Positions 1 to 64,000 of a DNA stretch of 64,000 nucleotides are shown piece after piece. A program made the position numbers and the translations under genes. The notes beneath the pieces were generated by a model. It saw nothing but the letters and a program-made list of their open reading frames with translations. It did not search any database and was not told where the DNA came from. Source of the DNA: a bacterium. GTDB lineage: Bacteria > UBA8248. The DNA is taken from positions 1,158,756 to 1,222,755 of the forward strand of contig OZ251456.1 in the NCBI GenBank assembly GCA_965242545.1. Reading direction: 5' to 3'. Each line of letters opens with the position of its first letter. Within the stretch, counting starts at the first letter, position 1.

Positions 1-2
1 GG

Positions 3-2594
3 AGGCGGCGCCTGCTGCGGCTGCCGCCGGGCGATGAGGGTTTTCGCTACGCCGCGGCGGCGAGATACGCCCTGGCGGAAGCGCGCTGCGAGGCGCGCGA
101 TTATCGGGGATGTCTCGGCCTGCTGGAGGGGCAGTCCTGGCCCCGGGGAAAGTTCGCCCGCGAGGAGGCCGTTTTTCTCAAGGCCTGGGCGCAGGCGCGG
201 GCGGGTTCCGTTGACGAGGCGATCGACGCTTGGACGGCGATCGCGGACGCCCGGGGGCGGCTGGCGCTTCGGGCGACCGTCGCGCTCGGGCATTTTCATC
301 TGAAAAGAGGGAACTACGCCCGGGCGGAAAAGCGCTGCGCGGCGGCCGAGGCGCTCGCGCCGAAGGGGGACGGGCGCGGGGAGGGGCTTTTGGGAGAAGC
401 GCTTCACTGCCTGGGCTGGGCGCGGCTGCTTTCCGGCCGAATCGAGGGCGCGAAGCGCGTCTTTTCGCTTTTCGCTCGCCGCCCGGGGCATCCGCTGGAG
501 ACTTCCGTCCGGGCGGCCTCGCTGGCCGCCGAAATCGAGTCCATCGGCAAATCTCGTGAAAAACTGAAAGAATTGCAGTCTCGCCTGGAGGAATTCTCTC
601 GCGTCCATCGCCGGGAAACGATCGTCGGCGACCTGCGTCTTCAGTTGGCCTGGAAGGTGTTTCGGCTGGGGGCGTATGAGGAGGCGTCGAGGCTGGCGGG
701 GAGGGTGAGCGACGAGTTTCCGCTCGGCAGAATCTACCGCGTCGCGAGAATCGTGGAGGGCCTCGCCCGATACCATCTCGGGGAGGCGAAGCGCGCCTAC
801 GGCGTCCTGCGCCTGGGCGCCGAGCGTCCGTCGGTTTCCACGCTTCGCCCGGCGGAGCGGGACGCGGCTCGCTCCGCGGCGATGGCGACGGCTTTCGCCG
901 CGTTCCGGCTCAGGGATTTCGGCGGCGCCCGGGAGGTGCTCAGGCATTGGGCCTTCCTGCCGGGCGGGAAGGGCGGGGTTTCCGGAGACGGACTGGCGGC
1001 GCTGTGGTATGGGGAGGCGGCCTTCGAGTTGGGAGCGCTCGATGAGGCGGCGCGCGCGTTTCGGGCGGTTCCGAAAAACGCGCCCGAATTCTACCGCGCC
1101 CTGGGCGGGCTCGCCTGGATTCAATACAGGAAAAAGAACTGGAAGGCGGCGGCGCGCGCCTTCGACCGCGTTTTCGGGCATGAGCCGGGCGGCGCCCTGG
1201 CGGCGGAGGCCCTCGCCCGGGCGGGAGAGGCCCGCTTCAACCTCAGGGACTATGACGGCGCCTTGCGGTCTTTCGAGCGGGTGGAGAAAAAATACAGGGG
1301 AAGCGGCGTCGCCCGGGAGGCGCTCCGCCAGAAGGCGAAATTGCTGTTCAGGCGGGGCCGTTTCGATGCGGCGAAGAAGAGTTTTCAAGCCTTTCTGAAG
1401 CGCTACCCCGAAAGCAGGGCCGCGCCGGAAGCGAAATACGCCCTGGCGCTGATTCCGTTCCGCAGGGGCCGATACGCCCGGGCGCGCGAGAAGCTTCTGA
1501 ATTTCCTCCAGTCCCACAAAAATTCCCCCCTGGCGGGCGACGCCTATCTGCGCATGGCGGATTCCTCCTATAACGAAGGGCGCTACAGGGAGGCCAACCG
1601 CCTCTACCGGCTGATGATGAACCGGCATCCCTCCCATCCGAAGTTCTCGGAAGCCGTCTATGGCCGGCTGCTCACCCATCTTCGGCTCGGCGATTACGCG
1701 AGCTTCCTCTCGGGGGCGCGCGAATATATCGACCGCTACCCGGAGAGCGGCCTGAGCATTTCCCTGGCCTTTCAGATCGGCGAGGTTTTTCTCACGCGGG
1801 GCGACGGAGAAGAGGCGCTGAGGGCGTATCGGGACGTCGTCGCCCGCTACCCGGGCGACGATCTGGCCGCTCACGCCCTTCTGCGAATCGCGGGCGTCCA
1901 CCGCGGCCGAAAAGCCATCGACAAGGCCCTTGATTCGTACGAGATTCTGCTGAGCCGGTATCCGGGAGGCGCTTTTCGCGCCGACGGGCTTTTCGGCATC
2001 GGCGAGACCCTGGCCGGCATCGGCCGCTGCGCGGAGGCGAGGCGAAGGCTTGAGGAGTTTCTGGAGGCGCATCCGGGCCATGACTATGAAATGCTCGCCC
2101 GGCTGACGCTGGGCCGCTGCCTGGTTCGCCTGGGCGAGGACGACGCGGCGCTCTCCCACCTGGAGAAAGTCATGGAAGATGAATCGGGCCCCGATTCGCG
2201 CGGTCGGGCCGCGCTCCTGGCGGCCGGGGCTTATCTGAAGCGGAAGAAGTCCGCCGACGCCAGGCGCGCCCTGGACGTGGCGGTCGAGTTCGGGGCGCCG
2301 GAGGTGGCGGCGGAGGCATTCTTCGCCCGCGCGCGGATGCTGCTCGATCGCGGAGACTCGAGAGCGGCGGCCGAGTATTTGAAGTTGACCTATCTGTATC
2401 CCGATCAGAAGATATGGGTGGCGCGCGCGTTCGAGCGCGCGGGCGAGCTCTATGAAAAGGCGGGCAGGCGCGCCATCGCCCTTCGGGTCTATGAGAAGAT
2501 GGCGAAAGTGGTGAGCGACGCCGCGCTTCGGCGAAGGGCGCGAATCGCCGCGAAGCGAATCAGGGAGCGGGCGAAAGGCGGCGCGCGGCGGTGA
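3..2594 (+). CDS. Tetratricopeptide-repeat (TPR) protein, 5'-truncated by the window edge
   Basis: The frame of ORF 390..2594 is open back to nt 3 (RRLLRLPPGDEGFRYAAAARYALAEAR...). Many TPR-like helix pairs (ALYRALGGLAW, AEALARAGEARF, EAKYALA, DAYLRMADSSY, HALLRIA). Precedes exbBD-tonB. Confidence 0.85.
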   Translation, partial: RRRLLRLPPGDEGFRYAAAARYALAEARCEARDYRGCLGLLEGQSWPRGKFAREEAVFLKAWAQARAGSVDEAIDAWTAIADARGRLALRATVALGHFHLKRGNYARAEKRCAAAEALAPKGDGRGEGLLGEALHCLGWARLLSGRIEGAKRVFSLFARRPGHPLETSVRAASLAAEIESIGKSREKLKELQSRLEEFSRVHRRETIVGDLRLQLAWKVFRLGAYEEASRLAGRVSDEFPLGRIYRVARIVEGLARYHLGEAKRAYGVLRLGAERPSVSTLRPAERDAARSAAMATAFAAFRLRDFGGAREVLRHWAFLPGGKGGVSGDGLAALWYGEAAFELGALDEAARAFRAVPKNAPEFYRALGGLAWIQYRKKNWKAAARAFDRVFGHEPGGALAAEALARAGEARFNLRDYDGALRSFERVEKKYRGSGVAREALRQKAKLLFRRGRFDAAKKSFQAFLKRYPESRAAPEAKYALALIPFRRGRYARAREKLLNFLQSHKNSPLAGDAYLRMADSSYNEGRYREANRLYRLMMNRHPSHPKFSEAVYGRLLTHLRLGDYASFLSGAREYIDRYPESGLSISLAFQIGEVFLTRGDGEEALRAYRDVVARYPGDDLAAHALLRIAGVHRGRKAIDKALDSYEILLSRYPGGAFRADGLFGIGETLAGIGRCAEARRRLEEFLEAHPGHDYEMLARLTLGRCLVRLGEDDAALSHLEKVMEDESGPDSRGRAALLAAGAYLKRKKSADARRALDVAVEFGAPEVAAEAFFARARMLLDRGDSRAAAEYLKLTYLYPDQKIWVARAFERAGELYEKAGRRAIALRVYEKMAKVVSDAALRRRARIAAKRIRERAKGGARR

Positions 2595-2633
2595 AGATGA
2601 AAAGCGGCCGCGATATGCCCGGCGCGCGTCATG

Positions 2634-2639
2634 TATAAT
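2634..2639 (+). promoter_or_regulatory. Possible sigma70 -10 element upstream of exbB
   Basis: Perfect TATAAT about 40 nt before the exbB ATG in GC-rich DNA; no good -35. Confidence 0.3.
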
Positions 2640-2679
2640 CGCGCCCGACGCATTCCCGTTCATTCAAAGGCGCGGACTG

Positions 2680-3279
2680 ATGTTTGAATTTCTGGCGAGA
2701 GGCGGGGTGCTGATGATCCCGCTGGGCGTTTGCTCCGTTCTGGCGCTGGCCATCATCCTGGAGCGGTCGCTGAACCTGCGCGCCCGGAAGATCATTCAGG
2801 CCGATATCCTCCGGCAGGTCAGGGACCTGCTCGCGGAGAGCCAGGTTGCCGACGCCATGACGCTTTGCCGGCGCTATCCTTCCGTGATGGGGAGGATTCT
2901 GCTCGTGACGATAGCGAACCACGACAGGGAGCGCGAGGAGCTTCGCTCCATCGTGGAGGACGCGGGCAGGCAGGAGACCGCCACGCTCGACAGGAATCTG
3001 GGCGCCCTGGGCACCATTGCCGCCATCTCGCCGCTGCTGGGCCTCACGGGCACGGTGTTCGGCATGATTCGCGTCTTCGCCACCATCAGCGAGAAGGGGA
3101 TCGCCCACCCCAGCCAGCTCGCGGGGGGCATCAGCGAGGCGCTCATCACCACGGCGACCGGCCTCGTCATCGCCATCCCCACCCTCATTTTCTACAATTA
3201 TTTCACCAACAAGGCGGATCGCCTCATCGTGGAGGTGGAGAAGCACTCCTACCGGGTCGTCGAGACGCTGAAGCGGTGA
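2680..3279 (+). CDS. exbB: MotA/TolQ/ExbB proton channel family protein
   Basis: LGTIAAISPLLGLTGTVFGMIRVF...GISEALITTATGLVIAIP signature; three TM segments. Confidence 0.92.
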   Translation: MFEFLARGGVLMIPLGVCSVLALAIILERSLNLRARKIIQADILRQVRDLLAESQVADAMTLCRRYPSVMGRILLVTIANHDREREELRSIVEDAGRQETATLDRNLGALGTIAAISPLLGLTGTVFGMIRVFATISEKGIAHPSQLAGGISEALITTATGLVIAIPTLIFYNYFTNKADRLIVEVEKHSYRVVETLKR

Positions 3280-3286
3280 GCGGGCG

Positions 3287-3712
3287 ATGAAGTTCCGGCA
3301 GCTCAGGCGGGTGCGGGCCGAGCCCGGCATGACCGCCATGATCGACATCATCTTCCTGCTCCTCCTGTTCTTCGTTCTGAGCTCCTCGTTCGTTCTCCAG
3401 CCGGGCGTGAAGGTGGAGCTGCCGAGGACGGTCACGCAGGAGCACCCCGTGCGCAAGGATTTGATTCTCATCATCGCGCGCGACCAAAGGGTTTTCCTGA
3501 ACAACGACCGGGTGCCCCTCTCCGCGCTCTGGGGCCGCCTGATAGAGGAACTGAAAGTCCAGCCGGAGGGCATTATCATCATCCGGGCGGACAGGGGCGT
3601 GCCGCACGGCTTGGTGGTGCGGGTGATGGATATCGCCAAGCAGGCGGGGGCGCTGCGCATGTCGATTGCGACGGCGCCCGCCCGGCGGGTGGAAGAGAAA
3701 AAGACGAGATAG
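3287..3712 (+). CDS. exbD: ExbD/TolR biopolymer transport protein
   Basis: MTAMIDIIFLLLLFF TM segment with conserved Asp; IRADRGVPHGLVVRVMDIAKQAG periplasmic motif. Confidence 0.92.
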   Translation: MKFRQLRRVRAEPGMTAMIDIIFLLLLFFVLSSSFVLQPGVKVELPRTVTQEHPVRKDLILIIARDQRVFLNNDRVPLSALWGRLIEELKVQPEGIIIIRADRGVPHGLVVRVMDIAKQAGALRMSIATAPARRVEEKKTR

Positions 3713-3736
3713 CCGAGGGGAGGCCGGCGCGGGGAC

Positions 3737-4561
3737 ATGAGCTTTTCACTCGTTCTGACGCTGTTGGTTTCCATCGTTATTCACGTGGGCCTGGTTCTGT
3801 TCAGTCCCGCCGTGCCGCTGTCGCCGGTGCGCGCCGGGCAGCCCGACGGCGTGGAGGTCGCGCTCGTGCGCCGGGACGTTCCCATCCCCGAAGCCCTGCG
3901 GCCGAAGCCCCTGCCCGAGGTTCCCCTGCCGGAGCCTCTGGATTTGAGCGGGCTGCTCCGGGGGAAAACGGCGGCCGAGCGCAGCCTGAATCTGGCCGTG
4001 AAGCCGGAATTCAAGGCGTCCGGCCCGGCCGCGCTGCCCGAGAGCCGGCCGCTGCCGGAGCCTCCGGCGGTCGATTTGCCCGCGCCCGCTCTCGCGCCCG
4101 GAGCGGCGGCCCTCGCGGAGCCTCCCGAAGCGAGCGGCGGCCTCGGAGAAATCGCCCTGTCGATGGGCGCGCCGGCGGAATCGAAAGGCTTGATGGAGGG
4201 AAGAAGCAAGGCGCCGCTCCCGGACGACGGGGCGGATCGGAAGATGCTGGCTGAATTGTCCCGCGCCTCCAGGACGAGGCGAGGCGCCGTCATCGGCGGC
4301 CCCGCCGCCAGGCGGAGAATCGTGTTTCGGCCCAAGCCGCCCCGACCCGAGGGGCTGGAGGATACGACGGAGATCATTCTGAAATTCTGGGTCTTGCCCG
4401 ACGGCACCGTCGGCCGCGTCGTGCCGATCAAGAAGGCGAGCGCCTACCTGGAGGGACTGGCGTCGAAGAACCTGAAGCGCTGGCGGTTCAGTCCGCTTCC
4501 GCCGGGCGCCGGCGCGGGCGAGCAGTGGGGCGCAATCACCTTCCGCTTTCTTTTGCGCTGA
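3737..4561 (+). CDS. tonB: TonB-family energy transducer
   Basis: N-terminal TM anchor, Pro-rich linker, TonB_C-like end (LKFWVLPDGTV...LKRWRFSP...ITFRF); follows exbD. Confidence 0.75.
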   Translation: MSFSLVLTLLVSIVIHVGLVLFSPAVPLSPVRAGQPDGVEVALVRRDVPIPEALRPKPLPEVPLPEPLDLSGLLRGKTAAERSLNLAVKPEFKASGPAALPESRPLPEPPAVDLPAPALAPGAAALAEPPEASGGLGEIALSMGAPAESKGLMEGRSKAPLPDDGADRKMLAELSRASRTRRGAVIGGPAARRRIVFRPKPPRPEGLEDTTEIILKFWVLPDGTVGRVVPIKKASAYLEGLASKNLKRWRFSPLPPGAGAGEQWGAITFRFLLR

Positions 4562-4574
4562 GGAGTTTCCCGTC

Positions 4575-5042
4575 TTGGAATACGTGGCGAGCGGCTTGTA
4601 TTACGAGGAATTCGAGGAGGGCAGGTCGTGGAGGACGGCCGCGCGCACGGTAGGGGAGTCCGACGTCAGCGCCTTCTCCGCCCTGACGGGGGACTACACC
4701 TACCTGCACACCGACGCGGAGGGCGCCGCCGAAACCCCTTTCGGGGAGCGGGTGGCGCACGGGCTGCTCGGGCTTTCCTTTCTCATCGGACTGGTGACCC
4801 GGCTCGGCGTCATCGAGGGGACGGTCGAGGCGTTTCTGGGGCTGGAGTGGCGCTTCCGGGGGCCGATTCGCTTCGGCGACACGATTCACGGCGAGGTGGT
4901 CGTCAAGTCCAGGCGCGTCTCCAGCAAGGGGCAGGGGCTGGTGACGCTCGCCCTCCGCCTTCTCAACCAGAGGGCCGAGGCGATTCACGAGGGCGACGTC
5001 ACCATCATGGTGACGAGGCGGGAGAAGGACGGGGAGGGGTGA
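4575..5042 (+). CDS. MaoC-like (hot-dog fold) dehydratase
   Basis: FSALTGDYTYLHTD...FGERVAHGLLGLS hydratase motif; FRGPIRFGDTI. TTG start after GAGGAG. Confidence 0.88.
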   Translation: MEYVASGLYYEEFEEGRSWRTAARTVGESDVSAFSALTGDYTYLHTDAEGAAETPFGERVAHGLLGLSFLIGLVTRLGVIEGTVEAFLGLEWRFRGPIRFGDTIHGEVVVKSRRVSSKGQGLVTLALRLLNQRAEAIHEGDVTIMVTRREKDGEG

Positions 5043-5189
5043 TTTTCCCGGTTCGCCCACGAAGCGGCGGATCATTCATAAATGCGGGAAAATGCGCCCC
5101 GTTCGAGGCGTTGAAGCGCCGAGAAGGGGAGGATTGTCGAAACGCCGCGGCGAACGCCCGACAGACGCTCCGCCGGACATTCTCCATCA

Positions 5190-5369
5190 TCAGACGCCGA
5201 CCGCCTTTTTGCCCACGGACGGGTCGTTGAAGCGACGCCTCGAACGCGCCACGATTTTCTTTGCGACGTCGTGGAAGTCCCGGCCTTCCTTTTCCGCAAG
5301 CAGCAAGTGGCCGTCTCTGTCTTCTTCCGTTTTCAGTGTCTCGATGATCGCGTCGAGCTTTTCCTCTCC
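5190..5369 (-). other. Possible 59-codon coding extension or small ORF in frame with the ThiS/MoaD stop codon
   Basis: After GG-UGA the same frame continues GEEKLDAIIETLKTEEDRDGHLLLAEKEGRDFHDVAKKIVARSRRRFNDPSVGKKAVGV* with gene-like codons. An SD-like GAGGAGAGG is present, but no ATG/GTG at the expected spacing. Confidence 0.3.
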
Positions 5370-5612
5370 TCATCCCCCCACGATGGGCGGGAACACGCAG
5401 AGCTCGGCCCCCTCGGGGATGGGGACGGATTTTTTCGCGTGCCGCCCGTCAAGCAGGATGGTGTAGGCCGTTTCGTGGGGAATGTCGAAGCGATCCAGCA
5501 CGTCGCCCACCGTGGCGCCCTCGGGCATGGCGATTTCCGCCGCGCCGTTCATGTCCTGCTCGGGCGGCATTTTCGCCGCGAAATCGGCGAACAGCATGAC
5601 GCGCAGCTTCAC
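5370..5612 (-). CDS. ThiS/MoaD-family ubiquitin-like sulfur carrier protein (80 aa)
   Basis: GTG start overlaps the larC stop (GTGA). MKLRVMLFADF...PEGATVGDVLDRFDIP...LCVFPPIVGG*, with the C-terminal Gly-Gly. Confidence 0.9.
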   Translation of the reverse strand: MKLRVMLFADFAAKMPPEQDMNGAAEIAMPEGATVGDVLDRFDIPHETAYTILLDGRHAKKSVPIPEGAELCVFPPIVGG

Positions 5613-6856
5613 GCCTCGCCCTCCTGGGCCTCCCGGGCGCGCGCGGCGGCGGCCTCCATCACCCGCTTGAGAGGAATTCCGCCCGCCTCCGCCAGCCGCC
5701 TGCAGTCCTCGTATTCGGGCGCGAGATTCACGACCTCGCCCTCGTAGGTCGCCTTCTTGACGCGCGCGCGGCCCCAGGGGAGCTCGACCTCCACCCATTC
5801 GCGTCCGGCCACCGCCCGCCGCGCCGTCCGCCGGCGAACGCCCAGGGTCGAGGTTTCCCGGAACAGGAACCGGGTGAGCGCCTCCTGCCTCGAGAGCGGC
5901 GCCAGGATGGTGAGCAGCTGGGCGGGCCGCCCCTTCTTGCCCGTGACGGGGATGGAGAAGGCGTCGAGCGCGCCCGCCTTCAGCGCGCCTTCGATGACGT
6001 GGGGAAACAGCTCGGGGCTCATGTCGTCCACGTTGGCCTCGAGGACGGCGATGGTCGCCGCGGGCTTTCCGGCCTCGACGTCGTCGCCGGAGGGATCCGA
6101 TTCCCCCAGAAAGGCGCGGACGACGTTGGGGGCGTCCCCGAAATCCTTGTCGCCCGCCCCATGGCCCACCCGCGCGATCGTCATGTCCGGCATGGGACCG
6201 AAAAATTCCGCGCTCTCGCTCAGGAGCAACGCGCCCGTGGGCGTGAGGACTTCGCCCTCCAGCCCGTTGTCCGAGACGGGGACGCCTTCGAGCAGCTTCG
6301 CCGTCGCGGGCGCGGGAAGCGGCATCCGTCCGTGGGCGCATTCCACCCACCCGCGCCCCGCCGGAAGCGGAGAGGCCGCCACCCGCTCGACGCCCAGCAG
6401 GTGGAGACCCAGAAAATAGCCCGTGACGTCGATGATGGAGTCGATCGCGCCGACTTCGTGGAAATGCGCCGCCTCGAGGGTCGTGTCGTGGATTCCGGCT
6501 TCCACGACGCCCAGGCGGTGGAACGCGGAGACGGCGCGGCGCTTTGGAATTTCAGGAATATCCGCGCTTTCGATCATCTCCCGAATGCGCGAGAAGGAGC
6601 GGCCGTGCGGCTTCCCGGCGTCTTGGCCCTCGCGGTCCGCGCCGCGCCGGGGCGTTTCTTCGCGGACGTTCACGCTGAATTTTCGCGCCGAGACGCCCCC
6701 CTTCACGACGGACGCGACCGAGAGCGAATAGCCCTCCAGCCCCAGTTTCGCCAGTTCGGCCTCGAGCGCCGCGAAATCGAGGCCCGCGTCGAGCAGGGCG
6801 CCCAGGAGCATGTCGCCCGCCGCGCCCGCGAAGCAGTCGAACCAGATCGTCTTCAC
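5609..6856 (-). CDS. larC: Nickel-pincer cofactor nickel insertase LarC
   Basis: WFDCFAGAAGDMLLGALLDAG, HFHEVGAIDSIIDV, LTPTGA, LEANVDDMSPE, PEYEDCRRLA motifs. GTG start overlaps the larB stop. Confidence 0.93.
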   Translation of the reverse strand: MKTIWFDCFAGAAGDMLLGALLDAGLDFAALEAELAKLGLEGYSLSVASVVKGGVSARKFSVNVREETPRRGADREGQDAGKPHGRSFSRIREMIESADIPEIPKRRAVSAFHRLGVVEAGIHDTTLEAAHFHEVGAIDSIIDVTGYFLGLHLLGVERVAASPLPAGRGWVECAHGRMPLPAPATAKLLEGVPVSDNGLEGEVLTPTGALLLSESAEFFGPMPDMTIARVGHGAGDKDFGDAPNVVRAFLGESDPSGDDVEAGKPAATIAVLEANVDDMSPELFPHVIEGALKAGALDAFSIPVTGKKGRPAQLLTILAPLSRQEALTRFLFRETSTLGVRRRTARRAVAGREWVEVELPWGRARVKKATYEGEVVNLAPEYEDCRRLAEAGGIPLKRVMEAAAARAREAQEGEA

Positions 6857-7611
6857 GCGCCGGCCGCCCCCTTGTTGATGAGGTGCGCCTGGCATCCCGC
6901 GCCGAAGCCGTTGTCGATGTTCACCACGCTGAGGCCGGAGGCGCACGAGTTCAGCATGGCGAACAGCGCCGTCAGCCCGCCCAGGCTGGCGCCGTAGCCC
7001 ACCGAGGTGGGCGCGGCGATGACGGGACGCGCCACCAGCCCGGCGACCACCGAGGGAAGCGCGCCCTCCATGCCCGCCACGGCGACGACGGCGTTGGCGC
7101 GGCGCAGGGTCTCGACCTCCGCCAGCAGGCGGTGCAGGCCCGCCACGCCCGCGTCGTAGACGCGCGTCACCCCGGAGCCGAGGGCGCGCGCGGTTACCGC
7201 CGCCTCCTCGGCCACGGGAAGGTCCGAAGTGCCCGCGCAGACGATGGCGACCTCGCCGACGGGCTTGGGAGGGTTCTTCGGAGGGATTTCGACGATGCGC
7301 GCCGTTTCGTGATGCCGCGCGCGGGGAGAAAGTTCGAGCAGGGCGGCGGCCTGCTCCGCGCTGGCGCGCGTGACCAGCGCCGTCTGATCCCGCGCCGCCA
7401 GGCTCCCGGCGATTTCGACGACCTGCCGCGCGGTTTTTCCGGCGCCGAAGATGACTTCGGGAAACCCGTTTCTCAGGGCGCGGTGGTGATCCACCCGCGC
7501 GTGGCCCAAATCCTCGAACGGCAGGTCCCGAAGCCGCCCGGCGGCGGCCTCCGGGGCGAGCCTGCCCGCCTTCACCCGCTCCAGGAGATCGAGGAGGGCG
7601 TCGGGGTTCAC
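6853..7611 (-). CDS. larB: Nickel-pincer cofactor carboxylase/hydrolase LarB
   Basis: ARVDHHRALRNGFPEVIFGAGKT, CAGTSDLPVAEEA, DAGVAGLHRL, AGMEGALPSV, PTSVGYGAS, MLNSCASG, VVNIDNGFGA. Confidence 0.95.
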   Translation of the reverse strand: MNPDALLDLLERVKAGRLAPEAAAGRLRDLPFEDLGHARVDHHRALRNGFPEVIFGAGKTARQVVEIAGSLAARDQTALVTRASAEQAAALLELSPRARHHETARIVEIPPKNPPKPVGEVAIVCAGTSDLPVAEEAAVTARALGSGVTRVYDAGVAGLHRLLAEVETLRRANAVVAVAGMEGALPSVVAGLVARPVIAAPTSVGYGASLGGLTALFAMLNSCASGLSVVNIDNGFGAGCQAHLINKGAAGA

Positions 7612-8456
7612 GGGAGGAGGGGCAGATCGGAGGCGCGCGCGGCTTCGAGGACTTCGTTCATGCTGCCCGAGCGGAAGCCTTCCAGATCGATGGTCACGTA
7701 GGTGAAGCCGGCCTCCTTGACGCCGGCGATCACCCGCCGGGAAACGTCCTCCTCGACGAAGCGCGGCACTTCCTCTTTCGGCGCCTCGATTCTGGCGACC
7801 GCGCCGTGGTGGCGCACCCTCAGCTGCCGGAAGCCCAGCCCCCGCAGGAGGCTTTCCGCCTTTTCGACCTGGGCGATTTTCTCCGGCGTGATGCGGTCTC
7901 CGTAGGGAAAGCGGCTCGACAGGCAGGCCTGCGCCGGCTTGTCCCAGGTGGGGAGGCCGAAGGCTTTGGAGAGGGCGCGAATGTCCGCCTTCGTCATGCT
8001 CGCCTCCATGAGCGGGCTTCTCACGCCCAGCTCCCGCGCCGCCCGCATTCCGGGGCGGTGATCGCCGACGTCATCGGCGTTCGAGCCGTCCGCGACGACG
8101 GCCATCCCCTCCTCGGCGGCCACGCGGCGCAGTATCGAATAGAGCTCGTTCTTGCAGAAGTAGCAGCGGTTCGGCGGGTTGTTGCCAAAGGATTCGTCCG
8201 CGATTTCGTCGGTATCCACGATGCGGTGGCGGATGCCGATTCGCGCGGCGAGGGCGATGGATTCCTCGAGTTCGGAGGCGGCGAGGGTGACGGAGCGGCC
8301 CGTGACGGCGATCGCCCGATCTCCCAGCGCGCGATGCGCCGCCTCGGAGAGAAAGGCGCTGTCCACCCCCGCCGAGAACGCGACGAGGACGCTCCCCATC
8401 TCCCTTAAAATGCGCTCGAGGCTTTTCAGTTTGGCGTCCAGCTTCGGGTCGCTCAA
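7608..8456 (-). CDS. larE: Nickel-pincer cofactor sulfur transferase LarE (PP-loop; [4Fe-4S]-type Cys pattern)
   Basis: AFSAGVDS PP-loop, RCYFCK, DGSNADDVGDHRPG, WDKPAQACLSSRFPYG, GFRQLRVRHHG, DLEGFRSGSMN. Start set at TTG 8456 (GGAG 7 nt upstream); the track start is 8480. Confidence 0.93.
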   Translation of the reverse strand: MSDPKLDAKLKSLERILREMGSVLVAFSAGVDSAFLSEAAHRALGDRAIAVTGRSVTLAASELEESIALAARIGIRHRIVDTDEIADESFGNNPPNRCYFCKNELYSILRRVAAEEGMAVVADGSNADDVGDHRPGMRAARELGVRSPLMEASMTKADIRALSKAFGLPTWDKPAQACLSSRFPYGDRITPEKIAQVEKAESLLRGLGFRQLRVRHHGAVARIEAPKEEVPRFVEEDVSRRVIAGVKEAGFTYVTIDLEGFRSGSMNEVLEAARASDLPLLP

Positions 8457-8488
8457 GACGAATCTCCGCTTCGTGGACAACTCGCCGC

Positions 8489-8518
8489 ATTCTAGCCCGT
8501 CCCGCCGCCCGAAGGCAA
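8489..8518 (-). promoter_or_regulatory. Putative sigma70 promoter of the lar operon
   Basis: Minus strand TTGCCT-N18-TAGAAT. Confidence 0.45.
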
Positions 8519-8637
8519 CGCATGCGTTCGCGCCTCCATGGGGCGCGTGACAATCTCCGGCTTTTTTGATAAGGAGCGGCCGTCCGCCTTCTCGCCGGCC
8601 GGGCCGCGGACGTTCGCCGTTCTGGAGGTTCTCAGCG

Positions 8638-9768
8638 ATGACGGAGAAAGGGGGCGGGGGCTTCGACGTGGAGCCTCTGCTGCGAAAAGGCGTCTCCTCG
8701 CTCGAGGCCTACGTTCCGGGCCGCGCCATCGAGGACGTGGCCGCCGAATACGGGCTGAGCGAGGTCGTCAAGCTCGCCAGCAACGAGAACGCGCTCGGTC
8801 CCGCGCCGGGCGCGATGGAGGCGATTCGGGGCGCGCTCGAGGGCCTGCACCGCTATCCCGACGGCGGGGCGAAGGCGCTCGCCGCGCGCCTGGCGCGGAA
8901 GCTGGGCGTCTCGCCCTCGCGAATTTTCGTGGGAAACGGGGGAGACGACGTTCTCTCCGTTTTGAGCAGGACGCTTCTGAACGAGGGGGAGGAGGTCGTC
9001 ATCCCCCGGCCCACCTTCAGCCCCTACGCGCACATGAGCCGGGTGATGGGCGCGCGCGTCGTCTTCTCGCCCCTGCGGGACATGAGGATAGACCTGGAGG
9101 ACGTTCTCTCCAGAATTTCCAAACGGACGAAGATCGTCTTTTTGTGTTCGCCGAACAACCCCACGGGCGCGATACTGCCCGGGGACGAGCTGGTTTCCTT
9201 TCTGGCGAGACTGCCCGGGGGCGTTCTGACGCTGCTGGATGAGGCCTACGGCGACTTCGCGGACGATCCGGCCTTTCCCGACAGCATGGCCCTGATAGAT
9301 CGCTTTCCGATCGTCGCGCTGCGCTCGTTTTCCAAGATCTACGGACTGGCGGGTCTGCGCGTGGGGTTCGGCGTGGGCCGGAGCGGGGTGGTCGAATACA
9401 TGAACCGCGTCCGCGAACCCTTCAACGTGAACCGGCTCGCGCAGGCGGCGGCCCTGGCCGCGCTGGAGGATGACGACTACAGGGAGCGCGCCGTCGCGCT
9501 GGCGCGGGAGGGCAGGGAGGCGCTCTACCGGGCCTTCGACGAGATGGGGGTCGAGCATCTCAGGAGCCAGGCGAATTTCGTTTTCGCGCGCGTGGGCGAC
9601 GGGGACGCCGCCTCCGAGGCGCTGGCGCGCGAGGGCGTCATCGTTCGCGCCGGCGGCGCCTTCGGCTGCCCCGGGTGGATTCGCGTCACCGTCGGACTCG
9701 GACCCGAAAACGAGCGCTTCCTCGCCGCGCTCCGGCGCTTTCTCGGCCGGGGCGGCTCCGGAGCGTAA
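8638..9768 (+). CDS. hisC: Histidinol-phosphate aminotransferase
   Basis: KLASNENALG, CSPNNPTG, LDEAY, RSFSKIYGLAGLRVG PLP-lysine motif. ATG 8638 follows GGAGG. Confidence 0.92.
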   Translation: MTEKGGGGFDVEPLLRKGVSSLEAYVPGRAIEDVAAEYGLSEVVKLASNENALGPAPGAMEAIRGALEGLHRYPDGGAKALAARLARKLGVSPSRIFVGNGGDDVLSVLSRTLLNEGEEVVIPRPTFSPYAHMSRVMGARVVFSPLRDMRIDLEDVLSRISKRTKIVFLCSPNNPTGAILPGDELVSFLARLPGGVLTLLDEAYGDFADDPAFPDSMALIDRFPIVALRSFSKIYGLAGLRVGFGVGRSGVVEYMNRVREPFNVNRLAQAAALAALEDDDYRERAVALAREGREALYRAFDEMGVEHLRSQANFVFARVGDGDAASEALAREGVIVRAGGAFGCPGWIRVTVGLGPENERFLAALRRFLGRGGSGA

Positions 9769-9825
9769 GCTTCCTTCAGTCTTTTTTTCTTCAAAAACGG
9801 GGCGTCGGCCGCCTGATGCGCGTCC

Positions 9826-10113
9826 TTACCGGCCTCGCTTCCGGTTCACCGCGTCCTTGAGGGTCTTGCCCGGGGCGAACTTGGGCGCCTTGCTCGCCTT
9901 GATCTTGATGGTTTCGCCCGTTCTCGGGTTTCGGCCCGTGCGCGCGCCGCGCTTCGAGACGGAGAACGTGCCGAAGCCGACGAGGGACACGCGATCCCCC
10001 TTCTTCAGCGCGCGGGTGACGGAGTCAAGCAGGGACTTGAGCGCCCTGTCCGCGGCGGCTTTCGAGATGCCCGCCTCATCGGCGATTTTTTCTACGAGAT
10101 CAGATTTCTGCAT
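9826..10113 (-). CDS. hup: HU family DNA-binding protein
   Basis: [11 protein letters not shown]...[33 protein letters not shown]...[13 protein letters not shown]. Confidence 0.97.
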
Positions 10114-10423
10114 TCGGGAGTCCTCTTGGAATTGAATTCGCCGGGCCGATATCCTCTGCTTCTCATGTCAGTATCAAACCGTTGGGCCGCCAACGCAACG
10201 CGAACGAAAATGGAATAGAGACACTCTAACCCGCCTCCGCGAAGGGGTCAACAGGGAGGGCGGGAATGAAGGGCGAAATCCGCATTTTTCGCGCCGAAGT
10301 CCGAAAAACGCGCCCGGGGGCGCGTCAATGAGAGGGAAGCCGGGTCCCTGGGGATTCGGAAGCCGTCTCGCCGGACGCCCTCCCGCCGTTCTTTTTCCGG
10401 GCGGGCGGGCGCCGGCGTCCGCG

Positions 10424-12157
10424 CTAGCGAAGCGAGAGGCCGGTGCGGCGCGGCATCTTGCGAAGCCGCTCATAGCGTGCGACGGTCGGCTGGTTGATGA
10501 GGGGCTTGGGTTCGTCCTCGAGGCTTTGCTGGTGAACGTCGTCCGTGAAGCCCTGAATGCCGACCCGGGGGAGCGCCTTGCCGATGAAGCGCTCGATGTT
10601 CTTGACGAGCGTGATTTCGCCGGGCGACATGAGCGTCATGGCGTAGCCGATGCGGCCCGCCCGCGCCGTTCTGCCCGCGCGGTGCACGTAGTCCTCGGGG
10701 TATTCCGGCGCGTCGTAGTTGATGACGTGCGAGATGCCCGTCACGTCGATGCCGCGAGATACGATGTCCGTCGCCACGAGCACGCGGTGCTTTCCCTCCC
10801 GGAACCCCGAGAGCGCCTTCTCCCGCTGCCGCTGGCTCCTGTCGGAGTGAATCCTGGCGACGGAGATTTTCTCGCGCTCCAGCAGGTCGCACAGCTGGTC
10901 GGCGCCCGCCTTGGTGCGCGTGAAGATGAGGGCGCTCCTCACCTCGTATTTTCCGATGATGTTCAGCACGCCGCGGGGCTTGTTCCCCGCGCTGATGGGA
11001 TAGACGCCGTGGTGAATGCCCTCCGCCGGCGTCGAGGGAGGCGAGATGTTGATCTGCGCCGGGTCGTTCACCGCGCGGTTCGCCAGGTCCTGAATCTTGG
11101 GGGGCATGGTGGCGGAGAAGAGCATGGTCTGCCGCTTTTTGGGCAGCCGCCCGAGAATGTCGGTGATCTCCTCGGCGAAGCCCATGTCCAGCATCCGGTC
11201 GGCCTCGTCGATGATGAGGATTTCCAGGTTCCTGAAATGGACGGATTTGCGGTTCAGGTGATCGAGCAGCCTGCCCGGCGTCGCCACGATGACGTCCACG
11301 TTGTCCCGAAAAACCTTGAACTGCGGATCGTAGTCCACCCCGCCGTAGATGACGGCGCACGAGGTCTTCAGGTGCCGGCCGAGCTGGTGGAACTGCTCGG
11401 AGACCTGAATGGCGAGCTCCCGCGTGGGGGTGAGCACGAGGCACCGGGTGCCCGATCCGCCTTGCAGACGCTCGAGCGCGGGCAGGGCGAAGGAGGCCGT
11501 TTTTCCCGTCCCCGTCTGCGCGCAGCCGATGACGTCCCCGCCCTCGCGAGCGAGGGGAATCACCTCTCTCTGAATGGGCGTGGGCGCGCCGAATCCCATG
11601 GCGTGAACGCCCCGGAGCAGCTCGGGCATGAGTCCGAGCTCCCGGAATCCATCCGGCGCCTCGCTGACGTCGAAGTCGCCCAGTCCCAGATCGTCCGCCT
11701 CCTTCCGGTAGGTGACGCCGTTGTAGGGGGCGTCATCGGCTTTTGGGGGCGCCTGGCGACGCGCCGGCTTCGCTCCCGGGGCGGCCGGCTTCCTCTTCCG
11801 GCGCCTTCTTTTCTTCCGGTCATCGGGGGGCTGGGCGCCGTTTTTCCGGCCGTTCGATTCCTGCTTTCTCGGTTCCGCGACTGCTGTGCCTGGACTGGTC
11901 AAGGATTCTCCATGTTCTTGGTTTTTCCGGGGACGCCTGCGCCGGCGGCGCGGCTTCCCGGAGTTCCGGACGGCTTTTTGCTGATGAGATTCGCCATGAG
12001 CGGGCTTGCCGGGGGCGGATGCGCCGTTGCGCCGGCCGGAGTGGTTTTCCGACGGCGGGGACGCGGCTTCCTGCACCTTGGGGGGAGCCTGGCTCTCGGG
12101 GTCGTCTTCTTTGTTTTCGGAGCGTATGATGCTCGCCAAATATCTGATAATTCTCAC
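10424..12157 (-). CDS. DEAD-box RNA helicase with ~160-aa basic/disordered N-terminal extension
   Basis: Q motif (GFGAPTPIQ), AQTGTGKT, PTRELA, TPGRLLD, DEAD, SAT, ATDIVSRGID, YVHRAGRTARAG. Confidence 0.95.
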   Translation of the reverse strand: MRIIRYLASIIRSENKEDDPESQAPPKVQEAASPPSENHSGRRNGASAPGKPAHGESHQQKAVRNSGKPRRRRRRPRKNQEHGESLTSPGTAVAEPRKQESNGRKNGAQPPDDRKKRRRRKRKPAAPGAKPARRQAPPKADDAPYNGVTYRKEADDLGLGDFDVSEAPDGFRELGLMPELLRGVHAMGFGAPTPIQREVIPLAREGGDVIGCAQTGTGKTASFALPALERLQGGSGTRCLVLTPTRELAIQVSEQFHQLGRHLKTSCAVIYGGVDYDPQFKVFRDNVDVIVATPGRLLDHLNRKSVHFRNLEILIIDEADRMLDMGFAEEITDILGRLPKKRQTMLFSATMPPKIQDLANRAVNDPAQINISPPSTPAEGIHHGVYPISAGNKPRGVLNIIGKYEVRSALIFTRTKAGADQLCDLLEREKISVARIHSDRSQRQREKALSGFREGKHRVLVATDIVSRGIDVTGISHVINYDAPEYPEDYVHRAGRTARAGRIGYAMTLMSPGEITLVKNIERFIGKALPRVGIQGFTDDVHQQSLEDEPKPLINQPTVARYERLRKMPRRTGLSLR

Positions 12158-12165
12158 GATGGGTG

Positions 12166-12195
12166 TTTATAGGGGAAGATGCTTCCGCGTGTCAA
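12166..12195 (-). promoter_or_regulatory. Putative sigma70 promoter of the DEAD-box helicase (near-leaderless transcript)
   Basis: Minus strand TTGACA-N18-TATAAA; the -10 ends 8 nt before the GTG start at 12157. Confidence 0.6.
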
Positions 12196-12240
12196 GCGGG
12201 AAACTTCCGGGAATCGAAAACGGAGAGGGGGGCGTGATTC

Positions 12241-13242
12241 ATGGCGGGGAAGGGGGTCGTTCTGTGGCATCAGGAGAGCATCGACGCGCGGGACGTTCCC
12301 CGGTTCGCGCGGTGGTGTGAGGATTCGGGGATCGACTCCCTGTGGTTTCCCGAAACCTGGGTGCGTGACGGAAGCGTTCTCATCGCCATGGCGGCGCAGG
12401 CGGCGGGCGAAATCAAACTCGGCTCGGCGGTGTTCAACGTTTATGGCAGAAGCCCGGGACTCATGGCGCAGACGGCGGCGGAGCTCGACGTTCTGAGCGG
12501 CGGCCGCTTCCGGCTGGGACTCGGATCGAGCGGTCGGGCGGTGATCGAAAACTGGCACGGCGTTCCGTTCGGCAGCCCGCTCAGGCGCTCCCGGGAGATG
12601 GTGGCGGCCCTGCGGGGAGCGTTCCGGGGGGAGCGGGTGGAGATCGACGGCGAGGTCTATCGCATGAGCGGCTTCAAGCTGAGGCGCGGGCCGGTTCAGG
12701 AGCGGCTGCCCATCTACCTGGGCGCGAACGGCCCGAACTACACGAGGCTGACGGGGGAGGTCGCCGACGGCTGGATTCCCTTCTGCGTTCCGTTTTCGAG
12801 GACGAGGGACGCGCTCGAATTCCTGGAGGAGGGCGCGGCGGCGGCGGGCAGACGGGCGTCCGAAATCGACGTGGCGCCCTTCGTCTACGCGGCGCCCTTT
12901 GACGACCTGTCGCGCGCGCGCGCCCTCGTGAAGCCGGAGCTCGGCTTCTACATCGGCGCGATGGGCGACTACTACCACGCCCAGCTCTCGCGGTGGGGCT
13001 ACGGCGAGGACGCGGACAGGATTCGGGCGGCCTGGAGGAAGGGGGGACGCAAGGCGGCGGGGGAGGCGATTCCGGACGCCCTGGCGGATGAGCTCAGCAT
13101 TTGCGGCCCCAAATCGAGATGCGCGGAGATGCTGGCCGCCCTTCGGGAGATGGGCGTCACCAGGCCGCTCTTCCGTGTGCCCGACGAAGTGGAGGAGGAG
13201 GACGTGAGGCGCGCGATCCGGATTCTGGGAGCGCTCGACTGA
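12241..13242 (+). CDS. LLM-class (luciferase-like) flavin/F420-dependent oxidoreductase
   Basis: SLWFPE, KLGSAVFNVYGRSPGLMAQTAAELDVLSGGRFRLGLGSS, PIYLGANGP, GEVADGW. Confidence 0.9.
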   Translation: MAGKGVVLWHQESIDARDVPRFARWCEDSGIDSLWFPETWVRDGSVLIAMAAQAAGEIKLGSAVFNVYGRSPGLMAQTAAELDVLSGGRFRLGLGSSGRAVIENWHGVPFGSPLRRSREMVAALRGAFRGERVEIDGEVYRMSGFKLRRGPVQERLPIYLGANGPNYTRLTGEVADGWIPFCVPFSRTRDALEFLEEGAAAAGRRASEIDVAPFVYAAPFDDLSRARALVKPELGFYIGAMGDYYHAQLSRWGYGEDADRIRAAWRKGGRKAAGEAIPDALADELSICGPKSRCAEMLAALREMGVTRPLFRVPDEVEEEDVRRAIRILGALD

Positions 13243-13246
13243 ATTC

Positions 13247-13771
13247 CTATCTGGGATACCGCCCCCAGCCCGCGATGTGGCCCCTCAGATAGCAGATCTG
13301 GCCGACGTGCGAGATGTGATCGCCCAGATACCGCCCCAGCGCGAGGCCGATCTTGACGCGCCCGGGGCCTGCGAAATCGTCTTTTTCCTCACTGAGGTCC
13401 GCCCCGCGGAGCTCGGCGAGGCAGGCGAGCGTCCTCTCGCGCGTCATCTCGAAATAGCCCATCAGGGCGTCCTTGCTCACCTTGAGCGCGAGGACCTGAT
13501 CCAGCGTGTCGCCCATGCCGTCGCGTTCGGCCTCCGCCGCCATGTCGAAGCGCTCGTGCCATTTCGCCTCCAGCCAGAACTGCGGGGCGTCGGCGATGAA
13601 GGCGAACGTCCTGTCCTCGAAGCGCGTCATGTGCCAGACGAGCCAGCCCATGGGGTTGTCGTTCGGACCCGGCTGAACCATGAGGTCCGCGTCGCTCACG
13701 TCCTCCATGACTTCGCGGAGCCTCATGCCGTAGGCTTCCAGGCGTTCTGCGATGATGGCGGGCGCGTCCAT
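13247..13771 (-). CDS. DinB-family protein
   Basis: NPMGWLVWHM and DHISHVGQICYLRG give the His triad pattern of the DinB/YfiT four-helix family. Confidence 0.85.
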   Translation of the reverse strand: MDAPAIIAERLEAYGMRLREVMEDVSDADLMVQPGPNDNPMGWLVWHMTRFEDRTFAFIADAPQFWLEAKWHERFDMAAEAERDGMGDTLDQVLALKVSKDALMGYFEMTRERTLACLAELRGADLSEEKDDFAGPGRVKIGLALGRYLGDHISHVGQICYLRGHIAGWGRYPR

Positions 13772-13854
13772 GCGCGGCTACTCCTTCGTGGGTGATGGGG
13801 GCGAGAGACGCCCCCCTCCCGGGGACGAAGAGCGTCTTTCGGCGATTCGCCTCG

Positions 13855-14547
13855 CTAGATGGCCGTTCCGGCGCGGGCGGTGAAGATGGTGTGCGCTATT
13901 TCCGGCATCCCCTCGAAGGCGGGGTCCTCGTTCACCATGCGCGCCAGGTATTCGTCCACGTGCTCGGCGTTCGACCAGCTGCACTTGTAGGCCACCTTGC
14001 CGTCCTTGCCGATGAGCCAGATGGTGTTCGGGAGGTCTCCGAGCATGGCGTGAACCTTCTGATCCATCTCATCGACCAGGATGCCGGTCTTCATGTTCTT
14101 GACCTCGGCCAGCTCCCTGGCGTAGCCCAGCTTGTGCTCGTAGGATTCGTGGTTTCTGACGCTCGGGAACCCGCGCTCGCCCGCGTGAGGCTCCCGCACG
14201 TAGAGGTTGAAGACGACCACGTCGCGCTCTGCGTATTTCTCCTGCAGTTCCTCGTAAAACGGCACCTGCCGCCTGTAGGGCGGTCACGTGATAGCGCCCG
14301 TGGTGATCACCACGTATTTCTTCCCCAGGTAGTCCCCCATGCGGCGGCGCGCGCCGTGAATGTCCCTCAGCTCGAAATCCGGAAAAGAGCTGCCGGGGGG
14401 CAGAACGTCCGGAAATTTCTCGTAAAAGTTCTTGACCCGCTTGCTCGTCACGAGTTTGAGGGTCTTCAGGATGTTCAGGTATTGCCAGGACCAGAAGCCC
14501 GCCATCGGCCCCCAGGGTTTGTGGACGAGATCGTTGGCCGGTCGCAT
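13855..14547 (-). CDS. Iodothyronine-deiodinase-like thioredoxin-fold selenoprotein (in-frame UGA = Sec, 230 aa)
   Basis: Track ORFs 14284..14547 and 13855..14265 are in the same frame and join through UGA at 14284-14286: FPDFEL...VVITTGAIT-U-PPYRRQV...FNLYVREPHAGE. This matches deiodinase GSxTUPxF and YIxEAH motifs. RBS GGAGGAG; SECIS-like hairpin follows the UGA. Confidence 0.85.
14258..14273 (-). promoter_or_regulatory. Bacterial SECIS-like hairpin
   Basis: Ten nt after the UGA: GGCGGC-AGGU-GCCGUU (4 GC + 2 GU pairs, AGGU loop), resembling the AGGU-containing apical loop of the E. coli fdhF SECIS. Confidence 0.7.
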
Positions 14548-14730
14548 GATGAGGATGCTCCTCCGGAAGATGCGCGGGACTGCGGGAATGATTGTCGATT
14601 CTCTTATTCTTTACCCAATCGCCGCAGGAAATACAAGCCCGGAATCCGCGGTGTTTCGCCGCCGGACGCATCGCATCTTTTCCGCCAGGAACCGCGCGCG
14701 TCCGACCCTTGCGCCCGGAGGGAGCGCCCC

Positions 14731-15417
14731 TTATCGGAAGTCGAACGTCAGTTGCGGCCTCGCCTCTTCGGCGTCGTCCCGGCTTCGGGGGCTGCTTTCC
14801 CGCGCCTCGGGAAGCGCCGGCTTCCTCTTTTCGCCTGCCGCGCTCCCGCTTCTCCGCCGCGCGTCGGAGGCTGCCGTCTCGAGCGCGGCCTTCAGGTTCT
14901 CGGGCCGCTCCCAGGCGGCGCGCTTCGCCGCCGGCCGCTCCCGGCCCTTCGCGCGCGCGAGTCTGGCCTTGAGGTCGTCGATGCGGGCGTAGAAGCCCGG
15001 GCTGTGGGGGGTGGAGGAGATGCCGAGCAGTTTTCTGTCGACGTGGTGCATGAGCTCGTGGACGAGGGTGTCGAAAAACGTCTTGCCGGCCACGACCTGC
15101 TCCCGGACGGCCGTGAGGTTGGCGATTCCGATCGTCCCGTTCTCGAAGTAATAGACGCCGTATTCCTTGTAGGCGAGTTTTCCGCCGCGCAGTTTGTGGG
15201 GCTGTCGGTTGTCGAGAACGCGCAGGCGCGCCGGCGGGATTTTCATGGCGCGGCAGACGCTGTCGAGCAGCTTCTGGCCCAGGGCTTCGCGCTCGCTCGC
15301 CCGCGTGGACGCGATGAGCCTCCTCGATAGTTCGCGCTCCTGCGGCGAGGGGCGGTATTTCAGCGAGGGCAACCCGTTGGAGCGGATGAAGTCCGGCGTG
15401 TCGCGGCGCCTGCCCAT
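14731..15417 (-). CDS. SprT-like / HExxH zinc metalloprotease-domain protein
   Basis: FFDTLVHELMHH...TPHSPGFY (HExxH plus a third His); charged low-complexity tail ending RPQLTFDFR. Start moved to ATG 15417 because a perfect -10 lies downstream of the track's ATG 15486. Confidence 0.7.
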   Translation of the reverse strand: MGRRRDTPDFIRSNGLPSLKYRPSPQERELSRRLIASTRASEREALGQKLLDSVCRAMKIPPARLRVLDNRQPHKLRGGKLAYKEYGVYYFENGTIGIANLTAVREQVVAGKTFFDTLVHELMHHVDRKLLGISSTPHSPGFYARIDDLKARLARAKGRERPAAKRAAWERPENLKAALETAASDARRRSGSAAGEKRKPALPEARESSPRSRDDAEEARPQLTFDFR

Positions 15418-15475
15418 TCGCGCTGCTCCCGGGGCGGAACGCTCCCCTGATGCGAAGCGGGCGGTTCGGCGGGGC

Positions 15476-15481
15476 ATTATA
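15476..15481 (-). promoter_or_regulatory. Putative -10 element of the SprT-like gene
   Basis: Perfect TATAAT on the minus strand; weak -35. Confidence 0.4.
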
Positions 15482-15513
15482 GGCAAATCGGCCGCCGGGG
15501 GCGAGAGGGCGGC

Positions 15514-16551
15514 TCAGTCCGTCGACAGAATCTCCTCTATCGTCACCGTCCGCTTCTCGGCGCTGCTTTTCAGAATCGCCCGCATGACGGCGAGCGCGCG
15601 AACGCCGTGGCGGCCGGTGACTTCCGGATCCCTGTCCTCCCGGATGGCGCCGACCAGATCGTCGAACTGCTCGCGGTTGGCGAGCAGTCTCCCTTCCACC
15701 AGATCGTGATCAAGGGCGACGGTTTCCGTCTCCACCCCGCCCATCATGTCCACCGGCCGCTTGAGGGTCGGGTTTTCCGTCGTGGTGAGGCTCAGGTTCG
15801 CCTCCGTACCCTGGATGTCGAAGGCGAAGTGAAACGGGGCGAGATAGCTGCCGGAGACGACGCCCAGCAGTCCGCTCTCGAAGCGCAGGACGGCGGCGGC
15901 GGCGTCCTCCTGGGGGTTCGGGCCGCCCACCTTGGCGCACCGGGCGCTCACCTCGGCGACCTCGCCGAAGAGATGCTCCATCACGTCGCCCAGGTGGATG
16001 GTGTAGCTGTAGAGCGGCCCGCCCGGGTTCTCCGTGGCGTCCCACCTCATGCTCCCGGGCCCCGCCGTGAAGCCGTGATTGTTTGAAAAGGTGGCGACCG
16101 TGAAGTTCACCAGCCCCAGGTCCCCGCTTTCGACGATCTCCTTCGCCTTGCGGAACATCGGCCAGCGCCTGAAATTCTGGCCCATGTGGAGCTTCACGCC
16201 GCAGTCCCGGCAGGCGCGCTCAATGGCCCTGGCGTCGGAGACGCTGAGCGCCATGGGTTTTTCGAGGTGAACGTGCTTGCCCGCGCGCGCGGCCGCGATG
16301 GCGATCTCCTTGTGAGCGGAGTTCGCCGTGGCGATGACGACGGCGTCCGTTTCCGCGTCGGCCAGCGCCTCTTCCAGGGAGCCGAAATTCCTGCCGCCGT
16401 ATTTGGCGACAAATTCCTCGCGGGAGGAGGGCGTGCGGGCGAAGCCGCCGCTCACCCGCGCTTTCCCGGAAGCCAGGGCGGCGTCGGCGAGCGCGGCGCC
16501 CCACCAGCCCAGCCCGATGAAGGCCAGCCCGATTTTGGGAGAATCGTTCAT
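15514..16551 (-). CDS. Gfo/Idh/MocA family oxidoreductase
   Basis: FIGLGWWG, DAVVIATANSAH, GKHVHLEKPMA, GGPLYSYTIH. Confidence 0.92.
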   Translation of the reverse strand: MNDSPKIGLAFIGLGWWGAALADAALASGKARVSGGFARTPSSREEFVAKYGGRNFGSLEEALADAETDAVVIATANSAHKEIAIAAARAGKHVHLEKPMALSVSDARAIERACRDCGVKLHMGQNFRRWPMFRKAKEIVESGDLGLVNFTVATFSNNHGFTAGPGSMRWDATENPGGPLYSYTIHLGDVMEHLFGEVAEVSARCAKVGGPNPQEDAAAAVLRFESGLLGVVSGSYLAPFHFAFDIQGTEANLSLTTTENPTLKRPVDMMGGVETETVALDHDLVEGRLLANREQFDDLVGAIREDRDPEVTGRHGVRALAVMRAILKSSAEKRTVTIEEILSTD

Positions 16552-16627
16552 TCGTCGGCTCCTTGAGGCGCGAAAACGCGGGCGCGCGCCGCTTCCGGCG
16601 GATGGAGAGGGACGCCGGCCGGCGCGC

Positions 16628-17395
16628 TCAGCGGCCCCGCCATTCGGGTTTGCGCTTCTCCGTGAAGGCCGCCAGACCCTCCTTCGTGTCCTCGGAGGTC
16701 TGGAGGCGGTAGCTGATGAGCTTGGCCATGTTGATGCCCTCGCGCACGTCGGGCGTTCTCATTCCCTTGAGCAGCGCCTCTTTCGTGTGCCGGACGGAAA
16801 GGGGCGCGTTCTGATTGATGAGGCGGGCCATGGCGCACGCCTCGTCCATCAGATCCTCGGGGGGAACCACCTTGTTCACCATTCCCCAGCGCGCGGCCTC
16901 CGCCGCCGGGATGTTCCTGCCGGTCAGGATGAACTCCATGGCGATGCCGGGCGGGATGGTCTTGGGCAGCCGCTGGTGTCCGCCCAGGCTCATCGCGCCG
17001 TATCTGGGCTGCGGATAGCCGAAGGTGGCCTTTTCCGACGCGATGCGGATGTCGCACGAGAGCGCGAGCGAGCACCCTCCGCCGAAGGCGTAGCCGTTCA
17101 CCGCGGCGATGATGGGCTTGTATATCTCGAGTTCGCCGTACCACATCGTGGGCGAATCGTGATCCTTGTATTGGCCGTCGCTCTCCAGGATCATGGCCAG
17201 ATCGTGGCCCGAGCAGAAGGAGCGATCCCCGGCGCCGGTGACGATGGCCGTCCATGCGGCGTCGTCCTGGGCGAATTCCTGCCACGTCTCGTAAAGCTCC
17301 CCGACCATTTCCTCGTTGTAGGCGTTGAGCTTGTCGGGCCGGTTCAGGGTGATGGTGGCGATTTTGTCCTTCACGTCGTAGAGGATGAAGTTCAT
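16628..17395 (-). CDS. Enoyl-CoA hydratase/isomerase (crotonase) family protein
   Basis: ITLNRPDKLNA, FCSGHDL, KPIIAAVNGYAFGGG, CDIRIAS, EGLAAFTEKRKPEW. ATG at 17395. Confidence 0.92.
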   Translation of the reverse strand: MNFILYDVKDKIATITLNRPDKLNAYNEEMVGELYETWQEFAQDDAAWTAIVTGAGDRSFCSGHDLAMILESDGQYKDHDSPTMWYGELEIYKPIIAAVNGYAFGGGCSLALSCDIRIASEKATFGYPQPRYGAMSLGGHQRLPKTIPPGIAMEFILTGRNIPAAEAARWGMVNKVVPPEDLMDEACAMARLINQNAPLSVRHTKEALLKGMRTPDVREGINMAKLISYRLQTSEDTKEGLAAFTEKRKPEWRGR

Positions 17396-17821
17396 CTTTG
17401 GCTCTCCGCGTCTGGCTGTCGATTCGACGAACGTTGAGGCGATGCGCCCGCGCGTCCCGCCAAGGTGGAGCGGCTGCGCCGTCCCGGGCCCGAGCGCCCG
17501 GAGGCGGCGCTTCTCCACAGGCCCGGCTTCGGAGCGCGCGCGGGGCGGTGATTTCGCTTTGCTCCATTCTACTGCTTTTCGCCGCCGAATCAAGCGGGGC
17601 CATGAGTCGGATTCCGGGTTCGCGCCCGCGCTCGATCCGCTCCCGACGCTGCGCCCGCCGGCGTTTTCTTGACACGCCGCCATGCGGGTGCTAGCGTCGC
17701 CTGGAAGATTTTCCGATGCGCGAATCCGCCCGAATCGTCATGGGCCGGCTCTTGGTCGACCCGGCATTTTCGTATGACAAGCCTTTGATCTTCCAGGAAT
17801 TTTCCCGAGGAGGAAGACGCG

Positions 17822-26833: not shown

Positions 26834-27594
26834 AGCGCGCTGGCGCCGCCGTCGAGATGGATGATCTGCCCCGTCATGTAGCCGCTCCGGGGGCCGGCGA
26901 GATAGACGGCCAGGGCGCGGATTTCCTCCGGCTCGCCGTAGCGATTCGCGGGAACGAAGCGCAGAAACGCCTCGCTCTGCTCGGGGTCGGCGATGCGCCC
27001 GGCCGTCATCGGGGTATGGAAGCGGCCCGGCGCGATGCAGTTGACCTGAATGTTTTTTTCCGCGAGTTCGGCGGCGAGCGCCTTCGTGAATCCCGCCACG
27101 CCCGACTTCGCCGCCGCGTAGGCCGTCTGATTGGGGCGGCCCCGGCTGCCGGCGCTCGAGCCGAGATTGATGATTTTGCCTTCGCCCGCCTCGAGCATGA
27201 AGCGGACCGCGGCGCGGCAGCAGTAGAACATTCCGCTCAGGTTCACATCGAGGGCGTCGCGCCACATCTCATCCGTCGTCTCGAGAATCGGGCCGGAAAT
27301 CAGCGCGCCCGCGCTGTTCACGAGAATATGCGGGCCGCCCAGTTCCTTGTTGATCTGCGCGAACAGGGCGTTCACGCGGCTTGAATCCGTGACGTCGCAA
27401 ACGGCGGGCCTGGCGCGAACGCCGGATTTCTCGCATTCCCCGGCGATTTCCGCCATCGGCTCCGGCCGCCTGCCCACGAGCGCGACGTCCGCCCCCGCCT
27501 CCGCCAGGGCGAGCGTTATCGCGGCGCCGAGTCCCTGCCCGCCGCCCGTGACGCAGGCCGTTTTTCCGCTCAAATCCACGCCGGGAGAGGCCAT
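26830..27594 (-). CDS. Classical short-chain dehydrogenase/reductase
   Basis: TGGGQGLG, LVNSAG, YAAAK, VNCIAPG, TGQIIHLDGG. Confidence 0.92.
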   Translation of the reverse strand: MASPGVDLSGKTACVTGGGQGLGAAITLALAEAGADVALVGRRPEPMAEIAGECEKSGVRARPAVCDVTDSSRVNALFAQINKELGGPHILVNSAGALISGPILETTDEMWRDALDVNLSGMFYCCRAAVRFMLEAGEGKIINLGSSAGSRGRPNQTAYAAAKSGVAGFTKALAAELAEKNIQVNCIAPGRFHTPMTAGRIADPEQSEAFLRFVPANRYGEPEEIRALAVYLAGPRSGYMTGQIIHLDGGASAL

Positions 27595-27836
27595 CCCGTC
27601 CTCAAGGAGAGGGGTTCAGAAAGACATAGAGCCATTCGGCGCGCGCCAGGCATGTTATCACCTTCAGGAGAATCGCCCATAAGTCATTCCGGTTTTCGCG
27701 CGCCGAAAACGCCGGAGGACTTTACCGCCGCGTCTCCCTGGGGTAGATAAGGCGTGGTTCGGACGTGAATTCATGCGAAATTCTCTCCGTCGCTTTCGGC
27801 GAGCAGGCCGGAGGGGACGCATTTCGTGAGGGCGGG

Positions 27837-29078
27837 ATGAGCCGCGCGGGGGCGCCCGGGGTTATCAGCGCCGAAAATATGGAGTTGATCGGCTATCACG
27901 ATCTCGAGGATCGCCCCGCCTTCAAGACGGCGATTCAGGAGGTGGACGGGCGCTTTTACCTGTACCTGTCGCATTTCTGGGTGAGCGGCTGGAGCGTTCT
28001 GGACGTGACGGCGCCCGGGGAGCCGAAGCTTCTCAGGTTCATCGAGGGACCCGACAACACCTGGACCTTGCAGGTGCAGGCGGCGGACGGCCTGCTTCTC
28101 ACCTCTCTCGAGAAAATTCCGCCGGGCTGGGGACCGAGGCCCGACGACCCGCCCGAAGCCGAGGGCGTCTATATCTGGGACGTGAAGAAAGACCCCGCCG
28201 ATCCGCAGCTGCTCTCGCACTGGCGGACGGGCGCCGACGGCACGCACAGGAATTTCTACAACGGCGGCCGCTACGCCCATCTGTCCGCGTACGCCCCCGG
28301 CTACGAGGGGAACATCTACCGCATTCTCGATCTGGAGGATCCGCGAAGCCCCAGGGAGGCGGGCCGCTTCTGGCTCCCCGAACAGGAGGGCGGCGACGCC
28401 GGAGGGTCGGACGACTGGAGCGAGGGGATGCGCGTGTTCCAGCACGGGCCGGCCCACGCGGAAAACGGAAGAGCCTATCTGCCTTACGCGCGCGGCGGGT
28501 TCGTCATCGCGGACATCGAGGACGTCTCCCGCCCCAGGCTCGTCAGCCGCTTCAACGTCTATCCGCCGCTGGGCAGCGCGATCGCCGTGCACACGGCGTA
28601 TCCCTATCCCGGGCGCGGATTCGCCGTCATCAACAGCGAGGCGCTCAAGGAGAATTGCGACGAGCCGCTCAACTACGCGGCGATCATCGACATCAGGGAC
28701 GAGGCGGCGCCGAGGCTCATCTCCCTCTTCCCGACGCCCGAGCCCCCGCCCGGCTACTCCCACGGGAGCTTCTGCGAGCGGGGCGGGCGCTTCGGCCCGC
28801 ACAACCAGCACCACGCCCAGGGGCTCGACTGCCTGGAGCGGAGGGAGGACCGCGTGTATCTGACGTATTTCAACGCGGGCGTCCGCGTCTATGACATTTC
28901 CGAACCCGTTCATCCGCGCGAGATCGCCCACTACATCCCGGCGGACCCGAAGAGACGGCTCGGAATGCTGCCCAGAACCCTCGTCACGCAGAGCGAGGAC
29001 GTCATCGTGGACAGGCGCGGGGTGATTTACGTGACGGACAAGAACCATGGACTGCACATACTGCGCTGCGCCGCGTAG
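27837..29078 (+). CDS. LVIVD-repeat beta-propeller protein
   Basis: NMELIGYHDL, WSVLDVTAP, RILDLEDP, FVIADIEDVSRP, AIIDIRDE, YFNAGVRVYDI repeats. Start placed at ATG 27837. Confidence 0.8.
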   Translation: MSRAGAPGVISAENMELIGYHDLEDRPAFKTAIQEVDGRFYLYLSHFWVSGWSVLDVTAPGEPKLLRFIEGPDNTWTLQVQAADGLLLTSLEKIPPGWGPRPDDPPEAEGVYIWDVKKDPADPQLLSHWRTGADGTHRNFYNGGRYAHLSAYAPGYEGNIYRILDLEDPRSPREAGRFWLPEQEGGDAGGSDDWSEGMRVFQHGPAHAENGRAYLPYARGGFVIADIEDVSRPRLVSRFNVYPPLGSAIAVHTAYPYPGRGFAVINSEALKENCDEPLNYAAIIDIRDEAAPRLISLFPTPEPPPGYSHGSFCERGGRFGPHNQHHAQGLDCLERREDRVYLTYFNAGVRVYDISEPVHPREIAHYIPADPKRRLGMLPRTLVTQSEDVIVDRRGVIYVTDKNHGLHILRCAA

Positions 29079-29098
29079 GCGCGAAAGGAGAAAAAGCC

Positions 29099-29788
29099 AT
29101 GCCGACCATCGTTGACCTCGCGCGGGAAATCTATCACCGCACGCCCGCGTATCCGGGCCAGCCGCCCGTCCTCTACGCCGAATGGAAGAACCACGAGGAC
29201 GCCTTCAGTGACTCCGGCAACGTCTGGGGAAACGCCCTGAACTTCGTCACCATGCCCGAGCACGGCACCACCCATCTCGACGCGCCGCGCCATTTCCACA
29301 AGGACGCGACGCCGATGAACGAGTATCCGCTCGAGAACTGCATCGTTCGCGGCATCTGCATCGACCTGCGGCACGTCGCGCCCAGGGCGGAGATCGCCCC
29401 CGGGGAGCTCGACGAGGCGGTGAAGAAGACCGGCCTCCCCGTCCCGAAGGGCGGCACCATCCTGCTTTGCACGGGGCATCACGCCCGCACCTTCCCGACC
29501 AGGGCGTATTCGACGGACAATCCGGGCGTCGGCGTGGAGGCCACCGAATGGCTTGCGGATCAGGGAATCATCCACTTCGGCATTGATTCCATGCGTCCCG
29601 GCCCCGAGGGAGACGTCAACGCCCTGGTGCACAAGACCTGCTGGGAGAGGGGAATCACCCACCTGGAGAGCCTGTGCAATCTGGAAGCGCTGCTCGGCAA
29701 GGGGGAATTTCAGTTCATCGCCCTGCCGCTGAAGTTCCGCGAGGGAACGGGAAGCCCCGTCCGCGCCGTTGCGGTTCTGGACGACTAG
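29099..29788 (+). CDS. Cyclase family (kynurenine formamidase-like) metal-dependent hydrolase
   Basis: EHGTTHLDAPRHF, GIDSM, HLESLCNL, LPLKFREGTGSPVRAVA. Confidence 0.9.
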   Translation: MPTIVDLAREIYHRTPAYPGQPPVLYAEWKNHEDAFSDSGNVWGNALNFVTMPEHGTTHLDAPRHFHKDATPMNEYPLENCIVRGICIDLRHVAPRAEIAPGELDEAVKKTGLPVPKGGTILLCTGHHARTFPTRAYSTDNPGVGVEATEWLADQGIIHFGIDSMRPGPEGDVNALVHKTCWERGITHLESLCNLEALLGKGEFQFIALPLKFREGTGSPVRAVAVLDD

Positions 29789-29918
29789 CCGCGCGCCGGG
29801 ACTCCGGCGTATTTCGGGGAGAAAGTCGTCCCTTTGCGGCAGACGGCTGAAGTGATAGACTGAACTCTCTCAGCGACGTCCGCCCAGGGGAAGGGTGTTT
29901 CAGCCCTCCGCGAAGCCT

Positions 29919-30653
29919 ATGGCCAGAAATCCCCGACCCCGCTCCGAATACGCACTCGAACTGGGCCGCCGCATCGCGGCCGCGCGCGCGCGCAAAGGGT
30001 GGAACCGCAATCAGCTGGCGCGCGCCGCGGGCGTCACGTGGGCGAACCTCACCCGCTACGAGCGGGGAGAGAACGAGCCGGGCGCGAGCAGGGTTTTCGA
30101 GATGGCGAAGGCGCTCGGCGTGTCCGTCGATTGGCTGCTGGGCCGAACCGGCGCGCGGGAGGTGCCGGGCGTGGAGCCCCTGGGCGTCGCCTTCAGCATG
30201 AGCGACAACCTCCAGACGCCGGGCAGGGTGGACGACGCGGAATTTCGCGCCGTGCCTCTGGTGTCGGGCTCCATCGCGGCGGGCAGCGCGAGAATCGTGG
30301 ACGAGGAAATCGAGGAATACGCCATCATCCACGTCTCCCAGCTCGCCGGGCGGGGCGATCTGGTGGCCGTCCGGGTGGATCGGGAGATGGGCCGGAGCAT
30401 GGTTCCCCTGATACAGCCGGGCGCCGTGGTCGCCATCGATCGCCGCGACAAGGCGATTGTTCCGGACGGCGTCTACGCGGTTCGGGACGAATCCGGCGGG
30501 TGCACGCTCAAGCGGCTGCAGTGGACGCCACCTCGCCTGTGGCTGGTGCCGGAGAACCGGGAGGAGGCGGTCACCCACATCGATCTTGACGGAGAAGAGC
30601 CGAGCGAGCGCATCGTGGGGCGCGTCGTGTGGGCCTATCAGCCGCTCGCCTGA
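29919..30653 (+). CDS. XRE-family HTH repressor with S24 (CI/LexA-like) peptidase domain
   Basis: HTH (LARAAGVTWANLTRYERGENEP...LGVSVDWLL); VPLVSGSIAAG; catalytic Ser (GRSMVP) and Lys (TLKRL). Confidence 0.88.
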   Translation: MARNPRPRSEYALELGRRIAAARARKGWNRNQLARAAGVTWANLTRYERGENEPGASRVFEMAKALGVSVDWLLGRTGAREVPGVEPLGVAFSMSDNLQTPGRVDDAEFRAVPLVSGSIAAGSARIVDEEIEEYAIIHVSQLAGRGDLVAVRVDREMGRSMVPLIQPGAVVAIDRRDKAIVPDGVYAVRDESGGCTLKRLQWTPPRLWLVPENREEAVTHIDLDGEEPSERIVGRVVWAYQPLA

Positions 30654-30657
30654 AGGG

Positions 30658-31650
30658 TCAGGAGTCCATCAGCTCCCTGCATTTTTCCGTCAGCGCGGGG
30701 ATGACTTTCTTGTAGTCTCCCACGATGCCGTAGCGCGCCCGCTGGAAGATGGGCGCCTCGGCGTCCGTGTTGATGGCCACGATGTTCTTGCTGGGCCCGG
30801 CGCCGACCATGTGCTGCATGGCGCCGGAGATGCCCACGGCGATGTAGAGGTTCGGGCTCACGATCTTGCCCGTCTGGCCCACCTGCATGGGCGTCGGCAC
30901 CCAGCCGGCATCCACGGCGGCGCGGCTCGCGCCCACCGCCGCCTTGAGAACCTTGGCGAGTTCCCGGAGGTACTCGAAATTCTCCGGCCCGCCCAGGCCG
31001 CGGCCGCCGCTCACGACGATTTCCGCGTCCTCCAGACGGACGCCTTCGGCCTCCACCTTCTTCGCTTCCACGAAATTCATCCGAATCTCGTCGGCGTCCA
31101 CCGAAACGCCGATTTCCACGAACTCCCCCTCGCGGCCCTGCTGGATGTCGGCCTGAGGCAGGGCTTTCGCGCGTGTCGAGGCGATGGAAAGCGCGTCCGT
31201 CCTCGAGCGAATGCGGCTGACGGCGCTGCCTCCGTGCACCGGGCGAACGGCGGCGAATTCGCCCCCCTCGATCATGAGGTCCGTGCAGTCGTGGGCGTAG
31301 CTGGCGCCGCGGCGGAAAGCGAGCCTGGGGGCGACGTCCCGCCCCACGGAGGTGTTGGCGACCAGGAAGATGGAAGGGTTCTCCTCCCCGAGAACGGCGT
31401 CGATGACCTTGAGATACGCCGCGTTCGTGTAGCCCGCCAGAACCTCCGATTCGGCCGCCAGCGCCCGGTCGGCGCCCAGGGCGATGAGCCCTTTGGCCAG
31501 TTCCCCGGTTCCGGGGCCGCCGAGGAGAAGCGCCGCGAGGGAGCCTCCTTTTTCGTCCGCCAGTTTTCGTCCGATGCCGCAAAGCTCGCTGCTCACGAGC
31601 GCCAGCTTGTCCCCCGCGCGCTCGGCCAGGATGAGAACGTCGTTCGACAT
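30658..31650 (-). CDS. etfA: Electron transfer flavoprotein alpha subunit
   Basis: [55 protein letters not shown]. Confidence 0.96.
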
Positions 31651-31668
31651 GGCGCTGTTCTTTCTCCC

Positions 31669-32469
31669 CTAGATGATTTTGTCTTCACGAAGGCGAAGCG
31701 CCAGGGCGGCGGCGGCCTCCTCGGGCGATTCGCCTTCGATGAATTCGCAGTTTCCGTCGAACACGGGCTGATACAGCCTGGTGACCTCGAAGGTGGCGGC
31801 CTCTTTTCCGACCAGGCTGCGGTCGATTCCGACCTCCTCCGCGCCCCAAACGGGAATCTGCTTGCGCGAGGCCATCAGGATGCCCTTGACCGAGGGCAGG
31901 CGCGGCGTGTTGATCTCGTTGCTGGCGGTGAGCAGGCACGGGGTGGAGACCTCGACGACCTCCAGTCCGTCTTCCAGGGCGCGCTCGCACCGCAGGCCGC
32001 CTTCCGTTTTCTCCACCTTCTGCAGCTGGCTCACGCTGGGAAGATCGAGCGCCTCGGCGAGGGCGAGGGCGGTGGCGCCGTAGCTCCAGTCGCTGCTCAG
32101 CCTGCCGCAGAGAATCGCGTCGAAGCCCTCCAGCTTCTGAATGGCGGCGGCGAGAATCCGCGCCGCGCCGAAGGCGTCGGATCCCTCGAACGCCTCGTCC
32201 TGGAGCAGGATGGCCTCGTCGCAGCCCATGGCGAGGCATTTCTTCAGCGCGTCCCGGGCTTTTTCGTCGCCCACCGTCAGAACGGTGACCTTTCCGCCGT
32301 GCTCCTCCTTGAGGTTGATGGCCGCCTCGACGGCGTTTTCGCAAAAACCGTTGATGACCGGCGAGACGTTCGCGGGCGGGATGACGTCCATCTTCTCCTC
32401 ATCGACCTTGAAGTCGCGGGGAGGGATGTCCGGGTCCTGCACTTGCTTGATGCAGACGATGATGTCCAA
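31669..32469 (-). CDS. etfB: Electron transfer flavoprotein beta subunit
   Basis: IIVCIKQVQDP, ENAVEAA, LAMGCDEAILL, NTPRLPSVKGILMA; directly upstream of etfA. Confidence 0.93.
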   Translation of the reverse strand: MDIIVCIKQVQDPDIPPRDFKVDEEKMDVIPPANVSPVINGFCENAVEAAINLKEEHGGKVTVLTVGDEKARDALKKCLAMGCDEAILLQDEAFEGSDAFGAARILAAAIQKLEGFDAILCGRLSSDWSYGATALALAEALDLPSVSQLQKVEKTEGGLRCERALEDGLEVVEVSTPCLLTASNEINTPRLPSVKGILMASRKQIPVWGAEEVGIDRSLVGKEAATFEVTRLYQPVFDGNCEFIEGESPEEAAAALALRLREDKII

Positions 32470-32663
32470 AGGGTCGGCTCCCCATCGCTTCGGCCGGTTC
32501 GGGCCTTTTCATGATCGTCCGGCGCGCCCGAACGTATTTTTGTTTGAACCGACGCGGCGGAACTGCCTCAAAATAATGAGGCGGGACGGATGCGTCAACC
32601 GAGCCGGGCGTTTTTCCTCCGTTCCGCGCGTCCATCGGAAAGCGCGGACCGCGCCTTCGCCGT

Positions 32664-32692
32664 TTGACACTGAAAAAAATGCGGGCGATAAG
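32664..32692 (+). promoter_or_regulatory. Putative sigma70 promoter of mrp/apbC
   Basis: TTGACA-N17-GATAAG. Confidence 0.5.
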
Positions 32693-32769
32693 GTGACGGC
32701 GGCGTGAGCAAATGACTTGCGACAGATGATTTTCCGTGAATTTCCCATCCCGGCCCAGAGGATTCTTCA

Positions 32770-33861
32770 ATGTCGGAAGCGACGGAAGCCCAGGTTCTGG
32801 AGGCTCTGAAAGGCGTGAGAGACCCCGAGGTCGGAAAAGACCTCGTGAGCCTCAACATGATCAAGGATGTGCGGATTTGCGGGGACGCGGTCGCCTTTAC
32901 GCTGGAGCTCACCACGCCCGCGCATCCGCGCAAGGAGGAGTTCGAGCAGGAGTGCAAACTGGCGGTCGGCGCCCTGGCGAGCGTGAACGCGGTGAGCGTG
33001 CGGGTGACGAGCCGCGTTTCCGCCAGGCCCGCCATGGCCGGCAAGATGGACATCGAGGGCGTCAAGAACATGATCGCCGTGGCCAGCGGAAAGGGCGGCG
33101 TGGGCAAATCGACCGTGGCCGTGAACATCGCGCTCTCCCTGAGCAGGGAGGGGGCGAAGGTCGGGATGCTGGACGCGGACATTTACGGGCCGAGCCAGCC
33201 GCTGATGCTGGGAATCCCCAAGGCGCAGCCCGTCGCCGAGGGGGAGAACAGGATACGGGCCCTGGAGGCGCACGGCCTGAAAGTCATGTCGATGGGGTTT
33301 CTGGTCGATGAGGACAGCCCCGTCATCTGGCGCGGCCCCATGGTCATGCGAGCGCTGGTGCAGTTTCTGAGCGAGACGATTTGGGGGGAGCTCGACTACC
33401 TCATTCTGGATTTGCCGCCCGGCACGGGCGACGCGCAGCTGACCATCGTCCAGCAGGTCTCGCTGGCGGGCGCCGTCATCGTCAGCACGCCCCAAGACAT
33501 CGCCCTGCTTGACGCGCGCAAGGGCCTTCAGATGTTCAGAAAAACGGACGTGCCCATTCTCGGAATTATCGAGAACATGAGCTACTACGAGTGTCCGGAA
33601 TGCGGGCGCCGCGAAAACATTTTCGACACCGGAGGCGGCGAGAAAGCGTCGCGGCGCTACGAAGTGCCCTTTCTGGGCGCCATCCCGCTCGACATCAAGG
33701 TGAGGGTGGGGGGAGACTTCGGCGTCCCCGTCGTGGCGGGAGAGCCCGGGCACCCCGCGGCGATGGCGTTTCGGGAAGTCGCCGGAAAGGTGGCCGAGCA
33801 GGTGGCCATCGCCAACGCATCGGGGCCGATTTCCGTTCCCGAGCTCAAAATCATCGGATAG
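32770..33861 (+). CDS. apbC: Mrp/ApbC (NBP35-family) Fe-S cluster carrier ATPase
   Basis: N-terminal DUF59-like domain, ASGKGGVGKST, DADIYGPS, WRGPM, DLPPGTGD, ENMSYYECPEC. Confidence 0.94.
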   Translation: MSEATEAQVLEALKGVRDPEVGKDLVSLNMIKDVRICGDAVAFTLELTTPAHPRKEEFEQECKLAVGALASVNAVSVRVTSRVSARPAMAGKMDIEGVKNMIAVASGKGGVGKSTVAVNIALSLSREGAKVGMLDADIYGPSQPLMLGIPKAQPVAEGENRIRALEAHGLKVMSMGFLVDEDSPVIWRGPMVMRALVQFLSETIWGELDYLILDLPPGTGDAQLTIVQQVSLAGAVIVSTPQDIALLDARKGLQMFRKTDVPILGIIENMSYYECPECGRRENIFDTGGGEKASRRYEVPFLGAIPLDIKVRVGGDFGVPVVAGEPGHPAAMAFREVAGKVAEQVAIANASGPISVPELKIIG

Positions 33862-34015
33862 GAAGGGAGAGAAGCTCCCGGGCCGGGAAATTCCGCGCCG
33901 GGTTCCGCGGTGCCGGTGGTTGTTCTTCCATGCCCGCGAGCGCTCGGGAGGACGCGCGCTTTCGTCCTGGCGCGCGGCCCGCTTTTTTTGAAGGTTCGAT
34001 GGAGGGGCTTCCCCG

Positions 34016-34963
34016 ATGGCGAAAGTCGTGCTGGTCGATCCGCTTTTTTCGGCTCCCGCATGGCGCGTGCCTTCGGACTGGCTGGGCGCCGGGCGCGAGG
34101 TCGTCGCGCCGGAGGAGTTCACCCCGGAGGCCATCGAGCCGTTGCTGCCGGAGGCGGAGGGCATCCTCACGGTGTTCCGGCCCGTCTCGCGCGAGATGAT
34201 GGACATGGCGCCCAATCTCAAGGTGGCGGCCAAGCCGGGCGCCGGAGTGGACAACATCGACGTCGAGGCGGCGACCGCGCGCGGCGTCATGGTGTGCAAC
34301 GTCGAAGGCGTCCGGGGACGCTCCGTGGCCGAGCATTCCTTCTTCATGGCGCTCTACCTGGCGCGCCACGCCTGGATGAGGGACGAGCAGGAAAAATGGG
34401 AGCACGAGCCGGCCGTGCAGCTGGGCGGCAAGTCGCTGGGCGTCGTGGGGCTCGGCGATATCGGCCGCAGGGCGGCGCGCATCGGCCACGGCTTCGGGAT
34501 GGAGCTGCTCGTCAACACGCGGACGGAGGATCCCTCTTACGTGCCCGAGGCGAAGCTCGAGTTCCTCTCTTTCGACGCCCTGTTGCCGAGAGCGGATTTT
34601 TTGATTCTGTGCATGCCCCTGGCGCCGGAGATGAAGGGAATCCTCCATCGGGAGAATTTGCTGAAAATGAAGCCCGAAGCCATTCTCATCAACGTTTCCA
34701 GGGGCCCGGCCGTGGTGAGCGGCGATCTCCTGGAAGTGATGCGCTCGGGACATCTGGGCGGCGCCGGACTCGACGTCACGGACCCGGAGCCCCTGCCGAA
34801 AGAACACGGCCTGTGGGGGCTGGAGAACGTCATCATCAGCCCGCACCACGCCTCCCGGACGCCGGAGACGCAGGCCGCCGCCATGGAACGTACGGCGGAG
34901 AACATGCGCATGGCGCTGGCCGGTGAGAAGCCCGTCAATATCGTGAATCCCGAGGTCCTCTGA
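34016..34963 (+). CDS. D-isomer-specific 2-hydroxyacid dehydrogenase
   Basis: GAGVDNID, SVAEH, GLGDIG, INVSRG, LDVTDPEP, SPHHAS. Confidence 0.92.
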   Translation: MAKVVLVDPLFSAPAWRVPSDWLGAGREVVAPEEFTPEAIEPLLPEAEGILTVFRPVSREMMDMAPNLKVAAKPGAGVDNIDVEAATARGVMVCNVEGVRGRSVAEHSFFMALYLARHAWMRDEQEKWEHEPAVQLGGKSLGVVGLGDIGRRAARIGHGFGMELLVNTRTEDPSYVPEAKLEFLSFDALLPRADFLILCMPLAPEMKGILHRENLLKMKPEAILINVSRGPAVVSGDLLEVMRSGHLGGAGLDVTDPEPLPKEHGLWGLENVIISPHHASRTPETQAAAMERTAENMRMALAGEKPVNIVNPEVL

Positions 34964-35018
34964 CCCGGAGCTTTCCCACGCCCCAAGGATCGACATGATC
35001 GGTCGGGCCGGAGCCTGA

Positions 35019-35876
35019 ATGCCGTTTGAAGCCCTCGCCCTGATTCCGGCCCTTTTCTTCTCCCTCTCCAGCATCATGACCAGGAAGGGGCTGGACGGCA
35101 GCACGCCGCATACGGGCAGCCTCATCGTCCTCCTCACCCAGATCGTCTTCTTCTCCCTTTCTCTGGCGCTGGTGGATTTCGGGGAAATATCGCTTTCGAT
35201 CCACTGGCTGGCCTTTCTGGCGGCGGGGCTTTCCTCGCCCGCGCTGGCGCTGCTGTTCCTGTTTCGCTCGATTCAGCGAATCGGCGTGGCGCCCACGAGC
35301 TCCATCTCCAACACCCACGCCATTTTCGGGGCGCTTTGGGCATTCGTGTTTCTCGGAGAGCGGCCCTCCGCCATGGTGTGGCTGGGCATCCTTTTCGTCG
35401 CGGCGGGGGTGTTCTGGATGTCGAGCGGAGGAGGCCCGCTAGCAAGAGGGCGCGGGCTGGTTCTGCCCTTCATGGCGGCCTCTTTTTTCGGGCTGGCTCA
35501 CATGCTCAGAAAGGTGGGGCTGGGGGGCGTGGACTCGCTCCTTTTCGGGGGATTCCTGCAATCCCTCGCGGCGTCCGCCGCAGGCCCCCTGTTTCTGAAG
35601 ATCAGCGCGGGCTGGAGTCCGTTCGTCTTCAACAGGCCCTCCGTCAGAAATTTCATCTGGGCGGGCCTCTCGATGGCCGCCGCCCAGCTGGGCCTGCTGG
35701 CCGCCTTGAGCAGGTGGGACGTCTCGCGGGTTTCGCCCCTGGTCGCGACGGTGCCGCTCTTCACGCTCGCGCTCACGCCCCTGATTCTCGGAGACCGGGA
35801 GAAGATCACCTGGCGCATCGTCCTGGGCGCGCTCTTCACCGTCGCGGGCGTGATTCTGGTGACCTCGCTTCGGTAG
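35019..35876 (+). CDS. EamA/DMT-family transporter
   Basis: About 10 TM helices in two repeats; IGVAPTSSI, VSRVSPLVATVPLF, LGDREKITW. Confidence 0.88.
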   Translation: MPFEALALIPALFFSLSSIMTRKGLDGSTPHTGSLIVLLTQIVFFSLSLALVDFGEISLSIHWLAFLAAGLSSPALALLFLFRSIQRIGVAPTSSISNTHAIFGALWAFVFLGERPSAMVWLGILFVAAGVFWMSSGGGPLARGRGLVLPFMAASFFGLAHMLRKVGLGGVDSLLFGGFLQSLAASAAGPLFLKISAGWSPFVFNRPSVRNFIWAGLSMAAAQLGLLAALSRWDVSRVSPLVATVPLFTLALTPLILGDREKITWRIVLGALFTVAGVILVTSLR

Positions 35877-36093
35877 ACGGGCGCTCGCCTCGTCGAGGAC
35901 GCGCCGAAAACGCCGGCGGCCCGCTCTCCGCGCTTCAGGAAGCGGTTGACAGAACGCGCGATGAGCGTTAATTCAAAATACAGGAATGGTCGGGAATGCC
36001 TGAATTTTGCTTTTTCGCTTTACAAGAGGCCATGAACGAGACGCGGCGCCGAATACATCATCCCCCGTCGAATCATTCCAGGAGGATGACATC

Positions 36094-36450
36094 GTGAATA
36101 CGTCCCCCGCCAGGAGCCGATCCGCCGCGTCCGTAGCCGCCGAGATTCTCCGGCGGATTTTCGGGAATCTCGAATACGGGCTCAACTTTCGCATGTGGGA
36201 CGGCTCGAGGCTCTCTGTGGGGCGGGAGGTGGCGCCCGTCACGGTGATTTTCACGTCGCTGGCCGCCTTCAAGCGCGTTTTGCTGAATCCCGAAGCGGGC
36301 GCCTTTGCGGAAGCCTATTGCGACGGCGCCATCGACTTCGAGGGCGACCTGTTCGAGGCCATGAGGGTGGGGGACAGCCTCGACGAGATCGACCTGAACG
36401 TGACGCGGAAGCTCATCTACTCCCTGCGGATATGGAAACTCTCCGAATGA
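36094..36450 (+). CDS. Stand-alone N-terminal domain of a Cfa-type lipid methyltransferase
   Basis: FRMWDGS...VTVIF...AFAEAYCDGAIDFEGDLFEAM resembles the N-terminal domain of long-form Cfa proteins. GTG after GGAGGA; stop overlaps the next ATG (ATGA). Confidence 0.7.
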   Translation: MNTSPARSRSAASVAAEILRRIFGNLEYGLNFRMWDGSRLSVGREVAPVTVIFTSLAAFKRVLLNPEAGAFAEAYCDGAIDFEGDLFEAMRVGDSLDEIDLNVTRKLIYSLRIWKLSE

Positions 36451-37559
36451 GCGCCTGGGACGTTCTCATCGTCGGAGGCGGCCCGGGAGGCAGCGCGGCC
36501 GCCCGGGAGCTGGCGAAGCGCGGCCGCCGTGCGCTCGTCCTGGACGCCGCGTCGTTCCCCCGCGTCAAACTCTGCGCGGGCTGGGTGACGAAGCAGGTGC
36601 TGGCGGACCTGGAAATAAAGCCGGATGAATATCCCCATACCATACAGCCGTTTCAAAGCGTGTTCCTGGGCTATGACGACAAACTCCTCGAGACCCGGTG
36701 GAGCGAGCCCGCGAGCTACGGCATCATCAGGAGCCAGTTCGACGCCTGGCTCCTCAGGCGCGCGCAGGAAGAAGGCGCCGAGGTGCGGGAGGGCGCGCGG
36801 GTGCGGGGCGTCGAGAAGACGGCCCGGGGCGTGCGCGTCGATATCGGGGAGGAGAAGATCGAGGCGCCCCTCGTCATCGGGGCGGGGGGGCATACCTGCC
36901 CCGTCGCCAGGGCTTTCGGGGAGGTTTCGAGCCGGGAATCCGTCGTTTTGACGCAGGAGAGCGAGACGAACGTTGGAGCGGCCAGGCTCCGCGCCCTGGC
37001 GCCCAACTACGGCCTGCCCGAGCTGTTCGCCGAACCCGACTTCAAGGGCTACGCCTGGTATTTCACCAAAGGGGATTTCCTGAACATCGGCGTGGGCTGC
37101 ATCGGCAAGCGGCCGAGCGTCCACGAGCGGCTGGAAATTCTGCTGGACAGATTTCGCCGGACGGGGAGGCTAACCCCGAAGCTGACGCTCACGAAATTCC
37201 GCGGCCACGCCTATTCCGTCCATCGCAGACACGTTCGGCGGCCGGCGGGCGACGGGTTCGTCCTGGTCGGCGACGCCGCCGGGCTGGCCAAGGACTTCAG
37301 CGGGGAGGGCATCGGCCCCGCCGTCCGCAGCGCCAGGATGGCGGCGCGGGCGGTGGACGCGCATTTGAATGCGGGAGAGGATCTCGCCCAATACGGCAGG
37401 GACATCGCCGAGAGATACGGGAGCGGAGGAGAAGGAGCGCTCGACAGGCTGATAGATCGCGCGCCCGACAGGCTTCTTTTCGGCGTGGCCAGGTTCATCT
37501 GCGGCAACGCCTGGCTCAGGCGCCGGCTGGTTCTGGAAGGCGCGTTCGGGATAGGCTGA
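36447..37559 (+). CDS. Geranylgeranyl-reductase-family FAD-dependent oxidoreductase
   Basis: DVLIVGGGPGGS, FPRVKLCAG, IRSQFDAWL, YAWYFTKG, GDAAGLAKDFSGEGI. Confidence 0.88.
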   Translation: MSAWDVLIVGGGPGGSAAARELAKRGRRALVLDAASFPRVKLCAGWVTKQVLADLEIKPDEYPHTIQPFQSVFLGYDDKLLETRWSEPASYGIIRSQFDAWLLRRAQEEGAEVREGARVRGVEKTARGVRVDIGEEKIEAPLVIGAGGHTCPVARAFGEVSSRESVVLTQESETNVGAARLRALAPNYGLPELFAEPDFKGYAWYFTKGDFLNIGVGCIGKRPSVHERLEILLDRFRRTGRLTPKLTLTKFRGHAYSVHRRHVRRPAGDGFVLVGDAAGLAKDFSGEGIGPAVRSARMAARAVDAHLNAGEDLAQYGRDIAERYGSGGEGALDRLIDRAPDRLLFGVARFICGNAWLRRRLVLEGAFGIG

Positions 37560-37577
37560 AAAAGCGGCGAGGCGGCT

Positions 37578-38498
37578 ATGGTGAAAGAGAGAACGAAGGA
37601 ATTCGACGCCCGGGCGATCTCGCACCACTACGACAAATCCAACGATTTCTACGAGCAGTTCCTGTGCGAGAACATGGTCTACACGTGCGCCTACTACCGG
37701 GAGCCCGACGGCGATCTCGGCCAGGCCCAGCGCGACAAAATGGACCTCGTCTGCAGAAAGCTCAGGCTCTCGCCCGGAGATGATTATCTCGACATCGGCT
37801 GCGGGTGGGGTTCGCTGGCGATATGGGCGGCGAAGCGCTTCGGCGTCAACGCGACCGGGGTTACGCTCTCGCGCGAGCAGGCGAACTGGGGTCAGGAGTG
37901 GGTTCGGCGGGAGGGACTCGAAGGCAGGTGCGCAATTCACCACATGGATTACCGGGATTTCCCGGAAGAGCGCTCTTTCGACAAAATTTCCGCCATCGGC
38001 ATCATCGAGCACATCGGCATAGCGAACTATCCGAACTACTTCGCCTCCGTCAGAAACCGCCTGCGGGACGGGGGACTGTTCCTGAACCACGGGATTTCGG
38101 CCAACAAATTCTGGAAGCACACGAGTCAGTTCGAGTTTCTGTTGCGCAACGTTTTTCCCAACGGAGAGCTGGACAACATCTCCCACGTTCAGGACGTGAT
38201 GGAGCGGGCGCGCTGGGAGATACTGGACGTGGAGAATCTGCGGCTTCACTACGCGCGCACGTGCAAGCAGTGGTATGAGAAATTCGAGGAAAACGCCGCG
38301 AAAATCAAGGAGCTGGTCGGCGAGCGCGTCTATCGGGTGTATCGAATCTGGCTGGTTTGTTCGTCGGCCGCGTTTTTCTCGAATTCGCTGGGCCTTTATC
38401 AGGTTCTGGCCCAGAAATACGAAAGAAACCACCATCGCCATGATCCGCCGACGCATCGGGAGGACATTTACAGGGCGATGCTTGGCCTTGACGGTTGA
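37578..38498 (+). CDS. cfa: Cyclopropane-fatty-acyl-phospholipid synthase family SAM methyltransferase (catalytic domain only)
   Basis: ISHHYDKSNDFY, MVYTCAYY, LDIGCGWG, GVTLSREQ, IEHIG, LNHGI, HYARTC. Confidence 0.9.
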   Translation: MVKERTKEFDARAISHHYDKSNDFYEQFLCENMVYTCAYYREPDGDLGQAQRDKMDLVCRKLRLSPGDDYLDIGCGWGSLAIWAAKRFGVNATGVTLSREQANWGQEWVRREGLEGRCAIHHMDYRDFPEERSFDKISAIGIIEHIGIANYPNYFASVRNRLRDGGLFLNHGISANKFWKHTSQFEFLLRNVFPNGELDNISHVQDVMERARWEILDVENLRLHYARTCKQWYEKFEENAAKIKELVGERVYRVYRIWLVCSSAAFFSNSLGLYQVLAQKYERNHHRHDPPTHREDIYRAMLGLDG

Positions 38499-38522
38499 CT
38501 CCGGCCGGCGCCTGCGCGCGGC

Positions 38523-39515
38523 ATGAGTCTTGACCCTCCCTTGCGTGTTCCCCCGTTCCGTCCCGCCTGGTATTGTCCGGGCCCTCATCTGCAAACCGTT
38601 TGGGGATATTTTTTGCGAAAACGTCCGCGAATCGCTTGGCGGCGGGAGCGTTGGGACACGCCCGACGGCGATTTTCTCGAGGTTGATTTTCTCGACGCCG
38701 CCGCGCCGGACGCCCCGACGCTGCTCATTCTGCATGGCCTGGAAGGCTCCTCCTCCTCTCATTACGTGCGCGGAACGGCGGCGAAGGCGCGCGCGCTCGG
38801 CTGGCGGACGCTGGCCCTGAACTTCCGCTCGTGCGGCGGCGCGACGCCCCGGAAGCCCCGGTTCTACCATTGCGGGGAGACGGGCGATCTGGATTTCGCG
38901 GCGCGGCGGATTTCGGAGAGGTTCGACGCGCCCCTGGCGCTGGCGGGCTTCTCTCTGGGGGGAAGCGTCCTGCTCAAGTGGCTGGGGGAGCGGGGCGAGA
39001 AGGCGCCCTCGCGCGTTTTCGGGGCGGTCGGCATATCCGTCAGCTTCCAGCCCGGCGCCTGCGCGAAGGTTCTGGATTCCCCGCCGGGCTATCTCTACAG
39101 ACGGCACCTGCTGGACAGCGCCAAGCGAAAGGCCCGCCGCCTAGCCGAACTGCGCCCCGGCCTCATCGAGGCGGACAAGGTGAGGCGCGCGCGAACGTTC
39201 CACGAATACGATCGCCTGGTCATCGCGCCTTTGTATGGCTTTCGAGACGAACTGGATTATTACGAAAAAGCCGACGCTTCCCCCTATCTGCCTCGCATTC
39301 GGGTGAAAACGCTTCTCCTCTCCTCGGAGGACGACCCCATCGTTCCGCCCCATGTTTTTCCCCATGGGCAGATAGAGAACTCCGCGTGGCTCAGCGGGGT
39401 TTTGTCGAAAAAAGGGGGACACGTGGGCTTCGTGTCCGGGTCGGACGTTCGCTCGCCGGTCTATTGGGCCGAGGATCGCGCGCTCGCGTTTCTGCGAGAC
39501 TGCCTGAAATCGTGA
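38523..39515 (+). CDS. YheT-family alpha/beta hydrolase
   Basis: GPHLQT, LHGLEGSS, NFRSCGG, GFSLGG nucleophile elbow, SEDDP, GGHVGF. Confidence 0.9.
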   Translation: MSLDPPLRVPPFRPAWYCPGPHLQTVWGYFLRKRPRIAWRRERWDTPDGDFLEVDFLDAAAPDAPTLLILHGLEGSSSSHYVRGTAAKARALGWRTLALNFRSCGGATPRKPRFYHCGETGDLDFAARRISERFDAPLALAGFSLGGSVLLKWLGERGEKAPSRVFGAVGISVSFQPGACAKVLDSPPGYLYRRHLLDSAKRKARRLAELRPGLIEADKVRRARTFHEYDRLVIAPLYGFRDELDYYEKADASPYLPRIRVKTLLLSSEDDPIVPPHVFPHGQIENSAWLSGVLSKKGGHVGFVSGSDVRSPVYWAEDRALAFLRDCLKS

Positions 39516-39561
39516 GGCGCGGCTTGCGGCGGATGGGGTGGAGCGCGGGGAGTGACGCCAG

Positions 39562-40656
39562 CTATCTGTGACGGTCGTATTCCCTGGCCGCCAGTTTCCG
39601 GCGCCGCTCCATCGCGCAGAAGATGAGGCGATCCAGCATTTGCGGGTAGGTAACGCCGGCGGCCTGAATCATCCGGGGGTATCCGCTCAGCTGCGTGAAC
39701 CCGGGCAGCGTGTTCACTTCGCTGACGTAGGTCTCGCCCGTTTTCTCGCGGTAGAAGAAATCCACGCGGGCGAGGCCGGAGCAGCCCAGGGCGCGGAACG
39801 CGCTTCGCGCGTAGGAGCGGATGCCCTCGGCGACGGATTCTTCCACGGGGGCGGGGATGATCAACTCGGCGCGCCCCTCCTGATATTTCGCCTCGTAGTC
39901 ATACCAGCCGTCTTTCGTCCTGATCTCCATGAGCGGACTGGCGAGGAAATCGCCCAGGCGCGGGCCCTCGAGCACGGCGCACTCCAGTTCCCGGCCCCGG
40001 GAATGCTCCTCGATCAGCGCCTTGCCGTCGAACCTGAAGGCGTCCTCCACGGCGTCGGGGAGCGCGCGGGGATTTTCCACGCGGTGGGCGCCGACGCTGC
40101 TGCCCGAGGAGGAGGGCTTGACGAACAGCGGATATCCGATTTCCTGGGCCGCCTTCGCCAGAATGGCGTCCCGCTCCTGCGCCCAGGTCTCGGGATGCAG
40201 GGTGAGGGAGGGCAGGACGGGCAGCCCCGCCGCGCGCAGCACCGCCTTGGCCACGGCCTTGTCCATCGCGATGGCGGACGACGCGCACCCGGAGCCGACG
40301 AAGGGGGCGTCCGACAACTCGAACAGTCCCTGGAGGGTGCCGTCCTCCCCGAAGGTCCCGTGAATCATGGGGAAGAACACGTCGATGCCTGGCTTCTCAC
40401 CATTCGAAGCGCGGCGAAGCGGTTCCCCGGTCGGCGTGCCTGAAAAAAGAACCTCGCGGCCGTCCCCGGCGGACGCCTCCGGGTGCGGCAGGATGAACCA
40501 TGCGCCCGATTTCGCGATGAGAATGGGGACGACGTCGTATTTTCGGGCGTCCAGTTCCGCCATGATGGCCCTGCCCGAGGCGAGGCTCACCTCGTGTTCG
40601 GTGGAGCGGCCGCCGAATATCACGCCGACCTTTATTTTTGGGGATGACGGCGGCAT
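39562..40656 (-). CDS. ddl: D-alanine--D-alanine ligase
   Basis: FGGRSTEHEVSLASG, HGTFGEDGTLQG, MDK, VKPSSSGSS, YDYEAKY, ARVDFF, EVNTLPGFT. Confidence 0.97.
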   Translation of the reverse strand: MPPSSPKIKVGVIFGGRSTEHEVSLASGRAIMAELDARKYDVVPILIAKSGAWFILPHPEASAGDGREVLFSGTPTGEPLRRASNGEKPGIDVFFPMIHGTFGEDGTLQGLFELSDAPFVGSGCASSAIAMDKAVAKAVLRAAGLPVLPSLTLHPETWAQERDAILAKAAQEIGYPLFVKPSSSGSSVGAHRVENPRALPDAVEDAFRFDGKALIEEHSRGRELECAVLEGPRLGDFLASPLMEIRTKDGWYDYEAKYQEGRAELIIPAPVEESVAEGIRSYARSAFRALGCSGLARVDFFYREKTGETYVSEVNTLPGFTQLSGYPRMIQAAGVTYPQMLDRLIFCAMERRRKLAAREYDRHR

Positions 40657-40712
40657 GGCGGGGAGTCCTCGACCGGCCGGATGCGGCGGCTCTTCAGGGG
40701 GGGGCGAATGAA

Positions 40713-41279
40713 TCAGCGTATCAGTTTCGAGAGGAATTTGAAATCCTCGGAGCCGGCGGTGCGGAGCAGATCGAACAGCGCCTGTTCGGTCGTGGTCGGG
40801 ACGGCGCCGGCGCGTTCGAGGGCGGAAAGTCCCGTTCGCCAGTCGAGCTTCGAGCGCGAACAGAGGGCGTCGGCCACCACGTGAACGATAAAGCCGTTTT
40901 CCAGCAGGTCGAGCGCCGTCTGGTAGCAGCAGACGTACGTCTCCGCTCCGGTGAGCAGGATTTTCGTTCGGCCGGACTCACGCAGGCGAGGCGAGAACGC
41001 CTCCGCTCCGCAGCAGCTGAACGACATTTTCGCTATGGGCGAGAAGTCGGGGACTTTCGCCGCCACCTCCTTCACCGTGGGCCCGAGTCCTTTAGGGTAC
41101 TGCTCCGTGACGATCGCCGGAAAACCGAGGCGGGACGCCGCCTCGGCCAGCGTCCGGATGCGCCCGACGACCTGGGCGCGGACGCTCTCTTTCATGGCGG
41201 CCATGAGCCTTTCCTGCGCATCGACGATGAGCAGCAGGCATTCTTCGGGCTGGAGGCGAAACGAATCGACGCTCGTCAT
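40713..41279 (-). CDS. Isochorismatase-family (YcaC-like) hydrolase
   Basis: LLIVDAQERL, TEQYPKGLGPTV, KMSFSCC, VCCYQTALDL. ATG at 41279. Confidence 0.9.
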   Translation of the reverse strand: MTSVDSFRLQPEECLLLIVDAQERLMAAMKESVRAQVVGRIRTLAEAASRLGFPAIVTEQYPKGLGPTVKEVAAKVPDFSPIAKMSFSCCGAEAFSPRLRESGRTKILLTGAETYVCCYQTALDLLENGFIVHVVADALCSRSKLDWRTGLSALERAGAVPTTTEQALFDLLRTAGSEDFKFLSKLIR

Positions 41280-41593
41280 GCGCTCTCCACCAGGCGGAAA
41301 AGGAAATCCATGCCCTTTGCGCGCTTTTGTCCGCCGCCTCACGGCCCCTCCACGCGGGAGCGGGCGGGGCGCGTCTCATTCTCCCCCGGATGCGCCTTCC
41401 GCCTGAAATCATCCCGAATGGGCGCGGCTCTTGGAATATGACTTCCCGGGAAAATATCGCCAAACCTTATTACGGAGCCCCTCAGGGGTCAAGGAACGGG
41501 CGCGAAGCCTTGATTCCCGCATGGGCGTGGGATAGCATCGCCCGACGAAATGCTTGCCCGTCGGGGGAAATGAACAACCGAGAGGGGAGAGAC

Positions 41594-42583
41594 ATGCCCG
41601 GCAAGGCGAAAGTCGTGCTGACCGATTACGTCTGGGAATCCCTGGACGTGGAGAAGGAGATTCTGGGAGAGCTGGCCGATATCGTCGCCATGCGGACGAA
41701 GACGCCGGCGGAATTTCTGCCGGAGGCCGCCGACTGCGACGCCGTGTTGAACACCTACGCGGGGCCGATCGCGCGGGAGGACATGGCGAAGATGCCGCAT
41801 TGCAAAATTATCGCGCGATACGGCATCGGAGTGGACACGATCGACCTGGACGCCGCCACGCGGGCGGGCATCATCGTTACGAACAACCCCACCTATTGCA
41901 TCAAGGAGGTCGCCGAGCACGCGATGGCGCTCCTGCTCGCCTCGGCGAGAAAGGTGGCTTTTTATGACAGACAGGTGCGGGCCGGCGGGTGGGAGGTGCC
42001 CCCGGGCAAGCCGATGTTCCGGCTGGCTGGCGCCGCGCTCGGGCTGGTGGGCTTCGGCAACATCGCCCGCATGGTGGCCGTTCGCGCCGCCTCGTTCGGC
42101 ATGAGGGTCTTGTTCAGCGATCCGTTCGTGGAGGAAGGACAGTTCGACGCGCCGGGGGAGAAGAGTGAACTGGCGGAAATGTTCGCGCAGTCGGATTTCG
42201 TCTCCATCCATCCGCCGCTGATCCCCCAGACGCGCGGGATGATGAACGATGAGGCCTTCTCGCAAATGAAGAACACTGCCTTCCTCATCAACTGCTCGCG
42301 CGGGCCGATTGTCGATACGGACGCCCTGGTTCGCGCCCTGGATTCGGGCGAGATCGCCGGATGCGCCCTGGATACGACCGATCCCGAACCCCTGCCCGAT
42401 CCGCACCCCCTGCGCGGCCGTGAAAACGTGATCATCAACCCCCACGCGGCTTGGTACAGCGAACAATCCATGGTGGGACTCCAGCAGGGCGCGCCCAATG
42501 AGGTGAGGCGCGTCCTCTCGGGCGAGTGGCCCCTGAACGTGGTGAACGGGGACGTAAAGGGCAGGAACAGGGCGGGTTTGTAG
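41594..42583 (+). CDS. D-2-hydroxyacid dehydrogenase (CtBP/SerA-like)
   Basis: RYGIGVDTID, EVAEHA, GFGNIA, NCSRG, LDTTDPEP, NPHAAWYS. ATG 41594 after AGAGGGGAGA. Confidence 0.92.
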   Translation: MPGKAKVVLTDYVWESLDVEKEILGELADIVAMRTKTPAEFLPEAADCDAVLNTYAGPIAREDMAKMPHCKIIARYGIGVDTIDLDAATRAGIIVTNNPTYCIKEVAEHAMALLLASARKVAFYDRQVRAGGWEVPPGKPMFRLAGAALGLVGFGNIARMVAVRAASFGMRVLFSDPFVEEGQFDAPGEKSELAEMFAQSDFVSIHPPLIPQTRGMMNDEAFSQMKNTAFLINCSRGPIVDTDALVRALDSGEIAGCALDTTDPEPLPDPHPLRGRENVIINPHAAWYSEQSMVGLQQGAPNEVRRVLSGEWPLNVVNGDVKGRNRAGL

Positions 42584-42720
42584 CGTCGGATGGCCGCGGG
42601 GAAGCGCGGCGTGAAGCCCGATCCGAAGCGGAGAGCTCGCGGGCGGATTGTTTGCGACGGCGCGCGAAATGACGCTTGGGGCTTCGGGAAGGCGAACGGC
42701 GAGAAACTCCGCTGCAGGTC

Positions 42721-42749
42721 TTGACACGAGGCGGCTTCGCCCGTAATAA
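42721..42749 (+). promoter_or_regulatory. Possible sigma70 promoter upstream of the Rieske/cytochrome b operon
   Basis: TTGACA-N17-TAATAA. Confidence 0.4.
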
Positions 42750-42952
42750 GAACTCCTGGCGTGTTCGACGACATCTTGAGGGCCCCGTCGTCCGTCGGGG
42801 CCGCGCGCCGCCCATGGCAAGGCTGGATGAACAGGCTGCTCCATGCGCGATGATCGCGGGTGACGTATTCGGGGGACGCCGGGAATGGGTCGCCTTGGCG
42901 CGGATGAAGCCGAACGGCCGGACGATCATGACAATGGGAGCGTAGCGTTCGC

Positions 42953-43507
42953 ATGAGCACTCGTTTGAAATCCCCTGAAGTGAAGCTGCCCTCCGAGTAC
43001 GAGGCGGAGGCGAAAGAGAAAAAAGCGTTCATCGATCGCCGGCGATTCATGAACTGGACGGGCTGGCTCGGCATCCTGGGCAGCATCAACATCGCGCTTC
43101 TGGGGTTTTTGAGGTTCATGTTCCCGCGCGTTCTGTTCGAGCCTCCCACCGAGTTCAAGGCGGGCAATCCGGCGGACTACGCCGTGGGCGTGGTGGATAC
43201 TCGATACGTGAACAGCGAGCGCGTGTGGATCATCCGGGAGCAGAACGGGTTCTACGCCCTGAGCGCGATATGCACGCACCTGGGGTGCACGCCGAAGTAT
43301 CTGGGCTCCGAGGACAAGTTCAAGTGTCCGTGCCACGGGAGCGGGTTTCGCAGGACCGGCGTGAATTTCGAGGGCCCGGCGCCGAGGCCGCTCGAAAGGC
43401 TGAAAATCGGACTGGCCGAGGACGGGCAGCTGCTCATCGACAAGGGCAAGATTTTTCGCCACGAAAAAGGGGAATGGGACGCTCCGGGTTCTTTTCTCTA
43501 CGTATGA
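42953..43507 (+). CDS. Rieske [2Fe-2S] subunit of a Rieske/cytochrome b complex
   Basis: Tat-like DRRRFM plus TM helix; CTHLGC and CPCHGS boxes; EGPAPRPL. Confidence 0.95.
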   Translation: MSTRLKSPEVKLPSEYEAEAKEKKAFIDRRRFMNWTGWLGILGSINIALLGFLRFMFPRVLFEPPTEFKAGNPADYAVGVVDTRYVNSERVWIIREQNGFYALSAICTHLGCTPKYLGSEDKFKCPCHGSGFRRTGVNFEGPAPRPLERLKIGLAEDGQLLIDKGKIFRHEKGEWDAPGSFLYV

Positions 43508-43547
43508 AAATTTCTATTCGCTTGACGCGAGCGGGCGGAGGTCATAG

Positions 43548-44336
43548 ATGCCGAGTTTGAAGGAGCGCTTCAACCTGGAGCAGGCGAAAAAAAGCATCCT
43601 CGATTCCCAGGTGTGGCGGTCGATGTTCCGCCACGGGTATGAGGACACCCCGAGAAACCGCGTCCTCATGGTGGTGGACAACATCTGGCTCCACCTCCAC
43701 CCCACGAAAATCAGGCGGCACGCCATCCGCATCCGCTTCACGTGGTGCATGGGCGGGGTGACGTTTCTGCTGTTCCTCTATCTCGTCGTCACCGGCGTGG
43801 TGCTGATGTTCTACTATCGGCCCGTGGGCGAATACGCCTACGCCGACATCAAATTTCTGGAGTTCGACGCCCCCTTCGGCATGTTCATGCGGAACATGCA
43901 CAGATGGGCGGCGCACGCCATGGTCATCGCCGTGTGGCTGCACATGCTGCGCGTCTTCATGACGGGCTCCTACAAGCCGCCCCGGGAGTTCAACTGGGTA
44001 GTCGGGGTGCTGCTGCTCACCCTGACGCTCCTGCTCAGCTTCACCGGCTATCTCCTCCCCTGGGATCAGCTGGCCATCTGGGCGGTTACGGTGGGAACCA
44101 ACATGGCGCGGGCCACCCCCTTGCTGGGGCATGAGGGCCCGTTCGCCGAAATGGTGGGCGTCACGCCCCGCTTCGACGCGCGCTCCGCGCTTCTGGGCGG
44201 GACGATCGTCGGCCCGCCCACGCTGCTGCGCTTCTACGTGCTGCACTGCATCGTCGTTCCGTTGATAGCGTCGATTCTGATGATGGTGCATTTCTGGAGA
44301 ATCCGGAAAGACGGGGGCATTTCGGGGCCGCTCTAG
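43548..44336 (+). CDS. Cytochrome b6-like N-terminal subunit (split cytochrome b)
   Basis: WCMGG (heme ci Cys site), MHRWAAH...WLHM and VLH...MVH heme b ligands, [10 protein letters not shown]. Confidence 0.94.
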
Positions 44337-44374
44337 GCTTCGGCGCGTAAAAGGCCAAGAGAAAGGCGGGAGCA

Positions 44375-45154
44375 TTGGCGAAAGAAGACAAGGTGCTCGG
44401 CTCTGCCGAGGAGATGGCTAAAACGAGTTGGGAGCGGGTCAACGACAAGGTGCACGTTTGGCCCTACCTGACGCGCCTGGAATTCATGTGCGCGATCATC
44501 ATCACCCTGCTGCTGGTGGTGTGGTCCATCGTTATCGACGCGCCGCTCGAGGAGCCGGCGAACCCTTCCGTCACGCCGAATCCCTCGAAAGCGCCCTGGT
44601 ATTTCCTGGGTCTTCAGGAAATGCTCGTGTATTTCGACCCCTGGATGGCGGGCGTCGTGCTGCCGACGCTCATCATCGTGGGGCTGATGGCCATTCCCTA
44701 CATCGACGTGAACCCGAAGGGAAACGGCTACTACACCTTCCACGAGCGCAGGTTCGCCATCATCACCTTCCTGTTCGGCTTTCTGGTGCTGTGGGTGTGG
44801 ATGGTGGTGCAGGGAACCTTCCTTCGGGGGCCGGGGTGGAACTTCTTCATGCCCTGGGAGTATTGGGACCCCCACAAGGTCGTGGCGCTCACGAACGTGG
44901 ATTTGCCCTACATGATAGGCTTCAGGAGCTACTGGGGTCAGGCGGCGGCAGGAACCGCGATGGTGCTACTCTGGTACGCCACCATACCGGCCTACTATAT
45001 CTGGCGGCGGAAGCGCATGGCGAACGTCGGCCTCGTGCGGTATCTCATCAAGGCGTTGCTGTATATGACGATGATGGGGCTGGTGGCTAAAATGGTTTTG
45101 CGCATCGGCTTCAACGTCAAATACGTTCTCGTCACCCCGTGGTTCAACGTCTAG
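44375..45154 (+). CDS. Cytochrome b6 subunit-IV-like protein
   Basis: APLEEPANP...TPNPSKAPWYFLGLQE (PEWY-equivalent), PYID, several TM helices; TTG start. Confidence 0.88.
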   Translation: MAKEDKVLGSAEEMAKTSWERVNDKVHVWPYLTRLEFMCAIIITLLLVVWSIVIDAPLEEPANPSVTPNPSKAPWYFLGLQEMLVYFDPWMAGVVLPTLIIVGLMAIPYIDVNPKGNGYYTFHERRFAIITFLFGFLVLWVWMVVQGTFLRGPGWNFFMPWEYWDPHKVVALTNVDLPYMIGFRSYWGQAAAGTAMVLLWYATIPAYYIWRRKRMANVGLVRYLIKALLYMTMMGLVAKMVLRIGFNVKYVLVTPWFNV

Positions 45155-45183
45155 TCCCGGGCTTTTGGCGGTAGGCGGAGAAG

Positions 45184-45291
45184 ATGGTTCAGGACAGGCA
45201 GCGAAAACATTTGTGGTGGGACGCCTGCGGCGTGAAGCTGGCCGCCGTCGTTCTGCTTGTCGCCTCCGGCGTGATTTATCTCCTGGCCTAG
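45184..45291 (+). CDS. 35-aa single-TM microprotein at the end of the Rieske/cytochrome b operon
   Basis: MVQDRQRKHLWWDACGVKLAAVVLLVASGVIYLLA*; GGAGA RBS; lies between subunit IV and the terminator. Not in the ORF track. Confidence 0.6.
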   Translation: MVQDRQRKHLWWDACGVKLAAVVLLVASGVIYLLA

Positions 45292-45340
45292 GAGATTTTT
45301 GAAAGCGCAGATTCCGGAGACTTCAAACCGGCGCCCCCGG

Positions 45341-45367
45341 CCGCTTCCCGCAGGAAGCGGTTTTTTT
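45341..45367 (+). terminator. Rho-independent terminator of the Rieske/cytochrome b operon
   Basis: CCGCTTCC-CGCA-GGAAGCGG followed by T7. Confidence 0.8.
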
Positions 45368-45576
45368 GTTCGGGGAACGTTCGAGAGTCCCGGGCCATTC
45401 CGGCTTTTGATCGTCCCCCTCCGGCGTCCTCCCGCGGAACGAAACGCGCGGCGCGCTCCCCGCCTTCTCGAAAAGATTTCCGGGCTCCGCCCGATGAGAG
45501 ATCATCCGGGAATGACGCGCGGGGAGCGTCCGATTCTCTCCGGCTCCGTTCTCTTGAGGAGGGGGAGGCGCTTAGG

Positions 45577-46089
45577 TTAGTCCGAGGAGGGCCAGGCCAT
45601 GTCGTGGGCGTGGAGTATCTCCCGAAGCTTCGAGACGTTTATCAACTCCATGGGCGCGCCTTCTGAATACTTCTGCACCTCTTCGGTGAAGTATCCCGTC
45701 GATATCAGGATTCCCTTCAGCGCCCGCTCGGCGCGCACGGTGTCGGAGAGGCCGATCACCCGTATCGAGTTCACGAAATCGCCTTCGGGGACCAGGATGC
45801 CGTGGATGATGTAGTCCCCGCCGAGAATGGGGGCGGGATTGTGGGCCAGGATGTCGATCTCCTCCTCGTTCACCCAGTGGACCTCGACGATGCGCATGTT
45901 CATGCCTTCGAGCAGGTCGATGAGCATCCGCTCGAATTCCTTGGGCGGCATCCGGCGGAGAGAATCGATTTCGGCGTCGTTCGCGCTTTGTCCCGCGTCC
46001 GCTTCAAGAGCGATGTTCGACGTGGTTCTCTTGACGAACAGGATGGTGATGAAGCCCAGGATGAGCGCGAAAAAGATGAGTTCGAGCAT
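45577..46089 (-). CDS. Membrane-anchored Mrr-like (restriction endonuclease type IV fold) protein, degenerate catalytic motif
   Basis: N-terminal TM helix; PKEFERMLIDLLEGMNM...EIDILA...KGILISTGYFTEE...ELIN resembles Mrr_cat; the QxK position reads HGI. Confidence 0.65.
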   Translation of the reverse strand: MLELIFFALILGFITILFVKRTTSNIALEADAGQSANDAEIDSLRRMPPKEFERMLIDLLEGMNMRIVEVHWVNEEEIDILAHNPAPILGGDYIIHGILVPEGDFVNSIRVIGLSDTVRAERALKGILISTGYFTEEVQKYSEGAPMELINVSKLREILHAHDMAWPSSD

Positions 46090-46210
46090 CTCGGCATTCC
46101 CGGGCGTTGGAGAGGCGAAGCGTCCCGCCGTCACGGAGCGTTCGGGATTCAGAGCATCCCGGCGGCGAGCGGCTGACGGAGAGGCGCGCGATCAGGCGGA
46201 TGAAAAACGG

Positions 46211-46378
46211 CTATCGAATCATCTCGTCGTACACGTCGTCTTTTTTCCCTTTTTCGATCAGCTTGTCGTGCCTGAGTCCCTGCGAGATCGCCAGCCAGAC
46301 GAAATACGCCACCAAGGGAATCATGAAGGCGATGGGGATGTTGTCGGGCTTCGTCAGGATGGCCAGAAAATTCTCCAT
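46211..46378 (-). CDS. 55-aa single-TM microprotein (KPDNIPI motif)
   Basis: MENFLAILTKPDNIPIAFMIPLVAYFVWLAISQGLRHDKLIEKGKKDDVYDEMIR*; gene-like codons; AGGAA upstream. Not in the ORF track. Confidence 0.75.
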   Translation of the reverse strand: MENFLAILTKPDNIPIAFMIPLVAYFVWLAISQGLRHDKLIEKGKKDDVYDEMIR

Positions 46379-46516
46379 ATCGAAAAATTCCTTTCCTTGC
46401 GGCTTGGCGTAAAGGAGACGCTCTTGACTCCGGGCATTCTGGCGGAAATTCGGGCCGAGGGCAAGAGAACCGGAGGCTTCGCTTCCGAAAAAGGGGTTTC
46501 CCGTTCAGGATGCGCC

Positions 46517-46546
46517 TTGACAATCGGCGCGCGGAATGGATATATC
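46517..46546 (+). promoter_or_regulatory. Putative sigma70 promoter upstream of the ferredoxin
   Basis: TTGACA-N18-TATATC. Confidence 0.45.
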
Positions 46547-46636
46547 TTTGAAACGGAAAGCATATCGCCGGGATAAGCGGAGTTTTCCTCCCGGCGGGTC
46601 GCCCTCCGGGCAGCGAGTCATTCAAGAGGCGGAGCG

Positions 46637-47116
46637 ATGCCCCACTTCATATTCGACGCTTGCATCGGGTGTTCGGTGTGCGAGCCCGTCTGTCCGACGA
46701 AGGCCATCACGGGCGAGCCGCGCGAAATCTACAAAATCGACCCCACGCTCTGCATTGACTGCGGCGTGTGCGGCAAGTATTGCCCGGCGTTCGCCATTCA
46801 GGACGACGCCGGGGAGGTGATTCGCAACATCAAGCACAAGGACATGCCCAAGGCGTTCGTCCTGGAGGAGAACTGCACCGGCTGCGTCTGGTGCGTGGAC
46901 GTCTGCCCGTTCGATTGCATTCGCATGGCGCCATCGTCCGTGGAGCGGGATCACAGCGCGGTGGCCGTCGTGGATCAGTCCACCTGCGTCGGCTGCCGGC
47001 TCTGCGAGGAGATTTGCAACAAGGGAGCGATCATCGTGCCGAAGCATGAGGACGAATCCGAATACATGACGCCGTTCATGCACGAATTCGTAACCTCTCC
47101 CCTCCGCGCTTATTGA
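46637..47116 (+). CDS. Ferredoxin with four [4Fe-4S] motifs
   Basis: CIGCSVCEPVCP, CIDCGVCGKYCP, CTGCVWCVDVCP, CVGCRLCEEICN. Confidence 0.92.
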   Translation: MPHFIFDACIGCSVCEPVCPTKAITGEPREIYKIDPTLCIDCGVCGKYCPAFAIQDDAGEVIRNIKHKDMPKAFVLEENCTGCVWCVDVCPFDCIRMAPSSVERDHSAVAVVDQSTCVGCRLCEEICNKGAIIVPKHEDESEYMTPFMHEFVTSPLRAY

Positions 47117-47142
47117 GCATACCGAAGCCGGGACGTTCAGCC

Positions 47143-47168
47143 TCCCCCGCCCGCTCGGGGGATTTTTT
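47143..47168 (+). terminator. Rho-independent terminator after the ferredoxin
   Basis: TCCCCCG-CCCGCT-CGGGGGA followed by T6. Confidence 0.7.
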
Positions 47169-47299
47169 GTGAGCGGACTCCTTGACGCCGTTCGCGGGCT
47201 TGGGTAGCGTTTCGCGTTGTGGTCGGATGGTGAGGCGGCCCCGCCGCTCTTTCCAGGAATGAACCGCCGACGGAGCCGGTTGAAAGGGGAGGGAATCCG

Positions 47300-49528
47300 T
47301 TGCCTCCGGTTTTGACGCCGCGCCCGCCCGCCCGGATCATGGACATCATCGATCTGGTTGAGGAGTATTCGCCCGACTGCTCGGCGCTGCTCACCAAGGC
47401 CTATATTTTCACGGCGAAAGTCCACAAGGGGCAGTCCCGGGTTTCCGGGGAGCCCTACATTTCCCATCCTCTGGAAGTGGCGCGTATTCTGGCGGAGCTG
47501 CGCCAGGATCCTGAAACGGTGTGCGCCGGCCTGCTGCACGATACCGTGGAGGATACCTCGACGACGCTCAAGGAGGTTGACGAGCACTTCGGGGAGCGCG
47601 TCGCCGAGCTCGTGGACGGCGTCACGAAGCTGGCGAAGATCGACAGCTCGAACACCCAGGTCCGGCAGGCGGAAAGCTATCGCAAGATGCTGATCGCCAT
47701 GGCGAAGGACATCCGCGTCATCATCATCAAACTCTCGGACAGGCTCCACAACGCGCTGACGCTTCACCATCTCCCGCAAAAAAGAAGAGAGCGCATCGCC
47801 AGGGAAACGGCGGAAATCTACGCGCCGCTCGCCAACCGCATCGGCATCGGCTGGCTCAAGGGAGCGCTTGAGGACGCGGCGTTCAAGCATCTGCGCCCCA
47901 AGGAATTCCTGGAGATCGACGAGCTGCTCCGCGACGGCCTGGAAGACCGCGAAGCGTATATGGACCGGGTCATCGCGGAGATGAACGAAAGCCTCGAAGA
48001 AGCCGGCGTCCGCGGGACGGCGTCCGCCAGATTCAAGCTTCATGCCAGCATCTACGAGAAGATGCAGACGCAGAATCTCGACTTCCACCAGGTCTATGAC
48101 ATTTGCGGCGTGAGAATCATCGTGGACGACGTGAAGGATTGCTACGCGGTGCTGGGGATTCTGCACTCCCGCTGGACGCCCATCCCGGGACGCTTCAAGG
48201 ACTACGTCGCCCTGCCCAAGGCGAATCTGTATCAGTCCCTGCACACGACCGTCCTGGGGCCGGAGGGGCAGAGGGTGGAATTCCAGATTCGCACGAAGGA
48301 GATGCACCGGGTGGCGGAGGGGGGAATCGCCGCGCACTGGAAATACAAGGAGGGTGAGGAGGTCAACGACGGCCTCGCCGACAAGTTCGAGTGGCTCAGA
48401 AGAATCGTGGAAAGCCTGGACGAAGAGGCCGATCCTCGAAATCTGGTCGATTCCGTGAAGATCAACCTGTTCCAGGACGAGGTGTTCGTTTTCACCCCGA
48501 GGGGCGAAGTGAAGAGCCTGCCGCGCGGAGCGACGCCGGTCGATTTCGCCTTCTCGATCCACACGGAGGTGGGCAGCCGCTGCGTCGGGGCCAAGATCAA
48601 CGGGAAAATCGCGCCGCTGAGCGCCCTCCTCGAAAACGGCGACATCGTCGAGATAATCACGAATCCCCACCGAAAGCCCAGCGTCGATTGGATGAAATTC
48701 GTCGTCACCGCCAGGGCGAAGCAGAAAATCAGAAACTGGATCAGGCAGGAGCAGAGGGAGCGCTCCCTCACGCTCGGCCAGGAGCTGCTGGAACACGAGC
48801 TGGGCCATTGCGTGAGGCATCCCTGGCCATACGTGAAGCCAGGCGCGCTGAAGGAGGTGGCGCGCTTCTTCGGGGTTCAGGGCGATGAGGATCTGCTGGC
48901 GTCGATTGGCTTCGGGCGCGTATCCGCGCGTCAGGTCGCCCATAAGCTGCTGCCCGAGGAGCTCGTGCGCGAGCGGGAGAAGAAGGAGAAGTCCCGCCTC
49001 AGGCGTCTGGTGCATCGCGTAAGCCGCCACAAGACCAGGACGGGCATCCGCGTCAAGGGGCAGGACGACGCTCTGATTCGTTACGGGAAATGCTGCCAGC
49101 CGATTCCGGGCGATGAAATCGTCGGGTTCATCACGCGCGGCCGCGGCGTGACGGTGCACAACGAGAGCTGTCCCAACATCAAGGCGCTCATGGATGAGCA
49201 GGAGCGTCTGGTGGAGGTATCCTGGGGAAAGACCGACAAGGATCGGATGCACCTGGTGACGCTCGTGGTGGAGGCGCGGGACAGGCCGGGCGTTCTGGCG
49301 AGCCTCAGCGCCGCCATCGCCGCGCGCGGGGCGAACATTTCGCGCGTCTCGGCGGAGGCTTCTCACAACAGGGCGGGGATTCGCCTGGACGTGCAGGTGC
49401 GCGATCTGGACCACCTGAACGAGGTTCTCAAGAAAATTCACGATGAGAAGAGCATCCTCTCCGTCAATCGAATCGCGCCCGAAGTCGCGCCGCGCAAGGG
49501 CGAGGTTCCCAAGATTCGATCGGATTAG
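47300..49528 (+). CDS. rel: Bifunctional (p)ppGpp synthetase/hydrolase (long RSH)
   Basis: SGEPYISHP, LLHDTVED (HD intact), YQSLHTTV, EFQIRT, HWKYK, TGS (FTPRG...DFAFSIHT), CCQPIPGD, C-terminal ACT. Confidence 0.97.
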   Translation: MPPVLTPRPPARIMDIIDLVEEYSPDCSALLTKAYIFTAKVHKGQSRVSGEPYISHPLEVARILAELRQDPETVCAGLLHDTVEDTSTTLKEVDEHFGERVAELVDGVTKLAKIDSSNTQVRQAESYRKMLIAMAKDIRVIIIKLSDRLHNALTLHHLPQKRRERIARETAEIYAPLANRIGIGWLKGALEDAAFKHLRPKEFLEIDELLRDGLEDREAYMDRVIAEMNESLEEAGVRGTASARFKLHASIYEKMQTQNLDFHQVYDICGVRIIVDDVKDCYAVLGILHSRWTPIPGRFKDYVALPKANLYQSLHTTVLGPEGQRVEFQIRTKEMHRVAEGGIAAHWKYKEGEEVNDGLADKFEWLRRIVESLDEEADPRNLVDSVKINLFQDEVFVFTPRGEVKSLPRGATPVDFAFSIHTEVGSRCVGAKINGKIAPLSALLENGDIVEIITNPHRKPSVDWMKFVVTARAKQKIRNWIRQEQRERSLTLGQELLEHELGHCVRHPWPYVKPGALKEVARFFGVQGDEDLLASIGFGRVSARQVAHKLLPEELVREREKKEKSRLRRLVHRVSRHKTRTGIRVKGQDDALIRYGKCCQPIPGDEIVGFITRGRGVTVHNESCPNIKALMDEQERLVEVSWGKTDKDRMHLVTLVVEARDRPGVLASLSAAIAARGANISRVSAEASHNRAGIRLDVQVRDLDHLNEVLKKIHDEKSILSVNRIAPEVAPRKGEVPKIRSD

Positions 49529-49607
49529 GCCTGTTTTCCCCCGCGTCTCCCGCATCGGAAGCGACGCGCGAATTTTCAGGTTCGCCTCATGAAACGGCGG
49601 CGCGACC

Positions 49608-50297
49608 ATGGCTGATTTGCTGAATCATTCCTGGGAGATAACCCCCGCCGAGGCGGTTCGGGTTCAGAGGACGCTTCAAAAGCGCCTGGCGCTGCATCCG
49701 CTGGCCGGCCCGCCGGGAATGATTGCGGGCGCGGACATTTCATGCGAATGGCATGGCGAATCCGGCATCGGCGGCATGATCGTTTTTTCGTATCCGGATA
49801 TGCGGATCGTGGACGAGTCGTTCCACGCCGGAGCGCTGCGGTTTCCTTACGCGCCCGGGCTGCTCTCCTTTCGGGAGGGATATTTGCTCGAAGAAGCCTT
49901 CCGGGGGCTGCGCGAAAAGCCCGATCTCATCATTTTCGACGGCCAGGGGACGGCGCACCCCAGAGGATTCGGCATCGCCTCGCACCTGGGATTGCGCCTC
50001 GGCCTGCCCGCCATCGGGTGCGCCAAGAGCCGTCTGTTCGGCGAAGCCCCGGGGACGCCCGGCGAGGAGAAGGGAGACTGGCGATGCCTGCGCTCACCGG
50101 ACGGGCGAAAGATAGGCGCCGTTCTCAGAACGAGACGGGGCGTGAAGCCCGTGTATGTCTCTCCCGGCCACCTCATCGACGTTGAGGATTCGGTTCGGTG
50201 GGTGCTGGAAACCACTTTCCGGTATCGCCTCCCCGAGGTCGTGCGCGCGGCTCACAGGCGCGTCAACGAGGAAAGGGTGAGGCGAAAAATCAAGTAG
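49608..50297 (+). CDS. nfi: Endonuclease V (deoxyinosine 3' endonuclease)
   Basis: AGADIS, FPYAPGLLSFRE, DGQGTAHPRGFGIASHLG, IGCAKSRL, KPVYVSPGH, YRLPE. Confidence 0.96.
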   Translation: MADLLNHSWEITPAEAVRVQRTLQKRLALHPLAGPPGMIAGADISCEWHGESGIGGMIVFSYPDMRIVDESFHAGALRFPYAPGLLSFREGYLLEEAFRGLREKPDLIIFDGQGTAHPRGFGIASHLGLRLGLPAIGCAKSRLFGEAPGTPGEEKGDWRCLRSPDGRKIGAVLRTRRGVKPVYVSPGHLIDVEDSVRWVLETTFRYRLPEVVRAAHRRVNEERVRRKIK

Positions 50298-50350
50298 TGG
50301 TCAACGGCGCCCCCATCGGAGCGCCTTTCCGGCGGATGATGCGGGCTTGG

Positions 50351-53251
50351 CTATCCGGCTGATGCGCCGGCTTTCGCTTCGGGCTTCGCCGTCCGCGAGT
50401 CGTCGTTCTCCGCCTCGGGCGCCGGGGCGAAGTTCTTCTCGATCATCAGGTAGTCCCGAATCGCGCGGATTTGGCGATACGCGTCTCCTCCGAGCGTCTC
50501 CTCGTCGATGGGCTCGCCGTGGCTTTCGATGCTCCCTTTGCGGATGGTCTTTCCAAGATCGGCGGGCGAGGAGATGACGATCTTTTTCTCATCAATGCTC
50601 ATCACCCTGACGAGGCGGGCGGCCCCGCCGACTCGCAGGGTGGCCAGCTGCTCCTCCGCCAGCTCGGCTTCTTTTACGGTCTCCAGCTCGTAGGTGAAGC
50701 GGCCGTCCTCTTTCTCGCCCCTCGTCCCTTTGACGACTTCGGCGCGAATTCCGGCGCCCTCGAAGAAGTTCGGCATCTTGGTGCCCGGCTGGATCTTGCC
50801 CGGGCTCACCAGCCAGTCGAATATCCAGTCGGGGCGCAGGCGATTTTTCGCGAACAGGAGGTTCGGCGCCGTCGGGGGCTCCTGGCCCCGCGGAGGCGGC
50901 CATTCTCCGTGACAGGAGAGGCATTCCGCCTTCGTGAACAGATCCCTGCCGGCTTTCAGGTTTTCCGCGCTCACTTGCGCGGCGTCGAAGTGGGTGTAGG
51001 GGCGAAGCTTCGAGTCGAGCGCGGCGAAGTAGTCCACGAGCGCGGCGGCGTCTTCTTCCGGCATCTGGAAGCTGGGCATCCGAACCTTCAGCCAGGGCCG
51101 GAGGGTCACGACGTTCCGCAGGAAACCGAAGAACCAGTCCGGCTGCACCTTCCGACCCTCGCCGTTCAGCATGGGCGGGCCGTTCGTTTTCTCCTCATAG
51201 CGCCGGAGCAGGTCTCCCCCCCAGTTCTCGATCACGTGGCAGCCGCTGCAGTTGTATTTCTCGATCATCCGGCGGCCCTTTTCGATGCGCTTCGCGGGGT
51301 CGTCCAGCTTGACGTGGACGCTGTGCGGCGCGCCGTGGGGCGTCATGGAGCGGAGCAGGGTGCGGATGGCGGAGACTTCCGCGTCGGTGAGCTCGAAGTT
51401 CGGCATGAGGAGGGCTTCGCGCTCCGTCTGGTAGATTTTCGGGTTTTTCAGCTTGCCGAACGTCCAGGCTTCCCACGTATGGGGCATGTCCACCACGTTC
51501 CCGAATGAAAGCTCGAACGGCTTTTTGGCGGCGAAGCGGGTCAGGTTCGGCCCGATTTTGGAGAGTTTCTCCGTGCCGGGGATGACGTGGCAGCCGAAGC
51601 AGCCGTGCGTCGCCACGAGCTTCTTCCCTCGCTCGAAAGAAGCCGCGTCTCCCAGCTTCCGGGGCTTCGGACGCTTCGACGGCGGCGTGAGGCTGATGAG
51701 ATAGGACGTCACCGCGTCCGCTTCCTTATCCGAGAGACGCAGGCTGGGCATCTTGGTGTCGTGCCAATACGCCTTGGGGTTCTTCAGCCACCGGCGCAAC
51801 CAGTCGGGCTGAACCTTCGCGCCGATGTTTTGCAGGGCCGGAGCGAAATCCCGGTTGCGATAGACGATGGGTCTTCCGTTCACGCCCTTGAGGAGCGGGC
51901 CGGGGTTCAAATCCTTTTCGTTCCGGATATGGCAGCCCAGGCACCCGACGGCCTCGAAAACGGACTTCCCCTTCTGGATCCGCGCGGGGTCGTCCAGGTT
52001 CGGGACCTTGCCCGCCGCCGTCTTCCGTCCGCCCTGCCGCCAGACGTAGGTGGCGATGTCGAACGCCTCCTGGTCCGTCAGGCTGAAATAGGGCATCCGT
52101 GTTCTCGGGTTGTAGTCCTTCGGCTTCCTGATCCAGGAGACGAGCCAGGCGGGCGACACCTTTTCCTGAATCCTCGACAGGTCCGGCCCCGCCTTGCGCA
52201 GGCCTTCGGTGCCGGGGAGGGTGTGGCAGCCGTTGCATCCCAGCTCCCGGACGAGGGAAATGCCGCGCGAAATTTTGGGCGCCTCGGGGATGTTGAACTC
52301 CTCCGCGTGGCAGCTTCTGCACTTGGTCTGGGTCTCGTTGCCGTACAGCAGCGGGTCTTCCCAGAACTGCACGTGGCCATGGGCTTTCTCGACGCTGGTC
52401 ACGGCCGTCCCCTGACCGCCGTGGCAAAGGGTGCAGCCGACCTTGTTGAATTCGTGCTTCGAGAGGTAGAGGCGTCTGTCGGGGTGCGTGCGGAAAGGCT
52501 GCGGCGCGTTTTCAAACCCCGCCCGGTTGATTCCCAGATGGCACGTTTGGCATCGCTCGACCTTCATCACCGGCTCGTTGAAGTTGTTTCGCTCGTACTC
52601 GCGCAGAACGAGCTGGTTGATTTCGTAGGTTCGGCCGGAGATGCCCTTGAGGCGGCGCTCCTGGAAGGAAATGTCGCCCGCCGCTTTTCGCCGCGCCGCC
52701 TCGAGTGTTTTCAGCTCTTTTTGTCGGGTCTCGATTTTCGCCTTTATCGCGTCCCTCTCGGCTTCCGCCTTTTCCGCGATCGGCTGTATCTCGTCGAGCT
52801 GGGCCTTGGCCTCATCGACTTCCTTTTGCTCGGCCGCCTTGTCGTGCCCCTGACGGATGGCTTCCTGGAGGTAGAAGTAGGATTGATCGTAAAGGGCTTT
52901 TCTGAAGCCCAGCTCCTGCACTTTTTCAAAGGTGTCGAGCTCGATCCTGGCGAGTTCCCGCTTGAGGCCCGCGAGATCTTCGTCATTTGCGAGTTTTTGC
53001 TTCTGGGCGGCGATTTTCCCGTCGAGCTCGGAGACCTTGGCGCCGGTCGCCTCCCTGAGCCCGGCGATCTTCTTCTCTACGAGGGCCTTCTCGTAGGCGT
53101 TGAATTTTTTCTGGTATTGCTTCCATGGCCTGCGCGTGAACGCCTCGTCCCATACGGTCCAGAACGTGACGACGACCATGATGAGCCCGAGAATGAAGAA
53201 CGGAACGGGGCTGGTTTTCTCCTCCGGAGGCTTGAAGTCTCGACCTTGCAT
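50351..53251 (-). CDS. Membrane-anchored octaheme c-type cytochrome with coiled-coil stalk
   Basis: N-terminal TM, ~150-aa coiled coil, eight CxxCH motifs: CQTCH, CTLCH, CRSCH, CNGCH, CLGCH, CFGCH, CSGCH, CLSCH. Confidence 0.9.
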   Translation of the reverse strand: MQGRDFKPPEEKTSPVPFFILGLIMVVVTFWTVWDEAFTRRPWKQYQKKFNAYEKALVEKKIAGLREATGAKVSELDGKIAAQKQKLANDEDLAGLKRELARIELDTFEKVQELGFRKALYDQSYFYLQEAIRQGHDKAAEQKEVDEAKAQLDEIQPIAEKAEAERDAIKAKIETRQKELKTLEAARRKAAGDISFQERRLKGISGRTYEINQLVLREYERNNFNEPVMKVERCQTCHLGINRAGFENAPQPFRTHPDRRLYLSKHEFNKVGCTLCHGGQGTAVTSVEKAHGHVQFWEDPLLYGNETQTKCRSCHAEEFNIPEAPKISRGISLVRELGCNGCHTLPGTEGLRKAGPDLSRIQEKVSPAWLVSWIRKPKDYNPRTRMPYFSLTDQEAFDIATYVWRQGGRKTAAGKVPNLDDPARIQKGKSVFEAVGCLGCHIRNEKDLNPGPLLKGVNGRPIVYRNRDFAPALQNIGAKVQPDWLRRWLKNPKAYWHDTKMPSLRLSDKEADAVTSYLISLTPPSKRPKPRKLGDAASFERGKKLVATHGCFGCHVIPGTEKLSKIGPNLTRFAAKKPFELSFGNVVDMPHTWEAWTFGKLKNPKIYQTEREALLMPNFELTDAEVSAIRTLLRSMTPHGAPHSVHVKLDDPAKRIEKGRRMIEKYNCSGCHVIENWGGDLLRRYEEKTNGPPMLNGEGRKVQPDWFFGFLRNVVTLRPWLKVRMPSFQMPEEDAAALVDYFAALDSKLRPYTHFDAAQVSAENLKAGRDLFTKAECLSCHGEWPPPRGQEPPTAPNLLFAKNRLRPDWIFDWLVSPGKIQPGTKMPNFFEGAGIRAEVVKGTRGEKEDGRFTYELETVKEAELAEEQLATLRVGGAARLVRVMSIDEKKIVISSPADLGKTIRKGSIESHGEPIDEETLGGDAYRQIRAIRDYLMIEKNFAPAPEAENDDSRTAKPEAKAGASAG

Positions 53252-53320
53252 TGTGAAAAAACGCTCCCCCCGGCGCTTTGCTCGAAAACTGCGGGCGTTC
53301 TCTATCCTGAAATCGCGCTG

Positions 53321-53349
53321 ATTATAGGGAGGGGCGGGGCGGGCGTCAA
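53321..53349 (-). promoter_or_regulatory. Near-consensus sigma70 promoter of the multiheme cytochrome
   Basis: Minus strand TTGACG-N17-TATAAT, about 70 nt upstream of the ATG at 53251. Confidence 0.75.
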
Positions 53350-53511
53350 CCTGAGAGCGGATAGTTTTGACTGAATCGCCAAGGAGATACGCGGGGGGCG
53401 GCGCGCTCGCCGTCGCGGGCGCGGCGGAAGTATTTGAGGATGAGGCGGGGACGACGCGGCTGTGGCTTCCCGGGAGAGACGCGGAGAGGGCAAGCCGCTG
53501 GTTTTGCGGCG

Positions 53512-56500
53512 CTAACCTCTTTGGCTGCGGATGATGTTGGCGAGCTGCCCGATGATGGCGATGGAGATGGCGGGGCGCTCTTGGATCAACAGCAGAAGGG
53601 GCTCTTTCTCGATGCCCAGCAAGGAGGCGTCCTTGCTGGCTCGCGCCCCCGCGCTTCTGCCTTCGTCGCCGAAGAGCGCGATTTCTCCGAACGAGGTCGG
53701 AGGACCGAGCGTAGCCAAGATCTTCGGCTCCCCGTTCGCCTGGCTCTGCGTGATCTCGATTTCTCCGTCCACTATGACGTAGAGATAATCGCAGGGGTCT
53801 CCCTGCTCGAAAAGAATTTTCCCCGCCGATATCTGGATTTCCCGGGAAATGTTGCTCAGTATCTTGAGTTGATCCGCGCTCATCGTCTCGAACATGCCGA
53901 CGCCTTTGAGGAACAGGGCCTTCTCGATGGTCGAGAGCATGATCTTCTCCTGTCTGGGTGAATTTTCGCCGGGCGCTTCGCGATGGCCGAGCGTCCGGCG
54001 CGCCTGAACCCGCACCCGCTCATCCTCGTCATTCTCTGCGGTTCTCAAAAATGCTTCAACGCCTTTTTCGTCTTTTCCGATAGCCGCCAAGGCGCCGACC
54101 GCGGCTTCCCGGATGAACGGATCGGCGTGCGACGCGCGCTCCTTGAGTCGGGCGACCCATTCCCCGGCGTCTTCGCGCCCCGCGCGCTCGAGATGCTTTC
54201 CCGCCGCGTCCACGGCGATGGCCTGAAGCCACGTGTTCCCGGAATCCATGTATTTCTTGAGCGCGTCCTCAATGGATTCCTCGGGTATTTCCCAGAGCTT
54301 TCTGCCCTCGGCTATTTTTTCGGCTGTCGAACGGCCCAGAAGCAGGGGCTCGAGCGCCAGAATCAGGAGCCGCGCACTGCCGACGGAGGAGAAATCCGAG
54401 AGCGTCTCGATGGCGATCGCCCTGGATGAAGATCCCCCTCTGGCGATGGATTCCGCCACGGTGTCCGCCGTTTTTTCATCTCCAATCACCCCCAGCAGCT
54501 CCAGCAGGACCAGCTGCCTCTCCTCGACGGCGTCGCCCAGCGCTTTTCGCAGCATCGGGAAGGCGGCCGCGTTTTCCTGGCGTTCGATGACGTGGAGATG
54601 ATTGATGATCCCATACGCTTCTTTGACGTGCTTCACGGCGAACGAGGAGAGCGCCTCGACAATCTCCTCCGCGCTCATTTCACGGGCGTTGTTTCCGGCG
54701 CTTTTGAGCAGAAGCGGCGCGAGAAACGCAATCACGCCGGAGCCTTCAAGGGAGAGAGTTCCTTTGCGCTTCATCTTCTTCAGGGAATCGACGGCTTGCC
54801 TCCTCACCAGGGCGTCGACGTCCGAGAGGGCGGTCAAGGCGCGCTCGAAGTTCCGCCGCGCGCCTCTCTCGCCCAGTTGCTGAACGCCTCTTCGCCGAAT
54901 CGCCGCGCTCTTGTCCGACGTGGCCGCGCGGAGGGCTTCCTCCATCTTCTCCTCGTCAACCTCCTGGTTCGCGGCCAATGCCGCGATGGCCTCGAGCGCG
55001 GCTTCGCGGACTTTCTCCTCGCTTTCGTAGAGATAGGGAATCAGCCGCCTGATGAATCGCGGATTCCGGAGTTCCCCGACGCACCGCAGGGCGCAAACTC
55101 TGGACGCCTCGTCTTCCTCGTTGAGCATCTGGTGCAGCGTTTGCGCGCCGTTGGCGAGCCAGAACAGATCGTCGGAGCGCACAAGCAGCTGGACGGCACG
55201 GGCCCTGGCTTCCGGGGAGCGGCTCTCCAGGTTTGCGTGAACCAGGTCCGCCATCTCGTCCGTCAGTCCGATGGCCTCCGCCGCGTCCATGGCGGCGCAT
55301 TGAACGGCCGGGTCTTCCGCCGCGAGGTAGTCCGCGAGCAAGCCCCGCATTTTTTCACTTTCCCCGGCTTCGGGAGACCTGGCGAGAATTTTGAGCAACT
55401 CGGCCGCCGCGTCCCCTTTTCTCTTTGGAATTTCTTCCAGAATGATCCCGAAAGTTTCGCTTCTGCCGGCGTCGGCCATCATCCGGGCGGTGAAGACGCA
55501 AAGATCGTCGTCTCCGTCGCGTATGTTTTTTCTCAGGATCGCCATGCTCTCGTCGTCAATCGGGCTGAACCCCTCCCGGGCGTAGCGATACAGGCCCAGG
55601 TTTCGCTCCTCGAGCATCTTGCGCAGGGCGGCCCCGTATTCGCGGCGCACGATGAAGCCGGCGGCCAGATACGCGAACGCGATGAAAAGGGAGATGAGCG
55701 CCACCCAGCCGGGGCTGAGCGGGAAGACGGCGAGGCCGGTCGGCTTGATGACGAGCAGGACGACGCCGCTGACGATGCTCGCCACGGCCACCACCTGGCC
55801 CGCGACGAAGGCGCCGACCCGCGCGCGGATGGCGGGAGAGACGGCGTTGTAAAGCAGGGCGTTGATGGCGTTTCGGATGGATTCCTGGAGGTTTTTGTTG
55901 TTGAACCGCAGGAAAACGGCTGAATGGAATCCGGGCGAAATCGCCATGCCGAGAAGGCCGAGAATCGTCGTCGCCGGATAGATGAGGTTCGCCGTCCCCA
56001 AGCCGAGCCGCTTGATGATGCGGGGGGTGATGAACGTCTGGACGAGAAGGGAAAAAGCGCTGCCGATGGCGGTGAAGTATCCCAGAAACGAGGCGAGCTG
56101 CGCGGGATCGGAAAAGACTTCCCGAAAGACGAGGCTGTATTGAAAGTCCTGAAAACTTCTGAGGATGACCACGAGAAAGCTGAACAGGGCGAACGCGCAA
56201 ACGTATCTGTTCGTCTTGAGAAGCGCCAGACCGCCTTCTCTCGCCGGGGCCGTCTTCGCCGTCTTGCGCTTGCGCGGCCGCGCGTCTTCGATGAGGCGAT
56301 CCCGAAGCCGCCATTCTATGTATTGCACCGCCCCGACGCTGATGAGGATGGCCCCGATCCACACGTAGAGAAGATTCGTCACGCTCCCCAGGACGGGGAT
56401 GAGCAGAGGGATGGAAAGCCCCCCCAGGATGCCGCCGTAGCGTCCCCCCGTCAGGATGATCGGAACCATGCGCTTCGACTGCAGAACGTCGAGATATTGG

Positions 56501-56922
56501 CCGTAGAGGGCGCGGAAGTTGTTCGGCAGCATGTTCGTGAACATGACGAACAGCGTGTGCAGAAGCGGAAACGCGATGGGCATCGCGTAGGCGCGTATGT
56601 CGGCGAATATGAGCAGCTGGATGCCGAGGATGAGCGCGATGAAGAACGCCAGAACGGTCTTGAACATGGCGGGAATGGACAGTTTCTCGGTCAGGGAGGA
56701 ATAAAAGGCGCTGATGAGGATGATCACGAGAGCGTTGAATATGTACATGTAGGGGAGAAAGCCCGGCCCGACTTCGGAGAGAAAGAGCGCTTCGGACACG
56801 GTGAGGCCGATGGAGAACTGCACCCCGATCAGGAAATAAAACAGGAAGAACGCGGAGAAAACGAGGATTTCCTCCTGCTGGACGTTGAACGCTTTTTTGA
56901 GGAATTTCGCCATGTCGCTCAT
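53512..56922 (-). CDS. NTT/TLC-like MFS transporter fused to HEAT repeats and a C-terminal cyclic-nucleotide-binding domain
   Basis: About 12 TM N-terminal domain (SEALFLSEVGPGFLPYMY; QSKRM), HEAT-like helical repeats, and a cNMP domain (ILFEQGDPCDYLYVIVDG...FGEIALFGDEGRSAGA). Confidence 0.8.
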   Translation of the reverse strand: MSDMAKFLKKAFNVQQEEILVFSAFFLFYFLIGVQFSIGLTVSEALFLSEVGPGFLPYMYIFNALVIILISAFYSSLTEKLSIPAMFKTVLAFFIALILGIQLLIFADIRAYAMPIAFPLLHTLFVMFTNMLPNNFRALYGQYLDVLQSKRMVPIILTGGRYGGILGGLSIPLLIPVLGSVTNLLYVWIGAILISVGAVQYIEWRLRDRLIEDARPRKRKTAKTAPAREGGLALLKTNRYVCAFALFSFLVVILRSFQDFQYSLVFREVFSDPAQLASFLGYFTAIGSAFSLLVQTFITPRIIKRLGLGTANLIYPATTILGLLGMAISPGFHSAVFLRFNNKNLQESIRNAINALLYNAVSPAIRARVGAFVAGQVVAVASIVSGVVLLVIKPTGLAVFPLSPGWVALISLFIAFAYLAAGFIVRREYGAALRKMLEERNLGLYRYAREGFSPIDDESMAILRKNIRDGDDDLCVFTARMMADAGRSETFGIILEEIPKRKGDAAAELLKILARSPEAGESEKMRGLLADYLAAEDPAVQCAAMDAAEAIGLTDEMADLVHANLESRSPEARARAVQLLVRSDDLFWLANGAQTLHQMLNEEDEASRVCALRCVGELRNPRFIRRLIPYLYESEEKVREAALEAIAALAANQEVDEEKMEEALRAATSDKSAAIRRRGVQQLGERGARRNFERALTALSDVDALVRRQAVDSLKKMKRKGTLSLEGSGVIAFLAPLLLKSAGNNAREMSAEEIVEALSSFAVKHVKEAYGIINHLHVIERQENAAAFPMLRKALGDAVEERQLVLLELLGVIGDEKTADTVAESIARGGSSSRAIAIETLSDFSSVGSARLLILALEPLLLGRSTAEKIAEGRKLWEIPEESIEDALKKYMDSGNTWLQAIAVDAAGKHLERAGREDAGEWVARLKERASHADPFIREAAVGALAAIGKDEKGVEAFLRTAENDEDERVRVQARRTLGHREAPGENSPRQEKIMLSTIEKALFLKGVGMFETMSADQLKILSNISREIQISAGKILFEQGDPCDYLYVIVDGEIEITQSQANGEPKILATLGPPTSFGEIALFGDEGRSAGARASKDASLLGIEKEPLLLLIQERPAISIAIIGQLANIIRSQRG

Positions 56923-57008
56923 GCCTGGAGCGAGGGGGCGAGACGCGCGCGAGCCTCGCCTTCGGGAATTCCCTGAACGGGGGCGATGGGGAACGGCTTG
57001 ATTCTAAC

Positions 57009-58646
57009 TTAGAATTTTCGGGATTTCCAAGAGTAGAAGGAGAGAGCGTCCTCTGTCCACTGCGCGCAATTTTCGCTGAAGCGCCGCCAGCGGCTGTTCG
57101 CGCATTGGGCGCGGACGGGATCGGCGTTGCCCTCGGCGATCAGGCCGTTGAGGGGCGAGAGGTCGAATTCGGCCCGCACCGGCGCTCTGCCGCGCTCCTC
57201 GGGGCTGATGAGGGATAAAAAGCGCGCGAACGCATGAAAGGCGCCGCGAATCTTCTCGCACAGCCGTTCCGCCCCCCCCGCGTATGCGACCAGGGCGGGA
57301 ACCAGGGGAGCGTAGCGGTTCAGCTCCATGCCTCCTTCCGTGCGGTTCGTGATGCTGTCCACGCCGACGACCCCGATGGAGTCGTCCGAGAATTCAATCG
57401 GGAACAATCTGGCGTAGAGCGTTTCCACTATCGGGCCCTCCCGGCCGAGCCTGAGATGAACCCGCGCACTGAACAGGCCGAAATCGATCCAGTCGCATAC
57501 CAGCGGCAGGTAGCGGGCGCCGAACAATTGCTCGTAGTTCTCAATGGCGTTCGCCAGCAGGCGAATCGAGTCCTTCCGGGAGCGGGAGGCTTCGCGCAGT
57601 TGAGCGTCGAGTCTGGGCGCGCAGTCCCGGAGCGTTTGCCGCAAAGCGTCGGGGAAGGCGTCTCCCGACGCTTCGGGCACCGCCGTTCGGGTTTTGACGT
57701 AGGCTTTCGAGGTCGCCGGGCTGGCGCGGAAGCGGCGCATGAGCCAGCCCATCGCCCGAAGATGGTCGTCATTCTCCGCGTCGAGGGAGAGGGGCAGGGG
57801 CATCGCGCCGTCCGCGTCGATTCCGAGCCTGCTCAAATCGGGAAGCCCGAACCCGTTGGAATAGACGTCCAGCCGAAAGCATCCCCGCCCGCCGCCTCCT
57901 TCCTGGGGCTTGATGAAGAGCGTCCTCGCGCCCCACTTCCGCGCCAGGGCGGACGCGGCGTCCAGAATGGCGGCGGCTGCCGCCTCCGGTTCCCCGCCGT
58001 TCAATTCCACCGCCTCGTATCTGGCCGTCAGCCGGCGTCCGTCGCCGTTCTCTCCAGGGCCTTTCCCGACCGAGCCGTCTCCGTTCAGGAGTCGATAGGT
58101 GGTTTTTTTGTTGGACAGCGGGCCGCCGGGGGCGGTGAGCGGCCCCGGCACGACGACGACCCCCCGGGTCTCCAGAACTTCCGCTAGGCTAGCGTCGTAA
58201 AGGCTCCTTTGAGCGGCTTGGCTGATGACGAGCAGCTCTTTGGGCGCCTTGGCGGCGCGCGCCAGGAGCTCCTCTCGCCGGTTCAGCGCCCTGACGGGGA
58301 TGGAAAGCCCCAGGCGCTTCAGATGCGCGCTCATCACCCGCGCCGTTTCCGCAGTGAGAGGCAGGCGGCTCGGGGAGCCGTCCAGCAGAAGAATTTCTCC
58401 CGGACGCCGAGCGGAGACTTCTTCTTTCCGGATGCGCAAGTCGGCGAATCGGGGCTCCCGGGCGGCCCACTGGTTCAGACGCTCTATCAGCGTTTCGTTC
58501 AAGTCGCCGGCGGGCGAATCGAATTCCCCGCTCACGCGGCGGAGGTCCCAGACGCCGCCGCTCGCGTCGGGGGTGAGATTGTAGAGAGAGGGTTCCCGCG
58601 CAATGGGCGAATGGCGGGGGAGGCTTGATGTCCGGGGACGGGCCAC
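57009..58646 (-). CDS. Divergent ATP-grasp-fold protein
   Basis: LSNKKTTYRLL, LFIKPQEGGGGRG, AEFDL...LIAEGNADP match the ATP-grasp Lys1, Lys2/Gly-loop and D...ExN elements. Start uncertain (GTG 58646 chosen; track start 58709). Confidence 0.6.
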   Translation of the reverse strand: MARPRTSSLPRHSPIAREPSLYNLTPDASGGVWDLRRVSGEFDSPAGDLNETLIERLNQWAAREPRFADLRIRKEEVSARRPGEILLLDGSPSRLPLTAETARVMSAHLKRLGLSIPVRALNRREELLARAAKAPKELLVISQAAQRSLYDASLAEVLETRGVVVVPGPLTAPGGPLSNKKTTYRLLNGDGSVGKGPGENGDGRRLTARYEAVELNGGEPEAAAAAILDAASALARKWGARTLFIKPQEGGGGRGCFRLDVYSNGFGLPDLSRLGIDADGAMPLPLSLDAENDDHLRAMGWLMRRFRASPATSKAYVKTRTAVPEASGDAFPDALRQTLRDCAPRLDAQLREASRSRKDSIRLLANAIENYEQLFGARYLPLVCDWIDFGLFSARVHLRLGREGPIVETLYARLFPIEFSDDSIGVVGVDSITNRTEGGMELNRYAPLVPALVAYAGGAERLCEKIRGAFHAFARFLSLISPEERGRAPVRAEFDLSPLNGLIAEGNADPVRAQCANSRWRRFSENCAQWTEDALSFYSWKSRKF

Positions 58647-58663
58647 GGCTTCGCTTCTGATTC

Positions 58664-59833
58664 CTAAATCGTGGACTTGCGGCGGCGCATGAAGTGCTGG
58701 ACCACCCAATCCGCGATCGCCCCGCCCACGGCCTTGCCGCCGGCGAGAGAGGAGGGACTCGGCGCCATGCAGCTCAGGGCGCGTATCCCGGTCATGCGGC
58801 GCGCCTCCTCGCGCGAGCGCTCTTCGTTGGCGAGCCGTCCGGAGATGAGCATATTCTCCTCCTCGACCGCCAGATGGCTCCGTATCCAGTGGACGATGAG
58901 CGTCGATTCCAGCGTGTCGCAGGCGCAGATGACCAGACCCCTGCGCGAGAGCCAGTCCCTGAACCAGGGGTCGCTCGCCACGTGGAGGCTGGCGTCCGAA
59001 CAGGGAGAATCCGCCAGCTCCGCGATCACGATCTCTCCTTTCGCGCAGGCGTGGCGGAGCAGGTTGCGGGCGCAGCGCCTGACCTTGCTCTTGAAGACGG
59101 CGCAGGTGGAGGCGAGACCCGCGTCAACGAAATCCCACCCCAGCCTCGTGGAGTCAAAAAATCCCAGCTGCCTGCCATAGTTCACCTGCATCAGGTCTCT
59201 CATGCGCCCCGTTCCGGTCAGTTTCGCATAGGAAGCGCGGATGCCCGAGGAATGAAGGGAAGAGGCGAGAGCAGAGGCGCAGGTCGTCTTGCCTACATCC
59301 ATCTCGGAGCCGGCGATCAGAACGATGGGGGCGCGGGGAACGCCTTCTTCATCGACGGGGCATCGGGTGTCGGGGATGATCGGCAGACGCGGAAGCAGGG
59401 CGGGCTCCCCGCGCAGCGAAACACCGCCCTTCACTTCTATTTTCACGCACGGCGTTTGCGGGTTCCCGCACACCCCGGAGACGCCGCCGACGTTCAGCAG
59501 GTCCAGCGCGTCGCCGGGCCTGGCGGGCGCATCCGGCTCCCGGCCCGAAATGCTGCGGTTCGCATACCGTCCGCCGATGGGGACGGCCACGTTCATCTCT
59601 TCGCGCAGCTTCACTTCGCTCGTTTTCCACGCGCCTTGCGTTCCGGGGAGAGCCTCCAGCGTTTCCAGGCGGTCGATGGGCGCGCCTTCGGGAACTTCGA
59701 TGACTTCGCCCAACGCGATTCCGCCGGAGGGAACGGGCCGCGGGTCGGGCGTGAAGTCCGCCTGAAACGCATACGGGCTTTCCGGCGAGAGGAACAGGCC
59801 GCGGGCGGTGGAGGCGAAAAAATCTACTTTCAA
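58664..59833 (-). CDS. DUF1611-like P-loop protein
   Basis: IGGRYANRSISG, LDLLNVGGVSG, IAGSEMDVGKTT Walker-A-like, AKLTGTGRMRD, ELAD. TTG start overlaps the upstream stop (TTGA). Confidence 0.7.
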   Translation of the reverse strand: MKVDFFASTARGLFLSPESPYAFQADFTPDPRPVPSGGIALGEVIEVPEGAPIDRLETLEALPGTQGAWKTSEVKLREEMNVAVPIGGRYANRSISGREPDAPARPGDALDLLNVGGVSGVCGNPQTPCVKIEVKGGVSLRGEPALLPRLPIIPDTRCPVDEEGVPRAPIVLIAGSEMDVGKTTCASALASSLHSSGIRASYAKLTGTGRMRDLMQVNYGRQLGFFDSTRLGWDFVDAGLASTCAVFKSKVRRCARNLLRHACAKGEIVIAELADSPCSDASLHVASDPWFRDWLSRRGLVICACDTLESTLIVHWIRSHLAVEEENMLISGRLANEERSREEARRMTGIRALSCMAPSPSSLAGGKAVGGAIADWVVQHFMRRRKSTI

Positions 59834-61293
59834 CTTTTCACCATGCCCCGGGCGGGCGAAAGGGCGAGATGTCGAATGAACGCATCTATCATTTCGCGGG
59901 CGGAGGCGGATATCCGCGCCTCTCCTCCTTCGTGGATGGATGAGACGCCCTCCAGTTTGCAGAACGCCCCCCTCGGCTCCACTATCGCGCCTTTCGGCGG
60001 GGGAGAGCAAGTGACCAGGACCTCATCGGCCGCTTGGACCTCGCGCAGGCGGGAGCCTCGGCGGATGAATTCCGGGCGTCCGCCCTTGATGACGTAGATG
60101 CCGGGCGTCAGTGAACGGCCGACTCTCATCCGCGCCGCAATCGTGTTGCGAAGGATAAGCTGAAAGCCGGACAGTTTCGGCTTGTCGAGGTCGGCGAGCA
60201 AGGTCTGACGATCGTCCACGGCGGCGGCCGGCTGGAGAAATTCGGCCAGATGCCAATAGGTGGTAGGCGGGGCGCCGCTCTGAATTTCCTCGAGCTCGGT
60301 CATCAACTGCGTGGTTCCGAGCACGCGAGGGTTCAGCTCCAAGGCGTAGGGCTTCTCCCGGTGGACGATGAAATCGACGCCGTATATTCCCCGATAACCC
60401 GCGCCGGCGATCCATTCCCCGATCTTGAGGGTGGCCTCCTCGATCTTCCGCCGACCTTCCGGCGAGACGCGCCGATACGCCGCGTAGTCGCTTCCGGCGT
60501 AATCGAAGCGGTGCATGGAGCAGCCGGGAATGCCGGCGAGCATCACCGAAGGGCGGGACATTCGGGGTTTTCCGTCATAAATGACTCCCGCCGCGCCGAC
60601 GGCGGGGCCGTCCAGGAACGCGCTGGCGATGACCGGCGCGTCCGCCCCCAGTTTCCCGATGAGCTCCTCCCGTTTGCGCGAGAGCTCATCGAGAGAGGCG
60701 ACAAGGTGCGTCTGGTTTCCCGATGAGCCGATTTTCTCCGAAACGATCATCGCGGGCCCGAATTCCTCGAACTGCCTGGCGCCGAGTTCGCCCAGCGCCG
60801 TCACCTCGCCCGGGGGCGCGTCCAGGCCGGCTTCGACGGCCCGGCGCCGGAACGCGACCTTGTCGTCGAAGCGGGTTTTGAGCTCGACGGGATTCGCCAG
60901 GACGCGGAGTCCGTCCCCGGCTTCTTCCGCGAGTTTGGCGAGAAACTCCGTGGAACGATAGGGGATGACGTATCGGGGGCCGTCTCCTTGCGAGAGAAAT
61001 TCTCGAATTTGCGGTCCCATCGCGCCTTCGTATGCTTCCACCAGGGAGGCGTGCGTCCACACGATTCGCCTGTTCAGCCCGCGTTCCACGGCGAAGTAGC
61101 GGAGGCGACTGTCCCACTCGGGCCCGTCAATCCCGTAGTCGCAGGCGATGAGAAAATCGAGGGGAACGATGTTCTCCACGGTGATCGAATCCGCGGAGCG
61201 CAGTCCCTGGAAGCCGAACGTCGAGCCGTCCGGAACGGCGGAGCGCAGGGCGGCGTAAAGTTCGTCTTTCGCGGGCCGGGCCAAGAGGCGCAT
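59830..61293 (-). CDS. ATP-grasp ligase (amino acid/peptide ligase-like)
   Basis: FDDKVAFRR, IGSSGNQTHLV, FLDGP, GIYGVDF, ALELNPR. ATG 61293 after GAAGGA. Confidence 0.8.
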   Translation of the reverse strand: MRLLARPAKDELYAALRSAVPDGSTFGFQGLRSADSITVENIVPLDFLIACDYGIDGPEWDSRLRYFAVERGLNRRIVWTHASLVEAYEGAMGPQIREFLSQGDGPRYVIPYRSTEFLAKLAEEAGDGLRVLANPVELKTRFDDKVAFRRRAVEAGLDAPPGEVTALGELGARQFEEFGPAMIVSEKIGSSGNQTHLVASLDELSRKREELIGKLGADAPVIASAFLDGPAVGAAGVIYDGKPRMSRPSVMLAGIPGCSMHRFDYAGSDYAAYRRVSPEGRRKIEEATLKIGEWIAGAGYRGIYGVDFIVHREKPYALELNPRVLGTTQLMTELEEIQSGAPPTTYWHLAEFLQPAAAVDDRQTLLADLDKPKLSGFQLILRNTIAARMRVGRSLTPGIYVIKGGRPEFIRRGSRLREVQAADEVLVTCSPPPKGAIVEPRGAFCKLEGVSSIHEGGEARISASAREMIDAFIRHLALSPARGMVKS

Positions 61294-61525
61294 TCCTTCA
61301 TCGAGAAATCGGCTGGAAGGTCGAGGCGGCTTCCGAAACGATGAGCAGCCGATTCTAATTCGATGGCTTCGCCGCATCAAACGACGAGGCGACGTTTTGA
61401 GGCGGGAGGGTTCCGGGCGCGGGCTTCTGCGGCGCGGCGCGCCCTGTGATAGGATGCCGGACGCTTGGACTTCCCGGAACGAGGCGTTGAAGCGCGAGAG
61501 CGCGTGAACGTCGGGAGATGGAAGA

Positions 61526-62440
61526 GTGTCGGAATCGGCTTTTGACGCGGATGAATACCCGATCATGTCGGCGTCGGAATTGCGGTGGGAGAAATTTCGC
61601 CGAAGCATGACGCGATCCAAGCCGGCGATGCTCGGCGGCTTTTTTCTCATTCTGCTCGCGCTCGTCTCTCTTTCCGCGCCTCTCGTCGCGCCGCAGGACC
61701 CCAAGAAGGTGGACGTGAGGCTGCGCCTGAAGCCCCCCGCCTGGGCGGAGGGAGGGAGCGCGAGCCACGCGCTGGGAACCGACGCGCTGGGTCGGGACGT
61801 TCTGAGCCGGCTCATTTACGGCGGCCGCGTCTCCATTCTGGTGGGATTGAGTTCGGTGCTGATTTCGGGGGCGATCGGCATTGTTCTGGGGCTCGTTTCC
61901 GGTTTTTTCGGCGGAAAACTCGACGATCTCATCAGCGGGTTTTCCGAAATTCAGCTGGCGTTTCCCTTCATTCTTCTGGCCATCACCATCATGGCGGTCA
62001 TCGGCCCGGGGCTGTTCAACATCATCCTGGTGCTGGGCGTGAGCCGATGGGTAGCCTACGGCCGGGTGGTGAGAGGCCAGGTCATCTCGATTCGCGAGCG
62101 CGAGTTCGTCGAAGCCACCCGCGCCCTGGGCTATCCTCTGCATCGCATTCTGTTCAGGCAGGTGCTGCCCAACACACTGTCGCCGCTGATCGTCATCGCC
62201 ACGTTCGCCGTGGCGGGAAACATCATTTCCGAATCCTCGCTGAGTTTCCTGGGACTCGGCGTCCCGCCCTCCGTCGTCACCTGGGGCGGCATGTTGTCCG
62301 AGGGGCGCGAATATCTCCGCGGCGCGTGGTGGATGGCGACGTTCCCGGGGCTCGCCATCATGGCGACGGTTTTGAGCATCAACCTGATTGGCGACTGGCT
62401 GCGGGACTACATGGACCCCCGCCTCGGCGACGATCTCTAG
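61526..62440 (+). CDS. Peptide/nickel ABC transporter permease (DppC/OppC-like)
   Basis: LGTDALGRDVLSRLIYGGRVS, EFVEATRALG...ILFRQVLPN EAA loop, LSFLGLG, WGGML. Confidence 0.93.
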   Translation: MSESAFDADEYPIMSASELRWEKFRRSMTRSKPAMLGGFFLILLALVSLSAPLVAPQDPKKVDVRLRLKPPAWAEGGSASHALGTDALGRDVLSRLIYGGRVSILVGLSSVLISGAIGIVLGLVSGFFGGKLDDLISGFSEIQLAFPFILLAITIMAVIGPGLFNIILVLGVSRWVAYGRVVRGQVISIREREFVEATRALGYPLHRILFRQVLPNTLSPLIVIATFAVAGNIISESSLSFLGLGVPPSVVTWGGMLSEGREYLRGAWWMATFPGLAIMATVLSINLIGDWLRDYMDPRLGDDL

Positions 62441-62470
62441 GCGTTTTCGTTTTTTCGGGGAAATGCGCGC

Positions 62471-64000
62471 ATGAAGAAAATCCTGCTGTGCGGATGCTGC
62501 CTTTTGCTTCTGTCGCTCGCCGCCTGCGGCCGGGAGGCGAAAGACAGGCCGCTTACGGTTCTCCTCTCGGTGGAGGCCAACACGCTCGACCCTCATTTCG
62601 CGACCTCCACCATCGAGTGGAGCGTGCTGATGAACCTGTTCGACCCGCTCATCCAGCGGCGGGACGACATGACGCTCGGGCCCGCGCTGGCCGAACGCTG
62701 GGAGGTGGACGAGACGAAAAGGGTCTGGACGCTTCATCTTCGCAAGGGAGTGAGGTTCCACAACGGCGAGCCGTTCGACGCGGAATCCGTGCGATACACG
62801 TTCGAGCGGATGCGCGATGCGAAGCTGAAGCCCCGGATCACGGTCGTCCGGAGAATTTCCCTGGACAAGGTGGAAAAGGCGGACGCCCACACCGTGAGGA
62901 TTCACACGAAGCACCCGGTCGCCAACCTCCCGGTGTGGATGGTGAACGCCTTCATGCTGCCGCCGAAATACTATTCCTCCGCCTCCCCGAAGGAATTGCT
63001 CAGAAAGCCCGTGGGCACCGGTCCTTACAGGCTGGTGAAGTGGATCAAGGACGATCGGATAGAGATGGCGGCCAACCCCGACTGGTGGCGGGGCGGGCCG
63101 AAGATAGAGCGGGCGGTATGGCGGCCGGTGCCCGAGGCTTCGGCGCGGATAGCGGAGCTGGAAACGGGCGGCGCCGACATCATCATGAACATCTCGCCCG
63201 ATCAGGCGAAAACCATGGCGGCGAGCCGGGACGCCCTTCAGTTCAAGGGAGTGCAGGGGGGGCGCCGGGTCTATATCGGGATTCGCACCGACCACGGAGC
63301 GCTCGGAGATGGGCGCGTGCGCCGGGCGCTGAACTACGCGGTCGATTTCGGCGCCATCGCCAAAAGCGTTCTGCTGGGGCACGGCTCCCGGATGGGGAGC
63401 GTCGTGAACGCCCCGAACGGCGACCCGGACGTGAGGGCGTATCCCTACGATCCTGACAAGGCCAGAGCGCTTCTCGCCGATGCCGGCCTGAAGGATGCGG
63501 ACGGCGACGGCGTTCTGGAGACGGAGAGCGGAGAAGCCTTCGCGCTGAAGCTCGACGTGCCCGCTTCAAGGTATCTGAAGGGCAAGGAGATGGCCGAATC
63601 CGTGGCGGCGAACTTCCGCGCCGTGGGCGTCAGGGTGGAGGTCATTCCCCTGGAGTGGTCGGTTTTCCTCTCCAAAAGGAGAAAGAAAACGCTGGCGCCC
63701 CTGTATTTCCACGGGTTCAGCTCCGCGTTCAACGAAGAGCTCGATTTGGGAGCGCTGCGCCCCGACCTTTTCGCCAACCTCACCGCCTGGAGGAACGAGG
63801 CTTTCATCGAAAACTACGGAAAGCTGGGCCAGACGTTCGACCCTGAAGAGCGCAGGCGAATCAGCTACGCGATGCAGCGCATCGTCCGGGAGGACAGCCC
63901 CTGGGTGTTTCTCTGGAACCAATATGATTTCTTCGGCGTCAGCGCGCGAGCCGAATGGACGCCGAGGCCGGACGAGCGCATCTACCTGCCTGCGGTTCGA
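62471..64000 (+). CDS. Family-5 (peptide/nickel) ABC transporter substrate-binding lipoprotein, 3'-truncated
   Basis: MKKILLCGCCLLLLSLAAC lipobox; TLDPH, FHLRKGVRFHNGEPF, PVGTGPY, VRRALNYAVD. No stop within the window, so absent from the ORF track. Confidence 0.93.
   Translation, partial: MKKILLCGCCLLLLSLAACGREAKDRPLTVLLSVEANTLDPHFATSTIEWSVLMNLFDPLIQRRDDMTLGPALAERWEVDETKRVWTLHLRKGVRFHNGEPFDAESVRYTFERMRDAKLKPRITVVRRISLDKVEKADAHTVRIHTKHPVANLPVWMVNAFMLPPKYYSSASPKELLRKPVGTGPYRLVKWIKDDRIEMAANPDWWRGGPKIERAVWRPVPEASARIAELETGGADIIMNISPDQAKTMAASRDALQFKGVQGGRRVYIGIRTDHGALGDGRVRRALNYAVDFGAIAKSVLLGHGSRMGSVVNAPNGDPDVRAYPYDPDKARALLADAGLKDADGDGVLETESGEAFALKLDVPASRYLKGKEMAESVAANFRAVGVRVEVIPLEWSVFLSKRRKKTLAPLYFHGFSSAFNEELDLGALRPDLFANLTAWRNEAFIENYGKLGQTFDPEERRRISYAMQRIVREDSPWVFLWNQYDFFGVSARAEWTPRPDERIYLPAVR

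Follow-up and report, generated by a model that had tools for sequence, protein, structure and literature searches.

We find that a 64,000-nucleotide stretch of a bacterial genome (the window) carries a real four-gene operon, in which larE, larB and larC are followed by a gene for a small ThiS/MoaD-family protein (hereafter the carrier). The carrier is not a dedicated sulfur donor for LarE; at most it is shared with another pathway. We tentatively favour, at somewhat less than even confidence, a reading in which it serves several clients and may also feed LarE. A carrier that works solely for another pathway is nearly as likely.

A nickel-pincer-nucleotide operon with a coupled carrier gene

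All four are encoded on the minus strand, in the order larE-larB-larC-carrier. They form an ordinary nickel-pincer-nucleotide (NPN) operon with an iron-sulfur-type LarE, LarB and LarC, and with a translationally coupled last gene. The features are as follows:

7608..8456, minus strand: larE, PP-loop sulfur insertase, predicted to be of the three-cysteine [4Fe-4S] type (TIGR00268)
6853..7611, minus strand: larB, NaAD carboxylase/hydrolase (NF033503, PF00731); begins with a GTG that overlaps the stop codon of larE
5609..6856, minus strand: larC, CTP-dependent nickel insertase, a fusion of LarC1 and LarC2; begins with a GTG that overlaps the stop codon of larB
5370..5612, minus strand: carrier gene, 80-aa MoaD/ThiS-family protein with a beta-grasp fold; begins with a GTG that overlaps the stop codon of larC
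5620..5625, minus strand: Shine-Dalgarno-like AGGAGG within the 3' part of larC, 7 nt upstream of the carrier GTG (sequence reading)
8489..8518, minus strand: promoter-like site upstream of larE, TTGCCT, 18-nt spacer, TAGAAT (consensus scan)

Each of the three junctions reads GTGA, a 4-nt overlap of start and stop codons (7611-7608, 6856-6853 and 5612-5609). This confirms, together with all coordinates, the chain of larE, larB, larC and an 80-aa GG-ending gene described in an earlier sequence-only reading of this DNA. The larE start is probably the TTG at 8456, which has GGAG 7 nt upstream and gives a protein of 282 aa, the LarE length in relatives; the open frame extends further, up to a TTG at 8480. 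The consensus scan found one promoter-like site where 0.1 were expected from shuffles, and the site is a pattern match only.

In profile searches LarE scores 339.9 bits against TIGR00268 (cut-off 150), and its PP-loop motif is SAGVDS, of the SGGxDS type. Three cysteines, C106, C109 and C186 (numbered in the 290-aa translation), are invariant in nine LarE sequences from the phylum. Alignment with the operon LarE shows that the CxxC pair is replaced in the sacrificial LarE of L. plantarum (5udq). The [4Fe-4S] LarE motif has been defined as CxxC plus a third cysteine in an ...ACLSSR... segment (PMC9283937), and judged by this three-cysteine motif the operon LarE is of the [4Fe-4S]-dependent type. 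The [4Fe-4S] LarE of Thermotoga maritima has the same PP-loop, CxxC and third cysteine; its sulfur source was tested with a heterologous donor, E. coli IscS, the T. maritima desulfurase genes lie far from larE, and no carrier gene is described beside larE (PMC9283937), whereas the operon studied here ends in one. LarB matches NF033503 (287.9 bits, cut-off 175) as well as PF00731. LarC matches PF01969 (439 bits), TIGR00299 (191.1 bits, cut-off 90) and NF052512 (140.7 bits, cut-off 50), so that both the LarC1 and the LarC2 models of NCBIfam are represented.

The carrier protein and the other genes of the genome

The small gene is real, as the protein is kept at 80 aa in relatives (49-98% identity) and is confidently modelled by AlphaFold as a beta-grasp fold (pLDDT 93.6). 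It matches the ThiS family PF02597 (31.7 bits, cut-off 22.5) and ends in ...FPPIVGG, directly followed by the stop codon. The best Foldseek matches of the model are SAMP1 of Haloferax volcanii, MoaD2, the MoaD-type protein 1vjk of Pyrococcus furiosus and E. coli MoaD, while TtuB ranks 17th, and 1vjk is also the top PDB profile match (46.9 bits). The modelled fold therefore appears nearer to MoaD and SAMP1 than to TtuB or ThiS, and the carrier belongs to the MoaD/SAMP1 branch of the ThiS/MoaD family. Unlike canonical MoaD, it has no match to TIGR01682, the moaD equivalog model. It also differs from SAMP1: its score against that model is its best in NCBIfam but, at 25.6 bits, far under the cut-off of 60, the carrier is bacterial, and no conjugation machinery is in evidence.

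The roles of ThiS, MoaD and CysO were rejected for the small gene, because separate genes with their usual partners fill them elsewhere in the genome: a ThiS gene adjoins thiG/thiE, a MoaD gene adjoins moaE, and a CysO-like gene adjoins a JAMM protease and a CysM-like gene. CysO-CysM-Mec+ (JAMM)-MoeZ is the cysteine synthesis system of Mycobacterium tuberculosis. It shares with the lar-linked protein the logic of an E1-activated carrier, and such a system exists elsewhere in this genome, but the lar-linked protein is a different paralog, and the profile built from lar-linked carriers gives CysO-like proteins 17-21 bits. A TtuB that serves a TtuA encoded elsewhere was also rejected, as a reading of the PP-loop proteins of the genome found relatives of ThiI, QueC, TilS, MnmA and NadE plus a DndC-like protein, with no TtuA or TtcA among them. 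The search of the genome for a MoeB/ThiF activator, suggested by the sequence-only reading, returned exactly one E1, a rhodanese-MoeB fusion (NF006444, 538 bits). The absence of larA noted for the window holds for the complete 3.09-Mb genome, in which PF09861 has no match.

The genome encodes three copies of aldehyde:ferredoxin oxidoreductase, AOR (C1:1.576, 1.828 and 3.042 Mb), none of them adjacent to the carrier gene (1.164 Mb), the nearest being about 0.4 Mb away. The second copy has its own adjoining 108-aa GG protein.

Distribution within and beyond the phylum

We compared 51 genomes of a small Nitrospinota-labelled phylum. The larE-larB-larC-carrier genes are adjacent in 38 of them, from 11 genera and four families, with overlaps of 4 nt in the family of the window and 11 nt in a distant family. 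The unit is kept in at least two different flanking contexts: TonB/ExbBD/TPR and hisC/HU genes flank it in two families and are missing around it in two other families and in L014. A convergent MaoC-like gene was rejected as a partner of the carrier, as it is not beside the carrier in L009, L010, L014 or the distant families. Apparent absences in three genomes (G016, G011 and G050, the last of which has LarA) were rejected as true losses and are assembly gaps, the neighbouring TonB gene being missing or at a contig end. Of the 51 genomes, 25 encode a LarA homolog at another locus, and these comprise most of the genus that the window comes from.

Six genomes from two genera have no LarE, LarC or LarA and retain an ortholog of the carrier in the same syntenic position. 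In g8, a genus without lar genes, the carrier is under strong purifying selection (dN/dS about 0.07-0.11 at dS 0.7-2.0). The carrier must consequently have at least one client besides LarE. Conversely, the two genomes of genus g14 encode larEBC, with the three LarE cysteines, and no carrier, which shows that LarE does not need the carrier. AOR is present in 49 of the 51 genomes; the two that lack it are the same two in which larEBC stands without a carrier, and both AOR and carrier are retained in all six of the lar-less genomes. Genus g14, whose genome is reduced, is the only one without AOR, and the joint loss of carrier and AOR counts as a single evolutionary event in this one genus, so it carries little statistical weight. 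One genome (G008) has a paralog of the carrier subfamily in an AOR operon, arranged AOR-carrier-LarA, and still keeps the lar-linked copy.

Outside the phylum the pairing was not recovered. In 75 LarE loci there is no separate ThiS/MoaD-type gene within 3 kb of the lar or E1 gene, and the 73 short GG-ending ORFs near larE that were screened in other phyla were all junk ORFs. Thus, the adjacency of lar genes and a carrier that the sequence-only reading proposed to survey is conserved within the phylum and absent from the loci sampled beyond it. A ThiF-family E1 nevertheless lies within two genes of larE in four of the 75 loci. One of these E1 genes is a ThiS-ThiF fusion, after which come genes for a PLP enzyme, a JAB protease and LarE. 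A CysO-CysM-JAMM-type system directly precedes larE in a Chloroflexota genome. Full-text literature searches and the key LarE papers yielded no report of a ThiS/MoaD carrier that works with LarE.

Candidate clients of the carrier

In the mechanism that we tentatively prefer, the C-terminal Gly-Gly of the carrier would be adenylated and thiocarboxylated, most likely by the single rhodanese-MoeB E1. In lar-bearing cells the carrier would be made together with LarC and could deliver sulfide to the free iron in the [4Fe-4S] cluster of LarE, much as TtuB supplies TtuA. The second client would most likely be tungsten-cofactor synthesis for AOR enzymes, which would draw its sulfur from the carrier. 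The analogy is with tRNA 2-thiouridine synthesis in Thermus thermophilus (PDB 5gha), where TtuA is a PP-loop ATPase with a [4Fe-4S] cluster on three cysteines and TtuB is a small beta-grasp carrier with a Gly-Gly end, which a shared E1 activates; by this likeness the open iron site of the LarE cluster could take thiocarboxylate sulfur. The discoverers of the iron-sulfur LarE compare their proposed mechanism with TtuA (PMC9283937). The lar-linked carrier differs from TtuB in its more MoaD/SAMP1-like fold, and the mutual dependence of TtuA and TtuB fails here, as the phylum includes carriers without LarE and LarC and larEBC without a carrier.

A donor shared in this way is favoured by the integrity of the unit across differing flanks and by the lar-linked copy that G008 keeps despite its AOR-operon paralog. 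The three-cysteine LarE, the separate genes for the other carriers, the single E1, the lack of TtuA and TtcA and the E1 genes near larE in other phyla are also consistent with it. The genes overlap, however, and inertia alone could keep the four together. The fold suggested by the model, the lack of a separate carrier at LarE loci outside the phylum, the absence of lar genes beside any of 80 metagenomic relatives of the carrier subfamily and the carrier-free larEBC of g14 argue against a shared donor. In a more specific form, to which we give a slightly lower probability, [4Fe-4S] LarE in this phylum would take its sulfur in vivo from the thiocarboxylate of a single MoaD-type carrier, and the same carrier would supply the maturation of the tungsten cofactor of AOR. 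An AOR-carrier-Lar triad of this kind is hinted at by the E1, JAMM and CysO genes beside larE elsewhere and by the AOR-carrier-LarA operon of G008.

Nearly as likely is that the carrier is a positional hitch-hiker, which would work only for another pathway, most likely AOR tungsten-cofactor sulfur, and whose place behind larC would be a historical accident kept by overlap and co-transcription. The profile of lar-linked carriers scores two AOR-operon proteins (G008b, 85 bits; P0039, 60 bits) far above canonical MoaD (24-31 bits) and ThiS (11-23 bits). The sequence-only reading named two findings that would speak against it, a grouping with Moco, thiamine or AOR-type systems and a lack of conservation beside lar genes. 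Both apply in part: by sequence the affinity is to the AOR operons, with no canonical MoaD, ThiS or CysO above 31 bits, and beyond this phylum the protein was not seen next to lar genes. The lar-linked protein of one genome (G009) is closer to these AOR-linked proteins (46-49% identity) than to the carrier in the window (42%). AOR-linked MoaD genes, the set to which these nearest relatives belong, have been described with a predicted role in the synthesis of the tungsten cofactor (Iyer, Burroughs and Aravind 2006, PMC1779556); that role is itself only a prediction, and the strict adjacency to AOR that marks the set is not seen for the carrier, which sits in a lar operon. Among 80 metagenomic relatives of the carrier subfamily, the neighbours include AOR in 23, selD in 27 and MoaE in three, and lar genes in none; the scan, run with three sequences, was seeded with AOR-like members, and its matches therefore lean towards these. 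The relatives that adjoin AOR often also have E1, MoeA and MoaA. Within the phylum the presence of the carrier follows that of AOR, as far as the single event in a reduced-genome genus can tell. Several observations fit this explanation poorly: no AOR gene is near the carrier at the lar loci of this phylum, the second AOR copy of this genome already has its own GG protein, and the lar-carrier unit outlasts changes of its flanking genes.

It is unlikely that the carrier is not a sulfur carrier at all and acts instead as a ubiquitin-like modifier (SAMP-like conjugation), or as a small adaptor or chaperone on LarC or another protein. SAMP1, among its closest structures, doubles as sulfur carrier and protein modifier, and in some relatives a further 3-10 residues follow the Gly-Gly, as is seen in precursors that are trimmed to the mature form. 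However, the exposed Gly-Gly of the carrier and the rhodanese-fused MoeB-type enzyme, the only E1 of the genome, point to sulfur chemistry, the neighbours of its relatives all concern sulfur or selenium cofactors (AOR, MoeA, MoaA, SelD and TusA-DsrE), and no E2- or E3-like genes were noticed nearby.

Least probable is the proposal of the sequence-only reading, a third, TtuA/TtuB-like NPN route in which the carrier exists to bring sulfur to LarE: the conserved, translationally coupled operon, the iron-sulfur LarE, the separate genes for the other carriers and the single E1 speak for it, but the dedicated role is not supported, given the selected orthologs in six genomes without LarE, LarC or LarA, the lar genes of g14 without a carrier, and a pairing missing from 75 LarE loci outside the phylum and from 80 subfamily relatives.

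The comparative data set limits on any role in NPN synthesis, as the carrier is neither needed for lar nor specific to lar. They also define a previously uncharacterised carrier subfamily with three kinds of gene neighbourhood: downstream of larC, within AOR operons and next to selD. For the widespread iron-sulfur LarE, a heterologous cysteine desulfurase is so far the only sulfur donor shown to work, and the operon provides a concrete, clonable candidate for the donor in vivo. If the carrier does serve both LarE and AOR, one small protein would couple the sulfur supply of two metallocofactors, the nickel-pincer nucleotide and tungstopterin.

The lar operon and its host genome

The sequence-only reading described larE, larB, larC and an 80-aa MoaD/ThiS-family gene (hereafter the carrier) as a row chained by 4-nt overlaps. 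This is confirmed, coordinates included, by model matches, by the start/stop overlap GTGA at every junction of the four genes and by Shine-Dalgarno-like sequences. The larE, larB and larC products score far over the cut-offs of the curated models in profile searches. GGAG lies ahead of the larE TTG at 8456, where a start yields 282 aa, the length found in relatives, and AGGAGG lies ahead of the GTG start of the carrier. Both the operon and the carrier are genuine.

Features of the operon in the window
5370-5612, minus strand: carrier gene, 80 aa, ending ...FPPIVGG-stop; Pfam ThiS family, 31.7 bits against a threshold of 22.5
5609-6856, minus strand: larC; PF01969, 439 bits, and both NCBIfam LarC models
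6853-7611, minus strand: larB; NF033503, 287.9 bits
7608-8456 (open frame to 8480), minus strand: larE; TIGR00268, 339.9 bits
8518-8489, minus strand: promoter-like site

The genome is complete, a single contig of 3.09 Mb, and a search of it returned no homolog of LarA, the enzyme dependent on the nickel-pincer nucleotide (NPN); the absence of larA noted for the window thus holds genome-wide. The proposed search for a MoeB/ThiF activating enzyme (E1) recovered a single one, a rhodanese-MoeB fusion (NF006444, 538 bits). Pfam recognises four ThiS-family genes. Besides the lar-linked carrier these are ThiS beside thiG/thiE, MoaD beside moaE and a CysO-like gene accompanied by genes for a JAMM protease and a CysM-like enzyme, each in its classical company. 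A fifth beta-grasp gene with a GG end (108 aa, ...LLMGQYMGG; C1:3041445-3041771, minus strand), not reported by the Pfam ThiS search of the genome, lies outside the window directly downstream of copy 2 of the three aldehyde:ferredoxin oxidoreductase (AOR) genes, and this pairing recurs in the phylum genomes G023, G039, G042, G012 and G009. As read from their open frames, the CysO-like protein (C1:1649712-1649990) ends in ...AGGL and MoaD (C1:1912793-1913035) in ...SGGLA, and both would bear residues beyond Gly-Gly; the JAMM gene adjoins the CysO-like gene.

LarE has a PP-loop and the cysteines C106, C109 and C186, invariant across the phylum, and in the alignment the CxxC pair is absent from the sacrificial L. 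plantarum enzyme. These features point to a LarE of the [4Fe-4S] type, as described for Thermotoga maritima (PMC9283937). No TtuA or TtcA was seen among the PP-loop proteins of the genome, judged by sequence reading rather than family search. One of 423 aa (C1:2414719-2415990), with YSGGKDS and a CxxC near its C-terminus, appears to resemble a DndC/PAPS-reductase-type sulfurtransferase.

Distribution of carrier, lar and AOR genes in the phylum

Close carrier homologs (49-98% identical, each of 80 aa) were found in metagenome genomes labelled Nitrospinota, and in every one of seven look-ups the homolog was downstream of larC. Of the 51 species genomes of the phylum, 38 (11 genera, four families) have larE and the carrier on one contig, separated by 2-3 kb. 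The flanks of the unit vary, with TonB/ExbB/ExbD/TPR and hisC/HU genes in two families and neither set in two other families and at locus L014. One genome, G008, has a second member of the carrier subfamily in an AOR operon and still retains the lar-linked copy. In the most distant family the carrier is only ~30-35% identical to the window protein, and its overlap with larC is 11 nt, not 4. Gly-Gly is the exact C-terminus of the window's carrier, whereas distant-family forms continue past it (GGAKG, GGIAV, GGRKPA, GGNGYSFSIT and one longer tail); because of these residues, the extended carriers would require proteolytic trimming before activation, for example by a JAMM protease.

Extended carriers
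L022:5760-6011
L026:7989-8240
L028:7012-7266
L023:7974-8303
L027:7935-8333

LarE, LarC and LarA are all missing in six genomes of two genera: g5, where one genome is a single contig and 98% complete, and g8, with four genomes of ~2.1 Mb. All six retain a carrier ortholog at the same syntenic site, between hisC and the MaoC/TonB/ExbBD/TPR block, from which the three lar genes are cleanly gone. Constraint on the carrier is no weaker within lar-less g8 (pairwise dN/dS 0.07-0.11 at dS 0.7-2.0) than in lar-bearing pairs (0.12-0.49). It is no stand-in for a lost canonical carrier, since the lar-less genomes retain all three of these. In both genomes of genus g14, larE-larB-larC is followed directly by the TonB gene; the carrier is absent and only three ThiS-family genes are present. 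Apparent absences in G016, G011 and G050 are assembly gaps and were rejected as true losses. LarA homologs occur in 25 of the 51 phylum genomes, including 20 of 23 in the window's genus (the window's own genome having none), and many lar-bearing genomes, distant families included, are without LarA.

AOR is present in 49 of the 51 genomes, and the two that lack it are exactly the lar-bearing, carrier-less g14 genomes. This co-absence is suggestive only of an AOR-related role, because it happened once in evolution, in a reduced genome. In G008, three overlapping genes encode AOR, a 105-aa GG-ended beta-grasp protein (...NIAGG followed by TRG) and a LarA homolog. This 105-aa carrier is of the ordinary AOR-adjacent type, outside the lar-linked subfamily, and in the operon AOR, a carrier and an NPN enzyme come together a second time, independently.

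AOR-carrier-LarA operon
L210:2460-6068, equal to G008 contig C8:101959-105567

Relatives of the carrier and larE loci in other phyla

The carrier is modelled as a confident beta-grasp fold (pLDDT 93.6). Its nearest structures are SAMP1, mycobacterial MoaD2, P. furiosus 1vjk and E. coli MoaD, closer than TtuB (17th) and ThiS (40th). Scored against a profile built from all lar-linked proteins, two AOR-operon proteins reach 85 and 60 bits, and the canonical carriers 24-31 (MoaD), 11-23 (ThiS) and 17-21 bits (CysO). The lar-linked protein of G009 is 46-49% identical to these two AOR-linked proteins, compared with 42% to the window's protein. A 2006 study described AOR-linked MoaD genes and predicted a role for them in tungsten-cofactor synthesis (PMC1779556).

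A metagenomic scan gave 80 relatives, a set that leans towards intermediate members because three of these seeded it. Twenty-three share their contig with an AOR gene, in many cases along with E1, MoeA and MoaA; 27 lie directly downstream of selD, 18 of them also with a TusA-DsrE fusion; three adjoin or are fused to MoaE; and 26 are unclassifiable, their contigs being too short or uninformative. Genuine lar genes were found beside none of the 80. The selD-linked relatives score 78-90 bits and end in IFPPVAGG, their selD matches TIGR00476 at 378 bits, and a universal-stress-like gene is often near. We know of no earlier description of a selD-linked MoaD-type carrier.

selD-linked carrier loci on metagenome contigs
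L160:4858-6240
L204:3948-6240
L197:3917-6240

Eighty larE loci from species genomes were surveyed for adjacent ThiS/MoaD genes, 75 of them from other phyla. Neither homology search nor a screen for GG-ended open frames turned up, at any of these 75, a stand-alone ThiS/MoaD-type gene within 3 kb of lar or E1 genes. A ThiF-family E1 gene lies within two genes of larE at four, in arrangements that differ from the window's operon. In a Chloroflexota locus (L040:6192-10873), genes for a cysteine-synthase-like protein, a ThiS-ThiF fusion, a PLP enzyme, a JAB protease and LarE run in one direction, which puts a sulfur module of the CysO/CysM/Mec type immediately upstream of an Fe-S-type LarE. In two Clostridia loci (L067:3396-6319 and L083:9992-12682), LarE has as neighbours a NifU-N/IscU-like gene and a ThiF-family E1 of 480-490 aa, whose N-terminal extension of ~230 aa has no Pfam match; in the fourth, a short ThiF-family gene abuts larE. 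These loci hint at more than one encounter between E1-activated sulfur chemistry and Fe-S LarE.

Possible roles of the carrier

No report of larEBC combined with a carrier was found in the literature searched. Two readings of its role are close, and two others are less likely. The carrier may be lar-linked by position alone and work solely for another client, probably tungsten-cofactor/AOR maturation; this is a possible reading, which the loss of AOR exactly where the carrier is lost (g14) fits. A role unrelated to sulfur is unlikely, and a dedicated LarE donor is very improbable, as the carrier survives in lar-less genomes and lar survives without it in g14. The dedicated carrier route to NPN proposed from the sequence, by analogy with TtuA/TtuB, is unsupported, since lar genes and carrier are each retained in the absence of the other and the relatives of the carrier occur in settings of other cofactors. 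The remaining probability falls to readings outside these four. We tentatively favour a carrier with several clients, which would be co-made with LarC, could feed the LarE cluster and would also serve a second client, probably tungsten-cofactor/AOR maturation.

Follow-up and report, generated by a model that had tools for sequence, protein, structure and literature searches.

A split Cfa/BfaB-type methyltransferase encoded with a TmpA-type flavoprotein in a sponge-associated Nitrospinota genome: a probable operon for introducing mid-chain methyl branches into membrane fatty acids

We describe here a locus from the genome of a sponge-associated member of Nitrospinota, which is probably a three-gene operon for the mid-chain methylation of membrane fatty acids and a split variant of the pathways leading to 10-methyl fatty acids. 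The locus was found in a window of 64,000 nucleotides (the whole stretch of DNA that was analysed) and comprises genes for a stand-alone N-domain of the Cfa/BfaB type, a flavoprotein of the GGR family and a catalytic-only methyltransferase of the Cfa family, with the flavoprotein gene placed between the two methyltransferase halves. The substrates, the products, the association of the N- and C-terminal halves and the reductase activity of the flavoprotein are what we infer from the relationships described below.

Pathways of this kind have been reported previously. In Actinobacteria, bfaAB (tmsAB) constitutes the tuberculostearic acid pathway, in which BfaB forms 10-methylene stearate (Machida 2017, PMC5660069; Blitzblau 2021). 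The tmpBA (‘ten-methyl palmitate’) operon, encoding the Cfa-like TmpB and the GGR-like TmpA, is found in Desulfobacter, Desulfobacula, Marinobacter hydrocarbonoclasticus and Thiohalospira halophila and has already been termed independent of BfaAB; TmpB forms 10-methylenepalmitate (10-methylene-16:0) in E. coli, and TmpA, the presumed reductase, was inactive in both E. coli and yeast (Blitzblau et al. 2021, PMC7791843). An earlier note on this DNA had suggested a new lipid-modification pathway. As far as the type of pathway is concerned this cannot be upheld, because tmpBA was published in 2021 and the window flavoprotein belongs to the TmpA clade; however, neither the split nor the gene order nor the pairing of a BfaB-type methylase with a TmpA-type reductase appears to have been described in the literature searched. 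Searches for follow-up work on TmpA, for split Cfa genes and for genetic studies of 10-methyl fatty acids in Nitrospinota or Methylomirabilis yielded nothing beyond the above report (PMC7791843).

Organisation of the locus

Four genes, all on the forward strand, occupy positions 36094–39515 of the window, and the succession of N-domain, GGR-family, Cfa and YheT genes proposed in the earlier note was confirmed. The first gene (36094..36450, + strand) encodes the stand-alone, lipid-binding N-domain protein of 118 aa, assigned to DUF7884 (Pfam) and predicted by AF2 to have an SCP2-like fold. It has a GTG start, at a codon where its relatives have ATG, and a Shine-Dalgarno-like AGGAGGA can be read from the sequence 8 nt 5′ of this GTG (36079..36085, + strand). 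The second gene (36447..37559, + strand) encodes the FAD flavoprotein of 370 aa, of TmpA type by its clade and of the GGR family by its match to TIGR02032; its ATG overlaps the TGA of the N-domain gene (ATGA). The third (37578..38498, + strand) encodes the catalytic-only CMAS/Cfa-family SAM-dependent methyltransferase of 306 aa, which matches PF02353 and belongs to the BfaB clade. The genes of this triad, lying on one strand, either overlap or are 18 nt apart. They are followed by the gene for a YheT-like alpha/beta hydrolase of 330 aa (38523..39515, + strand; PRK10985, E 1.8e-60, under the family cut-off), which is a lineage-specific neighbour. Scans of positions 34900–39800 revealed no convincing promoter upstream of the operon and terminator-like matches at background rate only.

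The two halves of the methyltransferase

The N-domain protein scored 28.4 bits against Pfam DUF7884 (cut-off 27) and is matched by the NCBIfam CfaB model over its positions 5–82. A profile made from 32 orthologues aligned with residues 14–83 of BfaB from T. curvata with a probability of 94%, BfaB being the best match, and the AF2 model (pLDDT 88) had the Cfa N-domains of 7QOS and 5Z9O as its top matches, followed by SCP2 proteins. With dN/dS values of 0.16–0.48, the gene is under purifying selection. Of the 10 longer matches to the N-domain that were checked, nine have a CMAS domain, seven of them with a DUF7884 match as well; none was a fusion to a GGR-type protein, which, had it existed, would have pointed to the reductase as the partner of the N-domain.

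The catalytic protein represents the single CMAS match in the genome (3.09 Mb). PF02353 (CMAS) is matched with an E value of 4.4e-88 from profile position 4 onwards, and the protein (N-terminus ...DARAISHHYDKSNDFYE) opens directly with the catalytic domain. It shares 45% identity with BfaB, 37–38% with TmpB and 36% with E. coli Cfa. In the phylogenetic tree, the catalytic half and BfaB form a clade with support of 100/99, and a 100/99 branch parts the catalytic half from the cyclopropane synthases of E. coli, Aquifex and Lactobacillus; the published TmpB proteins fall with the E. coli-type Cfa, apart from the catalytic half.

The residue preceding the bicarbonate-binding Cys is Ser in seven cyclopropane synthases and Thr in four BfaB proteins, four TmpB proteins, MmaA1 and every triad enzyme, including the window protein (Thr36). 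This correlation is drawn from approximately 20 enzymes, with the mycolic-acid enzymes placed according to the products that we take them to form. The Ser/Thr position next to the ligand Cys may provide a cheap candidate marker for a ring versus an olefin outcome.

The catalytic half keeps the SAM motif and a complete set of bicarbonate ligands (C37, E144, H171, I173 and Y225, equivalent to C139, E239, H266, I268 and Y317 in E. coli Cfa numbering). No residue required for cyclopropanation is missing, which we counted against a methylene-forming role, and the NCBIfam CfaB model gave 317 bits, although under its cut-off. These features would be compatible with a plain cyclopropane fatty acid synthase split by chance, the flavoprotein being unrelated or accessory to it, for example in a MenJ-like saturation of polyprenyl or menaquinone side chains; isoprenoids are indeed the substrates of the characterised members of the GGR family, and TmpA is a presumed reductase. 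However, BfaB and TmpB, which form methylene products, have the same five ligands without exception, so that these do not discriminate between ring and methylene formation; the caveat raised earlier, namely that the retained EH, H and HY residues leave cyclopropanation possible, proved uninformative. Furthermore, the catalytic half sits in the BfaB clade and has Thr, not Ser, ahead of the Cys, and an unrelated gene would not have kept its place between the halves in at least six phyla, complete with overlapping start and stop codons. We consider a fortuitously split cyclopropane synthase improbable.

The flavoprotein

The flavoprotein scored 172.6 bits against TIGR02032 (GG-red-SF), with a cut-off of 158.8, and is 39% identical over its full length to TmpA of Marinobacter and Thiohalospira (E 3e-68). 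It was placed, with support of 100/99, in the clade that holds all published TmpA, while archaeal GGR and generic bacterial GGR paralogues sit outside this clade in the same tree. Alignment with 3OZ2 revealed Cys43 (KLCAGW), YAWYFTKGx5GxG, in which the Pro of the YxWxFPK-type motif is replaced by Thr, and GDAAG; the FAD motif is also present, and the AF2 model (pLDDT 88) has a TM score of 0.76 to 3OZ2. The description given in the earlier note, of a separate 118-aa N-domain gene coupled through ATGA to a GGR-family FAD enzyme, is correct. Assignment of the flavoprotein to halogenases or monooxygenases was rejected, as these gave only weaker sequence and fold matches, whereas the protein clears the cut-off of the GGR model and has the GGR motifs. 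The genome has no orthologue of BfaA, the best match (E 4.5e-6) being confined to residues 54–193. By analogy with TmpA, the flavoprotein is presumed to act as the reductase of a methylated olefinic intermediate, and its gene context argues for an acyl rather than an isoprenoid substrate.

Alternatively, the flavoprotein might desaturate, isomerise or oxidise the methylated chain to give a branched unsaturated or otherwise modified fatty acid, in a manner comparable with UfaM/UfaD. The furan fatty acid pathway reportedly also uses pairs of a methylase and an FAD enzyme, but UfaD is a member of another flavoprotein family. The presence in Ca. Methylomirabilis of 10MeC16:1 Δ7 alongside its typical lipid, 10MeC16:0 (PMC6581649), would be in favour of such a modification. 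However, the window protein carries a GGR reductase signature that includes the conserved Cys, and it has a GGR fold; moreover, no third, UfaO-like gene is kept with the triad in the neighbourhoods compared. A role of this kind is, in our opinion, improbable. It is very improbable that the pair methylates and then saturates an isoprenoid double bond (in a quinone tail, polyprenol or carotenoid), as the family membership of the flavoprotein and the resemblance of a methylated olefin to an isoprene unit might suggest, since both methyltransferase halves are nearest to enzymes acting on phospholipid acyl chains and no isoprenoid genes are kept beside the triad in the neighbourhoods compared.

Conservation of the gene triad

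Among the 80 best related genome loci, the triad of N-domain, flavoprotein and catalytic-domain genes, in this order, is contiguous in 68, and the 4-nt overlap between the N-domain and flavoprotein genes is seen in 37 of these 68. The triad occurs in at least six phyla, ranging over Nitrospinota, Tectomicrobia, Binatia, Rokubacteria/Methylomirabilota, Thermodesulfobacteriota and Myxococcota-type MAGs, and its neighbours are otherwise unrelated. Besides the window’s own genome, all 24 genomes belonging to its family carry these three genes, and the cassette was also found in Thiohalorhabdus and in Methylomirabilota; its occurrence in the latter fits the proposed function, as 10MeC16:0 is the lipid typical of Ca. 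Methylomirabilis (PMC6581649). A protein search with the flavoprotein of a Methylomirabilia MAG returned only labels of Rokubacteria/Methylomirabilota MAGs, with no match labelled Ca. Methylomirabilis oxyfera. Given the purifying selection, the 24 family genomes and the contiguity in 68 of 80 loci, the triad is neither a chance pattern of open reading frames nor an assembly artefact. The survey of neighbourhoods proposed in the earlier note places the arrangement well beyond this assembly, and the three genes make up one conserved functional unit. Counted against our reading were five related genomes in which the flavoprotein is encoded without an adjacent CMAS gene; each of these has, elsewhere, only a CMAS match of 38–44% identity, in an open frame of 428–508 aa.

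The gene for the YheT-like hydrolase follows the triad in Nitrospinota and Tectomicrobia, but is missing at the pelagic Nitrospinaceae locus and at all loci outside these two groups. Because of this distribution it does not belong to the conserved unit, and its inclusion in the pathway was rejected with regard to the core, the gene being absent from Binatia, Rokubacteria and other phyla. ETF genes located 4–5 kb upstream were considered as a dedicated electron donor but found no support in this role, as they are on the opposite strand and their synteny is restricted to Nitrospinota and Tectomicrobia.

Proposed function and significance

The clade memberships and the conservation of the triad are best read as pointing to methylation, followed by reduction, to give mid-chain methyl-branched acyl chains. 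The 118-aa SCP2-like N-domain and the 306-aa catalytic protein would bind non-covalently to form a BfaB-type lipid methyltransferase; according to PMC9851988, in the part citing Hari 2018, the N and C domains of E. coli Cfa remain associated when expressed separately. The enzyme thus rebuilt would, with SAM, attack the cis double bond in a monoenoic chain (16:1 or 18:1) that is bound in a phospholipid, leaving an olefinic methyl-branched chain, most likely a 10-methylene one. The C=C bond would then be reduced by the TmpA-type FAD protein, with electrons from a donor encoded elsewhere, to yield a saturated chain with a methyl branch in its middle, for instance 10-methyl-16:0.

A rather unlikely extension of this proposal is that, outside Actinobacteria, mid-chain methyl-branched fatty acids are made mainly through the split triad instead of the fused tmpBA or bfaAB operons and that the fission is functional, the free N-domain being a shared lipid-presenting subunit. 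Translationally coupled to the reductase, the N-domain might present the chain to methylase and reductase in turn within a ternary complex. If true, this route would extend to the mid-chain branched fatty acids of sponge symbionts, so far unexplained, and to the 10MeC16:0 biomarker of Methylomirabilota.

A compact three-gene cassette recognisable from sequence would allow the assignment of such lipids to organisms from metagenomes, and it is present here both in Nitrospinota associated with sponges and in numerous uncultured phyla. Sulfate reducers, actinomycetes and Ca. Methylomirabilis are commonly traced through 10-Me-16:0 and 10- and 11-Me-18:0 as lipid biomarkers. In sponges of high microbial abundance, mid-chain methyl-branched chains make up at least 20% of all fatty acids, their producers being unknown (PMC7840048). 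Furthermore, a naturally split Cfa-type enzyme offers a system for studying the function of the N-domain, and the many new homologues are available for testing the presumed reductase activity of TmpA-type GGR proteins.

Comparison with known systems

The closest parallel is tmpBA, in which a Cfa-family methyltransferase and a GGR-family flavoprotein are likewise encoded in one operon, the window flavoprotein being a member of the TmpA clade, and the presumed chemistry, methylenation followed by reduction to a 10-methyl acyl chain, is the same. However, TmpB is one full-length polypeptide and its gene precedes that of TmpA, whereas the window methyltransferase consists of two proteins flanking the flavoprotein, and its catalytic half goes with BfaB and is not an orthologue of TmpB. 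With bfaAB, the locus shares the two-step logic and the affinities of both methyltransferase halves, the catalytic one (45%) and the N-domain being nearest to BfaB; unlike the window enzyme, BfaB is fused, with a long interdomain linker, and its partner BfaA, a flavoprotein of another kind, is without meaningful homology to TmpA (PMC7791843), while the partner in the window is of the GGR type. Compared with Cfa (E. coli 6BQC, Aquifex 7QOS and Lactobacillus 5Z9O), the two window proteins have in sum the same SCP2-like N-domain and CMAS domain, SAM motif and ligands, but the window enzyme is naturally split, belongs to another clade, has Thr in place of Ser ahead of the ligand Cys and in every case comes with a reductase gene. 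Finally, the flavoprotein resembles GGR proteins (Ta0516 3OZ2, Sulfolobus GGR 3ATQ, ChlP/BchP and MenJ) in its fold, FAD motif, Cys, YxWxF(P/T)K and GDAAG, yet it shares with them just 19–23% identity, falls in the separate TmpA clade and is tied genetically to a fatty-acyl methyltransferase and not to isoprenoid genes.

Gene organisation of the locus

The locus lies in a genome represented by one 3.09-Mb contig (99% complete) and comprises four co-directional genes (36094–39515). The first (36094–36450) starts with GTG, 8 nt after AGGAGGA, where congeners have ATG at the same start codon, and encodes a 118-aa protein that scores 28.4 bits (cut-off 27) on Pfam DUF7884, a model for the Cfa-type N-terminal domain, and also matches positions 5–82 of NCBIfam CfaB. 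Its stop codon is overlapped (ATGA) by the ATG of a flavoprotein gene (36447–37559; 370 aa), whose product scores 172.6 bits against TIGR02032, the geranylgeranyl reductase (GGR) superfamily (cut-off 158.8). The only cyclopropane-synthase-type methyltransferase (CMAS) gene of the genome follows (37578–38498; 306 aa). It encodes the catalytic domain only, the N-terminal sequence being ...DARAISHHYDKSNDFYE and the match to PF02353 (E 4.4e-88) beginning at profile position 4. A YheT-like alpha/beta hydrolase gene (38523–39515) completes the group. The layout put forward in the earlier note, in which a separate Cfa N-domain precedes a GGR-family flavoprotein and a catalytic-only Cfa, was borne out in every detail.

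The split of the methyltransferase is real and not an artefact. The small N-domain ORF is under purifying selection (dN/dS 0.16–0.48 versus nine congeners), and AlphaFold, given 32 orthologues as input, predicts its fold with confidence (pLDDT 88); the best PDB matches are the N-domains of the cyclopropane synthases 7QOS (Aquifex) and 5Z9O (Lactobacillus), followed by SCP2 lipid-carrier folds. The N-domain, flavoprotein and catalytic genes (hereafter, the triad) occur in the same order in all 24 further genomes of the window's taxonomic family. The lineage belongs to uncultured Nitrospinota, and many of its genomes come from sponges.

Affiliation of the flavoprotein and methyltransferase

Blitzblau et al. 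2021 (PMC7791843) described bfaAB and tmpBA, both leading to 10-methyl fatty acids. In actinomycetes, Cfa-like BfaB makes a 10-methylene intermediate, which is reduced by the NADPH-dependent flavoprotein BfaA (PMC7791843). The tmpBA operon is known from Desulfobacter, Desulfobacula, Marinobacter and Thiohalospira, and TmpB produced 10-methylenepalmitate in E. coli (PMC7791843); the reduction is the presumed, unproven role of GGR-like TmpA, on which our literature search found no follow-up work.

With reference TmpA, TmpB and BfaB sequences taken from the supplement of PMC7791843, the window flavoprotein showed 39% full-length identity to TmpA of Marinobacter and Thiohalospira (E 3e-68) and 30–32% to those of Desulfobacteraceae. 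All published TmpA and the triad flavoproteins formed one clade in a maximum-likelihood tree (support 100/99), which excluded both archaeal GGR 3OZ2 and the generic paralogues of the GGR family found in the same class. GGR signatures are kept, namely Cys43 (KLCAGW, aligned with the conserved Cys of 3OZ2), YAWYFTKGx5GxG and GDAAG, and the model (pLDDT 88) is nearest to GGR structures (TM 0.76).

Identity of the catalytic half is highest to BfaB (45%), followed by TmpB (37–38%) and E. coli Cfa (36%). Four BfaB and all triad catalytic domains constitute one clade (100/99); on the opposite side of the tree, the Desulfobacteraceae TmpB pair adjoins E. coli Cfa (100/99), the Marinobacter/Thiohalospira TmpB pair is attached to these less firmly (93/89), and Aquifex and Lactobacillus Cfa are found on the same side. 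An assignment of the catalytic half as a TmpB orthologue was ruled out by its grouping with BfaB. The free N-domain profile matched the N-terminus of T. curvata BfaB with 94% probability versus 19% for E. coli Cfa. Given BfaB-clade methylase halves and a TmpA-clade flavoprotein, the system is, as judged from sequence, a BfaB-type methylase split in the interdomain linker and accompanied by a putative TmpA-type reductase.

Distribution and gene order

Close relatives of the flavoprotein (50–65% identity) are present in Tectomicrobia, pelagic Nitrospinaceae, Binatia, Rokubacteria/Methylomirabilota, Thermodesulfobacteriota, Planctomycetota and Myxococcota-type MAGs. The window's proteins served as queries against ORFs called in the 80 top-ranking genome loci. 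This neighbourhood survey, which the earlier note had proposed, revealed that the layout is not limited to the window assembly: 68 of the 80 loci have the contiguous triad (with a 4-nt overlap of the first two genes in 37). The N-domain lies about 2 kb upstream at one locus and was undetected at another, three loci are cut by a contig end, and five, from one sublineage, have the flavoprotein alone. In these five (L082, L085, L088, L098 and L113, all 'delta proteobacterium'/Thermodesulfobacteriota MAGs), no N-domain or CMAS gene was found within 5 kb of the TmpA-type flavoprotein gene, and the sole CMAS match elsewhere in each genome is 38–44% identical and lies in an open frame of 428–508 aa.

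The remaining two loci, both Thiohalorhabdus MAGs (L115:3710–6131 and L116:830–3235), place the catalytic CMAS gene second and the flavoprotein gene last; ahead of them the N-domain keeps its own ORF, 22 nt (in frame) or 6 nt (out of frame) from the CMAS gene, and the CMAS and flavoprotein are both on long branches within the triad clades. Such an order may represent a step between the triad and the fused layout of tmpBA.

The triad of L086, a thaumarchaeal bin (Nitrosotalea sp. SMAG_U15217), is near-identical to those of Rokubacteria, and in the CMAS tree L090 is its sister; the contig is probably bacterial DNA placed in the wrong bin, not a case of the triad in archaea. The flavoprotein gene is in two ORFs in L076:4974–6116 (a Planctomycetota MAG) and L060:4956–6113, which could reflect a frameshift, a stop codon inside the gene or a MAG sequencing error.

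In Binatia the triad is intact though the neighbouring genes are wholly different. Only Nitrospinota and Tectomicrobia have the YheT hydrolase 3' of the triad, and even one pelagic Nitrospinaceae locus lacks it, so it is not a core part. A gene-order block (window 30658–35876 and 39562–42583) is common to the window genome and to Tectomicrobia and pelagic Nitrospinaceae contigs: ETF beta/alpha (minus strand), Mrp/ApbC-like ATPase, 2-hydroxyacid dehydrogenase and EamA transporter, then the triad, followed by D-Ala-D-Ala ligase (minus), isochorismatase (minus) and another 2-hydroxyacid dehydrogenase. In the relatives the block also includes a GFO/IDH/MocA oxidoreductase, absent from the window.

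Predicted reaction

The five residues that bind bicarbonate in E. coli Cfa (C139, E239, H266, I268 and Y317) are invariant across an alignment of three Cfa, four BfaB, four TmpB and 17 triad enzymes, and are therefore uninformative on ring versus branch; the earlier caveat that retained E, H and Y residues leave cyclopropanation open thus carries no weight either way. The residue before the ligand Cys does sort the enzymes. It is Ser in seven cyclopropane synthases, namely E. coli, Aquifex and Lactobacillus Cfa and CmaA1, CmaA2, PcaA and MmaA2, the latter four being mycolic-acid enzymes with cyclopropane products. It is Thr in all BfaB, all TmpB (two separate pairs in the tree), UmaA, every triad enzyme (Thr36 in VYTCAYY, 37683–37685, in the window protein) and the mycolic-acid enzyme MmaA1, which yields a trans-olefin with an allylic methyl. 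This position is possibly a marker of ring-forming versus olefin-forming Cfa-family enzymes, a lead rather than a rule, as it is a correlation over about 20 enzymes.

Plain cyclopropanation, with the flavoprotein unrelated, is unlikely: the translationally coupled triad is conserved across phyla and the methylase belongs to the BfaB clade. The same two observations speak against a non-reductive role of the flavoprotein, which we consider quite unlikely, and against an isoprenoid substrate, which is highly improbable.

For the preferred methylation and reduction, the free N-domain and catalytic protein would associate; separately expressed domains of E. coli Cfa co-purify, according to a passage in PMC9851988 citing Hari 2018. 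Acting on a cis-monoenoic chain bound in a phospholipid, the complex would add a methyl group and yield a branched chain with a methylene or another olefinic group, which the TmpA-type flavoprotein would then saturate. No electron donor is conserved beside the triad in the neighbourhoods of related loci, the synteny of nearby ETF genes being limited to the phylum. Organism-level support for a methyl-branched product is indirect: the cassette is present in Methylomirabilota among the surveyed loci, a phylum-level match to Ca. Methylomirabilis, of which 10MeC16:0 is the typical lipid (PMC6581649); it is also present in Thiohalorhabdus; and high-microbial-abundance sponges contain abundant Me-C16:0 and Me-C18:0 from as yet unassigned bacteria (PMC7840048).

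Comparison with known systems

The methylation-then-reduction chemistry suggested in the earlier note, leading to methyl-branched lipids, is the most likely, with a BfaB-clade methylase and a TmpA-clade flavoprotein, but the novelty proposed for a convergent route with a GGR-like reductase does not hold, since this pathway type had been published as tmpBA (PMC7791843). In the papers searched, four features seem undescribed: the naturally split methyltransferase, the order of the triad genes, the BfaB/TmpA hybrid make-up and the breadth across uncultured phyla. Compared with bfaAB, BfaA has no orthologue in the window's own genome, whereas BfaB is the closest relative of the window methylase; compared with tmpBA, the methyltransferase is no TmpB orthologue, whereas the flavoprotein shares its clade with TmpA.

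Follow-up and report, generated by a model that had tools for sequence, protein, structure and literature searches.

The window, the whole 64,000-nucleotide stretch of DNA that we analysed, comes from a nitrite-oxidiser-type genome (Nitrospinota) and carries on its minus strand three co-oriented, tightly coupled genes, as originally predicted. Gene A (59830..61293, minus strand) encodes an ATP-grasp ligase of about 484-487 aa, gene B (58664..59833, minus strand) a 389-aa P-loop protein of the BioD/CTP-synthase/DUF1611 superfamily, and gene C (57009..58646, minus strand) a 545-aa divergent ATP-grasp protein. The TTGA overlap and the 17-nt gap named in the original prediction are both real, but their placement had to be corrected: the TTG start of B overlaps the TGA stop of A as TTGA, coupling B translationally to A, and the 17 nt lie between the TAG stop of B and the GTG start of C. 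The ATG at 61293, first taken as the start of A, is not conserved among relatives. The start that they have in common is a TTG at 61284, which stands 9 nt after a likewise conserved GAAGGA Shine-Dalgarno sequence and is likely the true start. The next gene downstream of C, after a gap of 87 nt, is gene T (53512..56922, minus strand; 1136 aa), and divergently from A run genes for an OppC/NikC/CntC-type ABC permease (61526..62440, plus strand) and an SBP_bac_5 lipoprotein (62471..64000, plus strand, extending to about 64021 beyond the window).

A promoter scan placed a sigma-70-type promoter for an A-B-C(-T) operon at 61352..61380 on the minus strand (TTGATG-17-TAGAAT), and its -10 element (ATTAGAAT) and -35 position are conserved across Nitrospinota/Tectomicrobia spacers. 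A promoter-like site preceding T, in the 3' end of C (57001..57030, minus strand; TTGGAA-18-TAGAAT), is a consensus match only and may act as an internal promoter. The spacers that separate A, B, C and T held no terminator-like site, and no credible small precursor ORF was found in the 232-bp spacer upstream of A, in agreement with the earlier report that no precursor peptide was seen.

The assignment of A to the ATP-grasp superfamily was upheld by a match to Pfam ATP-grasp_3 (28.6 bits, cut-off 23.2). Its best NCBIfam match, PRK06524, fell far under the cut-off, and its PDB profile matches were biotin-carboxylase and carbamoyl-phosphate synthetase (CPS) domains and BesA, with pyruvate carboxylase among the best. 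A GSSG loop and an ExNPR motif are invariant, and by these criteria A is a bona fide ATP-grasp enzyme. Gene C matched no family in Pfam, NCBIfam or PDB sequence searches, and its relatives make up only 43 representative clusters among 1.84 billion proteins. Its AF2 model (pLDDT 84, pTM 0.88) adopts the ATP-grasp fold and contains a helical insert some 100 residues long, and Foldseek matched it to D-Ala-D-Ala ligase (Ddl), DcsG, PurK and PurT at E values of 5e-7 to 1e-4, with amino-acid ligases at the top. Judged by this predicted fold, C is the second, highly divergent ATP-grasp that had been proposed. Two motifs are invariant in C, K246-x3-GGGGRG and E505-G-N507, and the glycine-rich loop of the first resembles that of biotin carboxylase. 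The ATP- and Mg-binding motifs of both proteins thus appear intact in sequence and model.

Gene B consists of a beta-rich N-terminal domain (residues 1-165), for which searches of Pfam and PDB sequence families returned no match, and a C-terminal P-loop domain of the BioD/CTP-synthase/DUF1611 type. Foldseek matches of its AF2 model (pLDDT 81) were the ligase domain of CTP synthase, ATPase-type HypB, a DUF1611 protein (2obn) and dethiobiotin synthetase, as well as FtsY, ParA and a GPN-loop GTPase. The earlier description of B as DUF1611-like held for the P-loop but not for family membership: the DUF1611 profile covered 43 residues only and scored 17.8 bits, short of its cut-off of 25, and the Walker A motif, GS[DE]M[DE]VGKTT, is nearest to BioD. 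We therefore rejected B as a DUF1611 member, and the analogy with DgcN-type N-acetyltransferases lost its support, since B lies outside DUF1611. Lysine 204, after the Walker A motif, aligns with the lysine after the BioD P-loop, which we take to be Lys37, and B does not carry the deviant Walker A lysine of MinD/ParA/HypB-type ATPases. The invariant cysteines of B include C185 and C303-x-C305. One invariant cysteine is in the P-loop, and an invariant C-x-C-D motif would, by the strand order of the model, lie on the strand expected to carry the NKxD of SIMIBI GTPases. Two strongly conserved loops of the N-terminal domain, GGR[YF]A and DLLN.GG, resemble a ligand site. Elsewhere, a single 3.7-kb contig carries a full-length homologue of B (hhalign probability 98.8%) that is coupled to genes for a QueC-like PP-loop enzyme and an Orn/DAP/Arg PLP decarboxylase, a small-molecule context; the siderophore enzymes PvsE and SbnH presumably belong to the same decarboxylase family. 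Profile searches of A, B and C mapped none of them to a housekeeping family, as anticipated.

The downstream gene had been described as an MFS-HEAT-cNMP transporter. HEAT_2 and cNMP_binding domains were found in T, and the 87-nt gap was confirmed, but the polytopic membrane domain matched no family, MFS and NTT models included; topology is what marks T as a putative transporter. The divergent ABC transporter was borne out by its OppC-like permease and SBP_bac_5-type binding protein. The permease matched NCBIfam Opp4C, Opp1C and NikC, all below their cut-offs, and the Opp4A/NikA/GsiB/CntA-like binding protein scored equally well against peptide and nickel binders, also below cut-off; the two proteins further scored against the CntC and CntA models. 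Downstream of the binding protein, beyond the window, lie an OppB-like gene and then an HDAC-like gene, at whose position PF00850 is also found in two related loci (L002 and L005). No metal-regulator site was recognised in the spacer sequences.

Neighbourhood comparison upheld the proposed co-occurrence of the three genes in other genomes. A-B-C-T was collinear in every Nitrospinota/Tectomicrobia locus long enough (37 loci, 35-88% protein identity), with B between A and C and with T directly after C wherever the locus reached that far, and gene order was kept at 35-43% identity in two other families. Because of this collinearity, the layout is not a chance ORF pattern. An Opp/Nik/Cnt-type importer runs divergently from A in all of these loci, including that of the distant genome G008, which has lost a neighbouring cytochrome gene. 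B, C and full-length T were jointly present or jointly absent in 50 of 51 phylum genomes; the exception (G021) has a decayed locus that has lost C and T completely, A for the most part, and the importer genes. Synteny and joint presence or absence thus uphold the proposed link to the transporters, and A-B-C-T is a conserved but dispensable, accessory and vertically inherited unit. Synteny within a single phylum can be inherited without a functional link. These loci have no gene for a MATCAP-type (HExxxH) carboxypeptidase, and tblastn found none in the window's genome.

The A-C pair was also present in at least six other phyla, including Omnitrophota, KSB1 and Deltaproteobacteria, often translationally coupled. 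Orthologues there are 27-36% identical over their full length and keep the same order: in the 8 distant loci that include the upstream side, A immediately precedes C, and the two genes overlap by 4-8 nt in a Planctomycetia locus and three Elusimicrobia loci. Outside Nitrospinota/Tectomicrobia, the pair usually adjoins a MATCAP homologue and sometimes the peptide transporter CstA. The MATCAP homologue, active-looking by its HExxxH and EEGLA motifs, immediately precedes A in Omnitrophota, Deltaproteobacteria and two Elusimicrobia loci; CstA follows C in Omnitrophota and Planctomycetia; and one module (L042) contains an ArfB-like RF-1-domain gene. Beyond what the original prediction had seen, A-C forms an ancient core common to the MATCAP modules of other phyla, and B is a lineage-specific insertion.

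We tentatively favour, with a little less than even confidence, a transport-coupled accessory pathway in which a small substrate derived from amino acids undergoes one ATP-dependent amide ligation after another; within the literature searched, such a pathway appears undescribed, as had been suggested. The sigma-70 promoter would drive A-B-C and probably T. A and C would be two unrelated ATP-grasp carboxylate-amine ligases, probably acting in one complex or one right after the other, each converting a carboxylate to an acyl-phosphate and joining it to an amine. By analogy with BioD, CTP synthase and CobQ, B may contribute a third ATP-consuming reaction at a carbonyl or carboxylate, for example amidation or ring closure, while its conserved beta-rich N-terminal domain would accommodate the substrate. 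That substrate, or the product, may be a short peptide, a pseudopeptide or an amino-acid-amine conjugate, which could cross the membrane via T under cyclic-nucleotide control, via the Opp/Nik/Cnt-type importer, or via both.

A serious, if unlikely, rival to this small-compound pathway is that A and C extend a specific cellular protein at its C-terminus with amino acids, much as RimK adds residues to ribosomal protein S6 and TTL/TTLL to tubulin; MATCAP would be the eraser in other phyla, and Nitrospinota would have lost it and acquired B, which would act as a third writer or as a modulator. To our knowledge, the sole characterised MATCAP-family member trims a protein C-terminus, so the position of A-C beside MATCAP favours a protein substrate and counts against a small molecule. 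The active-looking MATCAP directly upstream of A, the translational coupling of A and C, which fits a complex, and the RF-1-domain gene in L042 all argue in the same direction. However, the window's genome lacks MATCAP, the eraser role of the bacterial homologues is itself putative, conserved acidic or otherwise invariant C-terminal tails are absent from the neighbouring proteins, with variable ends in T, A, B and C alike, three different transporter systems accompany the module, and the B homologue belongs to a small-molecule operon. That B might instead be no enzyme at all, serving the A-C pair or T as a SIMIBI-class NTP-dependent assembly (chaperone), metal-delivery or regulatory factor, we consider improbable: its matches to HypB, FtsY, ParA and the GPN-loop GTPase, its invariant cysteines, one of them within the P-loop, and the putative position of C-x-C-D would suit such a role, but it lacks the deviant Walker A lysine, its P-loop and following lysine align with BioD, its N-terminal loops resemble a ligand site, and its homologue is paired with biosynthetic enzymes.

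The remaining two readings concern the chemistry. CphA1 has ATP-grasp and Mur-ligase-like domains, and the combination of ATP-grasp and P-loop ligases recalls it; a cyanophycin-like multi-subunit synthetase of a poly(amino acid) or storage polymer could have ATP-grasp subunits extending the backbone and B adding side-chain residues, with turnover by MATCAP in other phyla or by handling of imported peptides here. The peptide importers (CstA, Opp-type) and the carboxypeptidase in the neighbourhood would fit, but among the matches listed there was none in sequence or fold to cyanophycin synthetase, Mur ligases or PgsB, B has a BioD/CTP-synthase rather than a Mur fold, and neither a primer-binding N-terminal domain nor a cyanophycinase was found, which makes this reading very improbable. 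We give least credence to carboxylation or carbamate chemistry, in which A and C would use bicarbonate via carboxyphosphate, like biotin carboxylase, CPS and PurK, and B would close or transfer the carbamate like dethiobiotin synthetase to yield a ureido or carbamoyl compound. The best PDB matches of A, the GGGGRG loop and PurK/PurT matches of C and the BioD-like P-loop of B point to it, but such matches are the default for any divergent ATP-grasp and score far below family cut-offs, amino-acid ligases top the fold matches of C, no biotin carrier, carboxyltransferase or amidotransferase partner lies nearby, and the presence of MATCAP and CstA beside A-C in other phyla suggests peptides.

Among known systems, the module of MATCAP (PF08014/DUF1704) and two ATP-grasp proteins in Omnitrophota, Elusimicrobia, Deltaproteobacteria and others (L037, L042, L043 and L045) has orthologous A and C in the same, often overlapping order, whereas the present locus lacks MATCAP, has B between A and C, and has T and the Opp-type importer as fixed neighbours. 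Cnt opine-metallophore loci encode biosynthetic enzymes, an exporter and the Opp/Nik-type importer CntA-F, and the vibrioferrin genes pvsABCDE are comparable. The locus resembles both in having biosynthetic enzymes followed by a candidate membrane exporter, and a divergent SBP_bac_5-type ABC importer; likeness to CntA and CntC extends to sequence scores, and likeness to vibrioferrin and siderophore loci to the decarboxylase coupled to the B homologue, but nicotianamine-synthase-like, opine dehydrogenase and NIS synthetase genes are absent here. With the P-loop amidoligase superfamily (BioD, the CTP synthase ligase domain, CobQ, DUF1611), B shares the Walker A type, the next lysine and the C-terminal fold, but it scores far below every family cut-off and has the additional 165-residue beta-rich domain. 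In Pseudomonas, RimK/RimB and RloABC pair an ATP-grasp ligase with a peptidase, their targets being Glu-rich tails or sequences (PMC12239564), and the distant relatives of our module resemble these systems and the eukaryotic TTL/MATCAP tubulin cycle in joining an ATP-grasp adder to a peptidase remover. In contrast to RimK and TTL, A and C fell outside both families in every search, and the locus here has no peptidase, 7TM-transglutaminase protein or acidic-tailed target. A precedent for the favoured pathway, parallel in layout, is the three-gene hsv operon of Pseudomonas syringae, whose third enzyme is the amidinotransferase HsvA rather than a BioD-like P-loop protein, and whose two ATP-grasp ligases, HsvB and HsvC, make successive amide bonds on a small amine/amino-acid scaffold to yield the Phe-Val-amidinospermidine conjugate phevamine A (PMC6187163).

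The region carries three genes on the minus strand, which we call A, B, and C and which encode an ATP-grasp ligase, a BioD-like P-loop protein, and a divergent ATP-grasp ligase, respectively. The original prediction had placed three co-oriented genes here, coupled by a TTGA overlap and a gap of about 17 nt, and we found this layout as described, with the overlap at the A/B junction and the gap at the B/C junction. Gene A (minus strand) ends at position 59830, and its true start is probably the TTG at 61284 rather than the ATG at 61293. When the upstream spacers of 14 loci were aligned, every relative shared the TTG, which a GAAGGA Shine-Dalgarno sequence precedes by 9 nt; the ATG is in the frame of A yet unconserved. 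Gene B (58664-59833, minus strand) begins with a TTG that shares the TTGA with the TGA stop of A. Gene C (57009-58646, minus strand) begins with a GTG located 17 nt past the TAG stop of B, and its N-terminus agrees with the called starts of C homologues.

Downstream of C, after 87 nt, lies a gene that we call T (53512-56922), encoding an 1136-aa protein with a membrane domain, HEAT repeats, and a cNMP domain. The original prediction described T as an MFS-HEAT-cNMP transporter; the gap and the HEAT and cNMP domains stood, these being the only domains of T recognized by Pfam, but the MFS part did not. When residues 1-480 were searched as an MFS or NTT (TLC) membrane domain, the best Pfam match had an E value of 0.057, and no PDB sequence match was obtained. 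Stand-alone paralogues of this polytopic domain (window 55483-56922), of 430-445 aa and with 22-24% identity, are found in several Nitrospinota genomes (G036 and G046-G048). Upstream and divergent from A is the predicted peptide ABC transporter, here called the importer, represented by an OppC-like permease gene followed by an SBP_bac_5 lipoprotein gene. Past the window edge, an OppB-like permease gene and an HDAC-like gene continue this side, and PF00850 occurs at the position equivalent to the HDAC-like gene in two compared loci (L002 and L005).

A putative promoter, TTGATG-17-TAGAAT, is located upstream of A at 61380-61352, and the spacer alignment shows conservation of its -10 and -35 elements in the window's genus and beyond, as far as Tectomicrobia. 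In the spacers that separate A, B, C, and T, no terminator-like site was found; the sole minus-strand terminator-like match within gene A is inside the coding sequence, and a weaker promoter-like site overlaps the last codons of C. An Rfam search of the upstream spacer for a riboswitch or leader gave no match of note. No metal-regulator operator was found in the divergent spacer, where the conserved blocks of the alignment are only the -10/-35 elements of the two promoters. A block in this A-OppC spacer, ATCCTA[GT]CA[CT]AG (window 61400-61440), shows phylum-wide conservation; its plus-strand reading, TGCTAGGAT, resembles an extended -10 element for the divergent importer operon.

Protein A scored 28.6 bits against the Pfam ATP-grasp_3 family (PF02655; cut-off, 23.2), as anticipated by its original assignment. 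Its GSSG loop and E319-x-N321-P-R motif are invariant in 15/15 sequences, and PDB profile searches matched pyruvate carboxylase (in its biotin-carboxylase domain), CPS, and BesA, a dipeptide ligase, with E values reaching 3e-8 for the biotin-carboxylase/CPS domains. A therefore combines the features that define the ATP-grasp superfamily, namely a domain score over the curated threshold, a Gly-rich loop, and an E-x-N Mg-binding motif, and is a genuine ATP-grasp enzyme. It falls below every equivalog cut-off, the top match being PRK06524 at 61 bits vs 684.

Sequence searches of Pfam, NCBIfam, and the PDB gave no match to protein C. However, a confident AlphaFold2 model built on an alignment of 14 homologues (pLDDT 84, pTM 0.88) retrieved 127 PDB matches at E <= 1e-3, the best 50 of which are all ATP-grasp enzymes. 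The leading structural neighbors are D-Ala-D-Ala ligases (Ddl), the D-cycloserine synthetase DcsG, PurK, and PurT, and the resemblance to the best of them (about 11% identity, target-normalized TM of about 0.6) is at the fold level only. In the predicted structure, helices at about residues 293-375 make up an insertion of about 100 residues. Invariant residues of C comprise K246 followed by GGGGRG (G250-G255), R395/H397/R399, and E505-G-N507. We take K159-x3-GGGGRG and E288-x-N290 of biotin carboxylase to be the counterparts of the ATP-binding and Mg-binding elements among these, and because of this correspondence of motifs, C looks catalytically competent. On the predicted fold, C too would belong to the ATP-grasp superfamily, taken here as a three-domain fold with an ATP-binding Lys, a flexible Gly-rich loop, and acidic/Asn Mg ligands, in line with the original description of a second, divergent ATP-grasp. 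A profile search of 1.84 billion representative proteins returned 43 clusters, of which about 14 are full length, and C opens a branch of the superfamily that is recognized by no family database. A and C are not paralogues, as the hhalign probability between their profiles is 3.6%, and RimK and TTL models matched neither protein at E <= 0.1.

Protein B consists of two parts, a beta-rich N-domain (residues 1-165) and a P-loop domain (residues 166-389). Its Walker A motif, GS[DE]M[DE]VGKTT, could be aligned with the BioD P-loop, and K204, which follows the motif, with Lys37 of BioD. In its predicted fold, the P-loop domain resembles dethiobiotin synthetase, ATPase-type HypB, the CTP synthase ligase domain, and structure 2obn of DUF1611. 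B had been predicted to be DUF1611-like, and the superfamily fold holds, but membership in DUF1611 (PF07755/PF17396; DgcN-type) does not. We defined membership as a full-length P-loop match above the gathering score together with the DUF1611 N-terminal Rossmann-like domain, and B scored 17.8 bits against a cut-off of 25, in an alignment limited to residues 167-209, which cover positions 11-53 of a 201-position profile; among the fold matches of B, 2obn comes only 27th. A literature search on DUF1611 yielded nothing useful. Likewise, the score of B against dethiobiotin synthetase (BioD, TIGR00347) was 20.5 bits vs a cut-off of 83.3, with only the P-loop region aligned. B thus belongs to the BioD/CTP synthase/DUF1611 superfamily, but to neither the BioD nor the DUF1611 family. 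The N-domain has strongly conserved loops (RGLFL, GGR[YF]A, and DLLN.GG), and residues 1-165 matched no Pfam family at E <= 10 and nothing in a PDB profile search, so that B is a BioD-type P-loop fused to an N-domain without a Pfam or PDB sequence match.

In a pattern scan of metagenomes, a 3.7-kb contig of 25% G+C (L054:116-3537) yielded a B homologue of full length, with an hhalign probability of 98.8% over columns 38-355 and the same motifs as B. Its gene is translationally coupled to two others, for a PLP decarboxylase of the Orn/DAP/Arg type and for a QueC-like PP-loop protein, and neither A nor C is nearby. As a single case, this gene neighborhood associates the B family with enzymes that act on small molecules derived from amino acids. 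This three-gene operon is unrelated to the A-B-C module.

All three families are rare. Word-indexed searches with A, B, and C returned almost solely proteins of Nitrospinae/Nitrospinota and Tectomicrobia, all of them named hypothetical or 'ATP-grasp domain-containing'. The order importer (divergent)-A-B-C-T recurs in every Nitrospinota/Tectomicrobia locus that is long enough, at identities from 35% to 88%, which bears out the expected co-occurrence of the three genes. In the distant genome G008, the downstream multihaem cytochrome gene is lost and importer-A-B-C-T are still together. Within a single phylum, synteny is in part a matter of inheritance. B, C, and full-length T are jointly present in 35/51 phylum genomes and jointly absent from 15/51, the latter representing three genera of the same family and an entire second family. 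In a further genome, G021 from the window's own genus (locus L046, G021:C1:2743000-2758000), B is intact, A lacks residues 65-408, and C and T are deleted, leaving the order HDAC-like gene, 40-aa OppC stub, shortened A, B, and multihaem cytochrome gene. Because of the joint absences and this decayed locus, we consider the unit to be accessory and able to decay. A housekeeping role is ruled out, since no equivalog model comes near its cut-off and, of the 51 genomes, 15 lack the unit and one more has it in decayed form.

C also has distant homologues, with 31-36% identity, in Omnitrophota, KSB1, Planctomycetia, Elusimicrobia, and Deltaproteobacteria. Wherever the upstream side is present (8/8 loci), a full-length A orthologue (27-31% identity) lies directly upstream of C, and the two genes overlap by 4-8 nt in the Planctomycetia locus and three Elusimicrobia loci. 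The only exception to the pairing is a short contig (L007:506-2926) on which the C homologue directly follows a Memo-family gene, with no A. In four distant loci, a homologue of the HExxxH carboxypeptidase MATCAP (PF08014/DUF1704) with intact HExxxH...EEGLA is encoded directly upstream of A or one gene away. In a Deltaproteobacteria MAG, the MATCAP homologue and the A orthologue are separated by an RF-1-domain gene (ArfB-like peptidyl-tRNA hydrolase; L042:2199-2639). CstA follows C, and an SPL-like radical SAM gene precedes the module, in Omnitrophota (L037) and Planctomycetia (L040), where the three could form a larger conserved unit; in the Omnitrophota locus, a nitroreductase gene also precedes the module. 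Our literature search for DUF1704 or MATCAP together with ATP-grasp found no paper.

B is absent from all of these distant loci, and no MATCAP was found at our locus or in its 3.09-Mb genome, where the best tblastn match had an E value of 0.001 over 97 aa. Lacking MATCAP, the window locus is not a member of the triad of MATCAP and two ligases; its A-C pair is orthologous to the ligases of that triad. Since A and C are paired in distant loci, where B is missing, and MATCAP is absent here, the ancient core is the A-C pair. The locus is therefore a B-containing, MATCAP-less form of an uncharacterized two-ligase module, and the Nitrospinota/Tectomicrobia form is derived, with B inserted and T attached.

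The A-C pair is common to at least seven phyla of mostly uncultured bacteria, so that its chemistry, once solved, would annotate at least seven phyla and tell whether bacterial MATCAP homologues act on peptides or protein tails. One ligase family (C) and one domain (the N-domain of B) go unrecognized by current databases. Nitrospinota are important marine nitrite oxidizers, and in them the module is tied to a peptide/nickel/opine-type importer and to a membrane protein regulated by cyclic nucleotides, which suggests that its product may bear on nutrient or metal acquisition or on signaling in this phylum.

Our best-supported reading, which we hold tentatively, is a pathway of ATP-dependent amide ligation. 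As a complex or one after the other, A and C would each convert a carboxylate to an acyl-phosphate that is then joined to an amine, and B would provide a third ATP-dependent step of the BioD/CTP synthase/CobQ kind. The original prediction is confirmed as an observation, and its interpretation as a pathway for a modified small peptide, pseudopeptide, or amino acid polymer is supported only in part. A graspetide or other RiPP is rejected: as first noted, there is no precursor peptide, the 232-bp upstream spacer and the 87-nt C-T spacer holding no plausible small ORF, and no RiPP-type family matched. An elaboration that we regard as improbable is a self-contained system that makes, exports, and recaptures a new amide-linked metabolite, such as a metallophore or a signaling pseudopeptide. 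Here, A, B, and C would be a three-enzyme, ribosome-independent assembly line in which two ATP-grasp ligases, unrelated to each other, work alongside a new class of BioD-like ligase. Export would fall to T, gated by cyclic nucleotides, and the divergent Opp/Nik/Cnt-type ABC transporter and HDAC-like amidohydrolase would re-import and process the compound or its metal complex. Lesser alternatives are that the module is a cyanophycin-like polymer synthetase, that it performs carboxylase or carbamate chemistry, or that B has a non-enzymatic role.

The main rival, which we judge rather unlikely, is that the module writes the C-terminal tails of proteins, as the MATCAP partner in other phyla and the logic of RimK/RimB, the Pseudomonas ATP-grasp/peptidase system RloABC (PMC12239564), and TTL/MATCAP would suggest. 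However, the neighboring proteins carry no conserved tail: none of the C-termini proved conserved when A, B, C, and T were examined for a target tail in cis, although a target could be encoded far from the locus. Amide ligation on a small, transported substrate is favored by this lack of a tail and by several other observations. The module is accompanied by three different membrane systems: T in every case, the Opp/Nik/Cnt-type importer throughout the phylum, and CstA in two other phyla. G021 has lost the importer as well as A, C, and T, and a B homologue resides in a small-molecule operon. Moreover, such a pathway has a precedent in the hsv operon of Pseudomonas syringae, whose genes for phevamine A include two ATP-grasp ligases (PMC6187163).
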